Of a stretch of 49,447 nucleotides of DNA, positions 1 through 49,447 are shown piece after piece; the first letter of the stretch is position 1, and each line of letters begins with the position of its first letter. The notes beneath the pieces are model-generated. The model was not told where the DNA came from, ran no database searches, and was given only the letters and a program-made list of their open reading frames with translations. The translations under genes were made by a program, and so were the position numbers. This stretch comes from Holosporales bacterium (lineage in GTDB: Bacteria; Pseudomonadota; Alphaproteobacteria; UBA3830; JAIRWN01), in NCBI GenBank assembly GCA_031268985.1, contig JAIRWN010000014.1, forward strand, positions 1 to 49,447, in the 5' to 3' direction.

Positions 1-277
1 TTTTCTGGAAAAGTTTGCCGAAAAACTTTTTCGCTCGAACCCATGCGTTATCGCCGATACCGTTTTTGGCTTTGTCGGATTTAGTTATTTTTTTCGTTTC
101 ATACGCGACGCCATCAATATTAACATCCTGTTCTACAACGACTGATTGTTCTCCTGCTGTTGACGCGTCTATCAGCGCTATTTGCTGGACATTTTGACCT
201 TTGGCTTCGCACAACAGCGCTGAAGTTGAAAAAAACGCAACAATCGTCAGCAAAACCCACTTTCTACAACAAACCAT
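1..277 (-). CDS. Partial hypothetical exported protein (runs off the window start)
   Basis: My own translation from ATG at 277: MVCCRKWVLLTIVAFFSTSALLCEAKGQNVQQ...AKKFFGKLFQK, open to position 1. Signal-peptide-like N-terminus. Absent from the ORF track because it has no stop in the window. Confidence 0.6.
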   Translation of the reverse strand, partial: MVCCRKWVLLTIVAFFSTSALLCEAKGQNVQQIALIDASTAGEQSVVVEQDVNIDGVAYETKKITKSDKAKNGIGDNAWVRAKKFFGKLFQK

Positions 278-452
278 AAAACAACCTTTACAGAGTACCG
301 CAGCGCCTAATCCTACATCAAGAATATGACTGAATGCTAGCTAATAAAGATTGCCAGTAAGTTAACGGACTTGCGTGCGGCATTTTTCTGTTGAAGCAGA
401 CTTGAACTTGTCGTAGCCTCACTGCCAGCAATTGTTTTAATTGGGCTTTTAT

Positions 453-1577
453 ATGATCATTTCCGTGATATCAAGTAACGGAGAATCTCGTGTAGCTGTA
501 ACGCCGGAAATCGTTAAAAAGCTCGTGAATAAAAACTACGAAGTTAGGATTGAACAGAACGCCGGCTCTTTATCTATGATAAGTGATGAGGAATATGCCC
601 AAGCCGGTGCGATTGTGGCAAAATCTGCGAAAGACGTCCTAAAATCGGCCGATATCATTTTAACAGTCAAACTTCCGCACGTGGATTCCAAAGATATTTG
701 GACGGCAAACATCCCAAAAGGAGCGACGCTTATAGCTTTAATGAATCCCTATGTAAATAAGGACTTCCTTCTTGCTTTGGCAAATCAAGAGGTAAATTTG
801 TTGGCGCTTGAACTGATTCCGAGGACTACGCGAGCTCAAAGTATGGACGTTCTGTCGTCTCAAGCGAACCTTGCCGGGTATAAAGCCGTTATAGAAGCTG
901 CGAACGCTTATTCTTGTATATTTCCCATGATAATGACGGCTGCGGGAACAATTGCTGCTGCCAGGGCGCTTGTTATCGGAGTTGGGGTCGCCGGTCTTCA
1001 GGCAATTGCTACTGCAAGGCGTTTGGGCGCAGTAGTATCGGCTTTTGATGTGCGTTCGGCGACAAAGGAACAAGTCGAGAGTCTAGGCGCTACATTTGTT
1101 GAGGTTGACGCCGGTGAAGTCGGTGATGGCGACGGGGGATATGCCAAAGAAATGAGTGCTGAGTACAAAAAAAAGCAGGCAGAAAAACTTACTGAAGCGC
1201 TAATTAAGTCTGACATAGTTATTACAACCGCTCAGATTCCGGGAAAGCCGGCGCCAATGCTTGTAACGAAGAAGATGGTTGAATCCATGCATACGCGCTC
1301 TGTTATTGTTGACCTGGCCGTGGAATCCGGCGGTAACTGCGAATTGTCGAAGGCAGGAGAAAAGATCGTGCATAAAGGCGTCACAATAATCGGGTATGGC
1401 GATATGCCCGGAAAAATAGCGCATGACGCAAGCAAACTGTTCGCCAGAAACGTTTTCAGTATTCTGCAGCTTTTAACCAAAAATAATCAGATCTTTATAG
1501 ATACAAACGACTATATAATCTCTGCCAGTCTTCTTGCAAGCGGCGGAAAAACAACCGAAGTTCTTAACAAAATATAG
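453..1577 (+). CDS. pntA: NAD(P) transhydrogenase alpha subunit part 1 (domain I)
   Basis: Motifs ESRVAVTP, PRTTRAQSMDVLSSQANLAGYKAV, GVGVAGLQAIATARRLGA, GGYAKEMS, VDLAVESGGNC. Lacks the C-terminal TM part, so it is the split (PntAA) type. ATG 453 preferred over TTG 441. Confidence 0.95.
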   Translation: MIISVISSNGESRVAVTPEIVKKLVNKNYEVRIEQNAGSLSMISDEEYAQAGAIVAKSAKDVLKSADIILTVKLPHVDSKDIWTANIPKGATLIALMNPYVNKDFLLALANQEVNLLALELIPRTTRAQSMDVLSSQANLAGYKAVIEAANAYSCIFPMIMTAAGTIAAARALVIGVGVAGLQAIATARRLGAVVSAFDVRSATKEQVESLGATFVEVDAGEVGDGDGGYAKEMSAEYKKKQAEKLTEALIKSDIVITTAQIPGKPAPMLVTKKMVESMHTRSVIVDLAVESGGNCELSKAGEKIVHKGVTIIGYGDMPGKIAHDASKLFARNVFSILQLLTKNNQIFIDTNDYIISASLLASGGKTTEVLNKI

Positions 1578-1850
1578 GCGGAACTGCAAAGGCCCTTGTT
1601 AAAGACGATAATCCAGATACAGCCATTAGCGGCTTGCTTTGACACCCGCTGTGTCACGGTCAAAGCAACTTCAAAGGTCTATTATCTTGAAAAAATCCTC
1701 TCTCGCTACAGTCAACACACGCTTTAGCTAACATAACCCCGCATCTTCAGGTCTACTAGGCGGCCGACCGGATGCGATGCTTCGTAATCATGCAACAAAC
1801 CCTTCTTCGCTTTATCAGCCTTACATTAAGACTAAACCTTTTAACAAAGG

Positions 1851-2750
1851 TTATTGTTGTTGCTGTGCAGCTTCTCTCGCAAAAACTTTAACTTTAGACT
1901 GTGCAACAAGCCGCTTTACTAGAGCTTCCATTAACTCTTGTTTGACAACCTCAACAAGCCTTTGCTTGGAATCCTCAAACGTTGGCACCTTTGCGTCGCG
2001 AATGTCTTCTACCTTGAATATATGATAGCCCGCTTGTGATTTTACCGCGGTTTTTGTATGTTCTCCAGGTTTAAGCTCTAGGATGGCATTCTTTATTGGT
2101 TCCGGCATAATGCCTGCTATCACATAGCCTAAGTCGCCCCCTTTCTCCTTAGCCATGGAATTGTATTGATCGGCTAAAGTTGCAAAATCTGCACCTTTAT
2201 CAAGCTTACCGATTATTTCTTTTGCCATAGATTCTTCGCGCACCAGTATGTGACGAGTGCGAACCTCTTTTTCCTTCGCGATCCTTTCTGCCAGTCGCTT
2301 ATGGGCGCTTTTGAGTGCAGGTTCGGAAATTTTCGCAGTGAGCTCTTTTTCAAGATACAACTCTATCAACAATTGATCCTGCAAATCTATCAGTCTCGTG
2401 TGATAGTTTTTATCGCGATCTATTCCTGCTTGTTTTGCAGCAGCTTTTATCACCTTGGTGCGAATATTCGCTTCGAGCACGTTTAAGAACAACTTGCTAC
2501 GCTCAGGCACCTGCATATTACGTGTTTTTGCCATGTTCATATAAAGATTTACCGTTTTATCTATTTCTGATCTGCGGATAACAGTATTATTGAACGACGC
2601 AACTATCTCATCGCTTACAGATGATTTTTGCTTATCTCCTGACTGACCTTGCTGGTCTTGCTTAGCCTCGGCATAAAAAATTCCACCTAAAGGAGCAACT
2701 GCGCAAATGATGCATGAAAGAGCTATCAAGATTTTTTTGATTGTTTTCAT
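1851..2750 (-). CDS. Parvulin-type peptidyl-prolyl isomerase (PrsA/PpiC-like, exported)
   Basis: Signal peptide MKTIKKILIALSC..., RTRHILV, GADFATLA, GGDLGY, KSQAGYHIFKVED rotamase motifs. ATG 2750 chosen as start. Confidence 0.88.
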   Translation of the reverse strand: MKTIKKILIALSCIICAVAPLGGIFYAEAKQDQQGQSGDKQKSSVSDEIVASFNNTVIRRSEIDKTVNLYMNMAKTRNMQVPERSKLFLNVLEANIRTKVIKAAAKQAGIDRDKNYHTRLIDLQDQLLIELYLEKELTAKISEPALKSAHKRLAERIAKEKEVRTRHILVREESMAKEIIGKLDKGADFATLADQYNSMAKEKGGDLGYVIAGIMPEPIKNAILELKPGEHTKTAVKSQAGYHIFKVEDIRDAKVPTFEDSKQRLVEVVKQELMEALVKRLVAQSKVKVFAREAAQQQQ

Positions 2751-2846
2751 AAAACGCCCTCGAATATTAGAAATAACTCCGAACATATACAATAAAACGA
2801 TAGTTTTAGCAAAACAATAAATTCGTTATCTCAAGATATTTAGGAA

Positions 2847-3923
2847 TCATGTGCTTTTAACCGATTTATTCTTTAACAGGTTAAAAAACAACCTCTCCCA
2901 TTGTTTTACTATTTTTTCCGCCGAAAAATTTTCAATTATGTGTTTTTTGGCGTTTTTTCCAAGTTTTTCTCTCAAATCTTGGTTTTGAATGAGGGTTCCC
3001 ATTGATTCAGCAAACTGACCATCATCATTTGATTTTACCAGAAGTCCAGTTTCTCCGGGATTTATCAACTCGTCAGCGCCGCTTATGTTGGAATATATGA
3101 CCGGAAGTTCGGCAAGCATCGCTTCGCAAAGCGCATTTGGCAATCCTTCAAACCTGGAAGGCATTGCGAATATAGAACTTTTGTCGAGCACAGAAAATAC
3201 ATCCTCTGTTAACCCGCAAAGCCGAACTCGGTCTCTCAGCCCCAGGTCGTTTATTTGTTTTTGGAGCGCGTTTTTTTCCGGCCCTTCGCCCAATATTTCC
3301 ACTTTCCAATCAGAAAAATCGTTAGAAATTCTCGAAAACGATTGAATCAACAGACGATGGTTTTTGTTTTTATCAAGCCGACCAATTGCTGTTATCAGTT
3401 TTTCTCGGCGCTTGCAGTAGCATGTCTTATCAGGCAATTTGATAGGGTTAACGATTACATGAACCCGATCTTTCATATCTTTAAACTGAGCATTTATTTT
3501 AGCGGTTTGGACGACCAACAGATCTGCAAATCTATAAAGATAAAAGCCAAATCTGCTTAAGATTTTCTGTTTAAAAGAGCTGTAAAATTCTTTTGAAGTT
3601 CGCTCGCTTAGTATAAGTGGAATCCCCAAACCATAGCTGGCGGAAAGCGTTATAACGTTTTGCTGCATGAGAAACGATACAATAATATCCGGTCTAAAGC
3701 CCTTTATTACTTTTCTTAATCTTATCATCGACAGTATGTTTTTTTTTAAAGAGTTGGTATGGATCTGCTTAACTGTTGAAGTTAGGTGATAGAAACAGTT
3801 TTCGCGCCTGTCTTGAACTGCGACCGCGACATCATGACGTTCTGATAAAAGTTCAGTTAAGATTGAAATTACGCGTTCAGACCCGCCTTGACGAAGGGTT
3901 GGAATGGTGAATAATAACCTCAT
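2847..3923 (-). CDS. Glycosyltransferase family 4 (PglH/AmsD-like)
   Basis: GGSERV N-terminal motif, IGRLDKNKNH, SRFEGLPNALCEAM (EX7E motif). Confidence 0.9.
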   Translation of the reverse strand: MRLLFTIPTLRQGGSERVISILTELLSERHDVAVAVQDRRENCFYHLTSTVKQIHTNSLKKNILSMIRLRKVIKGFRPDIIVSFLMQQNVITLSASYGLGIPLILSERTSKEFYSSFKQKILSRFGFYLYRFADLLVVQTAKINAQFKDMKDRVHVIVNPIKLPDKTCYCKRREKLITAIGRLDKNKNHRLLIQSFSRISNDFSDWKVEILGEGPEKNALQKQINDLGLRDRVRLCGLTEDVFSVLDKSSIFAMPSRFEGLPNALCEAMLAELPVIYSNISGADELINPGETGLLVKSNDDGQFAESMGTLIQNQDLREKLGKNAKKHIIENFSAEKIVKQWERLFFNLLKNKSVKST

Positions 3924-3941
3924 GACGTTGGCAGGTTTTTA

Positions 3942-5078
3942 ATGGAGAAGTCGGTCCGCTTTGTAATTGGGTCAACAGCGGTTGGCGGCGCTGAGAAACA
4001 GTTGGCTTTGGTTATTCCAAAGCTGATCAAAAAGGGCTGGCGTGTCCGCTTTGTTACCCTGAGCTCGGTTGATGGCGAGCTTGCCAAAGTATTCCTGAAA
4101 AACAGCATAAACATAATAAAACCAGGCGCGTTCAAGTTCAGCAAAGGTCTCATCGGCTCGATATACAAATTTTTCTCAATACTATCATATTTATACAAGG
4201 AATTTAGGCGTTATCCTGATGCGACGACTGTATTTATGATGTCGCATTCGGCGCTTTTTGGAATGACGGCATGTTTGTTGGCGCAGGATAGAGGGCGAAA
4301 AATTTTAAGTATACGTAATACGAACGATCGTCAATATTCTTTGTTTCCAAGGTTATATGAAAAGTTTTTATACAGAATCGCTGACGCTTTTGCCGTTAAC
4401 AGTCACGAATTAGCAGACCGATTGATGAAAGTGAATAAGATTTCTCGGAATAAGGTTTACATAGTTAATAATGCCGCTGAATTTAGTCAACTCTCCCCGG
4501 TAGATACTCAATCTGTAAGAGAGAATCTTTTGCTTAATAAAAGAACAAAAGTTCTGCTTACAGTGGCCAGGCTGGTCGCGTTTAAAGGTCATGACGATCT
4601 GTTGGAGACCTTGAATATAGCCAAAGAGGATCTGTCGACCTTAACCAACGATGATTGGATATGTTTATTCGCTGGAGACGGCCCGGAAAGAAAAAAACTT
4701 GAGAATAAGGCGCGGCAGCTGAAATTGGATCGCCACATAAAATTCCTTGGAACATATGGGAATGTGAATGAATTGCTAGCAACTTGCGATCTTTTTATAT
4801 TCCCGTCTCACAAAGAAGGTATGCCGAATGCAGTTATAGAGGCTATGTATATGGGATGTGAGGTTATCGGAACAGATATTTTATGCATGAGAGAGTTAAC
4901 TCAAGGGCTGTATAAACTGGTTCCGGTCAGGTCTCCTGACAAGCTGGCCGACGCTATCGTTGCATCTATTAGGAGCCCAAATAAAGAAGTCGGCATAAAA
5001 GCAAGAGAGCTAATTAAGGAAAATTTTTCCATCGATAACGCTGTTTGTAAATGGGAACGGGTTATGCAAAAAATTTGA
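3942..5078 (+). CDS. Glycosyltransferase family 4
   Basis: GGAEKQ, VARLVAFKGH, SHKEGMPNAVIEAM. Confidence 0.9.
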   Translation: MEKSVRFVIGSTAVGGAEKQLALVIPKLIKKGWRVRFVTLSSVDGELAKVFLKNSINIIKPGAFKFSKGLIGSIYKFFSILSYLYKEFRRYPDATTVFMMSHSALFGMTACLLAQDRGRKILSIRNTNDRQYSLFPRLYEKFLYRIADAFAVNSHELADRLMKVNKISRNKVYIVNNAAEFSQLSPVDTQSVRENLLLNKRTKVLLTVARLVAFKGHDDLLETLNIAKEDLSTLTNDDWICLFAGDGPERKKLENKARQLKLDRHIKFLGTYGNVNELLATCDLFIFPSHKEGMPNAVIEAMYMGCEVIGTDILCMRELTQGLYKLVPVRSPDKLADAIVASIRSPNKEVGIKARELIKENFSIDNAVCKWERVMQKI

Positions 5079-5131
5079 TTTTGTACAAAACCTAGGTGTG
5101 TGTAGTATACGTCCTGGTCATAAAGAACGCT

Positions 5132-7492
5132 ATGAAACTGGTTATTGTAGAATCGCCCGCAAAAGCGAAAACTATCAACAAATATCTCGGCAGCGATTAC
5201 AAGGTAATTGCCAGTTATGGTCATGTGCGCGATTTGCCGTCGAAGGACGGGTCTGTCGATCCTACAAATGGATTTTCAATGACGTGGGAAATAAGCGACC
5301 GAAGTAAGCGTTATGTCGATGCGATAGTAAAAGAATCGAAAAATGCAGATGAGGTGCTGCTAGCGACCGATCCAGACCGCGAAGGAGAGGCGATATCTTG
5401 GCACGTCAAGGATATAATCTCGAGTAAAGGGATAAAAAATAAACCAATCCGACGCATAACCTTTCACGAAATAACAAAGTCGGCAATAAGCAAAGCGATC
5501 GAATCTCCCAGAGAGCTTGATAGTTCTTTGATTGAGGCTTACCTTGCAAGGCGAGCTTTGGACTATCTTGTTGGTTTTACAATATCCCCTGTGTTGTGGC
5601 GAAAATTGCCGGGTAGCAGGTCTGCCGGCCGCGTTCAATCAGTAGCCCTTAGGCTTATCGCTGATCGCGAGCTTGAGATAGAAGCCTTTAAACCGCAAGA
5701 ATTTTGGACGCTTGAAGCTTTATTTAAAAATAAAGACGGGGAGGTTTTTCCAGCAAAACTGACAGTTTTGAACGGCGAAAAACTCGATAAATTCTCACTA
5801 AACAACGCTGAACTGGCGGAATCTGCGGAATCCGCTGTAAAAAATTGCCAATATAAAGTAGAAAAAGTAGAAAAAAAATCAATAAAACGCAATCCCTGGC
5901 CGCCTTTTATAACTTCCACGTTGCAGCAGGAGGCTTCAAGGAAATTAGGATTTTCTGCAAAGCAGACTATGAGGCTGGCTCAATCTCTTTACGAAGGGGT
6001 AAATATAGACGGGGAAACGGTTGGCCTCATTACCTATATGCGTACGGACAGTGTTAACCTTGCGGGAGATGCTGTTTCGGGAATACGGGACGTGATAAAT
6101 AAAAACTTTGGTGAAAAATATCTGCCAAAATCGCCAAAAATATTCCAAAACAAAGTGAAAAATGCGCAAGAGGCCCATGAGGCTGTGCGGCCTACCAATG
6201 TCGCATTGTTACCTTCACAACTGCAAAACAATTTGGACCGGGATCTTTGGCGACTTTATGAACTTATATGGAAGCGCACCGTCGCTTGCCAAATGCAACA
6301 GGCGCTTATAGACCAAGTTATTGTTGATATATCCGACGCTAGGAATAATCATGTTTTTCGCGCGGTAGGTTCGACAATCGCATTTGACGGTTTTCTGAAG
6401 CTGTATCAAGAAGAAAAAGACGACGACAAAAAGGAAGACGAGGAGGACGCTTTGCTTCCTCCGCTCAGCGCAAACGAGCGAGTTGCCCTTGAAGACCTTG
6501 ATAAAAAACAGCATTTTACCCAATCACCACCAAGATATACAGAGGCGGGCCTTGTCAAGCGATTGGAAGAACTGGGGATTGGTCGTCCTTCTACTTACGC
6601 AAATATAATCCAAGTTTTGCAGGACCGCAGTTACGTTCGCTTGGACAAGAAACGTTTTTTCCCGGAAGAGCGAGGGATGATCGTGAACGCCTTTTTGCTG
6701 AACTACTTCACCAAATACGTTGAGTATGATTTTACGGCTGACCTAGAGCAGCGGTTGGATGATATATCCAATGCACGAATTTCTCGTTTAAAAGTTTTGG
6801 AGGATTTTTGGCAAGGATTTATAAAGATCGTTGACGCTTCTAAGGAGCTTCGTGTCTCTGAAATTTTGGACTTTGTGGAACGGAAGCTCAGCAATCATCT
6901 TTTTCCGATCAAAGAGGGAGAAAGCGCCGAGAAGACCAGAGAGTGTCCAACTTGTGGCGAAGGTCGCATTAATTTGAAACTTGGACGATATGGAGCATTC
7001 CTTGGATGTTCGTTATATCCAAAATGTTCGTTTACTCGCGCGTTATACGATGCTTCTAAATCATCCGGCGAGGAAAATAAAGAAACAGCGCCGTATGATA
7101 AATACGAACCTAAGCTCCTTGGTAAAGATCAAAAAACGAATGAAGATATAACCTTAAGGAAAGGGCCATATGGTTTTTATGTTCAACTGGGCGAAGCCAA
7201 AGCTAAGAAAAACCTAAAACGCGTAGCAGTCCCGAAAGGTATGGATCCTGAACAAATTTCCTTATCGCAGGCAAATATTCTTATCAGTCAGCCGAAAATC
7301 GTTGGCAAACACCCGGACGATGGCAAAGAGATTTCAACCGGCGTTGGACGCTTCGGCCCATACATAAAGTGCGACAACAAATATTTTTCTTTGGACTATA
7401 CGCAGCTGTTTTCCTTGTATTCTATTGACCAAGCAGTAGCTATAATGAGTGAAGTCATAAAAAAACCAAAACTAAAAAATAACAAGCGGTAG
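5132..7492 (+). CDS. topA: DNA topoisomerase I
   Basis: MKLVIVESPAKAKTI, ATDPDREGEAI, SAGRVQS, LITYMRTD (catalytic Tyr), one Zn ribbon (CPTC...CSLYPKC) and C-terminal GPYG/GRFGPY repeats. Confidence 0.98.
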   Translation: MKLVIVESPAKAKTINKYLGSDYKVIASYGHVRDLPSKDGSVDPTNGFSMTWEISDRSKRYVDAIVKESKNADEVLLATDPDREGEAISWHVKDIISSKGIKNKPIRRITFHEITKSAISKAIESPRELDSSLIEAYLARRALDYLVGFTISPVLWRKLPGSRSAGRVQSVALRLIADRELEIEAFKPQEFWTLEALFKNKDGEVFPAKLTVLNGEKLDKFSLNNAELAESAESAVKNCQYKVEKVEKKSIKRNPWPPFITSTLQQEASRKLGFSAKQTMRLAQSLYEGVNIDGETVGLITYMRTDSVNLAGDAVSGIRDVINKNFGEKYLPKSPKIFQNKVKNAQEAHEAVRPTNVALLPSQLQNNLDRDLWRLYELIWKRTVACQMQQALIDQVIVDISDARNNHVFRAVGSTIAFDGFLKLYQEEKDDDKKEDEEDALLPPLSANERVALEDLDKKQHFTQSPPRYTEAGLVKRLEELGIGRPSTYANIIQVLQDRSYVRLDKKRFFPEERGMIVNAFLLNYFTKYVEYDFTADLEQRLDDISNARISRLKVLEDFWQGFIKIVDASKELRVSEILDFVERKLSNHLFPIKEGESAEKTRECPTCGEGRINLKLGRYGAFLGCSLYPKCSFTRALYDASKSSGEENKETAPYDKYEPKLLGKDQKTNEDITLRKGPYGFYVQLGEAKAKKNLKRVAVPKGMDPEQISLSQANILISQPKIVGKHPDDGKEISTGVGRFGPYIKCDNKYFSLDYTQLFSLYSIDQAVAIMSEVIKKPKLKNNKR

Positions 7493-7594
7493 ATACAACC
7501 TGTTTCTCAAGCTATAATCTCACAAACCACCGGCTGATGATTTGTTCGCATTAAAAAAGCGTTGAAATAGAACGCTTTTAAACTTCGATAAGAT

Positions 7595-8299
7595 TTAAAA
7601 GTTATAAATCATCATCGCGCGAATCTCAAACTTGCTGGTTCCGATAGTTATTTCATAATCTTCCTCGATTTTATTTTTCTTCTCTTTCTTAAACACATAT
7701 AAGACATCCCCTCTCGCGCTCCAATTATCGCCAAACTTATAACTGCAACCCATGCCAATACGGAAAGGAGTAAAACTTTCAGATTCAGAGTTAGAAAGTC
7801 TCGTTTTTTTATTTGCCTCAAAGCATTCCGAACTGGCGCCATGGTTTTCGAGCCCAATAAGACCATATAAAAGGGTAGGAGCGTTATCAAAATAATAACC
7901 TAATCTCAAAGAGCCGCCGATTGAAAGTGTCCGGATCTTCACAGTTAGCTTAGCTTCTTCCTCGCTCTTACTATCTTCGGCTGGATTTTTTACTCCAAAA
8001 TCCAGTTCTCCGCCAATATACACCCGGTTTTCCAGCGTTTGTCCAAAACCAGCCACTAAAACAGCTCCGAAAGGCTTAGGGCTAAATTTATGTGATACAT
8101 CATCACCTCGTAATTCAACAGAACAAAAGTCAAAACCAACGCCGCCTCCGACAAAAAAACCTGAAAAACCGTTATTGTCCTCAGAAGCTGCAGCTTCTTG
8201 CTCAGAAGTCTTTCCGACTTCAGTTGCAAAGCATTTATTTGTTCCTTCTACAACAAGCCCAACAGACAACAATGCTGACAATACAAATTTTCTGTTCAT
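7595..8299 (-). CDS. Outer-membrane beta-barrel protein (porin/OMP_b-brl family), copy 1
   Basis: Signal peptide, FSGFFVGGGVG first strand, alternating hydrophobic strands, C-terminal YNF beta-signal. Confidence 0.82.
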   Translation of the reverse strand: MNRKFVLSALLSVGLVVEGTNKCFATEVGKTSEQEAAASEDNNGFSGFFVGGGVGFDFCSVELRGDDVSHKFSPKPFGAVLVAGFGQTLENRVYIGGELDFGVKNPAEDSKSEEEAKLTVKIRTLSIGGSLRLGYYFDNAPTLLYGLIGLENHGASSECFEANKKTRLSNSESESFTPFRIGMGCSYKFGDNWSARGDVLYVFKKEKKNKIEEDYEITIGTSKFEIRAMMIYNF

Positions 8300-8329
8300 A
8301 GTAATTCTCTTTTAAAACCTCAGAAGGCT

Positions 8330-8360
8330 AAGATACCCCCCCCCCCCCTCCGTTTTGCAA
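8330..8360 (-). promoter_or_regulatory. Putative sigma70 promoter with G13 tract in the spacer (OMP copy 1)
   Basis: Minus strand reads TTGCAA-aacgga-G13-TATCTT, a 19 nt spacer. The C13 run on + is 8336-8348. The -10 box lies 30 nt upstream of the ATG. Confidence 0.7.
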
Positions 8361-8420
8361 GACATTACGACTAATTTGTTGTGTTATTAAACAGCGGCGT
8401 GATTTTTGGGTAACATTAAA

Positions 8421-8567
8421 TTTTTGGACGGTCAGCAATTATTCTCATTGTCCTCAGTCGATCAAGCAATAGCCGCTATAGGCAAAGTCTCGGAAAAATC
8501 TAAGAACAGCAAGTTTAGACAGAAATTAAAAAATTCGGCATTTAAATATACGCTAAACCGATCATAA
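8421..8567 (+). pseudogene. Diverged duplicate of the topA 3' end
   Basis: Translates FLDGQQLFSLSSVDQAIAAIGKVSEKSK..., versus the topA C-terminus SLDYTQLFSLYSIDQAVAIMSEVIKKPK (7388-7492). No start codon. Confidence 0.8.
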
Positions 8568-8584
8568 TGACCGATACAATTTTG

Positions 8585-8620
8585 AAAACAAAAAAGGCAA
8601 CCGAGAAAACCGGCTGCCTT
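8585..8620 (-). terminator. Intrinsic terminator of OMP copy 2
   Basis: Minus strand AAGGCAGCCG-gttttct-CGGTTGCCTT followed by TTTTGTTTT, just downstream of the stop at 8644. Confidence 0.7.
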
Positions 8621-8643
8621 CAAAACCAGAGACGAAAAGTCGA

Positions 8644-9369
8644 TTATAATGAAAAATTGTAAAGCGCCATCGCGCGAATCTCAAACTTACCGGCTTCAAC
8701 TTTGGTCGAAACTTTTGAAATATTAAGTGACTTTTCTTTCTTAAATGCGTACAAAACATCTCCTCTCGCGCTCCAGTTATCGTCAAACTTATAATTGCAA
8801 CCGGCACCAAGACGGAAAGAAGTAAAACTCTCGGATCCAGAACCAGACACCTCAGCAGATTTAGGACCAGATACATCTAGTGTGCCGCCGTAGTTTTCGA
8901 ACCCAACAAGTCCGTATGCAAGGAGAGGAGCATTATCAAAGCTATATCCCACTTTTAGGGAACCGCCGATAGAAAATACTCGAGCCTTCGAGCTCGTCTT
9001 CAGTTCCACAGACACATTTTTAATTTTGGGTTTAACAGTCTTTTCATCTTTAGACGGGCTTTTTATTCCGATATCCAGTTCTCCACCAACATACACCTGA
9101 TTTTCCAGCGTTTGTCCAAAACCAGCCACTAAAACAGCTCCGAAAGGCTTAGGACTAAAATCGATGGATACATATTCATTTTTTACTCCAACGGAATAAA
9201 AGTCAATACCGGCGCCGCCTCCGACAAAAAAACCTGAAAAACCATTATTGTCCTCAGAAGCTGCAGATTCTTGCCCGGAAGCCTCTTCGACTTCAGCCGC
9301 AAAACACTTATTCGTCTCTCCTGCAACAAGTCCAACAGTCAATAATGCCGGCAACATAAGTTTTTTCAT
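8644..9369 (-). CDS. Outer-membrane beta-barrel protein, copy 2 (paralog of 7595-8299)
   Basis: Shares SEDNNGFSGFFVGGG, FSPKPFGAVLVAGFGQTLEN, NWSARGDVLY and KFEIRAM with copy 1. Confidence 0.82.
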   Translation of the reverse strand: MKKLMLPALLTVGLVAGETNKCFAAEVEEASGQESAASEDNNGFSGFFVGGGAGIDFYSVGVKNEYVSIDFSPKPFGAVLVAGFGQTLENQVYVGGELDIGIKSPSKDEKTVKPKIKNVSVELKTSSKARVFSIGGSLKVGYSFDNAPLLAYGLVGFENYGGTLDVSGPKSAEVSGSGSESFTSFRLGAGCNYKFDDNWSARGDVLYAFKKEKSLNISKVSTKVEAGKFEIRAMALYNFSL

Positions 9370-9400
9370 AATTAAATCTCTCTAAAATCTACACGACTTG

Positions 9401-9429
9401 AATATACCCCCCCCCCCCCGTTCTACTAA
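9401..9429 (-). promoter_or_regulatory. Putative promoter with G13 tract in the spacer (OMP copy 2)
   Basis: Minus strand reads TTAGTA-gaac-G13-TATATT, a 17 nt spacer with a weak -35. The C13 run on + is 9407-9419. The -10 box lies 31 nt upstream of the ATG. Confidence 0.62.
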
Positions 9430-9603
9430 GCATATTGGCCAAGCTCGCGACCATTATTAATGGGCGCGTTGTTTTTATGCAACATTAAGACGTTAAATTT
9501 AATTGGGTTTTATTGAATCAAAACAATTTCTAAGCTCCAACAATTCGCGATTCAAAGGGAATTCTGATAAGCTCCGCTTACGTTTTTAATTCTTTGTCTT
9601 TGA

Positions 9604-9984
9604 ATGCCCTTGTTGCACACAGTTAAGTCCCACAGAATTTTTTCCCAAGCTCGATACAGCGGAATATTTTATTCAACCAAATTTTTCGTCTTACAAGCGC
9701 TTAAATTTGATAATCCTAAACTTGACGATCGGTCTGTATCTTATATTGGATTGACGGTATCCAAGAAAATAGGCAATGCAGTAAAACGCAATCGTGTTAA
9801 AAGACGTCTGCGTGTGGCCAGCAAGCAAATTCTGGCTTCAAACGGCGTCGAAATGGTTGCTTATATATTTATTGCAAAATCTGCTATTGTTTGCGCTCCT
9901 TGGAGCGATTTAATTGAACAAACTATCGACGCGGTCAGCTTTGTAAACAGAAAAATTATGAGACCTGCCCCCACAGCATCATAG
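9604..9984 (+). CDS. rnpA: Ribonuclease P protein component
   Basis: IGLTVSKKIGNAVKRNRVKRRLR (RNR motif), 126 aa. Confidence 0.95.
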   Translation: MPLLHTVKSHRIFSQARYSGIFYSTKFFVLQALKFDNPKLDDRSVSYIGLTVSKKIGNAVKRNRVKRRLRVASKQILASNGVEMVAYIFIAKSAIVCAPWSDLIEQTIDAVSFVNRKIMRPAPTAS

Positions 9985-10211
9985 CGCAGATGTACACAGA
10001 ATTTTTCAGTATTGCTTTTCATTTATGAAAAGCGTCGCGAAAATCCCGAAATATTTGGCTTTCTGTAATTATATTGGAAAAATTTTTTCTAATATCGTTC
10101 GGTTAACACCGTCGAGGTTTTTGAAAATTGGCCTTTAATTAACGACGCATTTAGTTGTATTTTACTGCCCATGCATAGTTCCCTTTCAAGGATTAATGTC
10201 TGGCAGCTTTG

Positions 10212-11498
10212 ATGAATACCGCTAAAGTAAGATGGAAAAGCATATTTTTAAGTTCGTTGGGCAATATACTTGAATGGTTTGACTATGCCATTTTCGGGGC
10301 ATTTTCAGCCATCATGGCCAAAAACTTCTTTTCAAATGAGGTTGACGGGTATTTCGCCCAACTTTGCGTTTATGCGGTGTTTGCGGTTGGATTTATTGGG
10401 CGTCCAATCGGAGGCGTCATTTTTGGACATATTGGGGACTTGTATGGACGAAAAAAGGTTTTGTTCTCTTCAATATTGCTCATGGCGGTGTCTACCGCGA
10501 TTATCGGAATGCTGCCTACATATAGGGAAATCGGCGCATTCGCGCCTACAATGCTTGTTCTGATGAGGTTATGCCAAGGGATGGCAATTGGCGGGGAATA
10601 TACAGGAGGAATGGTCTATCTTGTCGAGCAAGCGACAACCGACCGCCGAGGGCTAACCGGAAGTTTTTCCGAGCTGGGGTGCCTGCTTGGAACTTTGGTT
10701 GGCGGCCAGCTTACACTGATTACTCTGAGTTGGGTTATGGACCAGCAGTCCTTAGAATCTTGGGGTTGGCGAATTCCATTTCTGACAGGTGTGCTCATAG
10801 CGCCATACGCTTTTTATGTCAGAAGAAACATAAAGGAATCGCCGGAAGCGTTTCCTAAAAAGCGTACGGATATTATTCCGATTGCCGAAGCGTTTAAATT
10901 TTACTGGCCACAGCTGCTCGCGGCTTTTTTCTCTACTGCGTTCTCCGGCGTATCTCTTTATACTATTCTGGTTTTTCTTCCCAATCACATATTTACGCAA
11001 AAAGAGATTGTTGGAGCTGATATGGCATTTGTGTGCAGCGCGATTACAAATATGTTCATGATTCTATCGGTGGCAGTTTTTGGTCACGTCAGCGATAAAA
11101 TCGGACGTAAACCAATTATGATTAGCGGTATTATTGGCGTAATGGCCACATGTTATCCAATGATCGCCTTATCAAAAAGCGGAGTTGGTTTTTGGTATTT
11201 AATGTTTCAGATAATGTTTGGTCTTTCTTTATCAGCGTTTTACGGGCCGAGATCTGCATTCATGTCAGAGGCTTTTCCTCGTCAAATCAGAGTAACCGCC
11301 GTGTCATTGGTCGTTGGATTGTGCCAAGCCACTTTTGGTGGACTTACGCCCTTTATTGCAACGTACATACTGTCCAAAACCGGCAACGTCTCCTATGTTG
11401 CGCTTTTATTATTGGCGGTCTGCTTCTTGGCAATCGTAGGCACTTGTAAGCTCAGCTCATCCAAGATGAAAGCGACTGCCTCAAAGACCGCAAACTAA
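10212..11498 (+). CDS. MFS transporter, MHS family (ProP-like)
   Basis: GNILEWFDY, RPIGGVIFGHIGDLYGRK, RLCQGMAIGGEY, WGWRIPF, SDKIGRKP. About 12 TM segments. Confidence 0.92.
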   Translation: MNTAKVRWKSIFLSSLGNILEWFDYAIFGAFSAIMAKNFFSNEVDGYFAQLCVYAVFAVGFIGRPIGGVIFGHIGDLYGRKKVLFSSILLMAVSTAIIGMLPTYREIGAFAPTMLVLMRLCQGMAIGGEYTGGMVYLVEQATTDRRGLTGSFSELGCLLGTLVGGQLTLITLSWVMDQQSLESWGWRIPFLTGVLIAPYAFYVRRNIKESPEAFPKKRTDIIPIAEAFKFYWPQLLAAFFSTAFSGVSLYTILVFLPNHIFTQKEIVGADMAFVCSAITNMFMILSVAVFGHVSDKIGRKPIMISGIIGVMATCYPMIALSKSGVGFWYLMFQIMFGLSLSAFYGPRSAFMSEAFPRQIRVTAVSLVVGLCQATFGGLTPFIATYILSKTGNVSYVALLLLAVCFLAIVGTCKLSSSKMKATASKTAN

Positions 11499-11534
11499 AA
11501 CCAGAAGTTTTGTCAAAGACTGCGAAAGATTAGC

Positions 11535-13397
11535 CTATTCAACCGTAACAGATTTTGCCAGATTTCTGGGTTGATCGATGTCGACTCCGCGGTTAAGCGC
11601 GGTTAGGTAAGCCAGAAATTGTACAGGGATACTGTAAAGCATTGGCGCAGTGAACTGAGTTGTTTCCGGATACAAATATGTGGAGTACTTAAGTCCCATT
11701 TCTTTAAACAACGCTCGTCCTTTATTGCAAGTAAGTACGGATATCTGCGCCCCTCTGGTTTCCGCTTCGCAGATATTTGAAACCACTTTATGAAACAAAC
11801 CGTCTTTATCATAAGGACAAAGGACAATTATCGGCATACCTTTGTCTATAAGGGCAATAGGGCCATGCTTCATCTCTCCGGCAGCATAGCCTTCCGCGTG
11901 AATATAGGAGAGCTCTTTCATCTTTAAAGCGCCTTCCATAGCTATGGGGTAAAGCGCTCCTCGGCCAAAATAAATAATGTCTTTCGCCTTTGATAATTTT
12001 TTCGCAAGAGGAGCCAGCTTTTGCATTGTGTCCAAGGCTCTTGATATGAGTTCATTTATATCTAAAATCTCTTTTGCAAAATCTGCAGATAAATCAATGC
12101 AATTGCGCGTTTTAAGAGCCTCTATCAGCATATATGCCAAAACTGTCATTTGAGCAGTAAAAGCTTTGGTTGAAGCTACGCTTACCTCTGTTCCGGCAAA
12201 GGTTGGAAGCACCGCGTCAGCCTCTCTTGCCAAGGTGCTTGTCGGAACGTTTACAATAGCGGCGCACATGTGTCCAAGGCTTCTCATATATCTAAGCGCG
12301 GCCAACGTATCCGCAGTTTCGCCTGATTGGGATATAAAAATGCCTATGGACTTTTCGTAAATTGGAGGCGTTCTGTATCGGTATTCAGAGGCTACATCTA
12401 CTTCGACCGGTATCCTTGCATATTTTTCAAACCAGTATTTGGCAACCAGTCCTGCATAATAAGAAGTTCCGCAGGCCACAATGGTGATATGATTTATTTG
12501 GTTCCAGTTTAGCCCGCTGGGGTGAATATTTGTTTCAAGCACATTGTCTGTTTTATTGACCGCCCGTCCAATGTAATGTGTGAGCGTATTTTTAATTGTT
12601 GACGGTTGTTCGAATATCTCCTTCAACATAAAGTGCTCGTATCCCTTTTTATCGGGAGCGGCCTGATCTTTATCGATTGGCTGCCATTGTCTTTTTACTT
12701 CGTTATTTTCTTTATCAAAAATGTTTAAATTCCCATTCGAGTAAAGCTGTGCGATATCGCCGCTCTCAAGGTAGATGATTTGACTGGCGAAGCCGGACAA
12801 AGCAACTGCGTCGGATCCAAGAGAAAGCCTGCCGTCAACATCTGTTCCCACTGCAAGGGGGCTTCCTTGACGAGCGCATATAACCATTTCCGGATGTTTG
12901 TTAAAAACTACGCCAAAAGCATAGGCGCCTTGAATTAAAGAGATGGTTTGTTGCACAGCCTCAAGCGGAGATGCTCCTTTTGAAAAAAGGAAACTTATCA
13001 TTTGCGCAACAACTTCTGTGTCGGTATCGCTGTATAGAGATATGCCATAGGACGCTAACCTCTTTCTTAAATCAGCGTAGTTTTCAATAATTCCGTTGTG
13101 GACAAGCGCGATAAATTCGGTAGCGTGCGGATGGGCATTATCCTTGGTCGGTTTGCCATGAGTCGCCCATCTGGTATGCCCTATCCCTGTCTCAGATGAG
13201 CCGCTATACCCCGATTGAACTTCATGTTCTAAATCTGCGATCTTTCCGGCGGTTTTTATAACGCAAAGCTTACCAGAACCCTTTTCGACCAAAGCTATAC
13301 CGGCCGAATCATATCCTCTGTATTCAAGCCTTTTTAATCCGTTGATTATTTTGTTTGCAGCGTTTTTATGGCCAACGAAGCCTACTATTCCGCACAT
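11535..13397 (-). CDS. glmS: Glutamine-fructose-6-phosphate transaminase
   Basis: MCGIVG, LEYRGYDSAG, GHTRWATHG, SQSGETADT, C-terminal PRNLAKSVTVE. Confidence 0.98.
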   Translation of the reverse strand: MCGIVGFVGHKNAANKIINGLKRLEYRGYDSAGIALVEKGSGKLCVIKTAGKIADLEHEVQSGYSGSSETGIGHTRWATHGKPTKDNAHPHATEFIALVHNGIIENYADLRKRLASYGISLYSDTDTEVVAQMISFLFSKGASPLEAVQQTISLIQGAYAFGVVFNKHPEMVICARQGSPLAVGTDVDGRLSLGSDAVALSGFASQIIYLESGDIAQLYSNGNLNIFDKENNEVKRQWQPIDKDQAAPDKKGYEHFMLKEIFEQPSTIKNTLTHYIGRAVNKTDNVLETNIHPSGLNWNQINHITIVACGTSYYAGLVAKYWFEKYARIPVEVDVASEYRYRTPPIYEKSIGIFISQSGETADTLAALRYMRSLGHMCAAIVNVPTSTLAREADAVLPTFAGTEVSVASTKAFTAQMTVLAYMLIEALKTRNCIDLSADFAKEILDINELISRALDTMQKLAPLAKKLSKAKDIIYFGRGALYPIAMEGALKMKELSYIHAEGYAAGEMKHGPIALIDKGMPIIVLCPYDKDGLFHKVVSNICEAETRGAQISVLTCNKGRALFKEMGLKYSTYLYPETTQFTAPMLYSIPVQFLAYLTALNRGVDIDQPRNLAKSVTVE

Positions 13398-13618
13398 GGC
13401 ATGTATTTACTCAGGCAACTTTCCCGGCTGAAGCGATGGTTATATACCCAAAAACCCATCTTAACTGTCTAAAGTCATTCATATTTAAAAAAGCTGCTCA
13501 TTCTAAGAATTATTTTTGCAATGCAACATGTTTTACGAGTCGAAGTTAGTATTTTATCTACGCTTAAAACAGATCAGGCTCCAAAAGATGTCATGAATTA
13601 TTGCCTCTGCTAACGCTC

Positions 13619-14974
13619 TCACGTTGCCCGTTTTTTCCGGAGCTTTTCCGCTTTTCCTTTAAGGATTATTTGCGGAGCGCGCCCCAAAGCCAATGCGTCG
13701 TCCGGAACATCCTCCGTCACCACACTTCCAGCGCCTAGTATTGCTCTTGCCCCAATATTTATTGGCGCTATGAGCGATGAATTGGCGCCTACGGAGGCTT
13801 TATTCCCAATATTTGTTTTGGATTTTTTAAATCCGTCATAATTACAAGTTATTGTCCCGGCACCAATATTTACGTCGGATCCTGTCGACGTGTCGCCTAT
13901 ATAACTTAGATGGCTGATTTTGGTTCCGGAACCTATATTAGATTTCTTGACCTCGACGAAATTTCCTATGCACGAATTCTCTTGTATCAAAGTTCCGGGC
14001 CTTATTCTTGCGAAAGGCCCTATTATAGCGCTTGACTTAATTTCAGCGCCCTCAATAGCGCAGAACGACCTGATCTCACTTCCGGACCTGATAGTTACTG
14101 CCCGACCAAACGTAACGAAAGGGTGTATCTTAACGCCAGGCTCGATTATTGTATCGTGAGAAAAATAAACGGTTTCCGGAGAAACCAGCTCTACACCATT
14201 TTCTATCACAGAGGCGCGCATTTTTTCCTGAAAAGATTTTTCAACGACCGCTAAATCTGTTCGATTATTAATTCCCTTAAGCTCCTGTGATTTGCCAACC
14301 ACATAACGACAAATCCATCCATCTTCACGGGCAAGGCTGATAATGTTCGTAATGTATATCTCTTTTGTGGTTGAGCTTGGCAGTAACTTGTTTAGCAGTT
14401 TCTCTGCTGCTTTACGCCGTATAAGCATTCCGACATTGCACAACGATAAAAAGGAATGACCGCGCCTAAGTTTATAAGAGGCGGTATCCTTCTCTTCGAC
14501 AATAGAAAATATATCACCGTCCTGATCGGATACTAGTCTTGCATAACCTGCCTCGTTTTCTGGGTTTATTGCTAAGATTACAACCCCCGTTCTGTTATCC
14601 GCCGCTTGCAGCATCGACTCTATCGTTTTCGGCTGAATTAATGGCGTGTCGCCGTATAGGATTATAATCCACTCGCTTTTCTCAGAACATTGCTTAAACC
14701 CACAAAGCGCTGCATCACCGGTACCCAAAGGCTTCGACTGAATAGCCGTCCTTATTTTAGCGGATTGATTAAATGAAGCAGGTATTTCATTGTATATGTC
14801 AGACAGCGTCGGAGAAACAACTAAAACTATGTCTTTTATTCCGGAATCTATGCAAGACTTTACCACGTGACAGAACAGCATTAGCCCGCCAACGTTATGG
14901 CAGACTTTAGGCGCTTCAGATTTAAATCTCGTCCCCTTACCCGCGGCTAGAATTATGCTTGATATGTTTTCCAT
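13619..14974 (-). CDS. glmU: Bifunctional UDP-GlcNAc pyrophosphorylase/acetyltransferase
   Basis: ILAAGKGTRFKS, LGTGDA, YGDTPL, GNFVEVKK, HLSYIGD, NIGAGTITCNYDG hexapeptide region. Confidence 0.97.
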   Translation of the reverse strand: MENISSIILAAGKGTRFKSEAPKVCHNVGGLMLFCHVVKSCIDSGIKDIVLVVSPTLSDIYNEIPASFNQSAKIRTAIQSKPLGTGDAALCGFKQCSEKSEWIIILYGDTPLIQPKTIESMLQAADNRTGVVILAINPENEAGYARLVSDQDGDIFSIVEEKDTASYKLRRGHSFLSLCNVGMLIRRKAAEKLLNKLLPSSTTKEIYITNIISLAREDGWICRYVVGKSQELKGINNRTDLAVVEKSFQEKMRASVIENGVELVSPETVYFSHDTIIEPGVKIHPFVTFGRAVTIRSGSEIRSFCAIEGAEIKSSAIIGPFARIRPGTLIQENSCIGNFVEVKKSNIGSGTKISHLSYIGDTSTGSDVNIGAGTITCNYDGFKKSKTNIGNKASVGANSSLIAPINIGARAILGAGSVVTEDVPDDALALGRAPQIILKGKAEKLRKKRAT

Positions 14975-15025
14975 TTGCAGATACTAAAATACGATGTGAA
15001 TTTAACATTTTTTTGCGTTTTTAAC

Positions 15026-16561
15026 ATGGGGATCAAATTAAACTTTTTTGATTGCTTAGTTCAAAGAAGATACAGATACTGCGCATTCATAGTGCTCCTC
15101 TCAGTCTTACTGAAAGTGCTGGTTCTTGCAATCGGCAAAGGCATTTATGATTACTATGACGTCTTGGGATACATAACCAACGGGGCTTGCTTCTTAAGAG
15201 ATGGGGCGTCTTGGCCGTCTGCGATAGGATATGTAGAGCTTGAGAAAGGAATAACTTCCAGCGATTATATAGGGGGCCTGTACCCTAACCATTTATTCTC
15301 CATCATAATTGGCCTGTTTTTTAAGCTGACGGGGAAAGTAAGCGTTTTACACTTGACCTACCTTTCGTCCTTTATAGCCGCTGTAGGAAACATTTTTCTG
15401 GGATTTGCAATTAAAAGATTTTTCCCGAGTCGCCATGCTGTTCTGGTTTTAGTTTTAATTCTGATTAATTCTCAGATATGGCACACTACCAGCAGGCCAA
15501 TAACAGACCCTTGGGCGTGGACTATAATCATGGTTATATTCTGGGGTATGGTCACAAACCGCTTTAATGGTTTCGGCGTTGGAGTTTTGATTGGAGTTGC
15601 GGGATTGTTTAGAGGTCAGATGCTTCAATTTGTGCCGATCCTGCCTTTGCTGAAGCAAAACAGAATTGGCGCAGGCGGATTCTTTAAAGAGTTTCTAAAA
15701 ATTCTGATTGGGACTTTGATTACAGTCTTTGTGTTCCAGATTTGTTTTAGCGCCTTCATAAAAACTCAAGATAACTCCGTACAATATTACGTCAACGATA
15801 TCATGAGGTCTTTTAAAAAGACCGAATTTATAAGCATGATTACCTGGTTCCTGCATTGGTCGTCTAAGTTTTTATACAGCCATTTTCCCTGTGCATTTTT
15901 GTTTACGATTATGTTTTTATTCTGCCAAACGAGGTGTGAACGGGATACTGTAATGAAAAAAATGGCAGTTTTTGCGATTATTGCAGTTCTTCCGCCGTTA
16001 ATTTGCTATTCGATAATTGCTGGAGTAGGTTGCGACGCTAGGTATTACATCTATGCCATTCCGATGTTTTACATCGTTGCGTATGAGTTCTGCACGAAGC
16101 CGACGAACAAAAAAACAAGAAACATATTAGTAAGTATTTTTGCCGGATATTCAATAGTTTCGGGCGCGCTGTTTATGCGTAAGGGGGCGCTCGACTTAAG
16201 TAGCTTTACTAAAGAAGCGATTTACAGGGAAAAACTGGACGTAACGGACTTATCAGAAACTGATAAATTCATCAGGAATAATTTTAGCAATAATTCAGTG
16301 TTAATGATCAATAACTGGTTCATTTCTGCTTATCATTCCGGCAGGAATCTTGTATGGATCCCTAGCGTCGAAGTATTCAAGCGAGGCATCAACAATTGCA
16401 TGGTTGACGGTATCGTCTTGATTATACAAGAAGAATGCAGAGAAAAAATCAAAAATTGGCTGGATCTTGACAGTATAACCGACGATAAGGGTAATACTTT
16501 TGTATGCGTGCTACGTGAAAATAAGCGTTGGATGATTTCTGCAGTATTTGTGAAAAAATGA
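15026..16561 (+). CDS. Polytopic membrane protein, probable GT-C fold glycosyltransferase
   Basis: About 10-12 hydrophobic segments, acidic first loop (YDYYDVLGY), RPITDP and DARY motifs, soluble C-terminal tail. Stop overlaps the start of the GT2-GtrA gene (ATGA). Confidence 0.6.
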   Translation: MGIKLNFFDCLVQRRYRYCAFIVLLSVLLKVLVLAIGKGIYDYYDVLGYITNGACFLRDGASWPSAIGYVELEKGITSSDYIGGLYPNHLFSIIIGLFFKLTGKVSVLHLTYLSSFIAAVGNIFLGFAIKRFFPSRHAVLVLVLILINSQIWHTTSRPITDPWAWTIIMVIFWGMVTNRFNGFGVGVLIGVAGLFRGQMLQFVPILPLLKQNRIGAGGFFKEFLKILIGTLITVFVFQICFSAFIKTQDNSVQYYVNDIMRSFKKTEFISMITWFLHWSSKFLYSHFPCAFLFTIMFLFCQTRCERDTVMKKMAVFAIIAVLPPLICYSIIAGVGCDARYYIYAIPMFYIVAYEFCTKPTNKKTRNILVSIFAGYSIVSGALFMRKGALDLSSFTKEAIYREKLDVTDLSETDKFIRNNFSNNSVLMINNWFISAYHSGRNLVWIPSVEVFKRGINNCMVDGIVLIIQEECREKIKNWLDLDSITDDKGNTFVCVLRENKRWMISAVFVKK

Positions 16562-17595
16562 AAGAAGATAAGCCTGTTGTATTAATCCCCGCATATAATC
16601 CTGATGAAGAATTGGTCAAGCTGGTTAACGACATTGTTCGCTCTGATTTATTTGTCATTGTTGTAAATGACGGCAGTATTGCAAAAAGCAATACTGCGCT
16701 TGAATCTCTTAGAAAAATCAAAAACTGTTCGGTTTTGGAACACGGTGTTAACCTTGGAAAGGGCAGAGCGATAAAAACTGGCATAAACCATGTGATGATA
16801 AATTTTTCGGACAGCGCAGGGATTGTCACGGCTGACGCTGATGGTCAGCATACTGTGAAGGATATAATGAAAGTTGTCAATAAATTGCAAAGCAAAAAAG
16901 CGATGATTCTCGGCTGTAGGCAATTTAAAGGAAGCATACCATTAAGAAGCAGGATCGGGAACATCATTACCAAATATGTATTCAAATTCATAATCGGCAA
17001 GAACATTTCTGATACTCAGACCGGTCTGCGGGGAATACCTTCGAGATATTTTCGAAAATTCATGACCTTGAAAGGTGAAAAATATGAATATGAAATTAAC
17101 GTTCTTGCCTATGTTGGAAAAGAAAACGGCCAGATAATTGAAGAGCCGATTGACACAATTTATATCGAAGGGAACAAAACCTCGCACTTTGATCCATTGC
17201 TGGATTCTATGCGTATATATTTTGTTTTGTTTAGGTTTTTGGTTTCTTCTTTGACTTCATCTGTCGTCGACTATGTTTTGTTTGCCATATTTTTCCTTTT
17301 GTCTGAGAGCTTAGTGTACAGCGCCGTTGTCGCCAGAGGAATATCAATGTCGGTAAATTATAATATAAATAAAAGCTGGGTTTTTTCGGCAATTAAGTCA
17401 AACAAGAAATCTTTTGCCAAATTCTTTGCTCTGGCATGCATGTCGCTTACCGGTTCATGCTTGCTGGTGTCTTATCTGACTAATCTTTGGAAAATCAACA
17501 CGTTTGTTGTAAAGATGGCGGTCGAATCTGCCCTGTTCTTATTAAATTTTTCCATACAGAGGCGGTTTGTTTTTCGTAATGACTACGAGGCATGA
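16558..17595 (+). CDS. Bifunctional GT2 (polyprenol-phosphate glycosyltransferase)-GtrA flippase fusion
   Basis: LIPAYNP, VVNDGS, NLGKGRA, TADADGQH, DTQTGLR, followed by a four-TM GtrA-like tail (SSVVDY...VNYNINKSWVF...NFSIQRRFVF). Confidence 0.88.
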   Translation: MKEDKPVVLIPAYNPDEELVKLVNDIVRSDLFVIVVNDGSIAKSNTALESLRKIKNCSVLEHGVNLGKGRAIKTGINHVMINFSDSAGIVTADADGQHTVKDIMKVVNKLQSKKAMILGCRQFKGSIPLRSRIGNIITKYVFKFIIGKNISDTQTGLRGIPSRYFRKFMTLKGEKYEYEINVLAYVGKENGQIIEEPIDTIYIEGNKTSHFDPLLDSMRIYFVLFRFLVSSLTSSVVDYVLFAIFFLLSESLVYSAVVARGISMSVNYNINKSWVFSAIKSNKKSFAKFFALACMSLTGSCLLVSYLTNLWKINTFVVKMAVESALFLLNFSIQRRFVFRNDYEA

Positions 17596-17664
17596 TCGGA
17601 GCAATGCTGTTTCATTGGTATTAATGACATGAGGAATGCTCCGCGACGTTTACAATGTAAGCGC

Positions 17665-17690
17665 CGCCATAAGCGATCGATGGCGTTTTT
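17665..17690 (+). terminator. Putative intrinsic terminator
   Basis: CGCCAT-aagcgatcg-ATGGCG-TTTTT downstream of the GT2-GtrA gene. Confidence 0.5.
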
Positions 17691-17845
17691 ATCTTTGCTG
17701 AATTTTTATGCGCCTTGAATATAGTTATTAGTAATTAAAGGTCAGCGTTTTGACGTTCCAAAACATCAAGCGTAATAGTGTAAACATTATGTACGAGCAT
17801 GATAGTATTATTGAATAGAGATTCTGACAGAGTGTAAAGAAAGTT

Positions 17846-18778
17846 ATGGGCGACTCTTCGAGCAATATTTGCGTTATTAAAGGCGGAACTTCCAGTGAAA
17901 GGGAAGTATCCCTCATTTCCGGCGCGTGCTATGCAAGCGCGCTCAGACGTTTGGGATATAAAGTAACGGAGATTGATCTGACTAAGGACGTATACTCCTT
18001 TATAGAACAGTTAAGGGCCTGCGCTCCCCAAGTTGTGGTTAATGCCCTTCATGGCACGAAGGGGGAAGATGGTTGCATGCAGGGTTTGATGAGCGTCTTG
18101 GGAATTGCGTATACGCACTCGGGAGTCCTGCCATCGTCAGTTGCAATGAACAAGCATGTAACTAAAAATATTTTGGAGTCTGCCGGTCTAGCTTGCGCTG
18201 ATGGGTTTATAATTGAGCCGAACGCGTTGTTAAAGCAAGATCCATTCATCCGGCCTTTTGTTGTCAAGCCAAATGAAGAAGGGTCTTCAATAGGGGTTAG
18301 CATAATACGCAAAGATACTGACGTAGAGGCTATCGTGAAAAGCTGGGCGTTTGGCGACATGCTAGTTGAGCGCTACATTCCGGGCAGAGAGTTAACGGTC
18401 GGTTTGATGGGAGATAAACCTTTGGCGGTGACCGAGATTGTCCCCGTCGGAACAGAATTTTATAACTATAAAGCGAAATATACTACTGATAACATGGCAA
18501 AACATTTGTTGCCTGCGCCTATACATGCTTCAGCTTATGATAATGCTATGGATATGGCGTCTCGAGCGGTTAAAGCCGTAGGTTGCAGAGGAATATCCAG
18601 GGTGGATTTCCGTTATAACGACACGAAGGGAGAGCCGGGAGATCTTTACATTTTGGAGGTCAATACTCAGCCCGGTGCTACGGAACTCTCGCTTGTGCCG
18701 GAACAGGCTAAGTATTTAGGAGTAAGTATAGACCGGCTGGTTGATTGGATGGTAAAACAGGCGTGTCCAAACAAGTAG
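17846..18778 (+). CDS. ddl: D-alanine-D-alanine ligase
   Basis: GGTSSEREVSLISG, NALHGTKGEDG, KPNEEGSSIG, FYNYKAKY, LEVNTQPG. Confidence 0.96.
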   Translation: MGDSSSNICVIKGGTSSEREVSLISGACYASALRRLGYKVTEIDLTKDVYSFIEQLRACAPQVVVNALHGTKGEDGCMQGLMSVLGIAYTHSGVLPSSVAMNKHVTKNILESAGLACADGFIIEPNALLKQDPFIRPFVVKPNEEGSSIGVSIIRKDTDVEAIVKSWAFGDMLVERYIPGRELTVGLMGDKPLAVTEIVPVGTEFYNYKAKYTTDNMAKHLLPAPIHASAYDNAMDMASRAVKAVGCRGISRVDFRYNDTKGEPGDLYILEVNTQPGATELSLVPEQAKYLGVSIDRLVDWMVKQACPNK

Positions 18779-19611
18779 GGACAGGTAAGCGCAGGAAGTA
18801 TAAATACCTGTCGTTTAGATATATTTTTGCAGAGATTTCCGCAATCGCACTGCTGTTTTGTGCATTCTATCCAAATTGGGAAAGTCAGTTTAATAAAATA
18901 TCCCTTGCTCTTGGGTTATGTTTTAAGAATCTCGAAATTAATATTATTACACCGCCCAGCAAAGATATTGGCACGGAACCAAATGCGGTTTGCGATACGG
19001 TAAATACGCATAAAAACTCAATAACTGCAGCTCTTGGCCTTAGGAAAGGAATTTCGATTTTTTCTGTCGATTTAGAAAAAAAAAGGCATTTGCTGAGGAA
19101 AAATCTTGCTTGGATCAAGGCAACGACAATAAAAAGGTGTTTGCCAGATACCATAAAAATTGATGTTGTTGAACGTGTACCATTGGCAAGATGGCAGCAT
19201 AACTATAAATGCTATTTGATAGATGAGGACGGCGTTATACTCAGCGACAAAGACGAGGATTGCTCCGTCAGACCGGATTTGCCTTTAGTTGTAGGAGAGG
19301 GCGCGTCAACGGAGGCTAAGATTCTGTTTGCTGCACTGAACTGCTGTCCTGATTTGTCTAAAAGGATTTCCTCGTACGTAAGAGTAGGGCGCCGAAGATG
19401 GGATATTTATATTGATAAAATAAAGGTAATGATGCCGGAAGAAAAATTACAAATAGCTTTGGCTAAGCTCGATGATCTTCATAGAAATTTATCTATTCTG
19501 GATCACGAGATTTCTGTAATAGATATGCGAATAGCTGGCCGATATGTTGTTAGGGGCAAACAAGCAAAGGCTTTGCTTGAGAAAACAAGAGCTTTCGGCA
19601 AAGAGATTTAG
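18745..19611 (+). CDS. ftsQ: Cell division protein FtsQ
   Basis: One N-terminal TM, POTRA (WIKATTIKRCLPDTIKIDVVERVP), LPLVVGEGA, RRWD, IDMR. Lies between ddl and ftsA. Confidence 0.9.
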   Translation: MDGKTGVSKQVGTGKRRKYKYLSFRYIFAEISAIALLFCAFYPNWESQFNKISLALGLCFKNLEINIITPPSKDIGTEPNAVCDTVNTHKNSITAALGLRKGISIFSVDLEKKRHLLRKNLAWIKATTIKRCLPDTIKIDVVERVPLARWQHNYKCYLIDEDGVILSDKDEDCSVRPDLPLVVGEGASTEAKILFAALNCCPDLSKRISSYVRVGRRRWDIYIDKIKVMMPEEKLQIALAKLDDLHRNLSILDHEISVIDMRIAGRYVVRGKQAKALLEKTRAFGKEI

Positions 19612-19613
19612 AT

Positions 19614-20873
19614 ATGGCAAACAGATGGCTTAAGGATAAACATGTGGCTGTTTTTGATATAGGCAGCACAAAAATTTGCTGCGCTGTCGCAAAGCCGCTG
19701 GAAGGTGGAGGTTTTGATATAATTGGATACGGTCAGTGTCTGTGCAAAGGAGTAAAATCCGGTTTTATAACAGACGTCAGTGCCGTTGAAGACGCTATAA
19801 TCAAGGCTGTCGATTATGCCGAAAATACTGCTAGAGTGGCGATAAACTCAGTTGCCGTAAGTATATCCAGCCATAAAGTATTGGCAAGCGTATATGCTGC
19901 TTCACTTGAAGTCCAAGGCGAAGTCATTACCCAACAAGACGTATTAAGAGTAATTGCGCGCGCACGTCCCGACCTAAGGAGCGAAGGCTTTGAGGTTATT
20001 CACGTAATACCTATCGAATATACTATAGACGGTAATACGGGCGTCAGCGATCCGGTTGGCATGATCGGACGGCAGCTTGGCGTGCAACTATATGTGGTAG
20101 CGGTTCCCAAATTGACGCTTAATAACCTGTTGCTAAGCGTTTCCAGGTGTCACATAAAAGTCGACGGCGTTTTTTTGAAGCCCTACGCAGCCTCAGCTGC
20201 GGTAACAGACGATGAGGATATCAACTCCGGCGTGACGGTAATTGTCTTTGGCGGAGGAACAACCTCCTTTGCAACTTTTTATAAAGGGTCGCTTATATGC
20301 GTAGAAACATTGCCGATTGGGTCGGCGCATATTACAAACGACTTATCTTATGGTCTAAAAACTTCCTATGAAAGTGCGGAAAGATTGAAAACGCTTTACG
20401 GATCAGTGCTTCCTTCAGCAAACGACAATAAAGAAATGATACTAGCGCCACTGAGCGATCAAAATGATCTTACTCTACAGCAAGTTCCAAGATCTGAGCT
20501 TCTTAGAATAATTATTCCAAGAGTAAACGAAATTTTAGATAAACTTAAGGCTCATTTTGACACAAAACCTTACCTGGAAACAATTACAAGGAAAATTATT
20601 TTAACCGGCGGCGGTTGCCAACTCCCAGGCCTTAAAAACCTGGTAGCTGATAGGTTCGGAAAACCCGTATCCATCGAAACGATAAGGCGAATAAAATCCG
20701 CGTCGACCGCTTTGGATATTAAGCCAGATTTCTCAGCTGCAGCCGGTTTAATGATGTTTGCATACGCAAAATCTATGGAATCCAACACGGCCGAAAATAT
20801 TGAGCAAACCAAAGTTTCCTCCATTGAAGGCTTTTGGCAAACTGTATCGAATTGGCTTATTAAAAATCTTTAA
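19614..20873 (+). CDS. ftsA: Cell division protein FtsA
   Basis: FDIGSTKICC, DPVGMIG, HITNDL, AERLKTLYG, LTGGGCQLPG, amphipathic C-terminal helix (FWQTVSNWLIKNL). Confidence 0.95.
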   Translation: MANRWLKDKHVAVFDIGSTKICCAVAKPLEGGGFDIIGYGQCLCKGVKSGFITDVSAVEDAIIKAVDYAENTARVAINSVAVSISSHKVLASVYAASLEVQGEVITQQDVLRVIARARPDLRSEGFEVIHVIPIEYTIDGNTGVSDPVGMIGRQLGVQLYVVAVPKLTLNNLLLSVSRCHIKVDGVFLKPYAASAAVTDDEDINSGVTVIVFGGGTTSFATFYKGSLICVETLPIGSAHITNDLSYGLKTSYESAERLKTLYGSVLPSANDNKEMILAPLSDQNDLTLQQVPRSELLRIIIPRVNEILDKLKAHFDTKPYLETITRKIILTGGGCQLPGLKNLVADRFGKPVSIETIRRIKSASTALDIKPDFSAAAGLMMFAYAKSMESNTAENIEQTKVSSIEGFWQTVSNWLIKNL

Positions 20874-20880
20874 TCTTTTT

Positions 20881-21366
20881 ATGAACATGAGTATAGACCC
20901 AATCCGAATTGATTTTTTGGCAAACCATCTAGGGCTTATTGATACAATTTCACAATGGTACTTAGAAGCATGGGGAAAAAATACCCAAAACGTCGAACGT
21001 TCGAAAACGCTGCTTTTAAGCCGACTGAACACTAACAAACTAGATATGTGTTATCTATGCTTGGAAAATAGCGAACTGATAGGAACTGTTAGTCTAACCA
21101 AAAAAGGTATTCCAAATAATGAAGAATTTACTCCATGCTTGATGCACTTGCTTGTGTCGCCTAAATACCGTTGCAAAGGGTATGGAGCAAAACTTGTTAA
21201 CTTTGTTAAGTTGCAAGCAAAAAGTTTTGGCTTTGATAAAACTTATCTTTTTACCACTGATAAAAACATTCATTTATGGTACGAAAAACTTGGATGGGAT
21301 GTGATAAAAGAGAATGCGGCCATCGATCTCGATACGCGAATCTTGAGGACGGATTGTGAAGGTTGA
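20881..21366 (+). CDS. GNAT family N-acetyltransferase
   Basis: LVSPKYRCKGYG acetyl-CoA motif A, YLFT, WYEKLGW. ATG 20881 chosen to avoid overlapping ftsA. Confidence 0.85.
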   Translation: MNMSIDPIRIDFLANHLGLIDTISQWYLEAWGKNTQNVERSKTLLLSRLNTNKLDMCYLCLENSELIGTVSLTKKGIPNNEEFTPCLMHLLVSPKYRCKGYGAKLVNFVKLQAKSFGFDKTYLFTTDKNIHLWYEKLGWDVIKENAAIDLDTRILRTDCEG

Positions 21367-22219
21367 AAAAGGAATAGTTTTGGCCGGTGGCAGTGGAAGC
21401 AGGTTGTGGCCGATGACTGCAGTTTGCAATAAGCAGTTGCTGCCTATATATGATAAACCTGCGATCTATTATCCCATTAGCACCTTAATGCTCATTGGGA
21501 TCAGGCAAATATTGATAATAAGTTCTCCTGAAGGGATTCAGTCGATCGAACGTATGCTCGGCGACGGCAGCCAGCTTGGAATAGAGTTGTTATATGCGCC
21601 TCAATATGAGCCAAAAGGACTGCCGGAGGCGTTTATAATTGGCGAGCGGTTTATAGGCGGCGATCCTGTAATAATGATTCTGGGGGATAACTTTTTTCAT
21701 GGTCACGCAATTACAGAAATGCTGAAGGTTGAGCCTTATGAGCGCTCAAAAATATTTTTGTATCCCGTTAATGATCCGGGTCGATACGGCGTTGCTGAGC
21801 TGGATAAAGAAGGCAAAGTTGTATCTGTATTCGAAAAACCAAAAAAACCTTCTTCAAATCTGGCGATTACGGGTTTTTACTACTTTGATTCATCTGTTGC
21901 TGAACGAGCAAAAAGGCTTTCTCCTTCACTGCGGGGCGAGCTGGAGATGACGGACTTGATCAATCAATATGACGCTGATAAACTTTTATCCGCGGTGGTG
22001 TTCGGAAGGGGGTACGTTTGGTTTGATATCGGCACTCCGCAGGCGCTTAATAATGCCTCGAATTATGTTGAGGTCATTCAATCCAGGCAAGGAGTAACAA
22101 TTGGTTCCCTGGAAGAAGTAGCTTGGCGTATGGGTTTTATTTCCGGAGAACAGCTTAAATATCTAATTACATCTATACCGCATTGCAAATATAAAAATTA
22201 TTTGGAGTCGATCTTATGA
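21356..22219 (+). CDS. rfbA: Glucose-1-phosphate thymidylyltransferase
   Basis: GIVLAGGSGSRLWP, KQLLPIYDKP, LGDNFF, EKP, RGELEMTD, WFDIGT. Confidence 0.95.
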   Translation: MKVEKGIVLAGGSGSRLWPMTAVCNKQLLPIYDKPAIYYPISTLMLIGIRQILIISSPEGIQSIERMLGDGSQLGIELLYAPQYEPKGLPEAFIIGERFIGGDPVIMILGDNFFHGHAITEMLKVEPYERSKIFLYPVNDPGRYGVAELDKEGKVVSVFEKPKKPSSNLAITGFYYFDSSVAERAKRLSPSLRGELEMTDLINQYDADKLLSAVVFGRGYVWFDIGTPQALNNASNYVEVIQSRQGVTIGSLEEVAWRMGFISGEQLKYLITSIPHCKYKNYLESIL

Positions 22220-22740
22220 ACGTAACAAAAACCTTTATAGAGGGTGTATTGATACTGGAGCCGGCAGTACACAAAGATAGACGCGGTTTTGTGTATGAGA
22301 GTTTTCGCGAGAACGAGTATAACGAACTCTGTGGAAAATTTGTTCAAGATAATATCTCGTTGGCACGCAAGAATGTTCTCAAAGGTCTGCATTATTCCAA
22401 ACATCAATCGCAGTTAATTGGCGTCGCGTATGGAGAGATATATGACGTAGTGACAGACCTTAGGAAAAATTCGAAAACCTTCAAACGGCATTTTAGCATC
22501 CAACTTAATTCCGATAACCCTAAGCAAATCTATATGCCAAATGGTTGTGCGCATGGCCTTTACGTTTTAAGCGATTTGGCTGTTATCAGTTATAAATGTT
22601 CAAGATACTATGATATAAGCGACGATCTGTCGATACGGTGGGACGACCAGGAACTAAATATAAATTGGCCGATTTCCAGCGGCCCGATAGTGTCAGATAA
22701 AGATTCGAAGGCAGAGATGTTTGCAAATGTCCAGCTTTGA
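22216..22740 (+). CDS. rfbC: dTDP-4-dehydrorhamnose 3,5-epimerase
   Basis: DRRGFVYESF, FVQDNIS, LKGLHY, DVVTDLRKNSKTF, GCAHG, YKC. Confidence 0.93.
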   Translation: MNVTKTFIEGVLILEPAVHKDRRGFVYESFRENEYNELCGKFVQDNISLARKNVLKGLHYSKHQSQLIGVAYGEIYDVVTDLRKNSKTFKRHFSIQLNSDNPKQIYMPNGCAHGLYVLSDLAVISYKCSRYYDISDDLSIRWDDQELNINWPISSGPIVSDKDSKAEMFANVQL

Positions 22741-23803
22741 TCAGCTGACGCTTCTCGTGTTTTTAAAAGACAGATTCGCTTTTACTAAGAGACTTTGCTC
22801 TTACTTGCAAGATATAAAATATCCGTTTCATGTGATCTTTGCCGATGGGTCGGAGCTAAGCGAAAATGAAGAATATTTTCGGAACGAATGTTTTAGTTTT
22901 AATCACGAATACGTAAGATATCCGGTCGACAAAGACATATATGCATATGCAAGGAAAGCCCAATCAGCTTCTGCTCTGGTGAAAACTCCATATGTCATGT
23001 TATGCGACAATGATGATTTTCCCATTGTAAGCGGGCAAAGAGCAGCCGTAGATTTTATGGAAAACAATCAAGATTGTGTTGGTTGTAACGGTCGAATCAA
23101 AGGATTAATTCCGTATCCTGATTCTTCAAAACCAAATGGCAAGCATATATTTTGGAAAAAATATTATAGCAACGATATGGATTTTCCCGTGAACCTTGAT
23201 CAAGATTCAGTGGTTGAAAGAATCACCTCTTGGCAGCCTTTTTGTTGTTCTATCTGGTACAGTATTTTTAAGTCTGAAGTATTAAAACAAATGTATAAAG
23301 ATATGGATAAAATGTACCTATCGGACCTTGGGCCAATGGAACTGTTTTTCAGCTACTTTATGCTGTCCAAGGGAAAAGTCTCGCATATAAATGAAACAAC
23401 TTACATAAGGCAGTTGGGCTCGTCTCAAGCGGCTGCATCGCAGGGGAATTCTTTTTTTATGCGTCTGTTTTTCAAAGATTGGTTGGGCGATATCCGAAAA
23501 ATTATGGATTATATGCAGTGCAGTTATCCAAACGAAAAAATGCCAACTGGTCAAAGTTTTAAAGACTATCTATATTATATCTTTGCGAAAAGAAGTGATA
23601 ATTCCTACTGCATAAAATTTAAAAGTAAGTCAGATTTGTTCAAATTTGCCTTAGAACGAAAGATATTTTTAGAATTGTTTATTCTGAAGTTTTTTCCGTA
23701 CATTCCCGACTTAGTATCCAGGTTTTCCAAGTTTTTAAACATAGACTTTGATCCGCAAGAAGCTAAGGCAATAGAAAATACAATTATAGACCGTGCCTAC
23801 TAG
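22727..23803 (+). CDS. Putative glycosyltransferase (TIGR00180-like, GT-A fold)
   Basis: TLLVFLKDR, IFADGS and VKTPYVMLCDNDDF match my recollection of the TIGR00180 family N-terminus. Operonic with rfbA-rfbC. Confidence 0.7.
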   Translation: MSSFDQLTLLVFLKDRFAFTKRLCSYLQDIKYPFHVIFADGSELSENEEYFRNECFSFNHEYVRYPVDKDIYAYARKAQSASALVKTPYVMLCDNDDFPIVSGQRAAVDFMENNQDCVGCNGRIKGLIPYPDSSKPNGKHIFWKKYYSNDMDFPVNLDQDSVVERITSWQPFCCSIWYSIFKSEVLKQMYKDMDKMYLSDLGPMELFFSYFMLSKGKVSHINETTYIRQLGSSQAAASQGNSFFMRLFFKDWLGDIRKIMDYMQCSYPNEKMPTGQSFKDYLYYIFAKRSDNSYCIKFKSKSDLFKFALERKIFLELFILKFFPYIPDLVSRFSKFLNIDFDPQEAKAIENTIIDRAY

Positions 23804-24686
23804 CCATTTTTTCCGAATTCTGTTTCGCTTTGTAATATATATAAGCGCCGCTTAACATTATGATACTGACCCCGATTAGGTTTTGTGGAGTCGGCGTCGT
23901 TCCAAGCATGATAAAATCTAAGGCAAATACCCATATATATGAAGTATAGTCAAGCGGAGCCAAGGCCGAGCTGTCTGACAAACTCAGCGCCATAGCTATC
24001 AAGTACTGAGCAGTCGCCAGTAATATGCCTATTGATATAAAATAGGGAATCTGTTCAATGGGTACAGGCTTCCAAAAAAGTGGCAAAAACGGCAAAAGCA
24101 GCGCGATGATAACTAAGTTTGGGTAGATTGTTATCGTAAGGCTGTGCTCAGTTTTGGACAAATTCCGCATACAGACTTTATTCATTGACGCAAAAAATGC
24201 TCCTGCAAGAGCAGCGAATGCTCCTATGTTAGCGTTAAAACACTCTTCTTTCGGGCTCAGAGCTATTACTACCCCAATAAAGCCGGTTATCACTGACAAC
24301 CATAGTCGAGCATAGACTTTTTCTTTAAGAAGCAGACACCCTGATAAGGTGGTAAAAATCGCTGTTGTGTAGCTCATTGTATATACGTTCACCAGGCAAG
24401 TGGTTTGAATGGCCAGCAGGAAGAGAACTGTGTTCGCTATGCTGAATACCAGCCTTATAGCATGGGCCTTTATTCGGCGCGTTTTAAGATAGAAAAGCAG
24501 ACCTTTCGGGGCAAGAGAGGCCACCAAAATCATAGGCAATATACGAATTAAATCCCTGATGAAAATGACCTGGAGCAAAGAATAATCCGGCATCACAGCA
24601 TATTTCATCAGACAGTCAGAAGCCGCGTATATAAAAATCGCAAGCTCCATACAGATCATCCCTCTGACGAGAGATTGTTTGCGCAT
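23784..24686 (-). CDS. DMT/EamA family transporter
   Basis: 300 aa, about 10 TM, LLKEKV...W...GFIGV, LAPLDYT motifs. Confidence 0.9.
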   Translation of the reverse strand: MRKQSLVRGMICMELAIFIYAASDCLMKYAVMPDYSLLQVIFIRDLIRILPMILVASLAPKGLLFYLKTRRIKAHAIRLVFSIANTVLFLLAIQTTCLVNVYTMSYTTAIFTTLSGCLLLKEKVYARLWLSVITGFIGVVIALSPKEECFNANIGAFAALAGAFFASMNKVCMRNLSKTEHSLTITIYPNLVIIALLLPFLPLFWKPVPIEQIPYFISIGILLATAQYLIAMALSLSDSSALAPLDYTSYIWVFALDFIMLGTTPTPQNLIGVSIIMLSGAYIYYKAKQNSEKMASRHGL

Positions 24687-24769
24687 AAAGGCTTCAAGCT
24701 CTAAAAATTAACTTAAGTATATAACAGTTTTTCTTCAGATAATATTGTGAGGCGTCACGCTTTCGGTTT

Positions 24770-26032
24770 TTAGTTCAAGTATACAAATTCGTCCGTAAGG
24801 TTAACCATGGACCGGAAAATCGCGGTATCCGGGTTGGAGAAGCGCCGCGTTTCGCTTCCTTGTTTAATGACCGGGAGAGAGCCAAATCCTTCGACAAACA
24901 TTGAGCCGCCTCCAAAAAACTCTCTGAGTTCGGAGGCTTTTTCTAGCCCTGCATGTGTAACGTTCAATGGGCTGTTTGCCGATATCAAAAATCTTCTGTC
25001 CCAGAATTTATTGCCGACAACTTTCATGTCGCTTATCCCACGCAGTTCTCGCATTATGTGGACATAATCTTTTCTTTGCGCAACCAGGCATCCTGAAACG
25101 TTGACCTTTTTTCTGCTGACCAGGTTTTTTAGTTGCGCAACAATTGACGCTAATTGATCAAGTGAAGCTGGATATTGCTTTCCGCCAAGCGACCATAACA
25201 GCCTTCTCATTACATGCTTTTGCACGCAAGGATCGAGTTTACAAAACTCATTGCTGGGCAAAACGGCATAGCCAAACTTTTTAACGGATGTATGTAAGCT
25301 TATGAAATTTTCGGCGGCAAGTTCCAAATTCTGCCTTGACTCGTTTAACGCAAGAATTCTTCGCCAAATTAATTTTTTATCAGCCTTAGCCGCCACTTCC
25401 ATTCTTATTCGAACTCTTTTACATTTTTTATCTAAATTGCTCGGGTCTTCAATCCATTTTTGCCTAATGGAAGTAAGATATGATTTCAACTCGTTTTTAT
25501 ATACGTTAAGTAAGGGCCTTATCATCACTGTTCTTGTTTGAGGAGGTTTAACCACTGCGTTTATTCCGGCAAGACCATAGTCTCCGCTATGGAATTCTTG
25601 CCGTATAAAAAAGGTTTCTATCTGGTCGTCCAAAGTATGCGCAACAAGCAAATAATCGGCTTCGACTTTGTTACAAAAGTCGAACAATAGATCATATCTG
25701 GCTTGTCTTGCACGAACTTGTTTGTGTCCGCAAAGAATACTGCCGTGATCCCATTTAAGAATGTGGTGGCTAATTCCGTAATCTTTCATCCACTTCCCAA
25801 CAGTTTTTGCTTCTTCGGCTGACTCCGGCCTTAAGGAATGATCAACGGTAACGGTAAAAAGTTTACCGCTATTGGTATGCATCCACTCATTGATTAAGAG
25901 TGTCAAAGACATGCTGTCCGCACCGCCAGACAACGCTGATACAAAGACCTTTTCTCCGGACTTGACGGTATTGTCCCCGGACAGCAACTTTTGCATGTTT
26001 AAAGAAAACTTATCACTCAACTCAAGAAGCAT
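24770..26032 (-). CDS. tilS: tRNA(Ile)-lysidine synthase
   Basis: ALSGGADS (PP-loop), VDHSLRPES, ARQARY, AHTLDDQIET, IRPLL, EDPSN. Confidence 0.96.
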   Translation of the reverse strand: MLLELSDKFSLNMQKLLSGDNTVKSGEKVFVSALSGGADSMSLTLLINEWMHTNSGKLFTVTVDHSLRPESAEEAKTVGKWMKDYGISHHILKWDHGSILCGHKQVRARQARYDLLFDFCNKVEADYLLVAHTLDDQIETFFIRQEFHSGDYGLAGINAVVKPPQTRTVMIRPLLNVYKNELKSYLTSIRQKWIEDPSNLDKKCKRVRIRMEVAAKADKKLIWRRILALNESRQNLELAAENFISLHTSVKKFGYAVLPSNEFCKLDPCVQKHVMRRLLWSLGGKQYPASLDQLASIVAQLKNLVSRKKVNVSGCLVAQRKDYVHIMRELRGISDMKVVGNKFWDRRFLISANSPLNVTHAGLEKASELREFFGGGSMFVEGFGSLPVIKQGSETRRFSNPDTAIFRSMVNLTDEFVYLN

Positions 26033-26763
26033 TACTGCCTGCTTGTTTTCGATTTTTCTTGCTCGGCTAGCTTTCTGAGCCTTGGAGACAGATCCTTGTA
26101 ATCCGCCAAAAGTTTTTCCAAAGTTACCTTTGCGTCTTTTTTCTTTCCCATCGCAATCAAAGTCTTAGAAAGTTTGTAAAGCAACTCCGGAGCTTTCGAG
26201 GAATTAGGATTAATTTTATATCCCTTTACATATGCAAGAGAGGCTTCACTATAAGACTTTTCGCCGTAACATGCCTCGCCCAGCCAATAATAAAGCGTCT
26301 GAGATTCAGAAGAAGATTCGCCAAACTTGGAAATATATTGTTTAGCTCTGGCTTGCGCAGTTTTATATGATCCCTGCGCCATTAAAGCCTTTACTTCTTT
26401 TATGCTATCTTCTGAAGGCTTATTTGGTTGGCCCGCCTTTAAGGTCGCTTTATTGTCCGCCGTCTTATCAGTCGATGCAGCAGCTTTTTTTACGGAGGTT
26501 TGCGCCGTCTTCTTTAATGACTCTTTTAATTCTTCCAAAGAAGCCTTTGTTTCATCCAGCCTTAAAGCTATATCTTGGTGCAATTTCCTGCTCTCTTCCA
26601 ATTGCTTGTCAAAATTATGTTGGATTCGCTCAACAACACCGGTAAGCTGCTTCAGCGTATCTTCTATATTTGCAATTCGCGTCTCAATCAAGGCCGCGCT
26701 CTGGCTGGCGTTTGCCGGCAGTACTCCAAACAAACAAAAAGCGAGAACCCCATATATCATCAT
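26032..26763 (-). CDS. cpoB: Tol-Pal system protein CpoB/YbgF
   Basis: Signal peptide, coiled coil, TPR region (YYWLGE...KAPELLYKL). Directly upstream of tilS, as is usual in alphaproteobacteria. Confidence 0.85.
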   Translation of the reverse strand: MMIYGVLAFCLFGVLPANASQSAALIETRIANIEDTLKQLTGVVERIQHNFDKQLEESRKLHQDIALRLDETKASLEELKESLKKTAQTSVKKAAASTDKTADNKATLKAGQPNKPSEDSIKEVKALMAQGSYKTAQARAKQYISKFGESSSESQTLYYWLGEACYGEKSYSEASLAYVKGYKINPNSSKAPELLYKLSKTLIAMGKKKDAKVTLEKLLADYKDLSPRLRKLAEQEKSKTSRQ

Positions 26764-26836
26764 TATTTTTCCTCAAAACGTTTGAATAAACATAAACTCG
26801 CCACGCTTTAAAAACAATTTTATAAAAGAATTTCCG

Positions 26837-27685
26837 CTATACAGAGGATAAATCGCCGCCAGACGAGCTGGTCACAACTGTTGATATATCTGGCGCGTCA
26901 ATAGCTTTCATTCCAATCGAATGGTAGCCTGAGTCCACATAGATAACGTCGCCCGTTACTCCGGCGCCTAAGTCACTGACCAAGAACACAGCAGCCCCTC
27001 CAACGTCTTCAGGGGTTGTATTCCGTCTTAATGGGGAATTGTGCTGGTTCCATTTCAAAATATACCTAAAGTCATTTATGCCAGCCGAAGCGAGAGTTCT
27101 TATCGGTCCCGCAGATATAGCATTGACCCTTATGTTCCTTGGGCCCAGATCCATTGCCATGTACCTGACGCTGGATTCCAGAGCCGCTTTCGCGATTCCC
27201 ATGACATTATAGTTCGGCATTACTCGCTCCGACCCAAGGTAAGAAAGGGTGACCATACTTCCACCATTTGACATGACGCTTTGCATCCTTCTGCATAAGG
27301 ATGTGAATGAATAGCAAGAAATGTCTAAACTTTTAAGGAAGTTGTCCTTTGTCGTATCGTAATAGTTGCCCTTTAGCTGATCTTTATCGGAGTGGGCTAT
27401 TGCATGAACAAAAAAGTCGACAGTCGACCATTTAGCTGTGAGTTGTTTAAAAAAGGCGTCTATGCTATCTTCGCTCGCCACGTCGCATTCTATAAGGATG
27501 CTTGAGCCAATTGTCTCCGCTAACGGTTTAAGCCTTCTAAACAGCGCCTCAGACTGATAGCTGAAAGCTATCCCTGCCCCATGGCTGCTTAGGGTTTTTG
27601 CTATGCCCCATGCAATCGACCTCTCGTTAGCGACTCCCATGACTATACCGTGTTTGCCCTGAAGAAGATTAGAAACTATGTTCAT
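26837..27685 (-). CDS. fabI: Enoyl-ACP reductase
   Basis: GVANERSIAWGIA, YNVMGIAKAALE, VNAISAGPIRTLA. Confidence 0.97.
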   Translation of the reverse strand: MNIVSNLLQGKHGIVMGVANERSIAWGIAKTLSSHGAGIAFSYQSEALFRRLKPLAETIGSSILIECDVASEDSIDAFFKQLTAKWSTVDFFVHAIAHSDKDQLKGNYYDTTKDNFLKSLDISCYSFTSLCRRMQSVMSNGGSMVTLSYLGSERVMPNYNVMGIAKAALESSVRYMAMDLGPRNIRVNAISAGPIRTLASAGINDFRYILKWNQHNSPLRRNTTPEDVGGAAVFLVSDLGAGVTGDVIYVDSGYHSIGMKAIDAPDISTVVTSSSGGDLSSV

Positions 27686-27780
27686 AGAGCTCCATTTAAA
27701 AACCGCTTAAGCCATATTGCTAAACATAGCACAGTATTGTAAAAAAGTATAAAGCATTAAAGCCGGTCGAAAGGCTTAAT

Positions 27781-27854
27781 TGGGGCGTAGCCAAGCGGTA
27801 AGGCAGCGGGTTTTGGTCCCGCCATCGTGGGTTCGAATCCTTCCGCCCCAACCA
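27781..27854 (+). tRNA. tRNA-Gln(TTG)
   Basis: Cloverleaf: acceptor TGGGGCG/CGCCCCA, anticodon stem GCGGG/CCCGC with loop TTTTGGT, GTTCGAATC, encoded CCA. Confidence 0.97.
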
Positions 27855-27902
27855 TATAGTGTTTGTTGTCGAGTTTGCTTCGTTAATAACTAAAAACATG
27901 AG

Positions 27903-28784
27903 ATGAAGCTTATATGTGGGCCGAATTGCGACTATAGCCTGGCATCTCAAGCGTCCATAAAGTTGGGTGCAGAAATTGTTGAATGCTGTGTCCGCAATAA
28001 AACTGACCAAACTTCGGAAATAAAAATTGAAGCCAGTTTTGACAGAGATCCGGTCATTATAGCCGAATCACTTGTTTTGCCGTTACATACCAATTTTATG
28101 AACCTTCTTCTGATGATTGATGCAATAAAACGTAACGGCGCAGGCAAAATCCATGCGTTTATTCCATACTTTGGTTATGGAAGACAAGATCGCATAATTG
28201 TTGGAGGAGCGGTACCGGCTCAACTTGCCGTTAAACTTATTTCAGCTTCCGGCGCTGATGATGTTTGCTGTATTGATACTCACAGCGAAACAGATGGAAT
28301 TGATAATATTCTTTCGACAAGCCTATTCGCTGAAAGTATAAAACAGCACTTAGTTACCACGCCGTTGCCGAACAGAGCGATAGTTTTAGCTCCGGACAAA
28401 GGAAGTGTTCCACGAGCAAAACAGCTGGCAAATCTTCTGAATCTTTCATACGTGTTCATATTAAAAAATAGAAGCAGCTATGGCGTGGTCAGCGGCGAGG
28501 TCTCTGAGTCAAAAATGACGGAATCATGCATCATCATTGACGATATTGTCGACAGCGGCGCGACCATGGATTATGCCTGCTTTAACGCAACAAGGCTGGG
28601 AGCGAAAAACATAATCATATGCTGTACACACCTGATTAACCATGCGGCCATACAAACAATAATGAGCAAATACCCGCAAATATCTCGCATCTTAACAACA
28701 AATTCCGTCAAGCAAAAGCGCGACCTTGATAAGTTGACCGTTTTGGATATTTCCGATCTGTTTGCAAGAAGAATCGTAAAGTGA
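27903..28784 (+). CDS. prs: Ribose-phosphate pyrophosphokinase (divergent)
   Basis: PYFGYGRQDR, APDKG, IIDDIVDSGAT (PRPP-binding motif), CCTH. Confidence 0.88.
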   Translation: MKLICGPNCDYSLASQASIKLGAEIVECCVRNKTDQTSEIKIEASFDRDPVIIAESLVLPLHTNFMNLLLMIDAIKRNGAGKIHAFIPYFGYGRQDRIIVGGAVPAQLAVKLISASGADDVCCIDTHSETDGIDNILSTSLFAESIKQHLVTTPLPNRAIVLAPDKGSVPRAKQLANLLNLSYVFILKNRSSYGVVSGEVSESKMTESCIIIDDIVDSGATMDYACFNATRLGAKNIIICCTHLINHAAIQTIMSKYPQISRILTTNSVKQKRDLDKLTVLDISDLFARRIVK

Positions 28785-28844
28785 ACATTTATTAACGCTT
28801 CTTGGGGTAATATATTCTTACTAGGTTAAGTCAAATGTTAACAA

Positions 28845-29336
28845 ATGATTGATGAACAACTGCGGTCAAGGTTGCTTTCTCCCCTGAAGCATGAGATTCG
28901 TGAGAACTTCTCGACAATGGCTGATATAAAAGATATTGAGTTTAAAAACGAACAAACTCTTGAAATTTCAAAGGTCGTTCTAAACGAAGTAAACGTATTT
29001 CAAGAAGCTCTTGGCGAAGTATCCGGAAGGGCATGTCTTTCATTGCCCAAAAAGTTTGCGATAGATCTTGGTAACAAAATTTTTTCAAAAACTTTTGGCG
29101 AATATCCCAATTTTATTGACGTCACCGATGACATAAAAGAAACAATAAAAGAGTTGCTCAACATAATTCTTGGGAAAGCAACAGAACTTCTTGAAAAGGA
29201 TAGTCTTGGCCTTATATTTGAGCCTCCGGTCATATCTTTGGATTCCGGGCAAGTGTTGGATGGTGGGCTAGAAGCAATAACCGTACAAACTTTGTCTTCT
29301 ATCGGAACTTTTGATTTGTTCTATTTTATCAAATAA
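28845..29336 (+). CDS. CheX-like phosphatase
   Basis: 163 aa, G-x-V-S-G strand followed by the ExxN motif (IKELLNIILG) and a downstream PP. Adjacent to a receiver-domain gene. Confidence 0.65.
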   Translation: MIDEQLRSRLLSPLKHEIRENFSTMADIKDIEFKNEQTLEISKVVLNEVNVFQEALGEVSGRACLSLPKKFAIDLGNKIFSKTFGEYPNFIDVTDDIKETIKELLNIILGKATELLEKDSLGLIFEPPVISLDSGQVLDGGLEAITVQTLSSIGTFDLFYFIK

Positions 29337-29350
29337 ACGCACGCTCAAAG

Positions 29351-29728
29351 ATGCTTAACAACGATGCAGAAATTTTAATAATAGACGACTCTAAGGTTGC
29401 TAGGATGGTGCTTAAAAGAATTTTGAACGGCCTTGGATATAATAATATAATTGAGGCGGTTGATGGCCCCGATGGTATTACGCGTTACGCCGAAGAGGAA
29501 CCAAGTCTGATTTTTCTTGATATAGTAATGCCCGGCATGACCGGAGACGAAGTGCTTGCCAACATTCGCGCTTTGGACGAAAAAACGCCCGTTGTTATTC
29601 TGTCGTCAGCAAGCAGTGAAGTTCAAATTGGCATATGCCAACAGATAGGGATTTCTGATTTTATAAAAAAGCCGCTCACTTTGGACGCAGGTCCCGGCAA
29701 GATCAAATCTACTCTTGATAAAATATAA
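29351..29728 (+). CDS. Stand-alone receiver-domain response regulator (CheY-like)
   Basis: IIDDS, FLDIVMP (phosphoacceptor Asp), ILSS, IKKP. 125 aa. Confidence 0.92.
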   Translation: MLNNDAEILIIDDSKVARMVLKRILNGLGYNNIIEAVDGPDGITRYAEEEPSLIFLDIVMPGMTGDEVLANIRALDEKTPVVILSSASSEVQIGICQQIGISDFIKKPLTLDAGPGKIKSTLDKI

Positions 29729-29743
29729 CGTGTAAATAAGTCG

Positions 29744-30145
29744 CTATTGCTTCTCAGACTCTGTAGCCAATTCGGCGATTTCGTCGATATAATCGGTTGG
29801 CCCGGGCGGCGTATTATTTTTGTCTTCCGTTGTCACTATGGCTGAAATAGGCGTTTCGTCGTCATATACGACACGCCCGCCAAGTTCCGACTCGTTATTG
29901 TCTGCGGAAGAAGTCAGGTTTTTATAGATCTCTTTATCCTGGTGAGGAATATTAATCCCTTTTGTTGTAGGCCTTGATTTTATTGGAACTTTTAGTCCTT
30001 CGATCAGCACTACCTTGTTATCGCGAAATTTAGGCGTTAGAACAAAGATAAAGGCGACGACAGCAACAATAACGCCGCCGACAAATATGATTTTTCTTAA
30101 GCAAGAAACGTTGATGATTTGTTTCATTCTAGCGAAGCTCTTCAA
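29744..30145 (-). CDS. Bitopic membrane protein resembling the N-terminal part of alphaproteobacterial FtsN (no SPOR domain)
   Basis: One TM, then LIE...PIKSRP...G..IPHQDKEIY. Directly downstream of argS. Confidence 0.55.
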   Translation of the reverse strand: MKSFARMKQIINVSCLRKIIFVGGVIVAVVAFIFVLTPKFRDNKVVLIEGLKVPIKSRPTTKGINIPHQDKEIYKNLTSSADNNESELGGRVVYDDETPISAIVTTEDKNNTPPGPTDYIDEIAELATESEKQ

Positions 30146-31889
30146 CCGGCTCTATTCCAATAATTTCAAAACCCAAGGATACGACCGTTTTTGTCGCATA
30201 CAGCAACGCTAATCTAGCCGCCGTTTCAACTTTATCGTTGGGATTTATAAACCTCAAAGCCAAATTATTTTTCCCAGCGTTCCACAAGACATGAAGCCCT
30301 ACCGCAACTTCTTGCAAATAAAAAACAATCTTGTGCGGTTCGAGAGCTAATACCGCCGTTTTGAGCAATCGCGGCCACCTTAAAAGCAGTTTTATTTGTC
30401 CAAGCTCTTCTTCAGAACTAAGCAGTGACAGATTGGCATTTTTTGCTGCGTCAACATCAAAATCTACGCCGAAAAATTCTTTATATTGCCGAAAAACCGA
30501 GCATATTCTCGCATGTGCATATTGAATATAGAAAACTGGATTATCTCGGCTTTTTTCTACTACTTGAGTAAAATCAAAATCCAAAACCACGTCATCGCGG
30601 CGCGTAAGCATTATAAACCTTATAACGTCGCGCCCGACAGCATCAAGAACATCCCTCAGAGTTATAAAAGCGCCTGCTCGCTTAGACATTTTAACGTCCT
30701 TACCGTCGCGGATAAACTTAACAAGCTGACAAATTTTTACCTTGAGTTTTTTGTTTGCGATCGCTTCTACTGCGGCCTCCATTCGTTTTACATATCCGCC
30801 ATGGTCTGCGCCCCAAAAATCGATCAAAATGTCGTAACCTCGGCAAAACTTATCGCGATGATAAGCTATATCAGAGGCAAAATATGTCCAAAAACCATCT
30901 GATTTCAACAGCGGCCGATCGATCTCGTCTCCAAATGCCGTAGATTTAAATAATGTTTGTTCTCGAGGTTCCCAGTCATCCACTACTTTGCCTTTCGGCG
31001 GGGTCAGAACTCCTTTATACACAAACCCTTTGTCTTGAAGGAATTTAATCATTTCCTTTACCAGTCCTTTCTCTATTAAGGAGGATTCTGATGTAAAAAT
31101 ATCGTGATGAACCCCCAGATCAGCGAGATCACGCTTAATAATCGCCATTTGATTCTGAACTGAAAATTGTTTGAACAAAGAGGCCCATTCATTTTCGTTT
31201 TGATCCAGAAATTTGTTGCCATATTTACTTACAAGCGCTTGCGCGATTTCAGATACATATTCGCCAGAATAACAATCGCTCGGCAAAGCCCCGATATCGC
31301 GACCAAGCTGTTCGCAATATCGATGGTATACGGATCTTGCCAGCATATTTATCTGGTTGCCTGCATCATTTATGTAGTATTCCCTCGTCACGTCATAACC
31401 GACCGAGCGCAACATATTGGCAAGAACGTCTCCCACAACTGCGCCCCGTGCATGACCGGCGTGCAGCGGCCCGGTTGGATTGGCAGAAACGTACTCTATG
31501 TTGACCTTTTTTCCTTTTCCGATGTTCTGAAAGCCAAATTTTTTGTCGCCTACGTCGTCAGAAACGATTATTGCAGCAAGACGCTTTTTTACATATTCCG
31601 GGCGCAGGAACCAATTGATAAATCCTGGCCCGGCAATATTGACGCTCAGAATCCTGTCGTCGTTGCGCAATATAGCCGCTATATCTTCGGCAAGTTCTCT
31701 GGGGGGAATACCAATCTTTTTGGCGAACACCATTGCAATATTTGAAGACATGTCGCCAAACTTCAAATCCTTTGGAACGTCTACAGCACCGTCGCTAACT
31801 AAAACCTGTTGACCGGATTTGCCTGCAACTTGCAATAAAGCTTTTTTTATCAAAACCTGAAAAGTACAAAAAATGTCTTGCGCTCCCAC
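30129..31889 (-). CDS. argS: Arginine-tRNA ligase
   Basis: EYVSANPTGPLHAGH, WGADHGGY, KMSKRAG, NPVFYIQYAHAR. Confidence 0.98.
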   Translation of the reverse strand: MGAQDIFCTFQVLIKKALLQVAGKSGQQVLVSDGAVDVPKDLKFGDMSSNIAMVFAKKIGIPPRELAEDIAAILRNDDRILSVNIAGPGFINWFLRPEYVKKRLAAIIVSDDVGDKKFGFQNIGKGKKVNIEYVSANPTGPLHAGHARGAVVGDVLANMLRSVGYDVTREYYINDAGNQINMLARSVYHRYCEQLGRDIGALPSDCYSGEYVSEIAQALVSKYGNKFLDQNENEWASLFKQFSVQNQMAIIKRDLADLGVHHDIFTSESSLIEKGLVKEMIKFLQDKGFVYKGVLTPPKGKVVDDWEPREQTLFKSTAFGDEIDRPLLKSDGFWTYFASDIAYHRDKFCRGYDILIDFWGADHGGYVKRMEAAVEAIANKKLKVKICQLVKFIRDGKDVKMSKRAGAFITLRDVLDAVGRDVIRFIMLTRRDDVVLDFDFTQVVEKSRDNPVFYIQYAHARICSVFRQYKEFFGVDFDVDAAKNANLSLLSSEEELGQIKLLLRWPRLLKTAVLALEPHKIVFYLQEVAVGLHVLWNAGKNNLALRFINPNDKVETAARLALLYATKTVVSLGFEIIGIEPVEELR

Positions 31890-31937
31890 GTATGCTCCGC
31901 TTAAATATGACGCTATGCCTTTTTAGAGAACCGAACT

Positions 31938-32729
31938 TTGCGCATCGTAACTTGGAATATAAATTCTATCAACTGTAGACTGGAACATGTGCTTGCGTTA
32001 ATGGATCAATTTTCTCCAGATGTTATTTTACTGCAAGAAATCAAAAAAATTACAGAAGAGTTCCCATGCGAACCGTTTTTCGACAAAGGGTATAACTGTG
32101 CAGCACATGGGCAAAAATCATATAACGGCGTTGCTATATTATCTAAATCGCCCATAAGCGATATGAAGACAAAATTTTGCGATCAAATCTGCACTGAGGC
32201 CAGATACGCCGAGTGTATCACAAACAAAGTCCGTATAGCCTCTGTCTATGTGCCCAATGGACGCGAGGTTGGAACTTCGCAATATGTCCAAAAAATTAAT
32301 TTTATGAAATCGCTATCAGGATATCTTGAAAAAGAAGTTAGTTCCGATGAATGCTTTATTATTGGCGGAGATTTCAACGTCGCTTTGAACGACGATGACG
32401 TATGGGATCCGGGGCTATTTGAAGGGAAACTTGTTTTTACCGGAGAGGAGCGAGCATCTCTTAGACGGATTGAAAGTTTGGGTCTTACCGATGCTTTTGC
32501 CGTTTGCAACAGGCATTTAACTGATAATAATGCTCTTCATGAAAACTTTACATGGTGGGATTACCGTGCGGGATCTTTTAACAAAAACCAAGGCATTCGT
32601 TTGGATTATCTGTTCCTTTCAGATGTTGCAGCAAGAAAACTTGTAAGATCGGAAGTAATTAAAGGGTTCCGTGCGCTTCCTTGCCCGTCAGATCATGCGC
32701 CTTTATTGGCAGATATTGGCCATTTCTGA
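31938..32729 (+). CDS. xth: Exodeoxyribonuclease III
   Basis: TWNINS, LQEIK, GQKSYNGVA, YVPNG, GDFN, TWWDYR, SDHAP. Confidence 0.96.
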   Translation: MRIVTWNINSINCRLEHVLALMDQFSPDVILLQEIKKITEEFPCEPFFDKGYNCAAHGQKSYNGVAILSKSPISDMKTKFCDQICTEARYAECITNKVRIASVYVPNGREVGTSQYVQKINFMKSLSGYLEKEVSSDECFIIGGDFNVALNDDDVWDPGLFEGKLVFTGEERASLRRIESLGLTDAFAVCNRHLTDNNALHENFTWWDYRAGSFNKNQGIRLDYLFLSDVAARKLVRSEVIKGFRALPCPSDHAPLLADIGHF

Positions 32730-32831
32730 CTTTAATAGCGTCTTTTCCTCTCTAAAGGCGTCCGAAATTTTGGACAAGCGCCTTGAAGTTATTTACTATG
32801 AAAACCTGGAATAGTTAGTTTTACGTTTTTT

Positions 32832-32906
32832 GCCGCCGTGGCTCAGTGGTAGAGCACACCCTTGGTAAGGGTGTGATCGTGAGTTCGATTCTCACCGGCG
32901 GCACCA
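32832..32906 (+). tRNA. tRNA-Thr(GGT)
   Basis: Acceptor GCCGCCG/CGGCGGC, anticodon arm CACCC-TTGGTAA-GGGTG, GTTCGATTC, CCA end. Confidence 0.97.
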
Positions 32907-33051
32907 AGGTATAGTCCGGACGGACTCAGAAAAATACAATTTCATAGGCAAGAATGGTGGATTTATTGGGTTTTGGTGGTGATGTTTGTTCAGATGAGTT
33001 TGTAAAAATCCGCTTGCGTCCGGGTATTTTTGGAACCAAAACTGATTCCAG

Positions 33052-33164
33052 TTGGTATTTACGTTTGTGAGGAGTGGAGAACTGAGAGGCGCCAGAGGGA
33101 AGAGTTTGATTTTGAGAAGATGCAATGGCGCATACCGGCTGAGAGGATGAAAATGAAAGAGTAG
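33052..33164 (+). pseudogene. Remnant of a P4-type tyrosine integrase
   Basis: My own translation: LVFTFVRSGELRGAR, then a frameshift, then EEFDFEKMQWRIPAERMKMKE*. Matches the integrase box I (RxxEL) and WxIPAERMK motifs. Lies about 150 bp downstream of tRNA-Thr. Confidence 0.8.
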
Positions 33165-33385
33165 TCTGTTATTGTGAGCTAATTCTAAAGAAATAAATCT
33201 ACCCTCCACACTTTTTGCAAGCCCTATATCCGTATAGCGTAAATGAGGTGCGTTTTAAAACTCCTTCTTACTTATCCGAGATCGGCAGACGGTTTATTCC
33301 GGAAAAAATGCCGATAGCATCTTATAACATTTTTAAATCCAGCCACATTTAGGTATAACATAAATCTGTTTTTCGGCCACTAACT

Positions 33386-34756
33386 ATGAGTTACGTCGTT
33401 CGTTTCGCTCCAAGCCCGACTGGCTTATTGCATATAGGCAATATCCGTGCGGCATTGTTGAATTATCTATTTGTCAGAAGTTTCGGCGGAAAATTTATAC
33501 TCCGTATAGACGACACTGACAAGGAACGATCTAGCGATGAATATTCCTTGGCAATAAAACAAGATCTTGCTTGGCTTGGAATCAATTGGGATGAGACGTT
33601 TTGTCAATCGTCCCGTACAGATGCTTACAAAAACGCGCTAAAAAATCTGAAAGATTTAGGTCTGGTATACCCTTGCTATGAATCAAAGGAAGAGTTGGAT
33701 ATTAAACGTAAGATTCAGTTGTCCAACAGAAAGCCTCCGATATATGACAGGTCTGCCCTGAAACTTAGCGATGCGAAGAAAAAAGAGCTTGAGCAGAACG
33801 GAATTAAGCCTCACTGGCGGTTTAAACTTCCGGATAAAATAATATCCTGGGACGATATGATATATGGACGTATCGAAATTTTACCGGGAAATACCAGCGA
33901 TCCAATCGTAGCGAAGTCTGACGAGAGCTTTGTTTATACTTTTGCTTCAGTTGTGGATGATCTAAACAGCAAGATAACCCACATAATACGTGGGGCAGAC
34001 CATTTGGCGAACACAGCCTCACAGCTTCATCTTTACGGCATGCTCGGCGGGGATGCGACCACAATCAAATTTGGACACTATCCTCTGCTTCGCGATGTAA
34101 GCGGAAAGGAGCTTTCTAAGCGCCTTTCGGTTCTAAGCATAAAGTCTTGGCGCGAAGAAGAAATCGAGCCGATGGCTGTAAATAGTCTTCTGTCTAAAAT
34201 TGGCACTTCTAGCTCTATAGAAGTCCGTCGCTCTATGGATGAATTGATTAAGGGGTTTGATATATCAAGTATCAGTAAAGCTGAGCCGAAGTTTGATTCT
34301 CGAGAAATATACAAATTAAACCACGATCTCATGATTAATACGCCTTATGAAGAGGTTGCGCAGCGCCTTAAAGTTATTGGTATGCCCGATTGCAACGAAG
34401 ATTTTTGGCTGATGATTCGAGGTAACATAAATCGGCTTGCTGAAGCCAAAACTTGGTGGAACGTAATTTATGGCGGTGTTGATATATTTTTACGGCCTAT
34501 CGAAAACCAAGAACAAGAAATGCTAAAGACAGCTTCGGATCTGCTTTTTGAGAATATTAATTTATACCAATCTGATTGGGGGCTGTGGTTCTCTGACATA
34601 AAAATCAAAACACAGAAGTCCGGTCGCAGTTTGTATGCGCCAATACGTTTGTGTTTGACCGGCCAAGAACATGGGCCTGAGCTTAAATCTATACTTCGAC
34701 TAATGCCGTTGGATTTGATAAAGTCCCGATTGCAGGCCGGTAGTACAAAAACATGA
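33386..34756 (+). CDS. gltX: Glutamate-tRNA ligase
   Basis: RFAPSPTGLLHIGN, LRIDDTD, IIRGADH, LSKR, GQEHGPEL. Confidence 0.96.
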   Translation: MSYVVRFAPSPTGLLHIGNIRAALLNYLFVRSFGGKFILRIDDTDKERSSDEYSLAIKQDLAWLGINWDETFCQSSRTDAYKNALKNLKDLGLVYPCYESKEELDIKRKIQLSNRKPPIYDRSALKLSDAKKKELEQNGIKPHWRFKLPDKIISWDDMIYGRIEILPGNTSDPIVAKSDESFVYTFASVVDDLNSKITHIIRGADHLANTASQLHLYGMLGGDATTIKFGHYPLLRDVSGKELSKRLSVLSIKSWREEEIEPMAVNSLLSKIGTSSSIEVRRSMDELIKGFDISSISKAEPKFDSREIYKLNHDLMINTPYEEVAQRLKVIGMPDCNEDFWLMIRGNINRLAEAKTWWNVIYGGVDIFLRPIENQEQEMLKTASDLLFENINLYQSDWGLWFSDIKIKTQKSGRSLYAPIRLCLTGQEHGPELKSILRLMPLDLIKSRLQAGSTKT

Positions 34757-36123
34757 GTAAACTGATTTTACATAACACTCTTAGCAACAGGACAGAGCCG
34801 TTCATCTCACAGGATCCTGATAATGTTCGAATGTATGTTTGCGGACCAACTGTTTATGATCTCCCCCATGTTGGGAATGCGCGTCCGGCCGTCGTATTTG
34901 ACGTGCTATTTCGCCTCTTAAGGCATCTGTATCCAAAAGTCACGTACATAAGAAATATCACAGATATTGACGACAAAATTAACAATCGCGCCCGAGAAAT
35001 TGGGATTTCCATAAGAGAACTTACTGATGAAACGCTTAAAAATTATCAAAACACTATGGCCAGCCTTGGCCTTCTGTCGCCGACTTATGAGCCGCGAGCG
35101 ACAGACCATATTCCCGATATGATAAGTATTGTCCAAAAACTGCTTGATAAAGGACATGCCTATTTGGCCGAAAAGCACGTTCTTTTCAGGGTTTCAAGTG
35201 ATCCTCTTTACGGTAAGCTGTCGAACAGAAATACCGACGAAATGATTGCCGGCGCGCGCGTCGAAGTTGCTCCCTTCAAAGAATCTCCTCTGGATTTTGT
35301 GCTTTGGAAACCGTCCAGTAATAACGATCCAGGGTATGACAGCCCTTGGGGATACGGTCGTCCCGGATGGCATATAGAGTGCTCAGCTATGAGCGCAAAG
35401 TACTTATCAAATTCTTTTGATATCCATGGCGGGGGTCAAGACCTTATATTCCCTCATCACGAAAACGAGATGGCTCAGTCTCGTTGCGCCTCTGGCGTGG
35501 CTTATATGGCAAAGTATTGGGTACACAACGGAATGCTTCTTGTCGACGGCAAAAAGATGTCCAAATCTCTTGGAAACATAGTCACTGTAAACGCGGCGCT
35601 AAAGGAATATGATGGAAATGTATTGAAATATTTTATTTTGTCGACTCATTACTCGAAAATTCTTGATTGGACCGCCGGCGGACTGACTCAAGCAAAAGCC
35701 TCTTACGATCGTTTGATAAACGCTGTGGGCGAATTTGAGGATACGCATGAAGATTCAAAATTTGATGAAGATGATCCGATTGTGTCTGCATTGTGCGAAG
35801 ATCTTAATACTTCGAAAGCGCTTATGTTGATGATCGGATTGGCTAAGCGAATCGGCCAATCAAGCAAATTTAACGAAAAATCCAGATTAGCTGGTCAACT
35901 TAAGGCAGCTATGCAAATATTTGGTTTTTCTGTGATAAACCGGAACTATGCACTAACAAAAGACAAACAAGAAGAAATCAATAAACTCGTAAGCGAAAGG
36001 GTAAAGGCGCGCTTACTTAAGCAGTTTCAAAAGTCCGACGAAATTAGGGATGCCCTAAAGCAACGCTTTGGGGTTTTTATTAAAGACAATCAGGATGGAA
36101 CTACAGATTGGAGCCTTGAATAA
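34753..36123 (+). CDS. cysS: Cysteine-tRNA ligase
   Basis: MYVCGPTVY, HVGNAR, GRPGWHIECSAM, FPHHENE, KMSKS. Confidence 0.98.
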   Translation: MSKLILHNTLSNRTEPFISQDPDNVRMYVCGPTVYDLPHVGNARPAVVFDVLFRLLRHLYPKVTYIRNITDIDDKINNRAREIGISIRELTDETLKNYQNTMASLGLLSPTYEPRATDHIPDMISIVQKLLDKGHAYLAEKHVLFRVSSDPLYGKLSNRNTDEMIAGARVEVAPFKESPLDFVLWKPSSNNDPGYDSPWGYGRPGWHIECSAMSAKYLSNSFDIHGGGQDLIFPHHENEMAQSRCASGVAYMAKYWVHNGMLLVDGKKMSKSLGNIVTVNAALKEYDGNVLKYFILSTHYSKILDWTAGGLTQAKASYDRLINAVGEFEDTHEDSKFDEDDPIVSALCEDLNTSKALMLMIGLAKRIGQSSKFNEKSRLAGQLKAAMQIFGFSVINRNYALTKDKQEEINKLVSERVKARLLKQFQKSDEIRDALKQRFGVFIKDNQDGTTDWSLE

Positions 36124-36152
36124 CGCATATTCGAGCAGAAAACGCTAAAAAG

Positions 36153-37178
36153 CTACCAACGATTTTCGGTTATAACTTGATCTATTGGCAATCCTTGGCC
36201 GGACGAAAAAATCTTTTTAAAGCCGGAGCCTGCTTTTATATATATTCCGCCGTCGACAGGGCTTCCTGCATCTTGATTGGAGCCGGCGAAAAACATACCC
36301 CCATCAAACAGCCCCGCATGAACTATTTTTACAATTGTCTTAAACTCCGCCGACGAAAAGTAAGACAAATTAAGTAAATTCATTATACGAATCATGTGAT
36401 ATTGCCGGTTAAATGGCTCTAACACGCTGTGTTTGGATAATGCAAACCTCTTATCATTTTTTGCTGTGGACAGAACTTTCGGAGAAAATAATTTTATCTC
36501 TTTGGGCTGTATATTTCCTATTTTGTAATTATTTAAAATCCTACGAACAGCTGTATGTAGCAATATATAGTAAATCAAACCGTTAACTGGATAGAGCTTG
36601 CCTCCTATACTTTTCATACAATTAAAAACAAAAGGCGGCCACAAAATTTCAAGGATTTTGCCTGAGCTTGGATCAATCGTAACCGCACAAGATGATCGCC
36701 CGTTATTATATTGTTTTAGCACATAAACGCTGGGGCTGTAATCGGAAGCAATGAAATCTAAATCAGCAAAAACAGAGGACAGTTTTTTAAAAAAGTCCAA
36801 CGCAGTCCTACCGTCGCTTACGCCAGCGTCATGAACAGACAGAGGTTTTTGCTTATCAAAGTTTTTGACGGCAAATCTTATAGCTTTTTGATCGAAAACG
36901 TCAAAACGTTCAGCATAAGTTCTTTTATATGCCCCCCTGTCGTCAGATGATTGCAACAGTATTTTCTCAGCCAGTTCATCCGCATCCGGCTCATTTTGAA
37001 TCTGATCATAAAGAGTAATCGTGACCATTTTTAGCCCACTGAACCGCGAGGACTTCATGGTTCTTAGGGCGAGAATATTCGTGATCCCAGGCTTAGCCAT
37101 AGTCAAAAAAGCTATAATTGTTTTAAGAAATTTTAAAAACAGAGCAGAGGCGTTGGTTATGATGAAACTCGCGTTCAC
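36153..37178 (-). CDS. Hypothetical protein with a class I SAM-methyltransferase (CheR-like) fold; start uncertain
   Basis: VHDAGVSDG motif I, IASDYS, IRIMNLLNLSYF, LFDGGMFFAG. Confidence 0.55.
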   Translation of the reverse strand: MNASFIITNASALFLKFLKTIIAFLTMAKPGITNILALRTMKSSRFSGLKMVTITLYDQIQNEPDADELAEKILLQSSDDRGAYKRTYAERFDVFDQKAIRFAVKNFDKQKPLSVHDAGVSDGRTALDFFKKLSSVFADLDFIASDYSPSVYVLKQYNNGRSSCAVTIDPSSGKILEILWPPFVFNCMKSIGGKLYPVNGLIYYILLHTAVRRILNNYKIGNIQPKEIKLFSPKVLSTAKNDKRFALSKHSVLEPFNRQYHMIRIMNLLNLSYFSSAEFKTIVKIVHAGLFDGGMFFAGSNQDAGSPVDGGIYIKAGSGFKKIFSSGQGLPIDQVITENRW

Positions 37179-37199
37179 TTCATTGTTACCATTTGTTAC

Positions 37200-38042
37200 T
37201 TAAGTATTTTTCTCCTTTTTTTTCAAAAAGATAACCAGCAGCGCAATGCTTCCGGTGAAAAATTTTAGATCTGACGGAGCCAATCCCAGCGACAACGCAA
37301 TTCCCTGCATCTGCTGATACACAAGCGCACCAAGCAATGGAGCTGCCAGCTGTCGATTCAATGTGGCGTTACCGACTATAGCTTCGCCTATCATTAGGCT
37401 GGCAAGGCCGTGAATCAGAATTCCGATTCCTATGCCTATATCCATATAGTTTTGTATTTGGACCATAAGACTTCCGGCGAGTCCGAACAGCGCGCCGGCG
37501 AGAAACAGTCCGAAAATAGTATATTTTTCGATGCTAATCCCTTGGAGTTTTGCGAGATTCTGATTCAGTCCGACTGCTCGGAACCTCAGTCCAAAATCGG
37601 TGCGCAAAAACACGGCAAATGGAATCATGCAGGTTGCCAGAACCATCACGATTAGCAAAATATTACATTCGACGCTCGCGCTAAATAGTCCTGGACAATC
37701 GAAAAGCGCAACGTTGGGTTTGCCCATGATGCGTAAATTTACGCTATAGGCCATGGTGCTGAGAATTATCCCGGCTAACATTGAATTAACACGCAGTTTC
37801 AGGTAGATCAGCGCCGTGCAAACTCCAACAATTCCGGCACAAATCATAGCGAGCGGAATTGCTGTCGCTGAAGACATTCCGGACGATAGCGCAACGGCGC
37901 ATACGGCCCCTCCCAACGGATAGGCGCCGTCAGCGGTCAAGTCTGCAAAGTCCAAAAACCGGAACGGGATCATGATTCCAAAGGCGATGATCGCCAGGAT
38001 AAGTCCCTGCTGCAGTCCGCTTAGAATGAGATCAATTGACAT
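37200..38042 (-). CDS. ABC transporter permease (aromatic amino-acid type)
   Basis: FRFLDFADLTADGAYPLGGA, YSVNLRIMGKPN, RTDFGLRFRAVG, GLASLMIGE. Confidence 0.9.
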   Translation of the reverse strand: MSIDLILSGLQQGLILAIIAFGIMIPFRFLDFADLTADGAYPLGGAVCAVALSSGMSSATAIPLAMICAGIVGVCTALIYLKLRVNSMLAGIILSTMAYSVNLRIMGKPNVALFDCPGLFSASVECNILLIVMVLATCMIPFAVFLRTDFGLRFRAVGLNQNLAKLQGISIEKYTIFGLFLAGALFGLAGSLMVQIQNYMDIGIGIGILIHGLASLMIGEAIVGNATLNRQLAAPLLGALVYQQMQGIALSLGLAPSDLKFFTGSIALLVIFLKKKEKNT

Positions 38043-38778
38043 TTTCTGTTCCTATTGCCGCCAAATTTTGGTCCTCAAATTTGTGAAACATTTCCAGCAG
38101 AGACGATATTTTCAGCCCAGATTTTTCGCATCCTTTTAAATCGACAACTATACGACCACTGTGCATCATAATTAAACGATCGCCGTATTTCAACGCGTCT
38201 TCCATGTTATGGGTGATCATAAGCGTCGTAAGCCGGAGTTCGCGAACAGATCTGGCAGTGTATTCCATCAGCATTTTCTGCATTTTTGGATCCAGAGCTG
38301 ATGTATGTTCGTCCAAAAGCAGAATTTTTCCGCCGGAGTTCACTGCCATCAAAGTCGCAATAGCTTGGCGCTGACCGCCGGACAAAATACCCAATGGTTG
38401 ATCGATGAACTTCTCCAAACCGATATTCAACGATCTGATTTTATCAATAATGTCATTTAAGTGCCGCCAATAGAAAGCGAAGCGCGGCGTTTTCGTTCGG
38501 CTTAAAACGATATTCTCCAATACGGTCATGGCGGGAATCGTGCCTTTGTTCACGTCCTGCACAACCTGAGACACATCACCATTACGTTTGACTTCCCCAG
38601 AATCGGCTCGATACTCTCCGCTGATAATCTTCAACAACGTAGATTTTCCGGAGCCGTTGGCTCCGACGACTGTGCAAAATTCACCTTCACGCAACGAGAG
38701 ATTTATGCCCTTCAAAACCGGTTCAAAAACCCTCGGAAATGACTTTGTAACATTATTTATTCTCAGCATTTCTCTCAT
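38032..38778 (-). CDS. ABC transporter ATP-binding protein
   Basis: GANGSGKST, LSGGQRQ, LLLDEHTSALDPK, ITH. ATG 38778 overlaps the upstream stop (ATGA). Confidence 0.93.
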   Translation of the reverse strand: MREMLRINNVTKSFPRVFEPVLKGINLSLREGEFCTVVGANGSGKSTLLKIISGEYRADSGEVKRNGDVSQVVQDVNKGTIPAMTVLENIVLSRTKTPRFAFYWRHLNDIIDKIRSLNIGLEKFIDQPLGILSGGQRQAIATLMAVNSGGKILLLDEHTSALDPKMQKMLMEYTARSVRELRLTTLMITHNMEDALKYGDRLIMMHSGRIVVDLKGCEKSGLKISSLLEMFHKFEDQNLAAIGTENVN

Positions 38779-39728
38779 TCCACTATTGTTGCGTTTTCTG
38801 GAATATTTATCTTGTACTTTTGAGCCAATTTCCGATTTATGAAGCATTTGTGATCTTCTATCTTCGGGAAAAGCGGCGTCAGATCTTTCACCTGAGAGCC
38901 TTTCAGCAATTTTGCGACGAGTTTTCCGGCATTCCGTCCGACAGATTCGTAATTCACTCCGAAACTTGCCAGAGCCAGGCCGTCCCGTACCGATTGTTCT
39001 TCTATATTGATGACAGGGATGTTCATTTTCGCCGCTTCACCGGAGATAACGGCCAACGCGGATTGCAGACCGCTTGCTCCAACATAGATCACATCCGCTT
39101 TTCCTTTTAATTCCTGCATGCGAATCGGGATATCTCGCATCTGATCCACTGGAATAGCGACCAGGGACATTCCAATCGCTTTCGTTTCATGACGCATCAT
39201 ATTCAGGAGCGCCATATCGTTGCAATCGAAGGTTGTATATAGCATCCCAACCGTTTTTGCTTGGGGCAATATCGACCGGACCAGTGTCAAAAGCGCCTTC
39301 AGACTTTGCATATCTGAACTGCCGGTCATATTGTCGACGGATTTTGTTGGGGCATTTATCAGTTTTGCGTCCACAGGGTCTGTGACGTCGCTGTAAACCA
39401 ACGGAATGTCACAGATCTTTCCTTTTGCAAATTGCGCAATTGGAGTCGATATCGCCACTATAACTTTCGGATTATGGTTTTTTACATTCATTACAGCCTG
39501 AGGTATCAACGTGTGATCGAAGGCTATGTCGACAATCTCGTAGCGAATATTTTTGCCTTCAGAGTATCCGTTTTCCGATAATTCTTTTTTAATGCCGTCA
39601 ATCGAAGCCAATAGCGGAGGAATTTGCCCATAGTTAACAATGGCTACGAGCGGGGACTCTTGTTTTTCGCTGTCGCATCCGCTCAGAAACATGGTCGCTG
39701 CAGCTGCTGCAATAGATATTTTTTTCAT
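38775..39728 (-). CDS. ABC substrate-binding lipoprotein (ABC_sub_bind, Trp/Tyr-type), copy 1
   Basis: Lipobox FLSGC, STPIAQ, VTDPVDA, NMTGSSD, GVNYESVG, INRK. Confidence 0.9.
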   Translation of the reverse strand: MKKISIAAAAATMFLSGCDSEKQESPLVAIVNYGQIPPLLASIDGIKKELSENGYSEGKNIRYEIVDIAFDHTLIPQAVMNVKNHNPKVIVAISTPIAQFAKGKICDIPLVYSDVTDPVDAKLINAPTKSVDNMTGSSDMQSLKALLTLVRSILPQAKTVGMLYTTFDCNDMALLNMMRHETKAIGMSLVAIPVDQMRDIPIRMQELKGKADVIYVGASGLQSALAVISGEAAKMNIPVINIEEQSVRDGLALASFGVNYESVGRNAGKLVAKLLKGSQVKDLTPLFPKIEDHKCFINRKLAQKYKINIPENATIVE

Positions 39729-39839
39729 ACTCTTAATTCCCTATCTTTAATAATTTTCAAATCTCAACAAACGCCTGCCTTCTCTTGGGGCAGGTGACAA
39801 TAATTTTAAAATGATGTGCTGAAAAATATATATATTGGC

Positions 39840-39959
39840 CTAACGGCCAAAAATATAGAAAAAGAAAGAAATCTGACGGGAAAATAGCAGAATAGACTTC
39901 GAGATCTTGTCCTGATCTGTTCTTAAATTGCCTGCCATTTGCAACATTTCCAATTCCAT
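39840..39959 (-). CDS. Putative Phe-rich leader peptide (39 aa)
   Basis: MELEMLQMAGNLRTDQDKISKSILLFSRQISFFFYIFGR*. AGAGG RBS upstream. TTGGCC/GGCCAA hairpin overlaps the stop. Confidence 0.6.
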   Translation of the reverse strand: MELEMLQMAGNLRTDQDKISKSILLFSRQISFFFYIFGR

Positions 39960-39976
39960 TCTGCTTGCCTCTTTTC

Positions 39977-40006
39977 AAACTACAAGATTATCATAGCGCT
40001 TGTCAA
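39977..40006 (-). promoter_or_regulatory. Putative sigma70 promoter for leader and SBP copy 1
   Basis: Perfect TTGACA (40006-40001), 18 nt spacer, TAGTTT. Confidence 0.5.
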
Positions 40007-40023
40007 GCTTTTTCTAAGATTAT

Positions 40024-40992
40024 TTACTCTACTATTGTTGCGTTTTCTGGAATAATTATTTTATACCTCCTCGCTAATTTCCGATTTATGAAGCACTTAT
40101 GATCCTCAATTTGCGGATAAATTGGCGCGAGATCTTTCACTGAGGTGCCTTTCAGCAATTTTGCGACGAGCTTTCCGGCATTCCGTCCGACAGATTCATA
40201 ATTCACTCCGAAACTTGCCAGAGCCAGGCCGTTTCTTACTGATTGATCTTCTGAATCAAAGACAGGAATATTCATTTTACCAGCTTCTGAAGCAATAGTT
40301 GGCATGGCCGCATGAAGTCCGCTTGCTCCAACATAGATAAAGTCAACTTTACCTTTGAACTTCTGAATGCATATCGGAATATCGCGCACTTGATCTACCG
40401 GAATTACCACAATAGATAAATCAAAGACAGGCGCTGCTTTTTTCATCATTTCCAATAGAGCCGTATCATTGCTGTCTGATGTGAGGACAAGCATTCCTAA
40501 CGTTCTTGCATTTGGCAGAACCGTTTTTACAAATCTTAAAAGTACATCTAGGTTTTGTACATCGGAACTGCCGGTGATGTTATTGCTTGGGCGATTCTTG
40601 TATTTCAACAAACCGGAAGCTACGGGATCCGTGATCGCATGAAAAACCAGCGGAACATCGCAAATCTTTCCTTTAGCAAACTGAGCTATCGGCGTTGATA
40701 CCACAACCATTATTTTTGGATTATAATTCTTCAACTTCATCACGGTTTGCGGAATCAATGAATGATCGAAGGCTATATCTGCGATTTCTATTTTCACAGT
40801 TTCGTTCTCAATAAATCCATTATTAGCTAGCTCATCTTTGATTCCCTGAATTGAAACTTCCAGATCCTTGAGAGGCCCGTAATTAGCAATGGCTACTATA
40901 GGCAATACTTTTTTCTTCTTAAAGTTTGAAAATATGGCGACAGACGCCAACGCGGCTAACGCAATTGCAGTTATGACAGAAATATTTTTCAT
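40024..40992 (-). CDS. ABC substrate-binding protein, copy 2
   Basis: Close paralog of copy 1 (shared STPIAQFAKGKICD, GLALASFGVNYESVGRNAGKLVAKLLKG). N-terminal anchor without a lipobox Cys. Confidence 0.9.
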   Translation of the reverse strand: MKNISVITAIALAALASVAIFSNFKKKKVLPIVAIANYGPLKDLEVSIQGIKDELANNGFIENETVKIEIADIAFDHSLIPQTVMKLKNYNPKIMVVVSTPIAQFAKGKICDVPLVFHAITDPVASGLLKYKNRPSNNITGSSDVQNLDVLLRFVKTVLPNARTLGMLVLTSDSNDTALLEMMKKAAPVFDLSIVVIPVDQVRDIPICIQKFKGKVDFIYVGASGLHAAMPTIASEAGKMNIPVFDSEDQSVRNGLALASFGVNYESVGRNAGKLVAKLLKGTSVKDLAPIYPQIEDHKCFINRKLARRYKIIIPENATIVE

Positions 40993-41117
40993 AAATAAAG
41001 CTCCATATTCATATTAAAAACATATCAATAAGCGTTGCTGGAAACATAACGCTTTACTGAGCTATGTACTTATCTTTAAACGCAAGAAATAATGGTGGGG
41101 GAAAAATGACAATCGGC

Positions 41118-41234
41118 TTAAAGCCGATAGCACGAACAGTAAAATGTGATTGCAGCGAAACTTTGGACAAGCAAAAGTGTCGGGATATTTTTACATTCCC
41201 TTTCTTCTTTTAAAATTTTTATCTTCGCTAACAT
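41118..41234 (-). CDS. Putative leader peptide (38 aa)
   Basis: MLAKIKILKEERECKNIPTLLLVQSFAAITFYCSCYRL*. ATCGGCT/AGCCGAT hairpin overlaps the stop. Same layout as the leader of copy 1. Confidence 0.45.
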   Translation of the reverse strand: MLAKIKILKEERECKNIPTLLLVQSFAAITFYCSCYRL

Positions 41235-41250
41235 TTTAACTCTGCGATTC

Positions 41251-41279
41251 TATTTAAGATATAATGCGAACGTTGTCAA
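41251..41279 (-). promoter_or_regulatory. Putative sigma70 promoter for leader and SBP copy 2
   Basis: Perfect TTGACA (41279-41274), 17 nt spacer, TAAATA. Confidence 0.5.
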
Positions 41280-42021
41280 TAAAAAATTATGTAGTTGTGT
41301 GCTATTGCTGCCAGATACTGAGCAAAGCATTTTAACTGTTTTTTGGAAGAACGAGTATTATAAATTTCAGAAGCCCCTTAACATTTTTGTTAATTGCGCA
41401 ATGAGAGTTGTTACCGCAATCATGACTTTTTCGATATTTTGGGCGCTGAAGAATGCCGGTCGGGAATTGATCAATACTTTTTGAACTCTATGAATGCCTA
41501 GGATGTGAGCTTTAGAGATAACGATGCAGATGTTGAACACATTTTTGGCAGTGAAGTGGATACGGTTCTGAGAAATATATCCAGGAGCTGTTGCTGTTCG
41601 CTGAGTTGCTCAATGACGAACCATATGGTTATCTCAAGCGTCTGTATCGGTACAAGGCGAAGATACTGTGCTGCCCAGCGGAGGTAAAGAGGCTATCCAT
41701 ATGCTATGGAATTGGATAAACGCCAAAGGCAATCCAAGGGAGGAAAGATTGTTGAGTTTGATGAACCTAAACCAGATTACTAGTAGCGATACTACTCCGG
41801 AAGGTATTCTGGAGGCGATTAACATCAAAAATCCGCAAGCTGTACTGATTTAAAGGATTGGCTGCCTGACTTATGCGGAAGCGATTATACTAGGCGCAAA
41901 AGCTTATTAAAGAAGGTTTCTATGGGAAACCGTATACGATTAACAGGAAAAATGAGCATTTGCAACTTCAGGAATAAGCAGCGCAACTGCCACTGATGCT
42001 ATGCCAGCCTAAGCAAGAGAA

Positions 42022-42057
42022 AAGAATCCTCCGCTGCAGAGCCGGCGGGGGATTCTT
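42022..42057. terminator. GC-rich inverted repeat, probable terminator
   Basis: AAGAATCCTCCGC...GCGGGGGATTCTT stem, located between the decayed + strand region and the minus-strand LRR fragment. Confidence 0.5.
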
Positions 42058-42123
42058 GTGCGATTGCGTTGAGGGAATACCGGAATCAACTCTTATTTAC
42101 AAGCTGAACCAAGCTGCTTGAGC

Positions 42124-42390
42124 TTAATGTCTGGCAACCACAATCTTAGCGCTTTTAGGAATAGCATTTCCTCTTATATTTATCAGTTGAAAGTCTGATT
42201 CAAACTCTACACGGCTCAGATTGCTGCATCCATGAAAACACCCATAGCCAATCGTCTCCATACTGGCCGGAATACTTATAGATCTCAGTGAACGACAACC
42301 AGAAAAGGCCCCGTCTCCGATCGTTCTCAATTGCGAGCCGCGCTCAAACGTTATGCTTTCCAATACTCTACAACCCGAGAAGCAACCAAT
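42124..42390 (-). pseudogene. BspA-type (LRR_5) leucine-rich-repeat protein, 3' fragment
   Basis: GCFSGCRVLESITFERGSQLRTIGDGAFSGCRSLRSISIPASMETIGYGCFHGCSNL. Repeats begin abruptly, with an in-frame stop shortly upstream and no credible start. Confidence 0.8.
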
Positions 42391-42710
42391 CTGTTGGCGA
42401 ACAACGATCGGGAAAACTTGAATAAATTGTCATATGAACGCACATGGAAAAATTATTTCAAAACTTAAAGAAAGCGGGATTAATTACAAAATATATTCTC
42501 ATAAAATGTTACTATCGATTGAAATAAGCGTTAAAGATTTAAAGGATAGGCGGGGCTTCAGAAAATAAATAATTTCTGCGGATTTTATAAAATCTTTGTG
42601 CATGGATTTTTTAATCTCAGGACAGTTGTTTTGGTTACTTTTGGGGTAATGACCATACTCACCTGACGTATTTTTATGAAAAAATAAAACGGTTCAACAG
42701 TGATAGAAAA

Positions 42711-43424
42711 ATGACTAGACAATTATATTTACAAGACGCCTATTTGTTTGAGTCTGATGCTTGCATTGCAAAATACAAAAAAGATGAAAGAGACATGCCG
42801 TATTTACTGTTGGATCAAACGATTTTTTATCCGCAGGGAGGAGGTCAACCATGTGATCACGGAAAAATTATCGGTGGTGATTTTGAGTATACAGTCTGCA
42901 ACATACGGCAAACAAAAAATGAAATTCGCCATTACATTGAGTTAACACAGAAGGCCTCCGCATCAACAAATTGCAAAGTAAAATGCGCTATCGATAAAGA
43001 CAGAAGATTGCTCAACGCGAGACATCATACAGCTGGGCATTTGCTCGGAAATGTTGTCGAATTGGCTTTCCCGTCTCTGAAAGCTATAAAATGTCACGCG
43101 TTCCCCGGCGAGGCGTATATTGAATTTCTAGGCGCAGATCCGCCAGACGAACAGCTGTTGCAAAAATCGTTGCAAAACGCAATTGCGCAGGACTTAAAAA
43201 CAAAAGTTTTTGAAATTGATCGCGATTCATTTGAATTAGTCTACTACAAACTGCCCTACGAAATTCCAGAAAACAAAAATTTCCGCGTCATGCAGATTGG
43301 AAATTTCGCTCCGGTACCTTGCGGTGGAACACATCTTGCGTCAATAAAAGAAATCGTAGGAATAACGCTGAATAAAATAAAACATAAAAACAGCATCGTG
43401 CGCATATCGTTTGGAGTAGCATGA
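42711..43424 (+). CDS. Free-standing alanyl-tRNA editing protein (AlaX)
   Basis: LYLQDAY, LDQTIFYPQGGGQPCD, HTAGH (HxxxH) and CGGTH (CxxxH) Zn motifs. 237 aa. Confidence 0.92.
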   Translation: MTRQLYLQDAYLFESDACIAKYKKDERDMPYLLLDQTIFYPQGGGQPCDHGKIIGGDFEYTVCNIRQTKNEIRHYIELTQKASASTNCKVKCAIDKDRRLLNARHHTAGHLLGNVVELAFPSLKAIKCHAFPGEAYIEFLGADPPDEQLLQKSLQNAIAQDLKTKVFEIDRDSFELVYYKLPYEIPENKNFRVMQIGNFAPVPCGGTHLASIKEIVGITLNKIKHKNSIVRISFGVA

Positions 43425-43541
43425 AATTCATTTTGCGCATGGACGTTTCATCGCCGAAAGATATTATCGTGAACGTGCGCGGCATAGATTGTGGCCTTTT
43501 CCTGAAATTGAAAAATCTTTATAAAAAGTTTATTGTGCTTA

Positions 43542-44633
43542 ATGCATATAGCGCTTGTAATTTCATCGCTTAGTTCCGGAGGGGCTGAAAGAGTCCTGTC
43601 CGAACTTGCTAATCGTATAGTCGAGAAAGAAAATAGTAGGGTTTCGCTCATTACTTTTTCGGCTGAGAATGCGAAACCGTTCTATCCCCTCAGCCAGAAA
43701 ATAAAGCTTATACAGCTGAACCAAAGCAAAAACGAAACCTTTTACCTTATACGGCTTAAAAATATAATTAAGCGCGTACTTTGTTTAAGGAAAATGTTTA
43801 AAAAACTGAAACTCGATGCAATAATTTCATTTGTAGATATCGCCAATATAACGACTTTAATCGCTGCAACGGGGATTAGCGTACCCGTTATTGTGTCTGA
43901 ACGAACTTCTCCGCAAAATTATAAGATCCCCCGGCTTTACCAAAGAATACGCAGATTATTTTACCCAAGAGCTGTTTTTGTTCTAATTCAAACGGAATCA
44001 TGTAAAGATTATTTTCATTATCTTGATAACATTAAAATCATTCCAAATGCAGCCATGATTCCTGCTTGCACAAAAAAGGAAATGTCATCTGAGGTAAAAA
44101 ACATTGTTTCAACAGGACGTTTGCATCCTCATAAAGATTTTGATGTTTTAATTAACGCATTTAAACATTTATCCGAGCGTTTTCCTAATATTAAACTCAC
44201 TATTTACGGAGAAGGGCCTGAGCGCGTAAACCTAGAAAAACTTGTTGAGTCCTTAAATATTCAAAATAGGGTTTTTCTTCCCGGTGTTGTTTCAGATATC
44301 CACAGCATTTTAGCGGACGCCGATTTGTTCGTTTTCCCTTCGCGGTACGAAGGGTTTCCCAACGCCTTGTGCGAGGCTATGGCGGTAGGACTTCCGGTTA
44401 TTGCCTCCGATTGCGCGGGAAACGTTGATGTTGTAAGAGATAACATTGATGGTCGATTTTTCCCGGTCGGAAGCATACGCGCGCTTACCGAGCTAATGAC
44501 TGAACTGCTCAATGATTATGAACAAAGAAAACGTTTGTCAGGAAACGCCAAAAGCATATGTAATCGTTTTCACCCCGACAAGATATTCGCAATGTGGGAT
44601 CGGCTGCTTAATGAAGCTGTACGGCCTCATTGA
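43542..44633 (+). CDS. Glycosyltransferase family 4 (paralog of 2847-3923)
   Basis: SSGGAERV, VSERTS, GRLHPHK, SRYEGFPNALCEAM. Confidence 0.92.
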   Translation: MHIALVISSLSSGGAERVLSELANRIVEKENSRVSLITFSAENAKPFYPLSQKIKLIQLNQSKNETFYLIRLKNIIKRVLCLRKMFKKLKLDAIISFVDIANITTLIAATGISVPVIVSERTSPQNYKIPRLYQRIRRLFYPRAVFVLIQTESCKDYFHYLDNIKIIPNAAMIPACTKKEMSSEVKNIVSTGRLHPHKDFDVLINAFKHLSERFPNIKLTIYGEGPERVNLEKLVESLNIQNRVFLPGVVSDIHSILADADLFVFPSRYEGFPNALCEAMAVGLPVIASDCAGNVDVVRDNIDGRFFPVGSIRALTELMTELLNDYEQRKRLSGNAKSICNRFHPDKIFAMWDRLLNEAVRPH

Positions 44634-44744
44634 AAAGCTACTATATAATCAAAAATGCGCCCTCGCCTTTGTTTGATCAACTAAGAGGTAATTAATTCCA
44701 AAGTTCAACCGTTTATGATAATTTTCTGACCGTCTCTGGCAACA

Positions 44745-46526
44745 TCAGCTTTTGCTTGGCAAAACGACCTTTAGGTGCAATTCTTTCAGTCTGTACTGAT
44801 CAACCTCGGCCGGAGCGTTCATCATAAGATCTTGAGCTTGCTGGTTAAGCGGGAAAGCAATTACTTCACGGATGTTGGGCTCGTTTGCCAGAAGCATCAC
44901 CATTCGGTCTATACCCGGAGCGCACCCACCGTGAGGAGGAGCGCCATATCTGAAAGCATTCAGCATTCCGCAGAAGTTTTTTTCAACATCTTCCTTGCTG
45001 TATCCGGCGATTGAAAATGCCTTAAACATTACTTCCGGCAAGTGATTCCTTATGGCGCCACTGGAGAGTTCCACTCCGTTACAGACAGCGTCATATTGGT
45101 ATGCTTTTATCTTTAAAGGGTCTTGTTCATTAAGCGCTTCAAGCCCGCCCTGCGGCATGGAAAATGGGTTGTGCGAGAACTCTATCTTCTTAGTATCTTC
45201 GTTAAACTCATACATCGGAAAATCGGTGATCCAGCAAAATTCGAACCTGTCCGCATCAACAAGACCCAATTCTTGCGCCAGCTTCGTCCTGACCATTCCT
45301 GCGAGCTTCCACACGATTTTTGATTTGGCGCATATGAAGAATACCCCCCCTCCATTGGTCAACCCGGTAAGGCTTGATAGAGTTTTAAGTTGATCGGCGC
45401 TGAGGAATTTGGCGATTGGCCCCTTAAATTCGCCGTTTTTCAGCAGTATGTACCCCAAACCAGGAATGCTTTCGCTCTGTGCCCATTCGTTGAGTTTATC
45501 GAAGAAACTTCGGCTTTTGTCGCCAATATTGTCAACTTTTATTCCACGAATTAGACCGCCCTCGTGACTAATTATACGAACAAAGGCTTCAAAATTGCTT
45601 TGACGAAAAAGTTCAGTCAAATCAATGATTTCCAGCGGATTGCGCAAATCAGGTTTATCTGTGCCATAGCGCATTAACGTCTCATCATATGGAATGCGTT
45701 TGAAAGGGTATGGGCTGATGTAGGATTTATTGGAAAACTCAGTAAATACACCGTGCAATACAGGCTCTACGGCCGCAAAAACATCCTCTTGAGTGGCGAA
45801 AGCTATTTCAAGATCCAACTGGTAAAACTCGCCGGGAGATCTCTCAGCGCGACTGTCTTCATCTCGGAAACAAGGCGCGATCTGGAAATATCGGTCGAAT
45901 CCGGCAACCATAAGAAGCTGCTTAAACATTTGTGGCGCTTGAGGCAAGGCGTAAAATTTCCCGGGATGAACCCGACTTGGCACGAGGTAATCTCTTGCTC
46001 CCTCTGGCGAACTGGCTGTAAGTATAGGGGTCTGAATTTCAAGAAATCCGGATTCTTGCATTCTGCGTCGCAAGCTGGCGATTATACGAGAACGCAGGAC
46101 AATATTCCTATGAACGCTTTCTCGGCGTAAATCCAAAAACCGGTGCTTCAAGCGAATATCCTCAGGATATTCGCTTTCCGTGTTTACACTGAATGGCAAA
46201 ATGTCTGCTGATGACAACAGTTCTACACTGCTTATTGCCAACTCTACCTCACCGGTAGACATTTTAGAGTTAACGGTATCTTTTGGCCGAAGGCAGACCT
46301 CACCGCTTACTGATATAACGCTTTCAAGACGTAACGGCTCAACTGACTTAAATATCGGGGAAGAAACATCGATAACACACTGAGTGACCCCATAATGATC
46401 TCGCAGATCTATAAACAACAGGTTCCCATGGTCACGTTTGCGGTGAACCCATCCTGCTAACTTGACCGTTTTTCCATCGAAATGTTTGTTTATTTCGTTA
46501 CAATTGCAAGTCCTGTATCTATGCAT
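44745..46526 (-). CDS. aspS: Aspartate-tRNA(Asp/Asn) ligase, likely non-discriminating
   Basis: [10 protein letters not shown] (His at the position typical of ND-AspRS), [28 protein letters not shown]. Confidence 0.97.
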
Positions 46527-46591
46527 ATTTCTTATTCAAACTATATTGCAATATACAACAACACGAAGTGCAATAAAGTGTTAAATTAGTC

Positions 46592-46620
46592 TTGCCAAAA
46601 AAGATCAGAAATTGTATAAA
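46592..46620 (+). promoter_or_regulatory. Putative sigma70 promoter of the rpsF operon
   Basis: TTGCCA, 17 nt spacer, TATAAA, ending 51 nt upstream of rpsF. Confidence 0.55.
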
Positions 46621-46671
46621 GTCATACCTAGCCGGGGGTATTTGCCCTGGCGTTATGTTTTCGGAGAATAA

Positions 46672-47067
46672 ATGCGTCTTTATGAGAATATCTTTATAGT
46701 CCGACAAGATCTTGCGCAATCTCAAGTCGAGGGAATTGCCGAGAATGTAGCGAATTTAATAAAAAAAGGTTCCGGTGAGGTTGTAAGAAGTGAGTATTGC
46801 GGTATGCGTTCATACGCGTATCCGATAAAGAAAAGCCGGAAAGGCCACTATTTTTACTTACAGATTAAAACGCCTCAAGACGCTATGCGAGAAACTGAGT
46901 GTTATATGAAACTTAATGAGGAAATACTCCGTTTTTTAACCGTATCAGTCGATAAATTCGACACTGGAGCGTGTCCTCTGGTTCAACAAAAGAAAGAAAC
47001 CTCTGAAGCAGTCAATGATGCGGGACGCCAAGAAAAGCCCACCGAAAACTCCGATAGCGCAAAATAA
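46672..47067 (+). CDS. rpsF: 30S ribosomal protein S6
   Basis: [32 protein letters not shown]. Confidence 0.96.
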
Positions 47068-47080
47068 GATAAGGTCAGTG

Positions 47081-47341
47081 ATGGAAAAATACAGTAATAA
47101 TCGCTCGTCGCAAACCAGACATTCGTCATCCTATAACAACAATAGCTTTAGGCGCGACAATAATTTTGATATTACGACAGTGGACTACAAAAATGTACAA
47201 GCGTTACAAAAATTTGTTACCGAGCACGGAAGAATTATACCGTCCAGAGTAACCGGACTGTCGGCCAAGAAACAACGTGAGATTGCCCTGGCGATAAAGC
47301 GTGCAAGATTTTTGGCCCTTATCCCGTATAAGGCCGCATAA
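47081..47341 (+). CDS. rpsR: 30S ribosomal protein S18
   Basis: [34 protein letters not shown]. No Cys (Zn-free form). ATG 47081 chosen as start. Confidence 0.95.
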
Positions 47342-47350
47342 TCTGACTGC

Positions 47351-48283
47351 ATGCGAAGTGTTTTTGAAATCGGTTTAGCTCACAAGGTTTTTGCAGCTGC
47401 AGTGTGTTCGGGCCTGTGTTTTATTCTACCTCTGCTTGCGGATTCTTGGGTTTTTACTGCTGCGATAATTTCTTTGTTCGCGCCTCTCCCTTTGATGATA
47501 GTCGGACTTCAATATGGATATATATCTTGTCTAAAGTCTGCAATTGTCGCATTAATTGTCGTTTCGTTTGGAAGCGTGCATTTTTCCTTACAGTATATCG
47601 TTTATAACGCTGTTCCGACCGTGATTCTGATCTTTATGGCTACTCAGTCTAAAAAAGACGGCAACGGCAAAACATGGTGGTGCCCGGAAGAAAGGCTTTT
47701 ATCTTATTTAACCGCGTGCTCAGTATTGATCAGCGTATTCTTTAACTACACCAATTCGGCACAGATAGCGACAACTTCTTTGTTCGGAGAATCATCGTCA
47801 TTATTTAGTCAAAACGAAAAATTGCGAATATTGCACAGCGAGGCAAGCCATGTAATATATAATCTGATTCCATTATTGAATGGCATTAAAGGGTTTACCT
47901 GGGCTATGTTGATGGCAATCAACATCTGGGCAGCGCAAAAAGTCCTTGAAAAAACTGATTTGCCGGCTCTAAGGCCTAAGTTAAGGCTGATCAACGTACA
48001 TTTATCCGCTTTTAATAAATGGTTTTTTCTTGTATCATTACTATTGACTGTTGCCGTGGGTTTTAACAAGATTTGGCACATAACCGCTAATGCTTTGGTT
48101 TTGGCGTTTTTTCCGGTTTTTCTCAACGGTCTTGGGGTTTTAAGTTTTATCGCGACAGGCAAGGGTTGGATTTTAATTGTTGGTTTAATATTATTTACGG
48201 GTCCGGTGCTGGCGATCGCATTGGCCGGGCTAGTGGACGGTTTTTGGAATGTAAGGTATAGTCTTAAAAAACGGCTAGATTAG
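47351..48283 (+). CDS. DUF2232-like membrane protein
   Basis: Multi-TM protein with APLPLMIVGL. Lies between rpsR and rplI, where this family is commonly found. Confidence 0.7.
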   Translation: MRSVFEIGLAHKVFAAAVCSGLCFILPLLADSWVFTAAIISLFAPLPLMIVGLQYGYISCLKSAIVALIVVSFGSVHFSLQYIVYNAVPTVILIFMATQSKKDGNGKTWWCPEERLLSYLTACSVLISVFFNYTNSAQIATTSLFGESSSLFSQNEKLRILHSEASHVIYNLIPLLNGIKGFTWAMLMAINIWAAQKVLEKTDLPALRPKLRLINVHLSAFNKWFFLVSLLLTVAVGFNKIWHITANALVLAFFPVFLNGLGVLSFIATGKGWILIVGLILFTGPVLAIALAGLVDGFWNVRYSLKKRLD

Positions 48284-48291
48284 GGGAAATA

Positions 48292-48798
48292 ATGAGGCAA
48301 ACGGAAGTAATTTTGTTACAGAGGGTTTCTAAACTAGGTAACCTTGGAGATCTCGTGAAGGTCAAGCCCGGGTTTGCCCGTAACTTTCTCTTGCCCAACA
48401 GCATGGCTTTGCGTGCCACTAAAGACAATATCGCTTTTTTTCAAGAGAAAAGGGAACAGCTTATTGAAAAAAATGCTGAATTAAGAGAAAGAGCCGAGCT
48501 TTATTCAGACAAGATTCGTGGAATTATTGTGACGATAATCCGTCATGCCAGCGAAAATGGGCATTTGTATGGGTCGGTCTCAGCTAAAGATCTGGCTATC
48601 GAGTTGGGAAAACTGGGGCACAAAGTATCTGCCGCTCAGATAGAGCTTTCTTCTCCGCTGAAGGAACTCGGGGTGTTTGCTTCCAATATATTTCTTCATG
48701 CAGATGTTTCTGTTCCTTTCCTTATTAATATCGCAAAATCGCAGGACGAAGCCGCTTCTCAACTTGAACTTTATATGTCAAATCAGCCCCAGTTTTAA
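48292..48798 (+). CDS. rplI: 50S ribosomal protein L9
   Basis: VILL..V.KLG..GD.VKVKPGFARNFLLP, LYGSVS. Confidence 0.97.
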   Translation: MRQTEVILLQRVSKLGNLGDLVKVKPGFARNFLLPNSMALRATKDNIAFFQEKREQLIEKNAELRERAELYSDKIRGIIVTIIRHASENGHLYGSVSAKDLAIELGKLGHKVSAAQIELSSPLKELGVFASNIFLHADVSVPFLINIAKSQDEAASQLELYMSNQPQF

Positions 48799-48864
48799 AG
48801 TTTACTCTTTGATGATGTAAAACGAGGGAATGGGCGGCTAGTCTCTTATATATCGAAGAGTAGA

Positions 48865-49313
48865 ATGAAAATCAGGGCTGTATTAAAGTGCGCCGCATAT
48901 CTAATTCTTGAGGAAGACGGCAGAGTCCTTCTTCAGCAAAGGCAGGGTTCTGGCTTTTTTGATGGATATTGGGGGCTCCCTTCAGGGCATTGGGAATACG
49001 GTGAATCTTTATCTCAGACTGTGATTCGGGAAGCAAAAGAAGAAGTAAATATCGATATAGAGCTGAGAGACTTGACGCTCAAACTTGTTCTGAAATCTTT
49101 TCCGGATGATTATGTAGGCTTATTTTTCGCAGCAAGAAAATATTCGGGCGCCATAAAAATAACGAACCGGAAAAATGTTCAGGACTACGTTTCTTTCCTA
49201 TTCATGATTTGCCAAGCGATGTCATACCTTATATTTCTTTGGCGCTTTGTGCAATAGAAACTGGCAAAGTCTATATGGACCTCGAAATTATCCCTCCTGA
49301 AGAGCGGATATAG
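48865..49313 (+). pseudogene. NUDIX hydrolase, frameshifted at the A5 run 49155-49159
   Basis: Nudix box GHWEYGESLSQTVIREAKEEVNI. The family-like C-terminus NNEPEKCSGLRFFPIHDLPSDVIPY...* continues in another frame to TAG 49313. Confidence 0.78.
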
Positions 49314-49328
49314 TTCAGCGATCAATGA

Positions 49329-49447
49329 CTTGAGTTTATCGAGGCTGCCAAGGTATTGAAGAGCAAGGGCATAAGAATGCTTTTGGTCGGCAGCCCTGAC
49401 CCAGAAAACCCCTCTTCGCTTTCCGAATCGCTCCTTGTCGACCTCGC
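49329..49447 (+). pseudogene. 5'-truncated GT4 (CapM/PglA-like) glycosyltransferase fragment, runs off the window end
   Basis: LEFIEAAKVLKSKGIRMLLVGSPDPENPSSLS is a mid-protein GT4 motif. It is directly preceded by an in-frame TGA. Confidence 0.6.

What the first reader, a model, noticed from the sequence alone, without database searches (positions are those of the whole stretch)
8330..9429. Poly-G spacer promoters on both OMP genes: candidate phase-variable surface-protein switch in an endosymbiont
Seen in sequence: the only long G/C homopolymers I found in the window are two C13 runs (8336-8348, 9407-9419). Each sits at an equivalent position, 37-38 nt upstream of an OMP start and directly abutting a -10 hexamer (TATCTT, TATATT). 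Copy 1 reads TTGCAA-19 nt-TATCTT (suboptimal; G11 would give 17 nt). Copy 2 reads TTAGTA-17 nt-TATATT. The tracts persist while flanking DNA has diverged. Established: slipped-strand changes of a poly-G tract between -35 and -10 tune Neisseria porA expression. Inference: each paralog switches independently, giving combinatorial surface states. I am not aware of this being described in Holosporales-like symbionts.
Basis: partly seen in the sequence, partly recalled or inferred. Interest (0 to 1): 0.85.

Follow-up and report, generated by a model that had tools for sequence, protein, structure and literature searches.

The report
Poly-G promoter switches on symbiont surface proteins
Two neighbouring outer-membrane protein genes of an uncultured Holosporales symbiont each have a slippery run of 13 G's inside their likely promoter, part of a genome-wide set of such runs, so the cell surface is probably varied at random by a trick well known from pathogens.

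Summary
Two 13-base G runs (C on the + strand, 8336-8348 and 9407-9419) each abut a -10-like hexamer about 30 nt upstream of a tandemly duplicated small outer-membrane beta-barrel gene. Chance does not explain them: 0.0001 runs of 13 or more are expected in the window.

- **Genome context:** this 858-kb Holosporales MAG has 39 G/C runs of 9-18 nt, against about 1 expected.
  - Ten sit in the 5' coding end of a second OMP family.
  - About eleven lie inside LPS or glycan genes.
- **Sister species:** one has G14 plus TATATT at the orthologous promoter. Another has only G5 in a 16-nt ordinary spacer.
- **Length variation:** run lengths differ between near-identical paralogs (12-16 G). One orthologous run is in frame in two species and out of frame in the third.
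- **Repair genes:** MutS and MutL are intact.

I read this as slipped-strand, promoter-spacer phase variation of the porA / tp0126 / Bordetella fim kind, in a lineage where I found no report of it.

Length variation within a population, the transcription start and the effect on expression could not be tested, because no reads were available. This scan has noted similar poly-G promoters in at least eight other genomes, none of them Holosporales.

The parts
7595..8299 (-). OMP copy 1: 234-aa small outer-membrane beta-barrel protein with an N-terminal signal peptide
   Evidence: ORF. Pfam PF13505 OMP_b-brl, E 3.3e-13. 60% identical to copy 2.
8330..8335 (-). -10-like hexamer TATCTT, directly abutting the tract, 30 nt before the ATG
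   Evidence: Read. G9-TATNTT match. T1, A2 and T6 are shared with copy 2 and both sister-species orthologs.
8336..8348 (-). G13 homopolymer (C13 on the + strand), the proposed slippage-prone promoter spacer of copy 1
   Evidence: Non-coding: all three frames are closed between tract and ATG.
8355..8360 (-). -35-like hexamer TTGCAA (4/6 to TTGACA), 19 nt from the -10-like hexamer
   Evidence: Read. It aligns with TTGCGA in G001 and TCGCAA in G002. Not listed by the consensus scan.
8406..8567 (+). Remnant of the 3' end of topA, a scar showing that the OMP gene was duplicated together with the end of the convergent topA
   Evidence: BLASTP against TopA residues 766-792: 15/27 identical, E 5e-7. 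Direct-repeat period 1052-1073 nt.
8593..8621 (-). Intrinsic-terminator-like hairpin (12-bp stem plus T run) just after the stop of copy 2. It separates the two transcription units.
8644..9369 (-). OMP copy 2: 241-aa small outer-membrane beta-barrel protein, the positional ortholog (next to rnpA) of the single gene in sister species
   Evidence: ORF. Pfam PF13505, E 4.6e-14. AlphaFold2 barrel model with pLDDT 74.5. Foldseek neighbours are Ail, OmpA-TM, NspA, OpcA, OmpX, OprG and OmpW. Synteny with rnpA in G001 and G002.
9401..9406 (-). -10-like hexamer TATATT abutting the tract, 31 nt before the ATG
   Evidence: The identical hexamer follows G14 in the G002 ortholog.
9407..9419 (-). G13 homopolymer (C13 on the + strand), the proposed slippage-prone promoter spacer of copy 2
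9424..9429 (-). -35-like hexamer TTAGTA (3/6 to TTGACA), 17 nt from the -10-like hexamer
   Evidence: Read. Aligned with the TTGCAA of copy 1. A weak match, not listed.
9604..9984 (+). rnpA (RNase P protein), the divergent neighbour. It is the synteny anchor that identifies copy 2 as the ancestral position.
   Evidence: Pfam PF00825, E 1.5e-15. The same neighbour is present in G001 and G002.

Best explanation
Each of the two tandem OMP genes is transcribed from its own sigma-70-type promoter. The gap between a weak -35-like hexamer and a -10-like hexamer is filled mostly by a run of 13 G's. Slipped-strand mispairing during replication adds or removes single G's at a high, reversible rate. That changes the spacer length (now 19 nt for copy 1 and 17 nt for copy 2) and therefore promoter strength. 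The two tracts slip independently, so a clonal population would contain cells with different amounts of each OMP.

On the assembled lengths, copy 2 is predicted high and copy 1 low.

The pair is the transcriptional arm of a genome-wide set of about 39 poly-G contingency loci. The rest act mostly by frameshifting inside genes for a second OMP family and for LPS or surface-glycan modification.

Shown: the anatomy, the conservation, the between-species and between-paralog length differences, and the genome-wide excess.

Inferred: the transcription start, the role of the -35 hexamers, slippage within a population, and any effect on expression.
For: **Anatomy**
- G13 abuts TATCTT or TATATT, 30-31 nt before the ATG.
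- All three frames are closed between tract and ATG.
- Copy 2 has its own terminator.

**Not chance**
- 0.00013 runs of 13 or more are expected in the window.
- 0 of 100 shuffles contain G9-TATNTT.

**Conservation across an old duplication and across species**
- The paralogs are 60% identical as protein.
- The 5'UTR is 21/34 identical while the tract is 13/13.
- The G002 ortholog reads TCGCAA, 18 nt including G14, TATATT, 29 nt, ATG.
- The G001 ortholog reads TTGCGA, 16 nt with only G5, TAGATT, 27 nt, ATG. So an ordinary promoter sits exactly where the tract promoters are.

**Genome context**
- G/C run lengths are bimodal: 51, 13 and 2 runs of 6, 7 and 8 nt, then 39 runs of 9-18 nt. A/T runs stop at 10 nt. 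About 1.16 runs of 9 or more are expected.
- Ten tracts lie in the 5' coding end of an OMP_b-brl-like family.
- About eleven lie inside WaaA, LptD, MBOAT, methyltransferase, epimerase, acetyltransferase, formyltransferase and similar genes.

**Evidence of slippage**
- OMP-family copies whose flanks are at least 90% identical carry 13, 14, 15 and 16 G, or 12 and 14 G.
- The orthologous tract in a methyltransferase is G10 (in frame) in G000 and G002, and G12 (stop directly after the tract, reading resumes in another frame) in G001.
- A PglD-like gene has G11 against G16.

**Not a repair defect**
- MutS and MutL are intact.

**Recurring architecture**
- G9-TANNNT occurs 29 times in 41 related genomes, against 8 for the mirrored control.

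**Precedent**
- tp0126 (an OmpW homolog) and porA have poly-G between -35 and -10, with 17 nt optimal (passages of PMC7864442).
- Bordetella fim2, fim3 and fimX have C-stretch promoters (passages of PMC1891110).
Against: - No within-population data exist. No sequencing run was listed, no relative was found in the metagenome contigs, and every protein cluster looked up holds only this MAG's own sequences.
- The transcription start is unknown.
- The -35 hexamers are poor (4/6 and 3/6), and the consensus scan lists neither promoter. The tract may space the -10 from something other than a -35.
- Both tracts are assembled at the same length (13). That is uninformative about independent switching, and short-read assembly may have miscounted.
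- Some long G runs in the sister MAGs look like sequencing artefacts. Examples are G59, C82 at a contig start, and G17-x-G8-x-G10 at a contig end. Tract counts in the relatives are therefore upper bounds.
- Several tracts lie in housekeeping-type genes (waaA, lptD, the priA stop), which fits a general mutational tendency as well as selection.
Confidence: 0.6

Rival explanations
1. This is still a slippage-driven transcriptional switch, but not through -35/-10 spacing. The tract would set the distance or helical phase between the -10 element and an upstream activator site or UP-like element, as in the Bordetella fim promoters. Alternatively the G run itself would act as a -35-less, extended-10-like context.
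For: The -35-like hexamers are weak (3-4 of 6), and the consensus scan lists neither promoter. The inferred spacers differ (19, 17 and 18 nt) among copies that all keep long tracts. [quoted passage not shown]
Against: A TTGC(A/G)A-like hexamer aligns in 3 of 4 genus copies at 16-19 nt from the -10. The G001 promoter without a long tract looks like a plain 16-nt sigma-70 promoter. I did not look for an activator or its site.
Confidence: 0.17
2. The tracts are a mutational by-product of this lineage, a tendency to generate and expand G runs. They have no regulatory role at the OMP genes, and their place in the promoters is tolerated rather than selected.
For: Tract-rich and tract-poor genomes are scattered through the order: 0 to 80 tracts of 9 or more per genome in 41 genomes. 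Tracts also occur in housekeeping-type genes and in intergenic spots with no obvious target.
Against: Long homopolymers decay quickly without selection. Yet the tract is kept at the same promoter position in both old paralogs and in a sister species whose flanks are only about 60-70% identical. Tracts concentrate in OMP and glycan genes. At least 11 intragenic tracts outside the OMP family keep the reading frame open. MutS and MutL are intact.
Confidence: 0.15
3. This is an assembly or sequencing artefact: poly-G from two-colour chemistry, or a mis-assembled homopolymer.
For: The genome is a short-read MAG. Sister MAGs contain obviously artefactual runs at or near contig ends, such as C82 at a contig start and G17-x-G8-x-G10 at a contig end.
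Against: Both tracts lie deep inside a 49-kb contig with unique sequence on both sides. An independent MAG of another species has G14 at the orthologous site. Intragenic tracts preserve reading frames. The longest run in G000 is 18 nt.
Confidence: 0.03

Closest known systems
Treponema pallidum tp0126 (OmpW homolog) and tprE/G/J/L poly-G promoters
   Same: A poly-G tract upstream of genes for outer-membrane beta-barrel proteins in a reduced-genome, host-dependent bacterium. For tp0126 the tract lies between -35 and -10, and transcription is best when the spacer is 17 nt. Several paralogous OMP genes each have their own tract. Many poly-G tracts are spread over the genome and vary in vivo (passages of PMC7864442). 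OmpW and OprG are among the fold neighbours of the protein here.
   Different: It is a spirochaete, not an alphaproteobacterium. Its tracts are shorter (7-11 G against 13-14 G here). Variation and length dependence were shown experimentally there and not here. No sequence homology between the proteins was shown: no PDB hit better than E 0.03 by sequence.
Neisseria meningitidis porA (poly-G in the -35/-10 spacer) and opc (poly-C at the -35)
   Same: A homopolymer in the core promoter of a surface OMP gene, giving graded or on/off transcription by spacer length (passage in PMC7864442; the original papers are recalled, not read). OpcA and NspA are structural neighbours of the protein here.
   Different: It is a betaproteobacterial mucosal pathogen. 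PorA is a 16-strand trimeric porin, not a small barrel. From recall, the porA tract is 9-11 G. No experimental data exist here.
Bordetella pertussis / bronchiseptica fim2, fim3, fimX 'C-stretch' promoters
   Same: Paralogous surface-protein genes each carry their own long homopolymer (up to C19) just upstream of the -10. Each paralog therefore switches independently and the population shows combinations of serotypes (passages of PMC1891110).
   Different: These are fimbrial subunits, not OMPs. The tract spaces a BvgA activator region from the -10 rather than a -35. They are not tandem duplicates.
Campylobacter jejuni poly-G phasome
   Same: Dozens of poly-G/C tracts of 9 nt or more per small genome, mostly intragenic (translational) with a minority intergenic, concentrated in surface-glycan modification genes. 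The median is 20 tracts per C. jejuni genome (passages of PMC6321876), against 39 in 0.86 Mb here.
   Different: From recall, Campylobacter lacks a MutL/MutH-type mismatch repair system. MutS and MutL are intact here. A multi-copy OMP family is the largest tract-bearing class here. This organism is uncultured and nothing has been measured.

Membership tests
Promoter-spacer homopolymer phase variation (porA / tp0126 type) | A homopolymer of about 8 nt or more lies between the -35 and -10 elements of the gene's promoter | tested here: inconclusive
   -10-like hexamers (TATCTT, TATATT) abut both tracts, 30-31 nt before the ATG. They are conserved in 4 of 4 genus copies. The -35-like hexamers match only 4/6 and 3/6, and the consensus scan lists neither promoter. 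The transcription start is unmapped.
Promoter-spacer homopolymer phase variation (porA / tp0126 type) | Tract length varies at high frequency within a clonal population | not testable with these tools
   No sequencing run was listed. No relative was found in the metagenome contigs. All nine protein clusters found hold only this MAG's own sequences. The only indirect evidence is 13, 13, 14 and 5 G among genus copies.
Promoter-spacer homopolymer phase variation (porA / tp0126 type) | Transcription depends on tract length | not testable with these tools
   No RNA data are available. The prediction rests on spacer length alone: 17 nt for copy 2, 19 nt for copy 1.
Promoter-spacer homopolymer phase variation (porA / tp0126 type) | The tract is outside the coding region, so the mechanism is transcriptional and not frameshifting | tested here: met
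   All three reading frames between tract and ATG contain stops in both copies.
Promoter-spacer homopolymer phase variation (porA / tp0126 type) | The regulated gene encodes a surface-exposed product | tested here: met
   PF13505 OMP_b-brl. Signal peptide read. Barrel model with pLDDT 74.5, with Ail, OmpA, NspA, OpcA and OmpW as neighbours.
Genome-wide simple-sequence contingency loci (phasome) | Long repeats are over-represented relative to composition | tested here: met
   39 G/C runs of 9 nt or more against 1.16 expected. The length distribution is bimodal. A/T runs stop at 10 nt.
Genome-wide simple-sequence contingency loci (phasome) | Tracts concentrate in genes for surface structures | tested here: met
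   Of the 39 tracts, 10 are in the 5' end of an OMP family, 2 in OMP promoters and about 11 in LPS or glycan-type genes. No formal enrichment test was run.
Genome-wide simple-sequence contingency loci (phasome) | Orthologous or paralogous tracts differ in length and in ON/OFF state | tested here: met
   Methyltransferase tract: G10 ON in G000 and G002, G12 OFF in G001. OMP-family paralogs with at least 90% identical flanks carry 12-16 G, 2 of 10 out of frame.

The most novel reading that the evidence does not exclude
A whole genus of reduced-genome Holosporales (about 0.9 Mb) keeps, under selection and with mismatch repair intact, a poly-G 'phasome' roughly four times denser per megabase than that of Campylobacter jejuni. 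It would combine three arms:
- promoter-tract control of a duplicated small OMP;
- a roughly 10-copy OMP family switched by a 5' coding tract that sits behind two overlapping start codons in different frames;
- frameshift switches in LPS and surface-glycan modification genes.

If so, these supposedly sheltered symbionts face strong, fluctuating, surface-directed selection from host defence or phages. Stochastic surface variation would then be a core part of their lifestyle.
Probability: 0.45. Interest if true: 0.6.

Novelty: new member of a known kind. Interest (0 to 1): 0.47.

Why it matters
Phase variation through hypermutable repeats is treated as a hallmark of mucosal pathogens that face adaptive immunity or phages. 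A dense, conserved set of poly-G switches on OMPs and glycan genes in uncultured Holosporales with genomes under 1 Mb would change how these bacteria are viewed.

- They would be under strong, changing surface-directed selection. That bears on how they are transmitted and how hosts or phages control them.
- Genome reduction would not have removed this evolvability device, even with mismatch repair retained.

There is also a practical point. The tracts flag which surface proteins matter at the host interface. They also warn annotators that 'frameshifted pseudogenes' in these MAGs may be switchable genes.

Tried and rejected
**Searches that returned nothing**
- Read-level test of tract length: the look-up of sequencing runs listed no run, and no RNA holder was listed. 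Read laying was therefore never used.
- Strain-level variation: the metagenome-contig scan with the OMP alignment found 528 pattern matches, none a relative.
- Exact look-up of 10 proteins: 9 were in the collection and 1 was not. All nine clusters hold only this MAG's own records.
- Genome contigs gave only the G002 ortholog and one irrelevant weak hit.
- Earlier notes of this scan on look-alike stretches: none.

**RNA explanations**
- Rfam at E up to 1 gave only a chance snoRNA hit.
- Folding tract plus 5'UTR as RNA is no better than shuffles, with z of -0.77 and -0.11.

**Translational switching of the two OMPs**
- Rejected, because all frames are closed.
- In G002 an ATG directly before G14 happens to be in frame with the gene. 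I regard this as coincidence.

**Other checks**
- The tract acting on the divergent rnpA is unlikely, because it lies 184 nt from the rnpA start.
- Loss of mismatch repair as the cause is rejected.
- Naming the OMP more precisely failed. NCBIfam hits fell below the cut-offs, and the best PDB sequence search hit was E 0.03.
- The third weak paralog (C8:41498-42148) and 16 more distant homolog loci carry no G/C run of 7 or more nearby. The promoter tract is therefore confined to this genus among the genomes searched.
- blastn mapping of sister-species tract flanks onto G000 mostly failed at about 70% identity. tblastn anchors were used instead.

**Not consulted**
- Supplementary files of the cited papers were not consulted.
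Full report
**1. The observation**

The + strand carries C13 at 8336-8348 and at 9407-9419. Both genes run on the - strand, so each tract is G13 on the coding strand.

- Copy 1 (7595-8299, 234 aa): TTGCAA, 19 nt (6 nt + G13), TATCTT, 30 nt, ATG.
- Copy 2 (8644-9369, 241 aa): TTAGTA, 17 nt (4 nt + G13), TATATT, 31 nt, ATG.

These are the only G/C runs of 8 nt or more in the window. With the genome's composition (42.4% GC), 0.00013 runs of 13 or more are expected in the window and 0.0023 in the whole assembly. G9-TATNTT occurs twice in the window and in none of 100 dinucleotide-preserving shuffles.

**2. The genes**

Both proteins match Pfam OMP_b-brl (PF13505; E 3e-13 and 5e-14) and are 60% identical. 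They begin with a typical signal peptide.

An AlphaFold2 model of copy 2, built from a four-sequence alignment, is an all-beta barrel after residue 45 (pLDDT 74.5, pTM 0.67). Its Foldseek neighbours in the PDB are the small barrels Ail, OmpA-TM, NspA, OpcA, OmpX, OprG and OmpW. E values run from 1e-8 to 1e-5, and target-normalised TM-scores reach 0.68. No NCBIfam model reaches its cut-off, and the best PDB match by sequence has E 0.03. The fold class is clear; no finer family can be named.

**3. Origin of the pair**

The two genes are a tandem duplication with a period of 1052-1073 nt. The unit took along the 3' end of the convergent topA. A remnant at 8406-8567 matches TopA residues 766-792, 15/27 identical, E 5e-7. 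TopA and RnpA were confirmed by Pfam.

Copy 2 lies next to the divergent rnpA, as does the single ortholog in two sister species. Copy 2 is therefore the ancestral position.

The duplication is old. The N-terminal coding part is 82% identical in DNA. The 34 nt between tract and ATG are 21/34 identical, counted by hand on the copies printed. The tract itself is 13/13.

A 12-bp-stem terminator follows the stop of copy 2 at 8621-8593, so copy 1 needs its own promoter.

**4. Is the tract in a promoter?**

- All three frames between the tract and the ATG are closed in both copies. The tract cannot act by frameshifting.
- Nothing in Rfam matches. The tract plus 5'UTR does not fold better than shuffles as RNA.
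- Comparison within the genus is the most useful evidence:
  - G002: TCGCAA, 18 nt including G14, TATATT, 29 nt, ATG.
  - G001: TTGCGA, 16 nt of ordinary sequence with only G5, TAGATT, 27 nt, ATG.
- All four copies therefore share a hexamer with T1, A2 and T6 at 27-31 nt from the ATG. Three of four share a TTGC(A/G)A-like hexamer 16-19 nt upstream.
- In one species the same promoter exists without a long tract.
- Against this, the -35-like hexamers are weak (4/6 and 3/6 in G000), and a plain consensus scan lists neither promoter. The transcription start is unknown.

**5. Genome context**

The window is one whole contig of an 858,482-bp, 41-contig assembly, 91.5% complete. The tool titled a same-genus record 'MAG: Holosporales bacterium'.

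*Run lengths.* G/C run lengths are bimodal. There are 376, 51, 13 and 2 runs of 5, 6, 7 and 8 nt, then 8, 8, 4, 5, 4, 5, 2, 1, 1 and 1 runs of 9 to 18 nt. That is 39 runs of 9 or more against 1.16 expected. A/T runs end at 10 nt.

*Where the runs lie, classified against ORFs and Pfam:*
- Ten tracts (G12-G18) lie at about codon 8 of a repeated family of roughly 300-aa proteins. This family has a weak OMP_b-brl match (E 1e-3 to 4e-6).
- Two are the promoter tracts studied here.
- About eleven lie inside genes of LPS or surface-glycan type:
  - WaaA and LptD;
  - an MBOAT acyltransferase;
  - two methyltransferases and two epimerase/dehydratases;
  - a PglD-like acetyltransferase and a formyltransferase;
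  - a racemase and a PEP-utilising enzyme.
- The rest are in a symporter, genes of unknown function, or intergenic DNA.

*Strand and frame.* Almost all genic tracts are G on the sense strand. At least 11 intragenic tracts outside the family leave a long ORF open. That argues against random insertion artefacts.

*Related genomes.* The excess is shared by the genus: 38 and 49 tracts in G001 and G002. It is patchy in the order, from 0 to 80 per genome, with 35 of 41 genomes having at least one. Some long runs in the relatives are clearly artefacts, so those counts are upper bounds.

*Repair genes.* MutS and MutL are intact in G000 and found in 40 of 41 genomes each.

**6. Evidence that the tracts change length**

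- OMP-family copies whose 45 + 60 nt flanks are at least 90% identical carry 13, 14, 15 and 16 G in one group, and 12 and 14 G in another.
- In that family the tract follows two overlapping ATGs in different frames. Lengths of 2 mod 3 and 0 mod 3 each put one ATG in frame, and only 1 mod 3 is off. Eight of ten copies are in frame with a start and two are off.
- A methyltransferase has the tract at the same codon in three species. It is G10 and open in G000 and G002. In G001 it is G12, with a stop directly after the tract and reading resuming in another frame.
- A PglD-like gene has G11 against G16, both open.
- One gene of unknown function has its tract at different sites in different species.
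- At the OMP promoter the lengths are 13, 13, 14 and 5.

All of this is between-copy or between-species variation. No within-population data could be obtained.

**7. Mechanism and rivals**

I put the best reading at about 0.6. It is slipped-strand change of spacer length in two independent sigma-70-type promoters, giving graded or on/off and combinatorial expression of two OMP paralogs. On the assembled lengths, copy 2 (17 nt) is predicted strong and copy 1 (19 nt) weak.

| Reading | Confidence |
|---|---|
| Spacer-length switch in two independent sigma-70-type promoters | 0.60 |
| Same switch, but the tract spaces the -10 from an activator or other upstream element, as in Bordetella fim | 0.17 |
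| Lineage-specific mutational by-product with no regulatory role | 0.15 |
| Assembly or sequencing artefact | 0.03 |

- **By-product:** retention of the tract across an old duplication and across species, and its concentration in surface genes, count against it.
- **Artefact:** the independent G14 in another MAG and the unique flanks deep inside a 49-kb contig count against it.
- **Support for a recurring architecture:** G9-TANNNT occurs 29 times in the 41 related genomes, against 8 for the mirrored control.

**8. Comparison with known systems**

- **T. pallidum tp0126.** The closest match in mechanism and gene type. It is an OmpW homolog with poly-G between -35 and -10 and 17 nt optimal. The tpr genes are similar (passages of PMC7864442).
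- **N. meningitidis porA and opc.** Also close (same passages).
- **Bordetella fim2, fim3 and fimX.** The closest match for paralogs that each have their own tract (passages of PMC1891110).
- **C. jejuni.** The closest match for the genome-wide picture, with a median of 20 tracts per genome (passages of PMC6321876). Here there are 39 in half the genome size.
- **Bartonella krasnovii.** This alphaproteobacterium has 13 other G/C runs of 9 or more, in addition to its badE repeat tracts (passage of PMC11466379).
- **Haemophilus influenzae lic1.** The two-ATG design of the OMP family resembles it, from recall only.

Membership in the porA/tp0126 class cannot be completed. Location outside the coding region and a surface product are met. 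The -35/-10 placement is inconclusive. Hypermutability and length-dependent expression are untestable here.

**9. Novelty**

Full-text searches found no report of phase variation or homopolymer switches in this group. The searches were:
- Holosporales or Holospora with 'phase variation';
- Holosporales with 'homopolymer';
- symbiont, poly-G and contingency terms;
- Rickettsiales with homopolymeric and slipped-strand terms.

The few papers holding both words were judged from their listed titles and abstract starts only, and none concerns this topic. Supplements were not consulted.

The mechanism itself is well known. This scan has already noted poly-G promoter spacers in at least eight other genomes, none of them Holosporales. 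I therefore class the finding as a new member of a known kind. The added interest is that it belongs to a dense, conserved phasome in a reduced-genome symbiont lineage with intact mismatch repair.

From recall, such genes are poly-G-switched in Campylobacter. I did not test whether the cassette here carries a tract.

Noticed in passing
G000 contigs C2:43330, C12:68, C12:12142, C14:31943, C16:454, C16:16537, C17:13115, C19:5363, C28:140, C34:12610 (not in the window): A family of about 10 copies of roughly 300-aa OMP_b-brl-like genes. Each has G12-G18 at about codon 8, behind two overlapping ATGs in different frames (ATGAATGGG). Two of the three length classes are therefore in frame. Contigs often break at these copies. 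The family also occurs in G001 (8 matches), G002 (3) and G003 (3), and G001 copies have tracts upstream of the matched part.
   Followed up: partly
G000 C19:24251 (methyltransferase-like, 254 aa); orthologs in L054 (G002) and L094 (G001): An orthologous intragenic tract at the same codon in three species. It is G10 and open in two, and G12 and frameshifted in the third. This is a textbook ON/OFF signature.
   Followed up: yes
G000 C25:14993-15003: G11 (C11 on the + strand) sits where a 140-aa ORF and a 503-aa ORF in different frames meet. A one-base length change would fuse them into one protein of about 640 aa with no Pfam match, so this is probably a gene caught in the OFF state.
   Followed up: partly
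G000 C37:9120-9138: C9-A-G9, a perfect 9-bp G:C palindrome made of two homopolymers, 154 nt downstream of an ORF. It could be a hairpin terminator or a double slippage site.
   Followed up: no
G000 C14:7501 (WaaA), C15:6825 (LptD), C37:99036 (priA stop codon): G9-G13 tracts inside or at the end of genes usually considered essential, all currently in frame. This may mean tolerated poly-Gly or rescue by transcriptional slippage.
   Followed up: no
G002 L045 (G59), G002 contig C10 end (G17-x-G8-x-G10), G001 L091 (C82 at a contig start): Very long or contig-terminal G runs in the sister MAGs look like two-colour-chemistry poly-G artefacts. Tract counts in public MAGs need filtering.
   Followed up: partly
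Order-level relatives G009, G025, G030, G035 versus G004, G007, G010, G011, G019, G033: The number of G/C tracts of 9 nt or more ranges from 0 to 80 among 41 Holosporales genomes of similar size, without loss of MutS or MutL. The trait is patchy, and gained or lost repeatedly.
   Followed up: partly
window 8406-8567: A decayed copy of the last ~30 codons of topA lies between the two OMP genes and dates the duplication.
   Followed up: yes

Follow-up and report, generated by a model that had tools for sequence, protein, structure and literature searches.

Leader-peptide attenuation is a textbook mechanism, known mostly from the biosynthetic operons of free-living bacteria. In the pheL-pheA and pheM-pheST leaders of Enterobacteria, a short open reading frame (ORF) carries a cluster of Phe codons near its stop and is followed by a GC hairpin. 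In translational attenuation of the ermC/cat kind, a ribosome stalled in the leader frees the Shine-Dalgarno (SD) sequence of the regulated gene. Variants of amino-acid attenuators that sequester the ribosome-binding site exist, and hisXYZ is under T-box or attenuator control, according to PMC9413887; PMC9382623 places trpX of Firmicutes under T-box control. Among Alphaproteobacteria, trpL (for example at trpE(G) of Sinorhizobium; see PMC6614838 and bioRxiv 606483) controls Trp biosynthesis by transcription termination. A literature search, with subscription journals outside its coverage, turned up no account of leader peptides that precede PF04392 importers or occur in Holosporaceae.

The locus studied here lies in a 49,447-nucleotide contig of a Holosporales bacterium (JAIRWN010000014.1), the whole of which is referred to as the window; all the features given below are on the minus strand. 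SBP2, a lipoprotein substrate-binding protein (SBP) of family PF04392 (39728..38775, Pfam E = 7.3e-52), is followed by an ABC ATPase, PF00005, which begins 5 nt past the SBP2 stop (probable start ATG 38769, to 38032), and by a permease assigned to PF02653 by Pfam (38042..37200). Upstream of the SBP2 leader there is a paralogue, SBP1 (40992..40024), which has its own leader of the same architecture, with a -35 element (41279..41274), an ORF ending in TFYCSCYRL and a stop (41234..41118), and an ATCGGC/GCCGAT hairpin (41128..41112). The run in the SBP1 leader is weak, consisting of two Tyr and two Cys, and the SBP1 SD is not paired to the leader ORF in the minimum free energy (MFE) fold.

The SBP2 leader has a -35 hexamer, TTGACA (40006..40001), read from the sequence, with an A-rich tract on its 5' side and a -10-like TAGTTT (about 39982..39977) about 18 nt on its 3' side. 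In an alignment of six Phe-type loci (A2), CTTGACAA is present in all five rows reaching far enough and TATAAT-like hexamers are found 17 nt 3' of it; the AAAAACTTGACAA promoter also lies 5' of leaders with Tyr, His and Trp runs. The leader promoter is conserved and is predicted to be of the sigma-70 type. AGAGG (39973..39969) lies 8 nt before an ATG at 39959, from which an ORF of 39 codons extends to a TAG stop (39842..39840). Its peptide is MELEMLQMAGNLRTDQDKISKSILLFSRQISFFFYIFGR, with five Phe among the last 14 residues. That ATG and the AGAGG are peculiar to the window's genome (alignments A1-A3); orthologues share a start at the ATG at 39947, giving 35 codons. Numbered from the conserved start, the run F28 F29 F30 Y31 I32 F33 occupies 39866..39849, and an extra Phe, F22, is found at 39884..39882. 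Hairpin 1, TTGGCC GTTA GGCCAA (39850..39835), contains the TAG in its loop and 3' arm, and is followed by a UAUAUAUAUUUUU tract (39834 to about 39822). Stem 2 pairs CCTGCC (39794..39789) with GGCAGG (39779..39774) across a 9-nt loop and, in the MFE fold, is enclosed by an outer helix of UUUCAGCA (39824..39817) with UGUUGAGA (39769..39762). Another GGCAGG lies within the leader ORF (39936..39931). The features listed in a sequence-only reading of this DNA (TTGACA, AGAGG, 39-codon ORF, hairpin, AT-rich stretch, second stem and leader GGCAGG) are thus all present on the minus strand. A search of 38500..41500 against Rfam at E <= 10 gave seven matches, none of them a leader family or a T-box and all far below gathering scores, and no family was matched at E <= 0.1 by ten loci with Phe, Tyr, His and Trp leaders.

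Orthologues of SBP2, defined by at least 65% identity, occur at 12 loci within the Holosporaceae order. At all 12 the leader ORF is open, in frame and rich in Phe at its 3' end, with three to seven Phe among the 14 codons that precede the hairpin and runs such as FFFSYFFGL, FFFSHFFGH, FFFFSFFGH, FSFSFSFFFGH, FTFFFHIVFFGHQAN and the like. Conservation of the Phe cluster upstream of orthologous operons, a check named beforehand, was therefore found at every locus. The ORFs differ in length by multiples of three (alignments A1 and A4), and the frame is kept also where the gene upstream of an orthologous locus does not encode an SBP. Upstream of the run, the 12 Phe-type leaders contain only 4 Phe in 258 residues. 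Of 58 genomes of the order, 10 had a match to the hairpin motif, as opposed to 2 with a reversed-pattern control. A metagenome search with SBP2 yielded four loci, and the sole one with upstream DNA (39% identity) has a divergent regulator gene and no leader.

The ORF might instead encode a small hydrophobic protein, such as a membrane accessory of the transporter, or be a chance ORF in a T-rich spacer that holds the SBP1 terminator and the SBP2 promoter. Its C-terminus is hydrophobic, hairpin 1 can be read as a terminator, and Phe occurs in all three frames of the T-rich DNA, with 65 codons in frame 0 and 36 and 51 in the other two over the 12 Phe-type leaders. By its MFE, the window's leader does not stand out from mononucleotide shuffles (z = -1.2). 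The caveat in the sequence-only reading, that T-rich DNA produces Phe codons by chance, holds for the window locus taken alone; it no longer does once loci are compared. We inspected 41 SBP upstream regions, 3 of which are interrupted by contig ends; in the other 38, leader ORFs were listed exhaustively and then sorted by hand. A homologous leader with a clear run precedes 34 of the 38 paralogous SBP genes (Phe 12, Tyr 10, His 5, Trp 7), two regions have odd leaders and two have none. Tyr leaders are frame-specific, with 31 Tyr in frame 0 against 0 and 1 elsewhere, as are His leaders, with 20 His in frame 0 against 2 and 2. That specificity, together with the conservation in all 12 orthologues, settles the chance question by comparison. 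The leaders of the Trp type end in WWRWR-like runs, and at 6 of 13 loci from other alphaproteobacterial families an ORF with such a Trp run stops 46-78 nt short of an SBP homologue. No single small-protein function explains the swaps to Tyr, His and Trp. The presence of a conserved promoter 5' of the ORF, the retention of the frame described above, the lack of any Pfam family match for the ORF and the covariation of the helices at the nucleotide level, described below, also argue against a small protein or a chance ORF, and we consider both extremely unlikely.

The type of run tracks the SBP clade in a tree. SBPs with Phe leaders form one clade (support 99/96), of which SBP2 is a member, those with Trp leaders lie within a clade of support 100/99, and those with Tyr and His leaders lie within a clade of support 99/97, where the His SBPs make up a subclade (87/86); SBP1 is placed in the Tyr/His clade. 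Columns of the pocket region differ by class, with N[IM]EEQ in Phe, NAE in Trp and DSEDQ in Tyr SBPs, and in the His subclade Thr or Ser replaces a conserved Tyr of that region. The selectivity rule of CD0873 (Glu for Tyr, Gln for Trp) was also tried and did not separate the classes, Glu being present in 38 of 40 SBPs and Tyr in all 34 SBPs outside the six-member His subclade. The ligands of the solved relatives 3LKV, 6HNI and 3LFT are Phe, Tyr and Trp, respectively (PMC6816091). Phe is the predicted ligand of SBP2. Neither prephenate dehydratase nor chorismate synthase had a match in the genome, which is 91.5% complete.

The leader is very probably a leader peptide that senses Phe-tRNA, judging from these comparisons. 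Since the Phe-run ORF is conserved and sister genes carry Tyr, His or Trp runs, it would most likely serve to turn on import of the amino acid that is scarce. The core proposal of the sequence-only reading was that the Phe codons let a ribosome sense Phe supply and so control an amino-acid ABC importer, and it is supported by the 12 conserved upstream ORFs, by the agreement of run type with SBP clade, by the ligands of the relatives and by the lack of matches for prephenate dehydratase and chorismate synthase.

RNAalifold applied to a MAFFT alignment recovered hairpin 1 alone. Because the MAFFT alignments (A4 and A5) were out of register for the long-range helix and for stem 2, pair counts on the alignment were used for hairpin 1 only, and the other helices were assessed by permutation of cognate and non-cognate segments. 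In 10 Phe leaders, 60 of 60 cells of hairpin 1 are paired, with one GC<->CG swap, and in 14 Tyr/His leaders 96.9% are paired, with three pairs changed on both sides. The arms of stem 2 covary among the 12 Phe leaders (cognate -10.70, non-cognate -4.69 kcal/mol), and none of 20000 permutations was as good. It had also been suggested that the GGCAGG of the leader ORF could pair alternatively with this downstream stem. That pairing found no comparative support, as the cognate duplexes (-6.97 kcal/mol) were no better than the non-cognate ones (-7.71 kcal/mol) and 17617 of 20000 permutations were as good. At the 5' end of the leader, a domain spanning 39971..39886 is formed in the MFE fold by pairing of the leader SD and first codons (39971..39955) with a UCUAUUCUGCU..UUUC tract (39896..39880), which is conserved and lies immediately upstream of the run. 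This tract covaries with the first 30 nt of the ORF in the Phe and the Tyr+His sets alike (15/5000 and 14/5000 permutations as good).

The remaining helix joins the Phe run to the SD of the transporter gene. The SD region of SBP2, AAAGAUAGGGAAUU (39748..39735), is the partner of an anti-SD tract in the run (39873..39855), and two registers were obtained from an ungapped helix search and the MFE fold, UUUUCUAU at 39862..39855 or GAUUUCUU+UCUUU at 39873..39861. In 24 of 29 MFE folds, among them all 12 of the Phe type, the SD region is paired with the 3' part of the leader ORF. The mean duplex energy of run with SD is -14.30 kcal/mol for cognate and -11.40 kcal/mol for non-cognate combinations, with 0/20000 permutations as good; the same test gave 606/20000 within the Phe class and 212/20000 within the Tyr class, and was not significant in the His class (8388/20000). 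Ungapped helices through the SD core score 9.05 for cognate against 6.88 for non-cognate pairs (0/20000), with a modest signal in the Phe class alone (1464/20000), and reach at least 8 bp in 24 of the 29 leaders. The best of them use the run or adjoining codons and, in the Phe class, end 0-18 nt before hairpin 1. When 28 segment pairs were scanned without bias, run-by-SD was again prominent (47/5000 for Phe, 37/5000 for Tyr+His); the scan gave no covariation of the U-tract with the SD, of the run with the U-tract, or of the U-tract with the flanks of stem 2. Compensatory change across the leaders thus supports the run-SD helix, modestly so within the Phe class. In the window itself the helix is weak, with 8 bp including 2 G-U pairs, or 13 bp in the other register.

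It counts against SD sequestration that any purine-rich SD region is complementary to pyrimidine-rich Phe codons.

Folding with and without a masking ribosome, which had been proposed as a check, gave a result that depended on the class. Unmasked, the SD had a mean unpaired probability of 0.24 in the Phe class and 0.25 in the Tyr class; a footprint on the run raised these values to 0.50 and 0.43, respectively, and a mask of the same size placed upstream left them at 0.24 and 0.25. The SD was not freed in the His class (0.34 to 0.34), and in the window's own leader the change was small, from 0.41 to 0.52. In the thermodynamic model the U-tract after hairpin 1 can partly take over the pairing with the SD when the run is masked.

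Since the run-SD helix covaries, translational rather than classical transcriptional attenuation is the most likely mechanism. As we picture it, the conserved promoter would give a leader RNA of about 250 nt, on which a ribosome translates the ORF of 35 or 39 codons. In the free RNA, the codons of the Phe run (39873..39855) would pair with the SD region of the SBP gene (39748..39735), and this helix would enclose hairpin 1 and stem 2 and mask the ribosome-binding site. When Phe-tRNA is ample the ribosome would pass the run and terminate at the stop inside hairpin 1, the helix would re-form, and the gene would be off. When Phe-tRNA is scarce it would stall on the run, with its footprint over the 5' arm of hairpin 1 as well as the anti-SD tract; the SD would then stay free and the SBP would be translated.

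The same elements can be read as transcriptional attenuation, where transcription would end before the SBP gene at hairpin 1 with its U-rich tract (or at stem 2, or through Rho on the untranslated leader) if no stalled ribosome on the run covered the 5' arm of hairpin 1, and the run-SD helix would be secondary. In the window, both leaders have a hairpin 1 that fits a terminator-like pattern, and in all classes hairpin 1 lies directly 3' of the run and shows compensatory changes. The last run codon of Tyr and His leaders overlaps its 5' arm, the stop lies in or just past it in most leaders, the genome encodes Rho, and classical Phe, His and Trp leaders act in this way (PMC9413887). The details of the putative terminators fit less well. 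The U-run is set off from the stem of hairpin 1 by 5-10 mixed or A-rich bases; the bases 3' of the stem are AUAAAA in genomes G049 and G036, G032 has a C-run in place of the U-run, and no U-run goes with stem 2 in G041 or G042. None of the 28 segment pairs scanned was a covarying terminator/antiterminator alternative. Moreover, hairpin 1 is covered also by a non-stalled ribosome that reaches the stop, so occlusion alone cannot tell plenty from starvation. By geometry, a ribosome stalled in this leader with the first Phe of FFF in its A site would fall short of the hairpin, and the stop is 35-38 nt past the hairpin start in three leaders. We regard termination as an unlikely main output.

The position of the stop, which in 25 of the 27 leaders tabulated (of 29) is no more than 24 nt past the hairpin start, also bears on a TnaC-like mechanism, where the nascent peptide would sense the free amino acid and arrest the ribosome at or near the stop, charged tRNA not being read through the run. 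Besides this fixed place of the stop relative to hairpin 1 in most leaders, the residues next to it are conserved, with FFG[HRL] before the stop in Phe leaders and W[LP] in leaders of the other classes. However, the conserved G-H and W-L/P codons form the 5' arm of hairpin 1, so their conservation is explained by RNA pairing. The stop is three codons further downstream in G041 and G042, the rest of the peptide is poorly conserved across classes, and three to seven identical codons that switch among four amino acids are a signature of sensing tRNA supply. A TnaC-like mechanism is therefore very unlikely.

Comparative analysis of the leaders establishes the ORF, the run, the helices with their compensatory changes and the match of run type to SBP clade. 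Stalling on the run, the direction of the response and an output that is translational rather than transcriptional are what we infer from these. On balance, the leader is probably a Phe-specific, ribosome-mediated attenuator gating a Phe-type SBP of an ABC importer, and probably the ATPase and permease with it, and we lean somewhat towards SD sequestration as its main output. The sequestration model gives no necessary role to the strong conservation of hairpin 1 or to the placement of the stop in or near it. Gating of the ATPase and permease by Phe only would also be hard to square with their serving the other SBPs of the array.

More tentatively, one scaffold (promoter, leader ORF, hairpin over the stop, second stem, and SD paired with the run codons) may have been duplicated along with the SBP paralogues and re-programmed to four amino acids by swapping the run and re-tuning the SD flank. 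It would be purely translational, with no terminator/antiterminator switch, and could be the main amino-acid sensor of auxotrophic intracellular Alphaproteobacteria, the Trp version being ancestral and widespread in small-genome lineages. We put this broader scheme forward as a possibility that falls short of probable. Attenuation would here come in at least four specificities (Phe, Tyr, His, Trp) and would gate uptake in symbionts whose reduced genomes lack the biosynthetic pathways, import standing in for synthesis. If so, reduced endosymbionts would retain fine control specific to each amino acid with no protein regulator. The leaders would also provide a natural series of specificity changes by codon-run swap, of use for the study of attenuator evolution and for sensor building, and the ligands of unannotated SBP paralogues could be predicted from the run type of their leaders. 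A family of RNA elements absent from Rfam 15 would be added.

Among known systems, trpL of Alphaproteobacteria resembles the Trp-type relatives of the Phe leader, which also end in Trp runs, but the targets here are importer SBPs, and no counterpart of the Phe, Tyr and His versions was found. The trpXYZ and hisXYZ systems of Firmicutes involve the same transporter family (relatives of 3LFT and CD0873) and uptake induced by the uncharged cognate tRNA. There the T-box binds the tRNA directly, whereas the candidate sensor here is a translated codon run. With pheL and pheM of Enterobacteria (Rfam Phe_leader), the leader shares a Phe cluster near the stop, a GC hairpin and the logic of a Phe-tRNA readout. 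It differs in that it precedes an SBP/ABC operon for uptake and not genes of biosynthesis or of tRNA charging, in that the ORF is longer (35-45 codons), and in that the run pairs with the downstream SD, no covarying terminator/antiterminator pair having been found. That pairing of a leader ORF segment with the SD of the regulated gene is the likeness to the variants that sequester the ribosome-binding site and to ermC/cat. Compared to ermC/cat, however, the stall would come from amino-acid supply and not from a drug, and the run codons themselves form the anti-SD, no intermediate hairpins serving as a relay.

The importer genes on the minus strand of the window lie in the order SBP1, spacer, SBP2, ATPase and permease. 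SBP1 (40992..40024) and SBP2 (39728..38775, with a lipoprotein signal) are substrate-binding protein (SBP) genes of the PF04392 family, separated by 295 nt. The ABC ATPase gene starts at ATG 38769, 5 nt past the SBP2 stop, and is followed by the permease gene (38042..37200), so that ATPase and permease genes are found directly behind SBP2. Right behind the permease there is a 341-residue ORF (36153..37178, minus strand) with no Pfam match at E <= 0.001. The features listed by the sequence-only reading are all present in the spacer, on the minus strand: a -35-type TTGACA (40006..40001), AGAGG 8 nt 5' of ATG 39959, a leader ORF (39959..39840) ending in FSRQISFFFYIFGR before the stop, hairpin 1 (TTGGCC/GGCCAA, 39850..39835), which encloses the TAG stop and has an AU-rich tract 3' of it, and stem 2 (CCTGCC/GGCAGG, 39794..39774).

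Judged alone, this leader ORF could be a product of chance, because the tract is T-rich with Phe codons in all frames (65, 36 and 51 by frame in 12 Phe leaders). The fold energy of the window leader is ordinary (z = -1.2). At the level of sequence, it is comparison across genomes that decides whether the ORF is real. Four genomes belonging to another family of the same order share about 70% identity with the spacer DNA, and of 58 genomes in the order 10 matched the hairpin motif, compared with 2 for a reversed-pattern control. Three further copies of the 22-base palindrome-plus-TATATA motif of hairpin 1 (L010, L012 and L013) stand in unrelated contexts, on contigs titled Burkholderiaceae (two contigs, one MAG) and Pseudomonadales; by chance a collection of this size should give about one, so that three is a slight excess. 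A protein search gave 12 SBP2 orthologues at at least 65% identity, the window's own included. In 12/12 of these loci the leader ORF is in frame with a Phe run immediately before the hairpin, with ends such as FFFSYFFGL, FFFSHFFGH, FFFFSFFGH, FSFSFSFFFGH, VFFFFISFARQGK and FTFFFHIVFFGHQAN, each followed by the stop. Differences in ORF length are multiples of three (alignments A1 and A4), and the upstream parts of the ORFs contain 4 Phe in 258 residues. The promoter is also conserved (A-tract, CTTGACAA, 17 nt, TATAAT-like). ATG 39947 is the conserved start, ATG 39959 and its AGAGG being unique to the window's genome. The earlier observation of a Phe-rich leader ORF is thus confirmed, and its interpretation as a Phe-sensing leader peptide before an importer is supported in its core.

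Genomes of the order carry several PF04392 SBP genes each, often in tandem. The upstream DNA of 41 SBP genes was examined; three were cut by contig ends, and the remaining 38 were sorted by the type of run, ie the cluster of Phe, Tyr, His or Trp codons at the 3' end of the leader ORF. Phe runs precede 12, Tyr runs 10 (LLYSYYWP, LYSYSYYYWLPSQL, LYPYYRPSSR and others, before the stop), His runs five (YPHHHHHWLSSQL, AIHHHHWLSSQL, SHSHHHRLSSR, YFRHHHWL, AHLHHHGL) and Trp runs seven (WWRWRY, WWRWRR and similar); two leaders are odd and two genes have none. The leaders are built alike: all have the conserved promoter, a GC hairpin where the run ends or shortly after, a U-rich tract, another stem and a Shine-Dalgarno sequence (SD) of the GGAG type. 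The Tyr run is frame-specific (31 Tyr against 0 and 1 in the other frames), as is the His run (20 His against 2 and 2), and the upstream ORF parts of these leaders contain no run residues. In Tyr and His leaders (eg L041, L040 and L045) a further hairpin is conserved in the first half of the coding region, GGACGC-loop-GCGTCC, GGATGT-loop-ACATCC or GACGT-loop-ACGTC, both arms changing between genomes.

The Tyr class includes SBP1 of the window as a weak case. Its leader has the same build, with TTGACA at 41279..41274, a 38-codon ORF (41234..41118) ending ITFYCSCYRL and a hairpin ATCGGC/GCCGAT (41128..41112), all on the minus strand. The run has two Tyr and two Cys, and the SD is unpaired with the ORF in the minimum free energy (MFE) fold; this Tyr-type leader may be in decay or have been re-tuned. 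In the Trp leaders (L052, L054, L076-L079 and L044, in G036_b, G045_b, G001_b, G010_b, G045_c, G041_c and G009_a) a short first ORF with a WWRWR-like end is followed, about 45-50 nt on, by a second small hydrophobic ORF ending at the hairpin (FSWPFGRQF, CFFWPLGR), an arrangement which may be a two-step relay. Tandem arrays of two to three SBP genes, in which every gene has a separate promoter and leader, were seen in G043 (C18), G027 (C63/C73), G045 (C95), G041 (C71), G051 (C58) and G036 (C1); where a Phe-type gene is present, the other SBP gene or genes are upstream of it.

Co-evolution of leader segments was assessed by comparing the duplex stability of cognate segments with that of segments from other leaders under permutation, a measure in which compensatory change raises the score. 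As positive control, the two arms of stem 2 gave -10.70 vs -4.69 kcal/mol (0/20000 permutations as good). The alternative pairing of the GGCAGG in the leader ORF with the 5' arm of stem 2, put forward in the sequence-only reading, gave no signal, 17617 of 20000 permutations being as good. When 28 segment pairs were scanned without bias, in the Phe leaders and in the Tyr+His leaders separately, no mutually exclusive structure with covariation emerged. Two signals were replicated in both sets: the run (last 22 nt before the hairpin) with the SBP SD region (47/5000 and 37/5000, respectively), and the first 30 nt of the ORF with the tract just 5' of the run (15/5000 and 14/5000). Over all 29 leaders the run-SD duplex was -14.30 kcal/mol for cognate and -11.40 kcal/mol for non-cognate segments (0/20000). 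Ungapped helices through the SD core agree, reaching at least 8 bp in 24/29 leaders, and in the MFE folds of 24/29 the SD is paired to the 3' portion of the leader ORF. Compensatory changes are seen, for example, in G041 (UUCCAUAUC with GAUAUGGAG), G040 (UCCCAUUUUU with AAAGAUGGGA) and, among Tyr leaders, G052 (UUCUGUAUUCGUA with UACGAAUACGGAG) and G001 (GCUCUGUAUCCGU with ACGGAUAUGGAGC).

The RNA switch proposed earlier gives way to a run-SD helix, from which we infer the mechanism. Translational attenuation is the simplest reading of these sequences and the probable mechanism: the run codons would themselves serve as anti-SD, and a ribosome stalled on the run would keep the SBP ribosome-binding site open. 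With a ribosome-footprint mask on the run, predicted SD accessibility rises from 0.24 to 0.50 in the Phe class and from 0.25 to 0.43 in the Tyr class, and is unchanged by a control mask; the His class shows no effect. The run-SD helix of the window is short and can be drawn in two registers, 39862..39855 paired to 39744..39737 or 39873..39861 paired to 39748..39735, and the change in accessibility predicted there, from 0.41 to 0.52, is small. Translational control may be supplemented or replaced by termination at hairpin 1 or by Rho. Hairpin 1 and the U-tract behind it resemble a terminator, Rho is encoded in the genome, and the translational model gives no necessary role to the placement of the stop or to the conservation of the hairpin. 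Of the cells of this hairpin, 60/60 are paired in Phe leaders and 96.9% in Tyr/His leaders, and both arms show swaps. In G032 (L021/L034) eight C take the place of the U-run directly 3' of hairpin 1, either as a real variant that has lost any terminator tail or as an artefact of assembly.

Three relatives of SBP2 have solved structures, CD0873 (6HNI), VC_1101 (3LKV) and SP1069 (3LFT), and PMC6816091 describes them as holding tyrosine, phenylalanine and tryptophan, respectively. Phe is the putative ligand of SBP2. A two-residue rule from CD0873 fails to separate the SBP classes; columns of the pocket region do show class-dependent differences. According to PMC9382623 and PMC9413887, transporters of this family are under the control of Trp or His T-boxes in Firmicutes. 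No match to prephenate dehydratase or chorismate synthase was found in the genome of the window (858 kb, 41 contigs, 91.5% complete), and therefore Phe must come by import.

Run type tracks SBP clade in a tree of 40 SBPs (one of the 41, cut by a contig end, was omitted). The Phe-leader SBPs form a single clade (support 99/96). Those with Tyr and His leaders share a clade (99/97) in which His is a subclade (87/86), and the Trp-leader SBPs fall within one clade (100/99) that also holds two odd-leader SBPs, one leaderless and one with cut upstream DNA. The Phe leader with SBP2 (38775..40010) was not found in the two congeneric genomes or in the one from the same family (comparison including G001 and G002), and SBP2 of the window nests within the Phe clade of another family at 77-80% identity, which suggests horizontal transfer or differential loss. 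In G002 (L046) a promoter and an SBP fragment are all that remains. Sampling 400 alphaproteobacterial genomes from outside the order yielded 13 SBP homologues at 33-50% identity. Six of the 13 have a small ORF with a W-x-W or WW end 46-78 nt before the SBP start, and a seventh Trp-run ORF was recognised by eye only; judging from these sequences, the Trp form is therefore widespread in small genomes beyond this order. These loci (L089-L093, L096 and L098; ends GWRWQF, DWRWRL, RWRWRL, CWRWRR and RWWRWRA) belong to genomes of 1.2-2.5 Mb from other alphaproteobacterial families. Among the same 13 homologues the Phe, Tyr and His forms were not found, and are seen in this order only.

The element is a member of no Rfam family, and a literature search did not find it described. 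What is new is the target (uptake SBPs), the paralogue series with four specificities, the proposed action of the run as anti-SD and the setting in reduced symbionts. The class of mechanism is already known: in its working the element resembles the classical Phe, His and Trp leader peptides, and also attenuators which sequester the ribosome-binding site.
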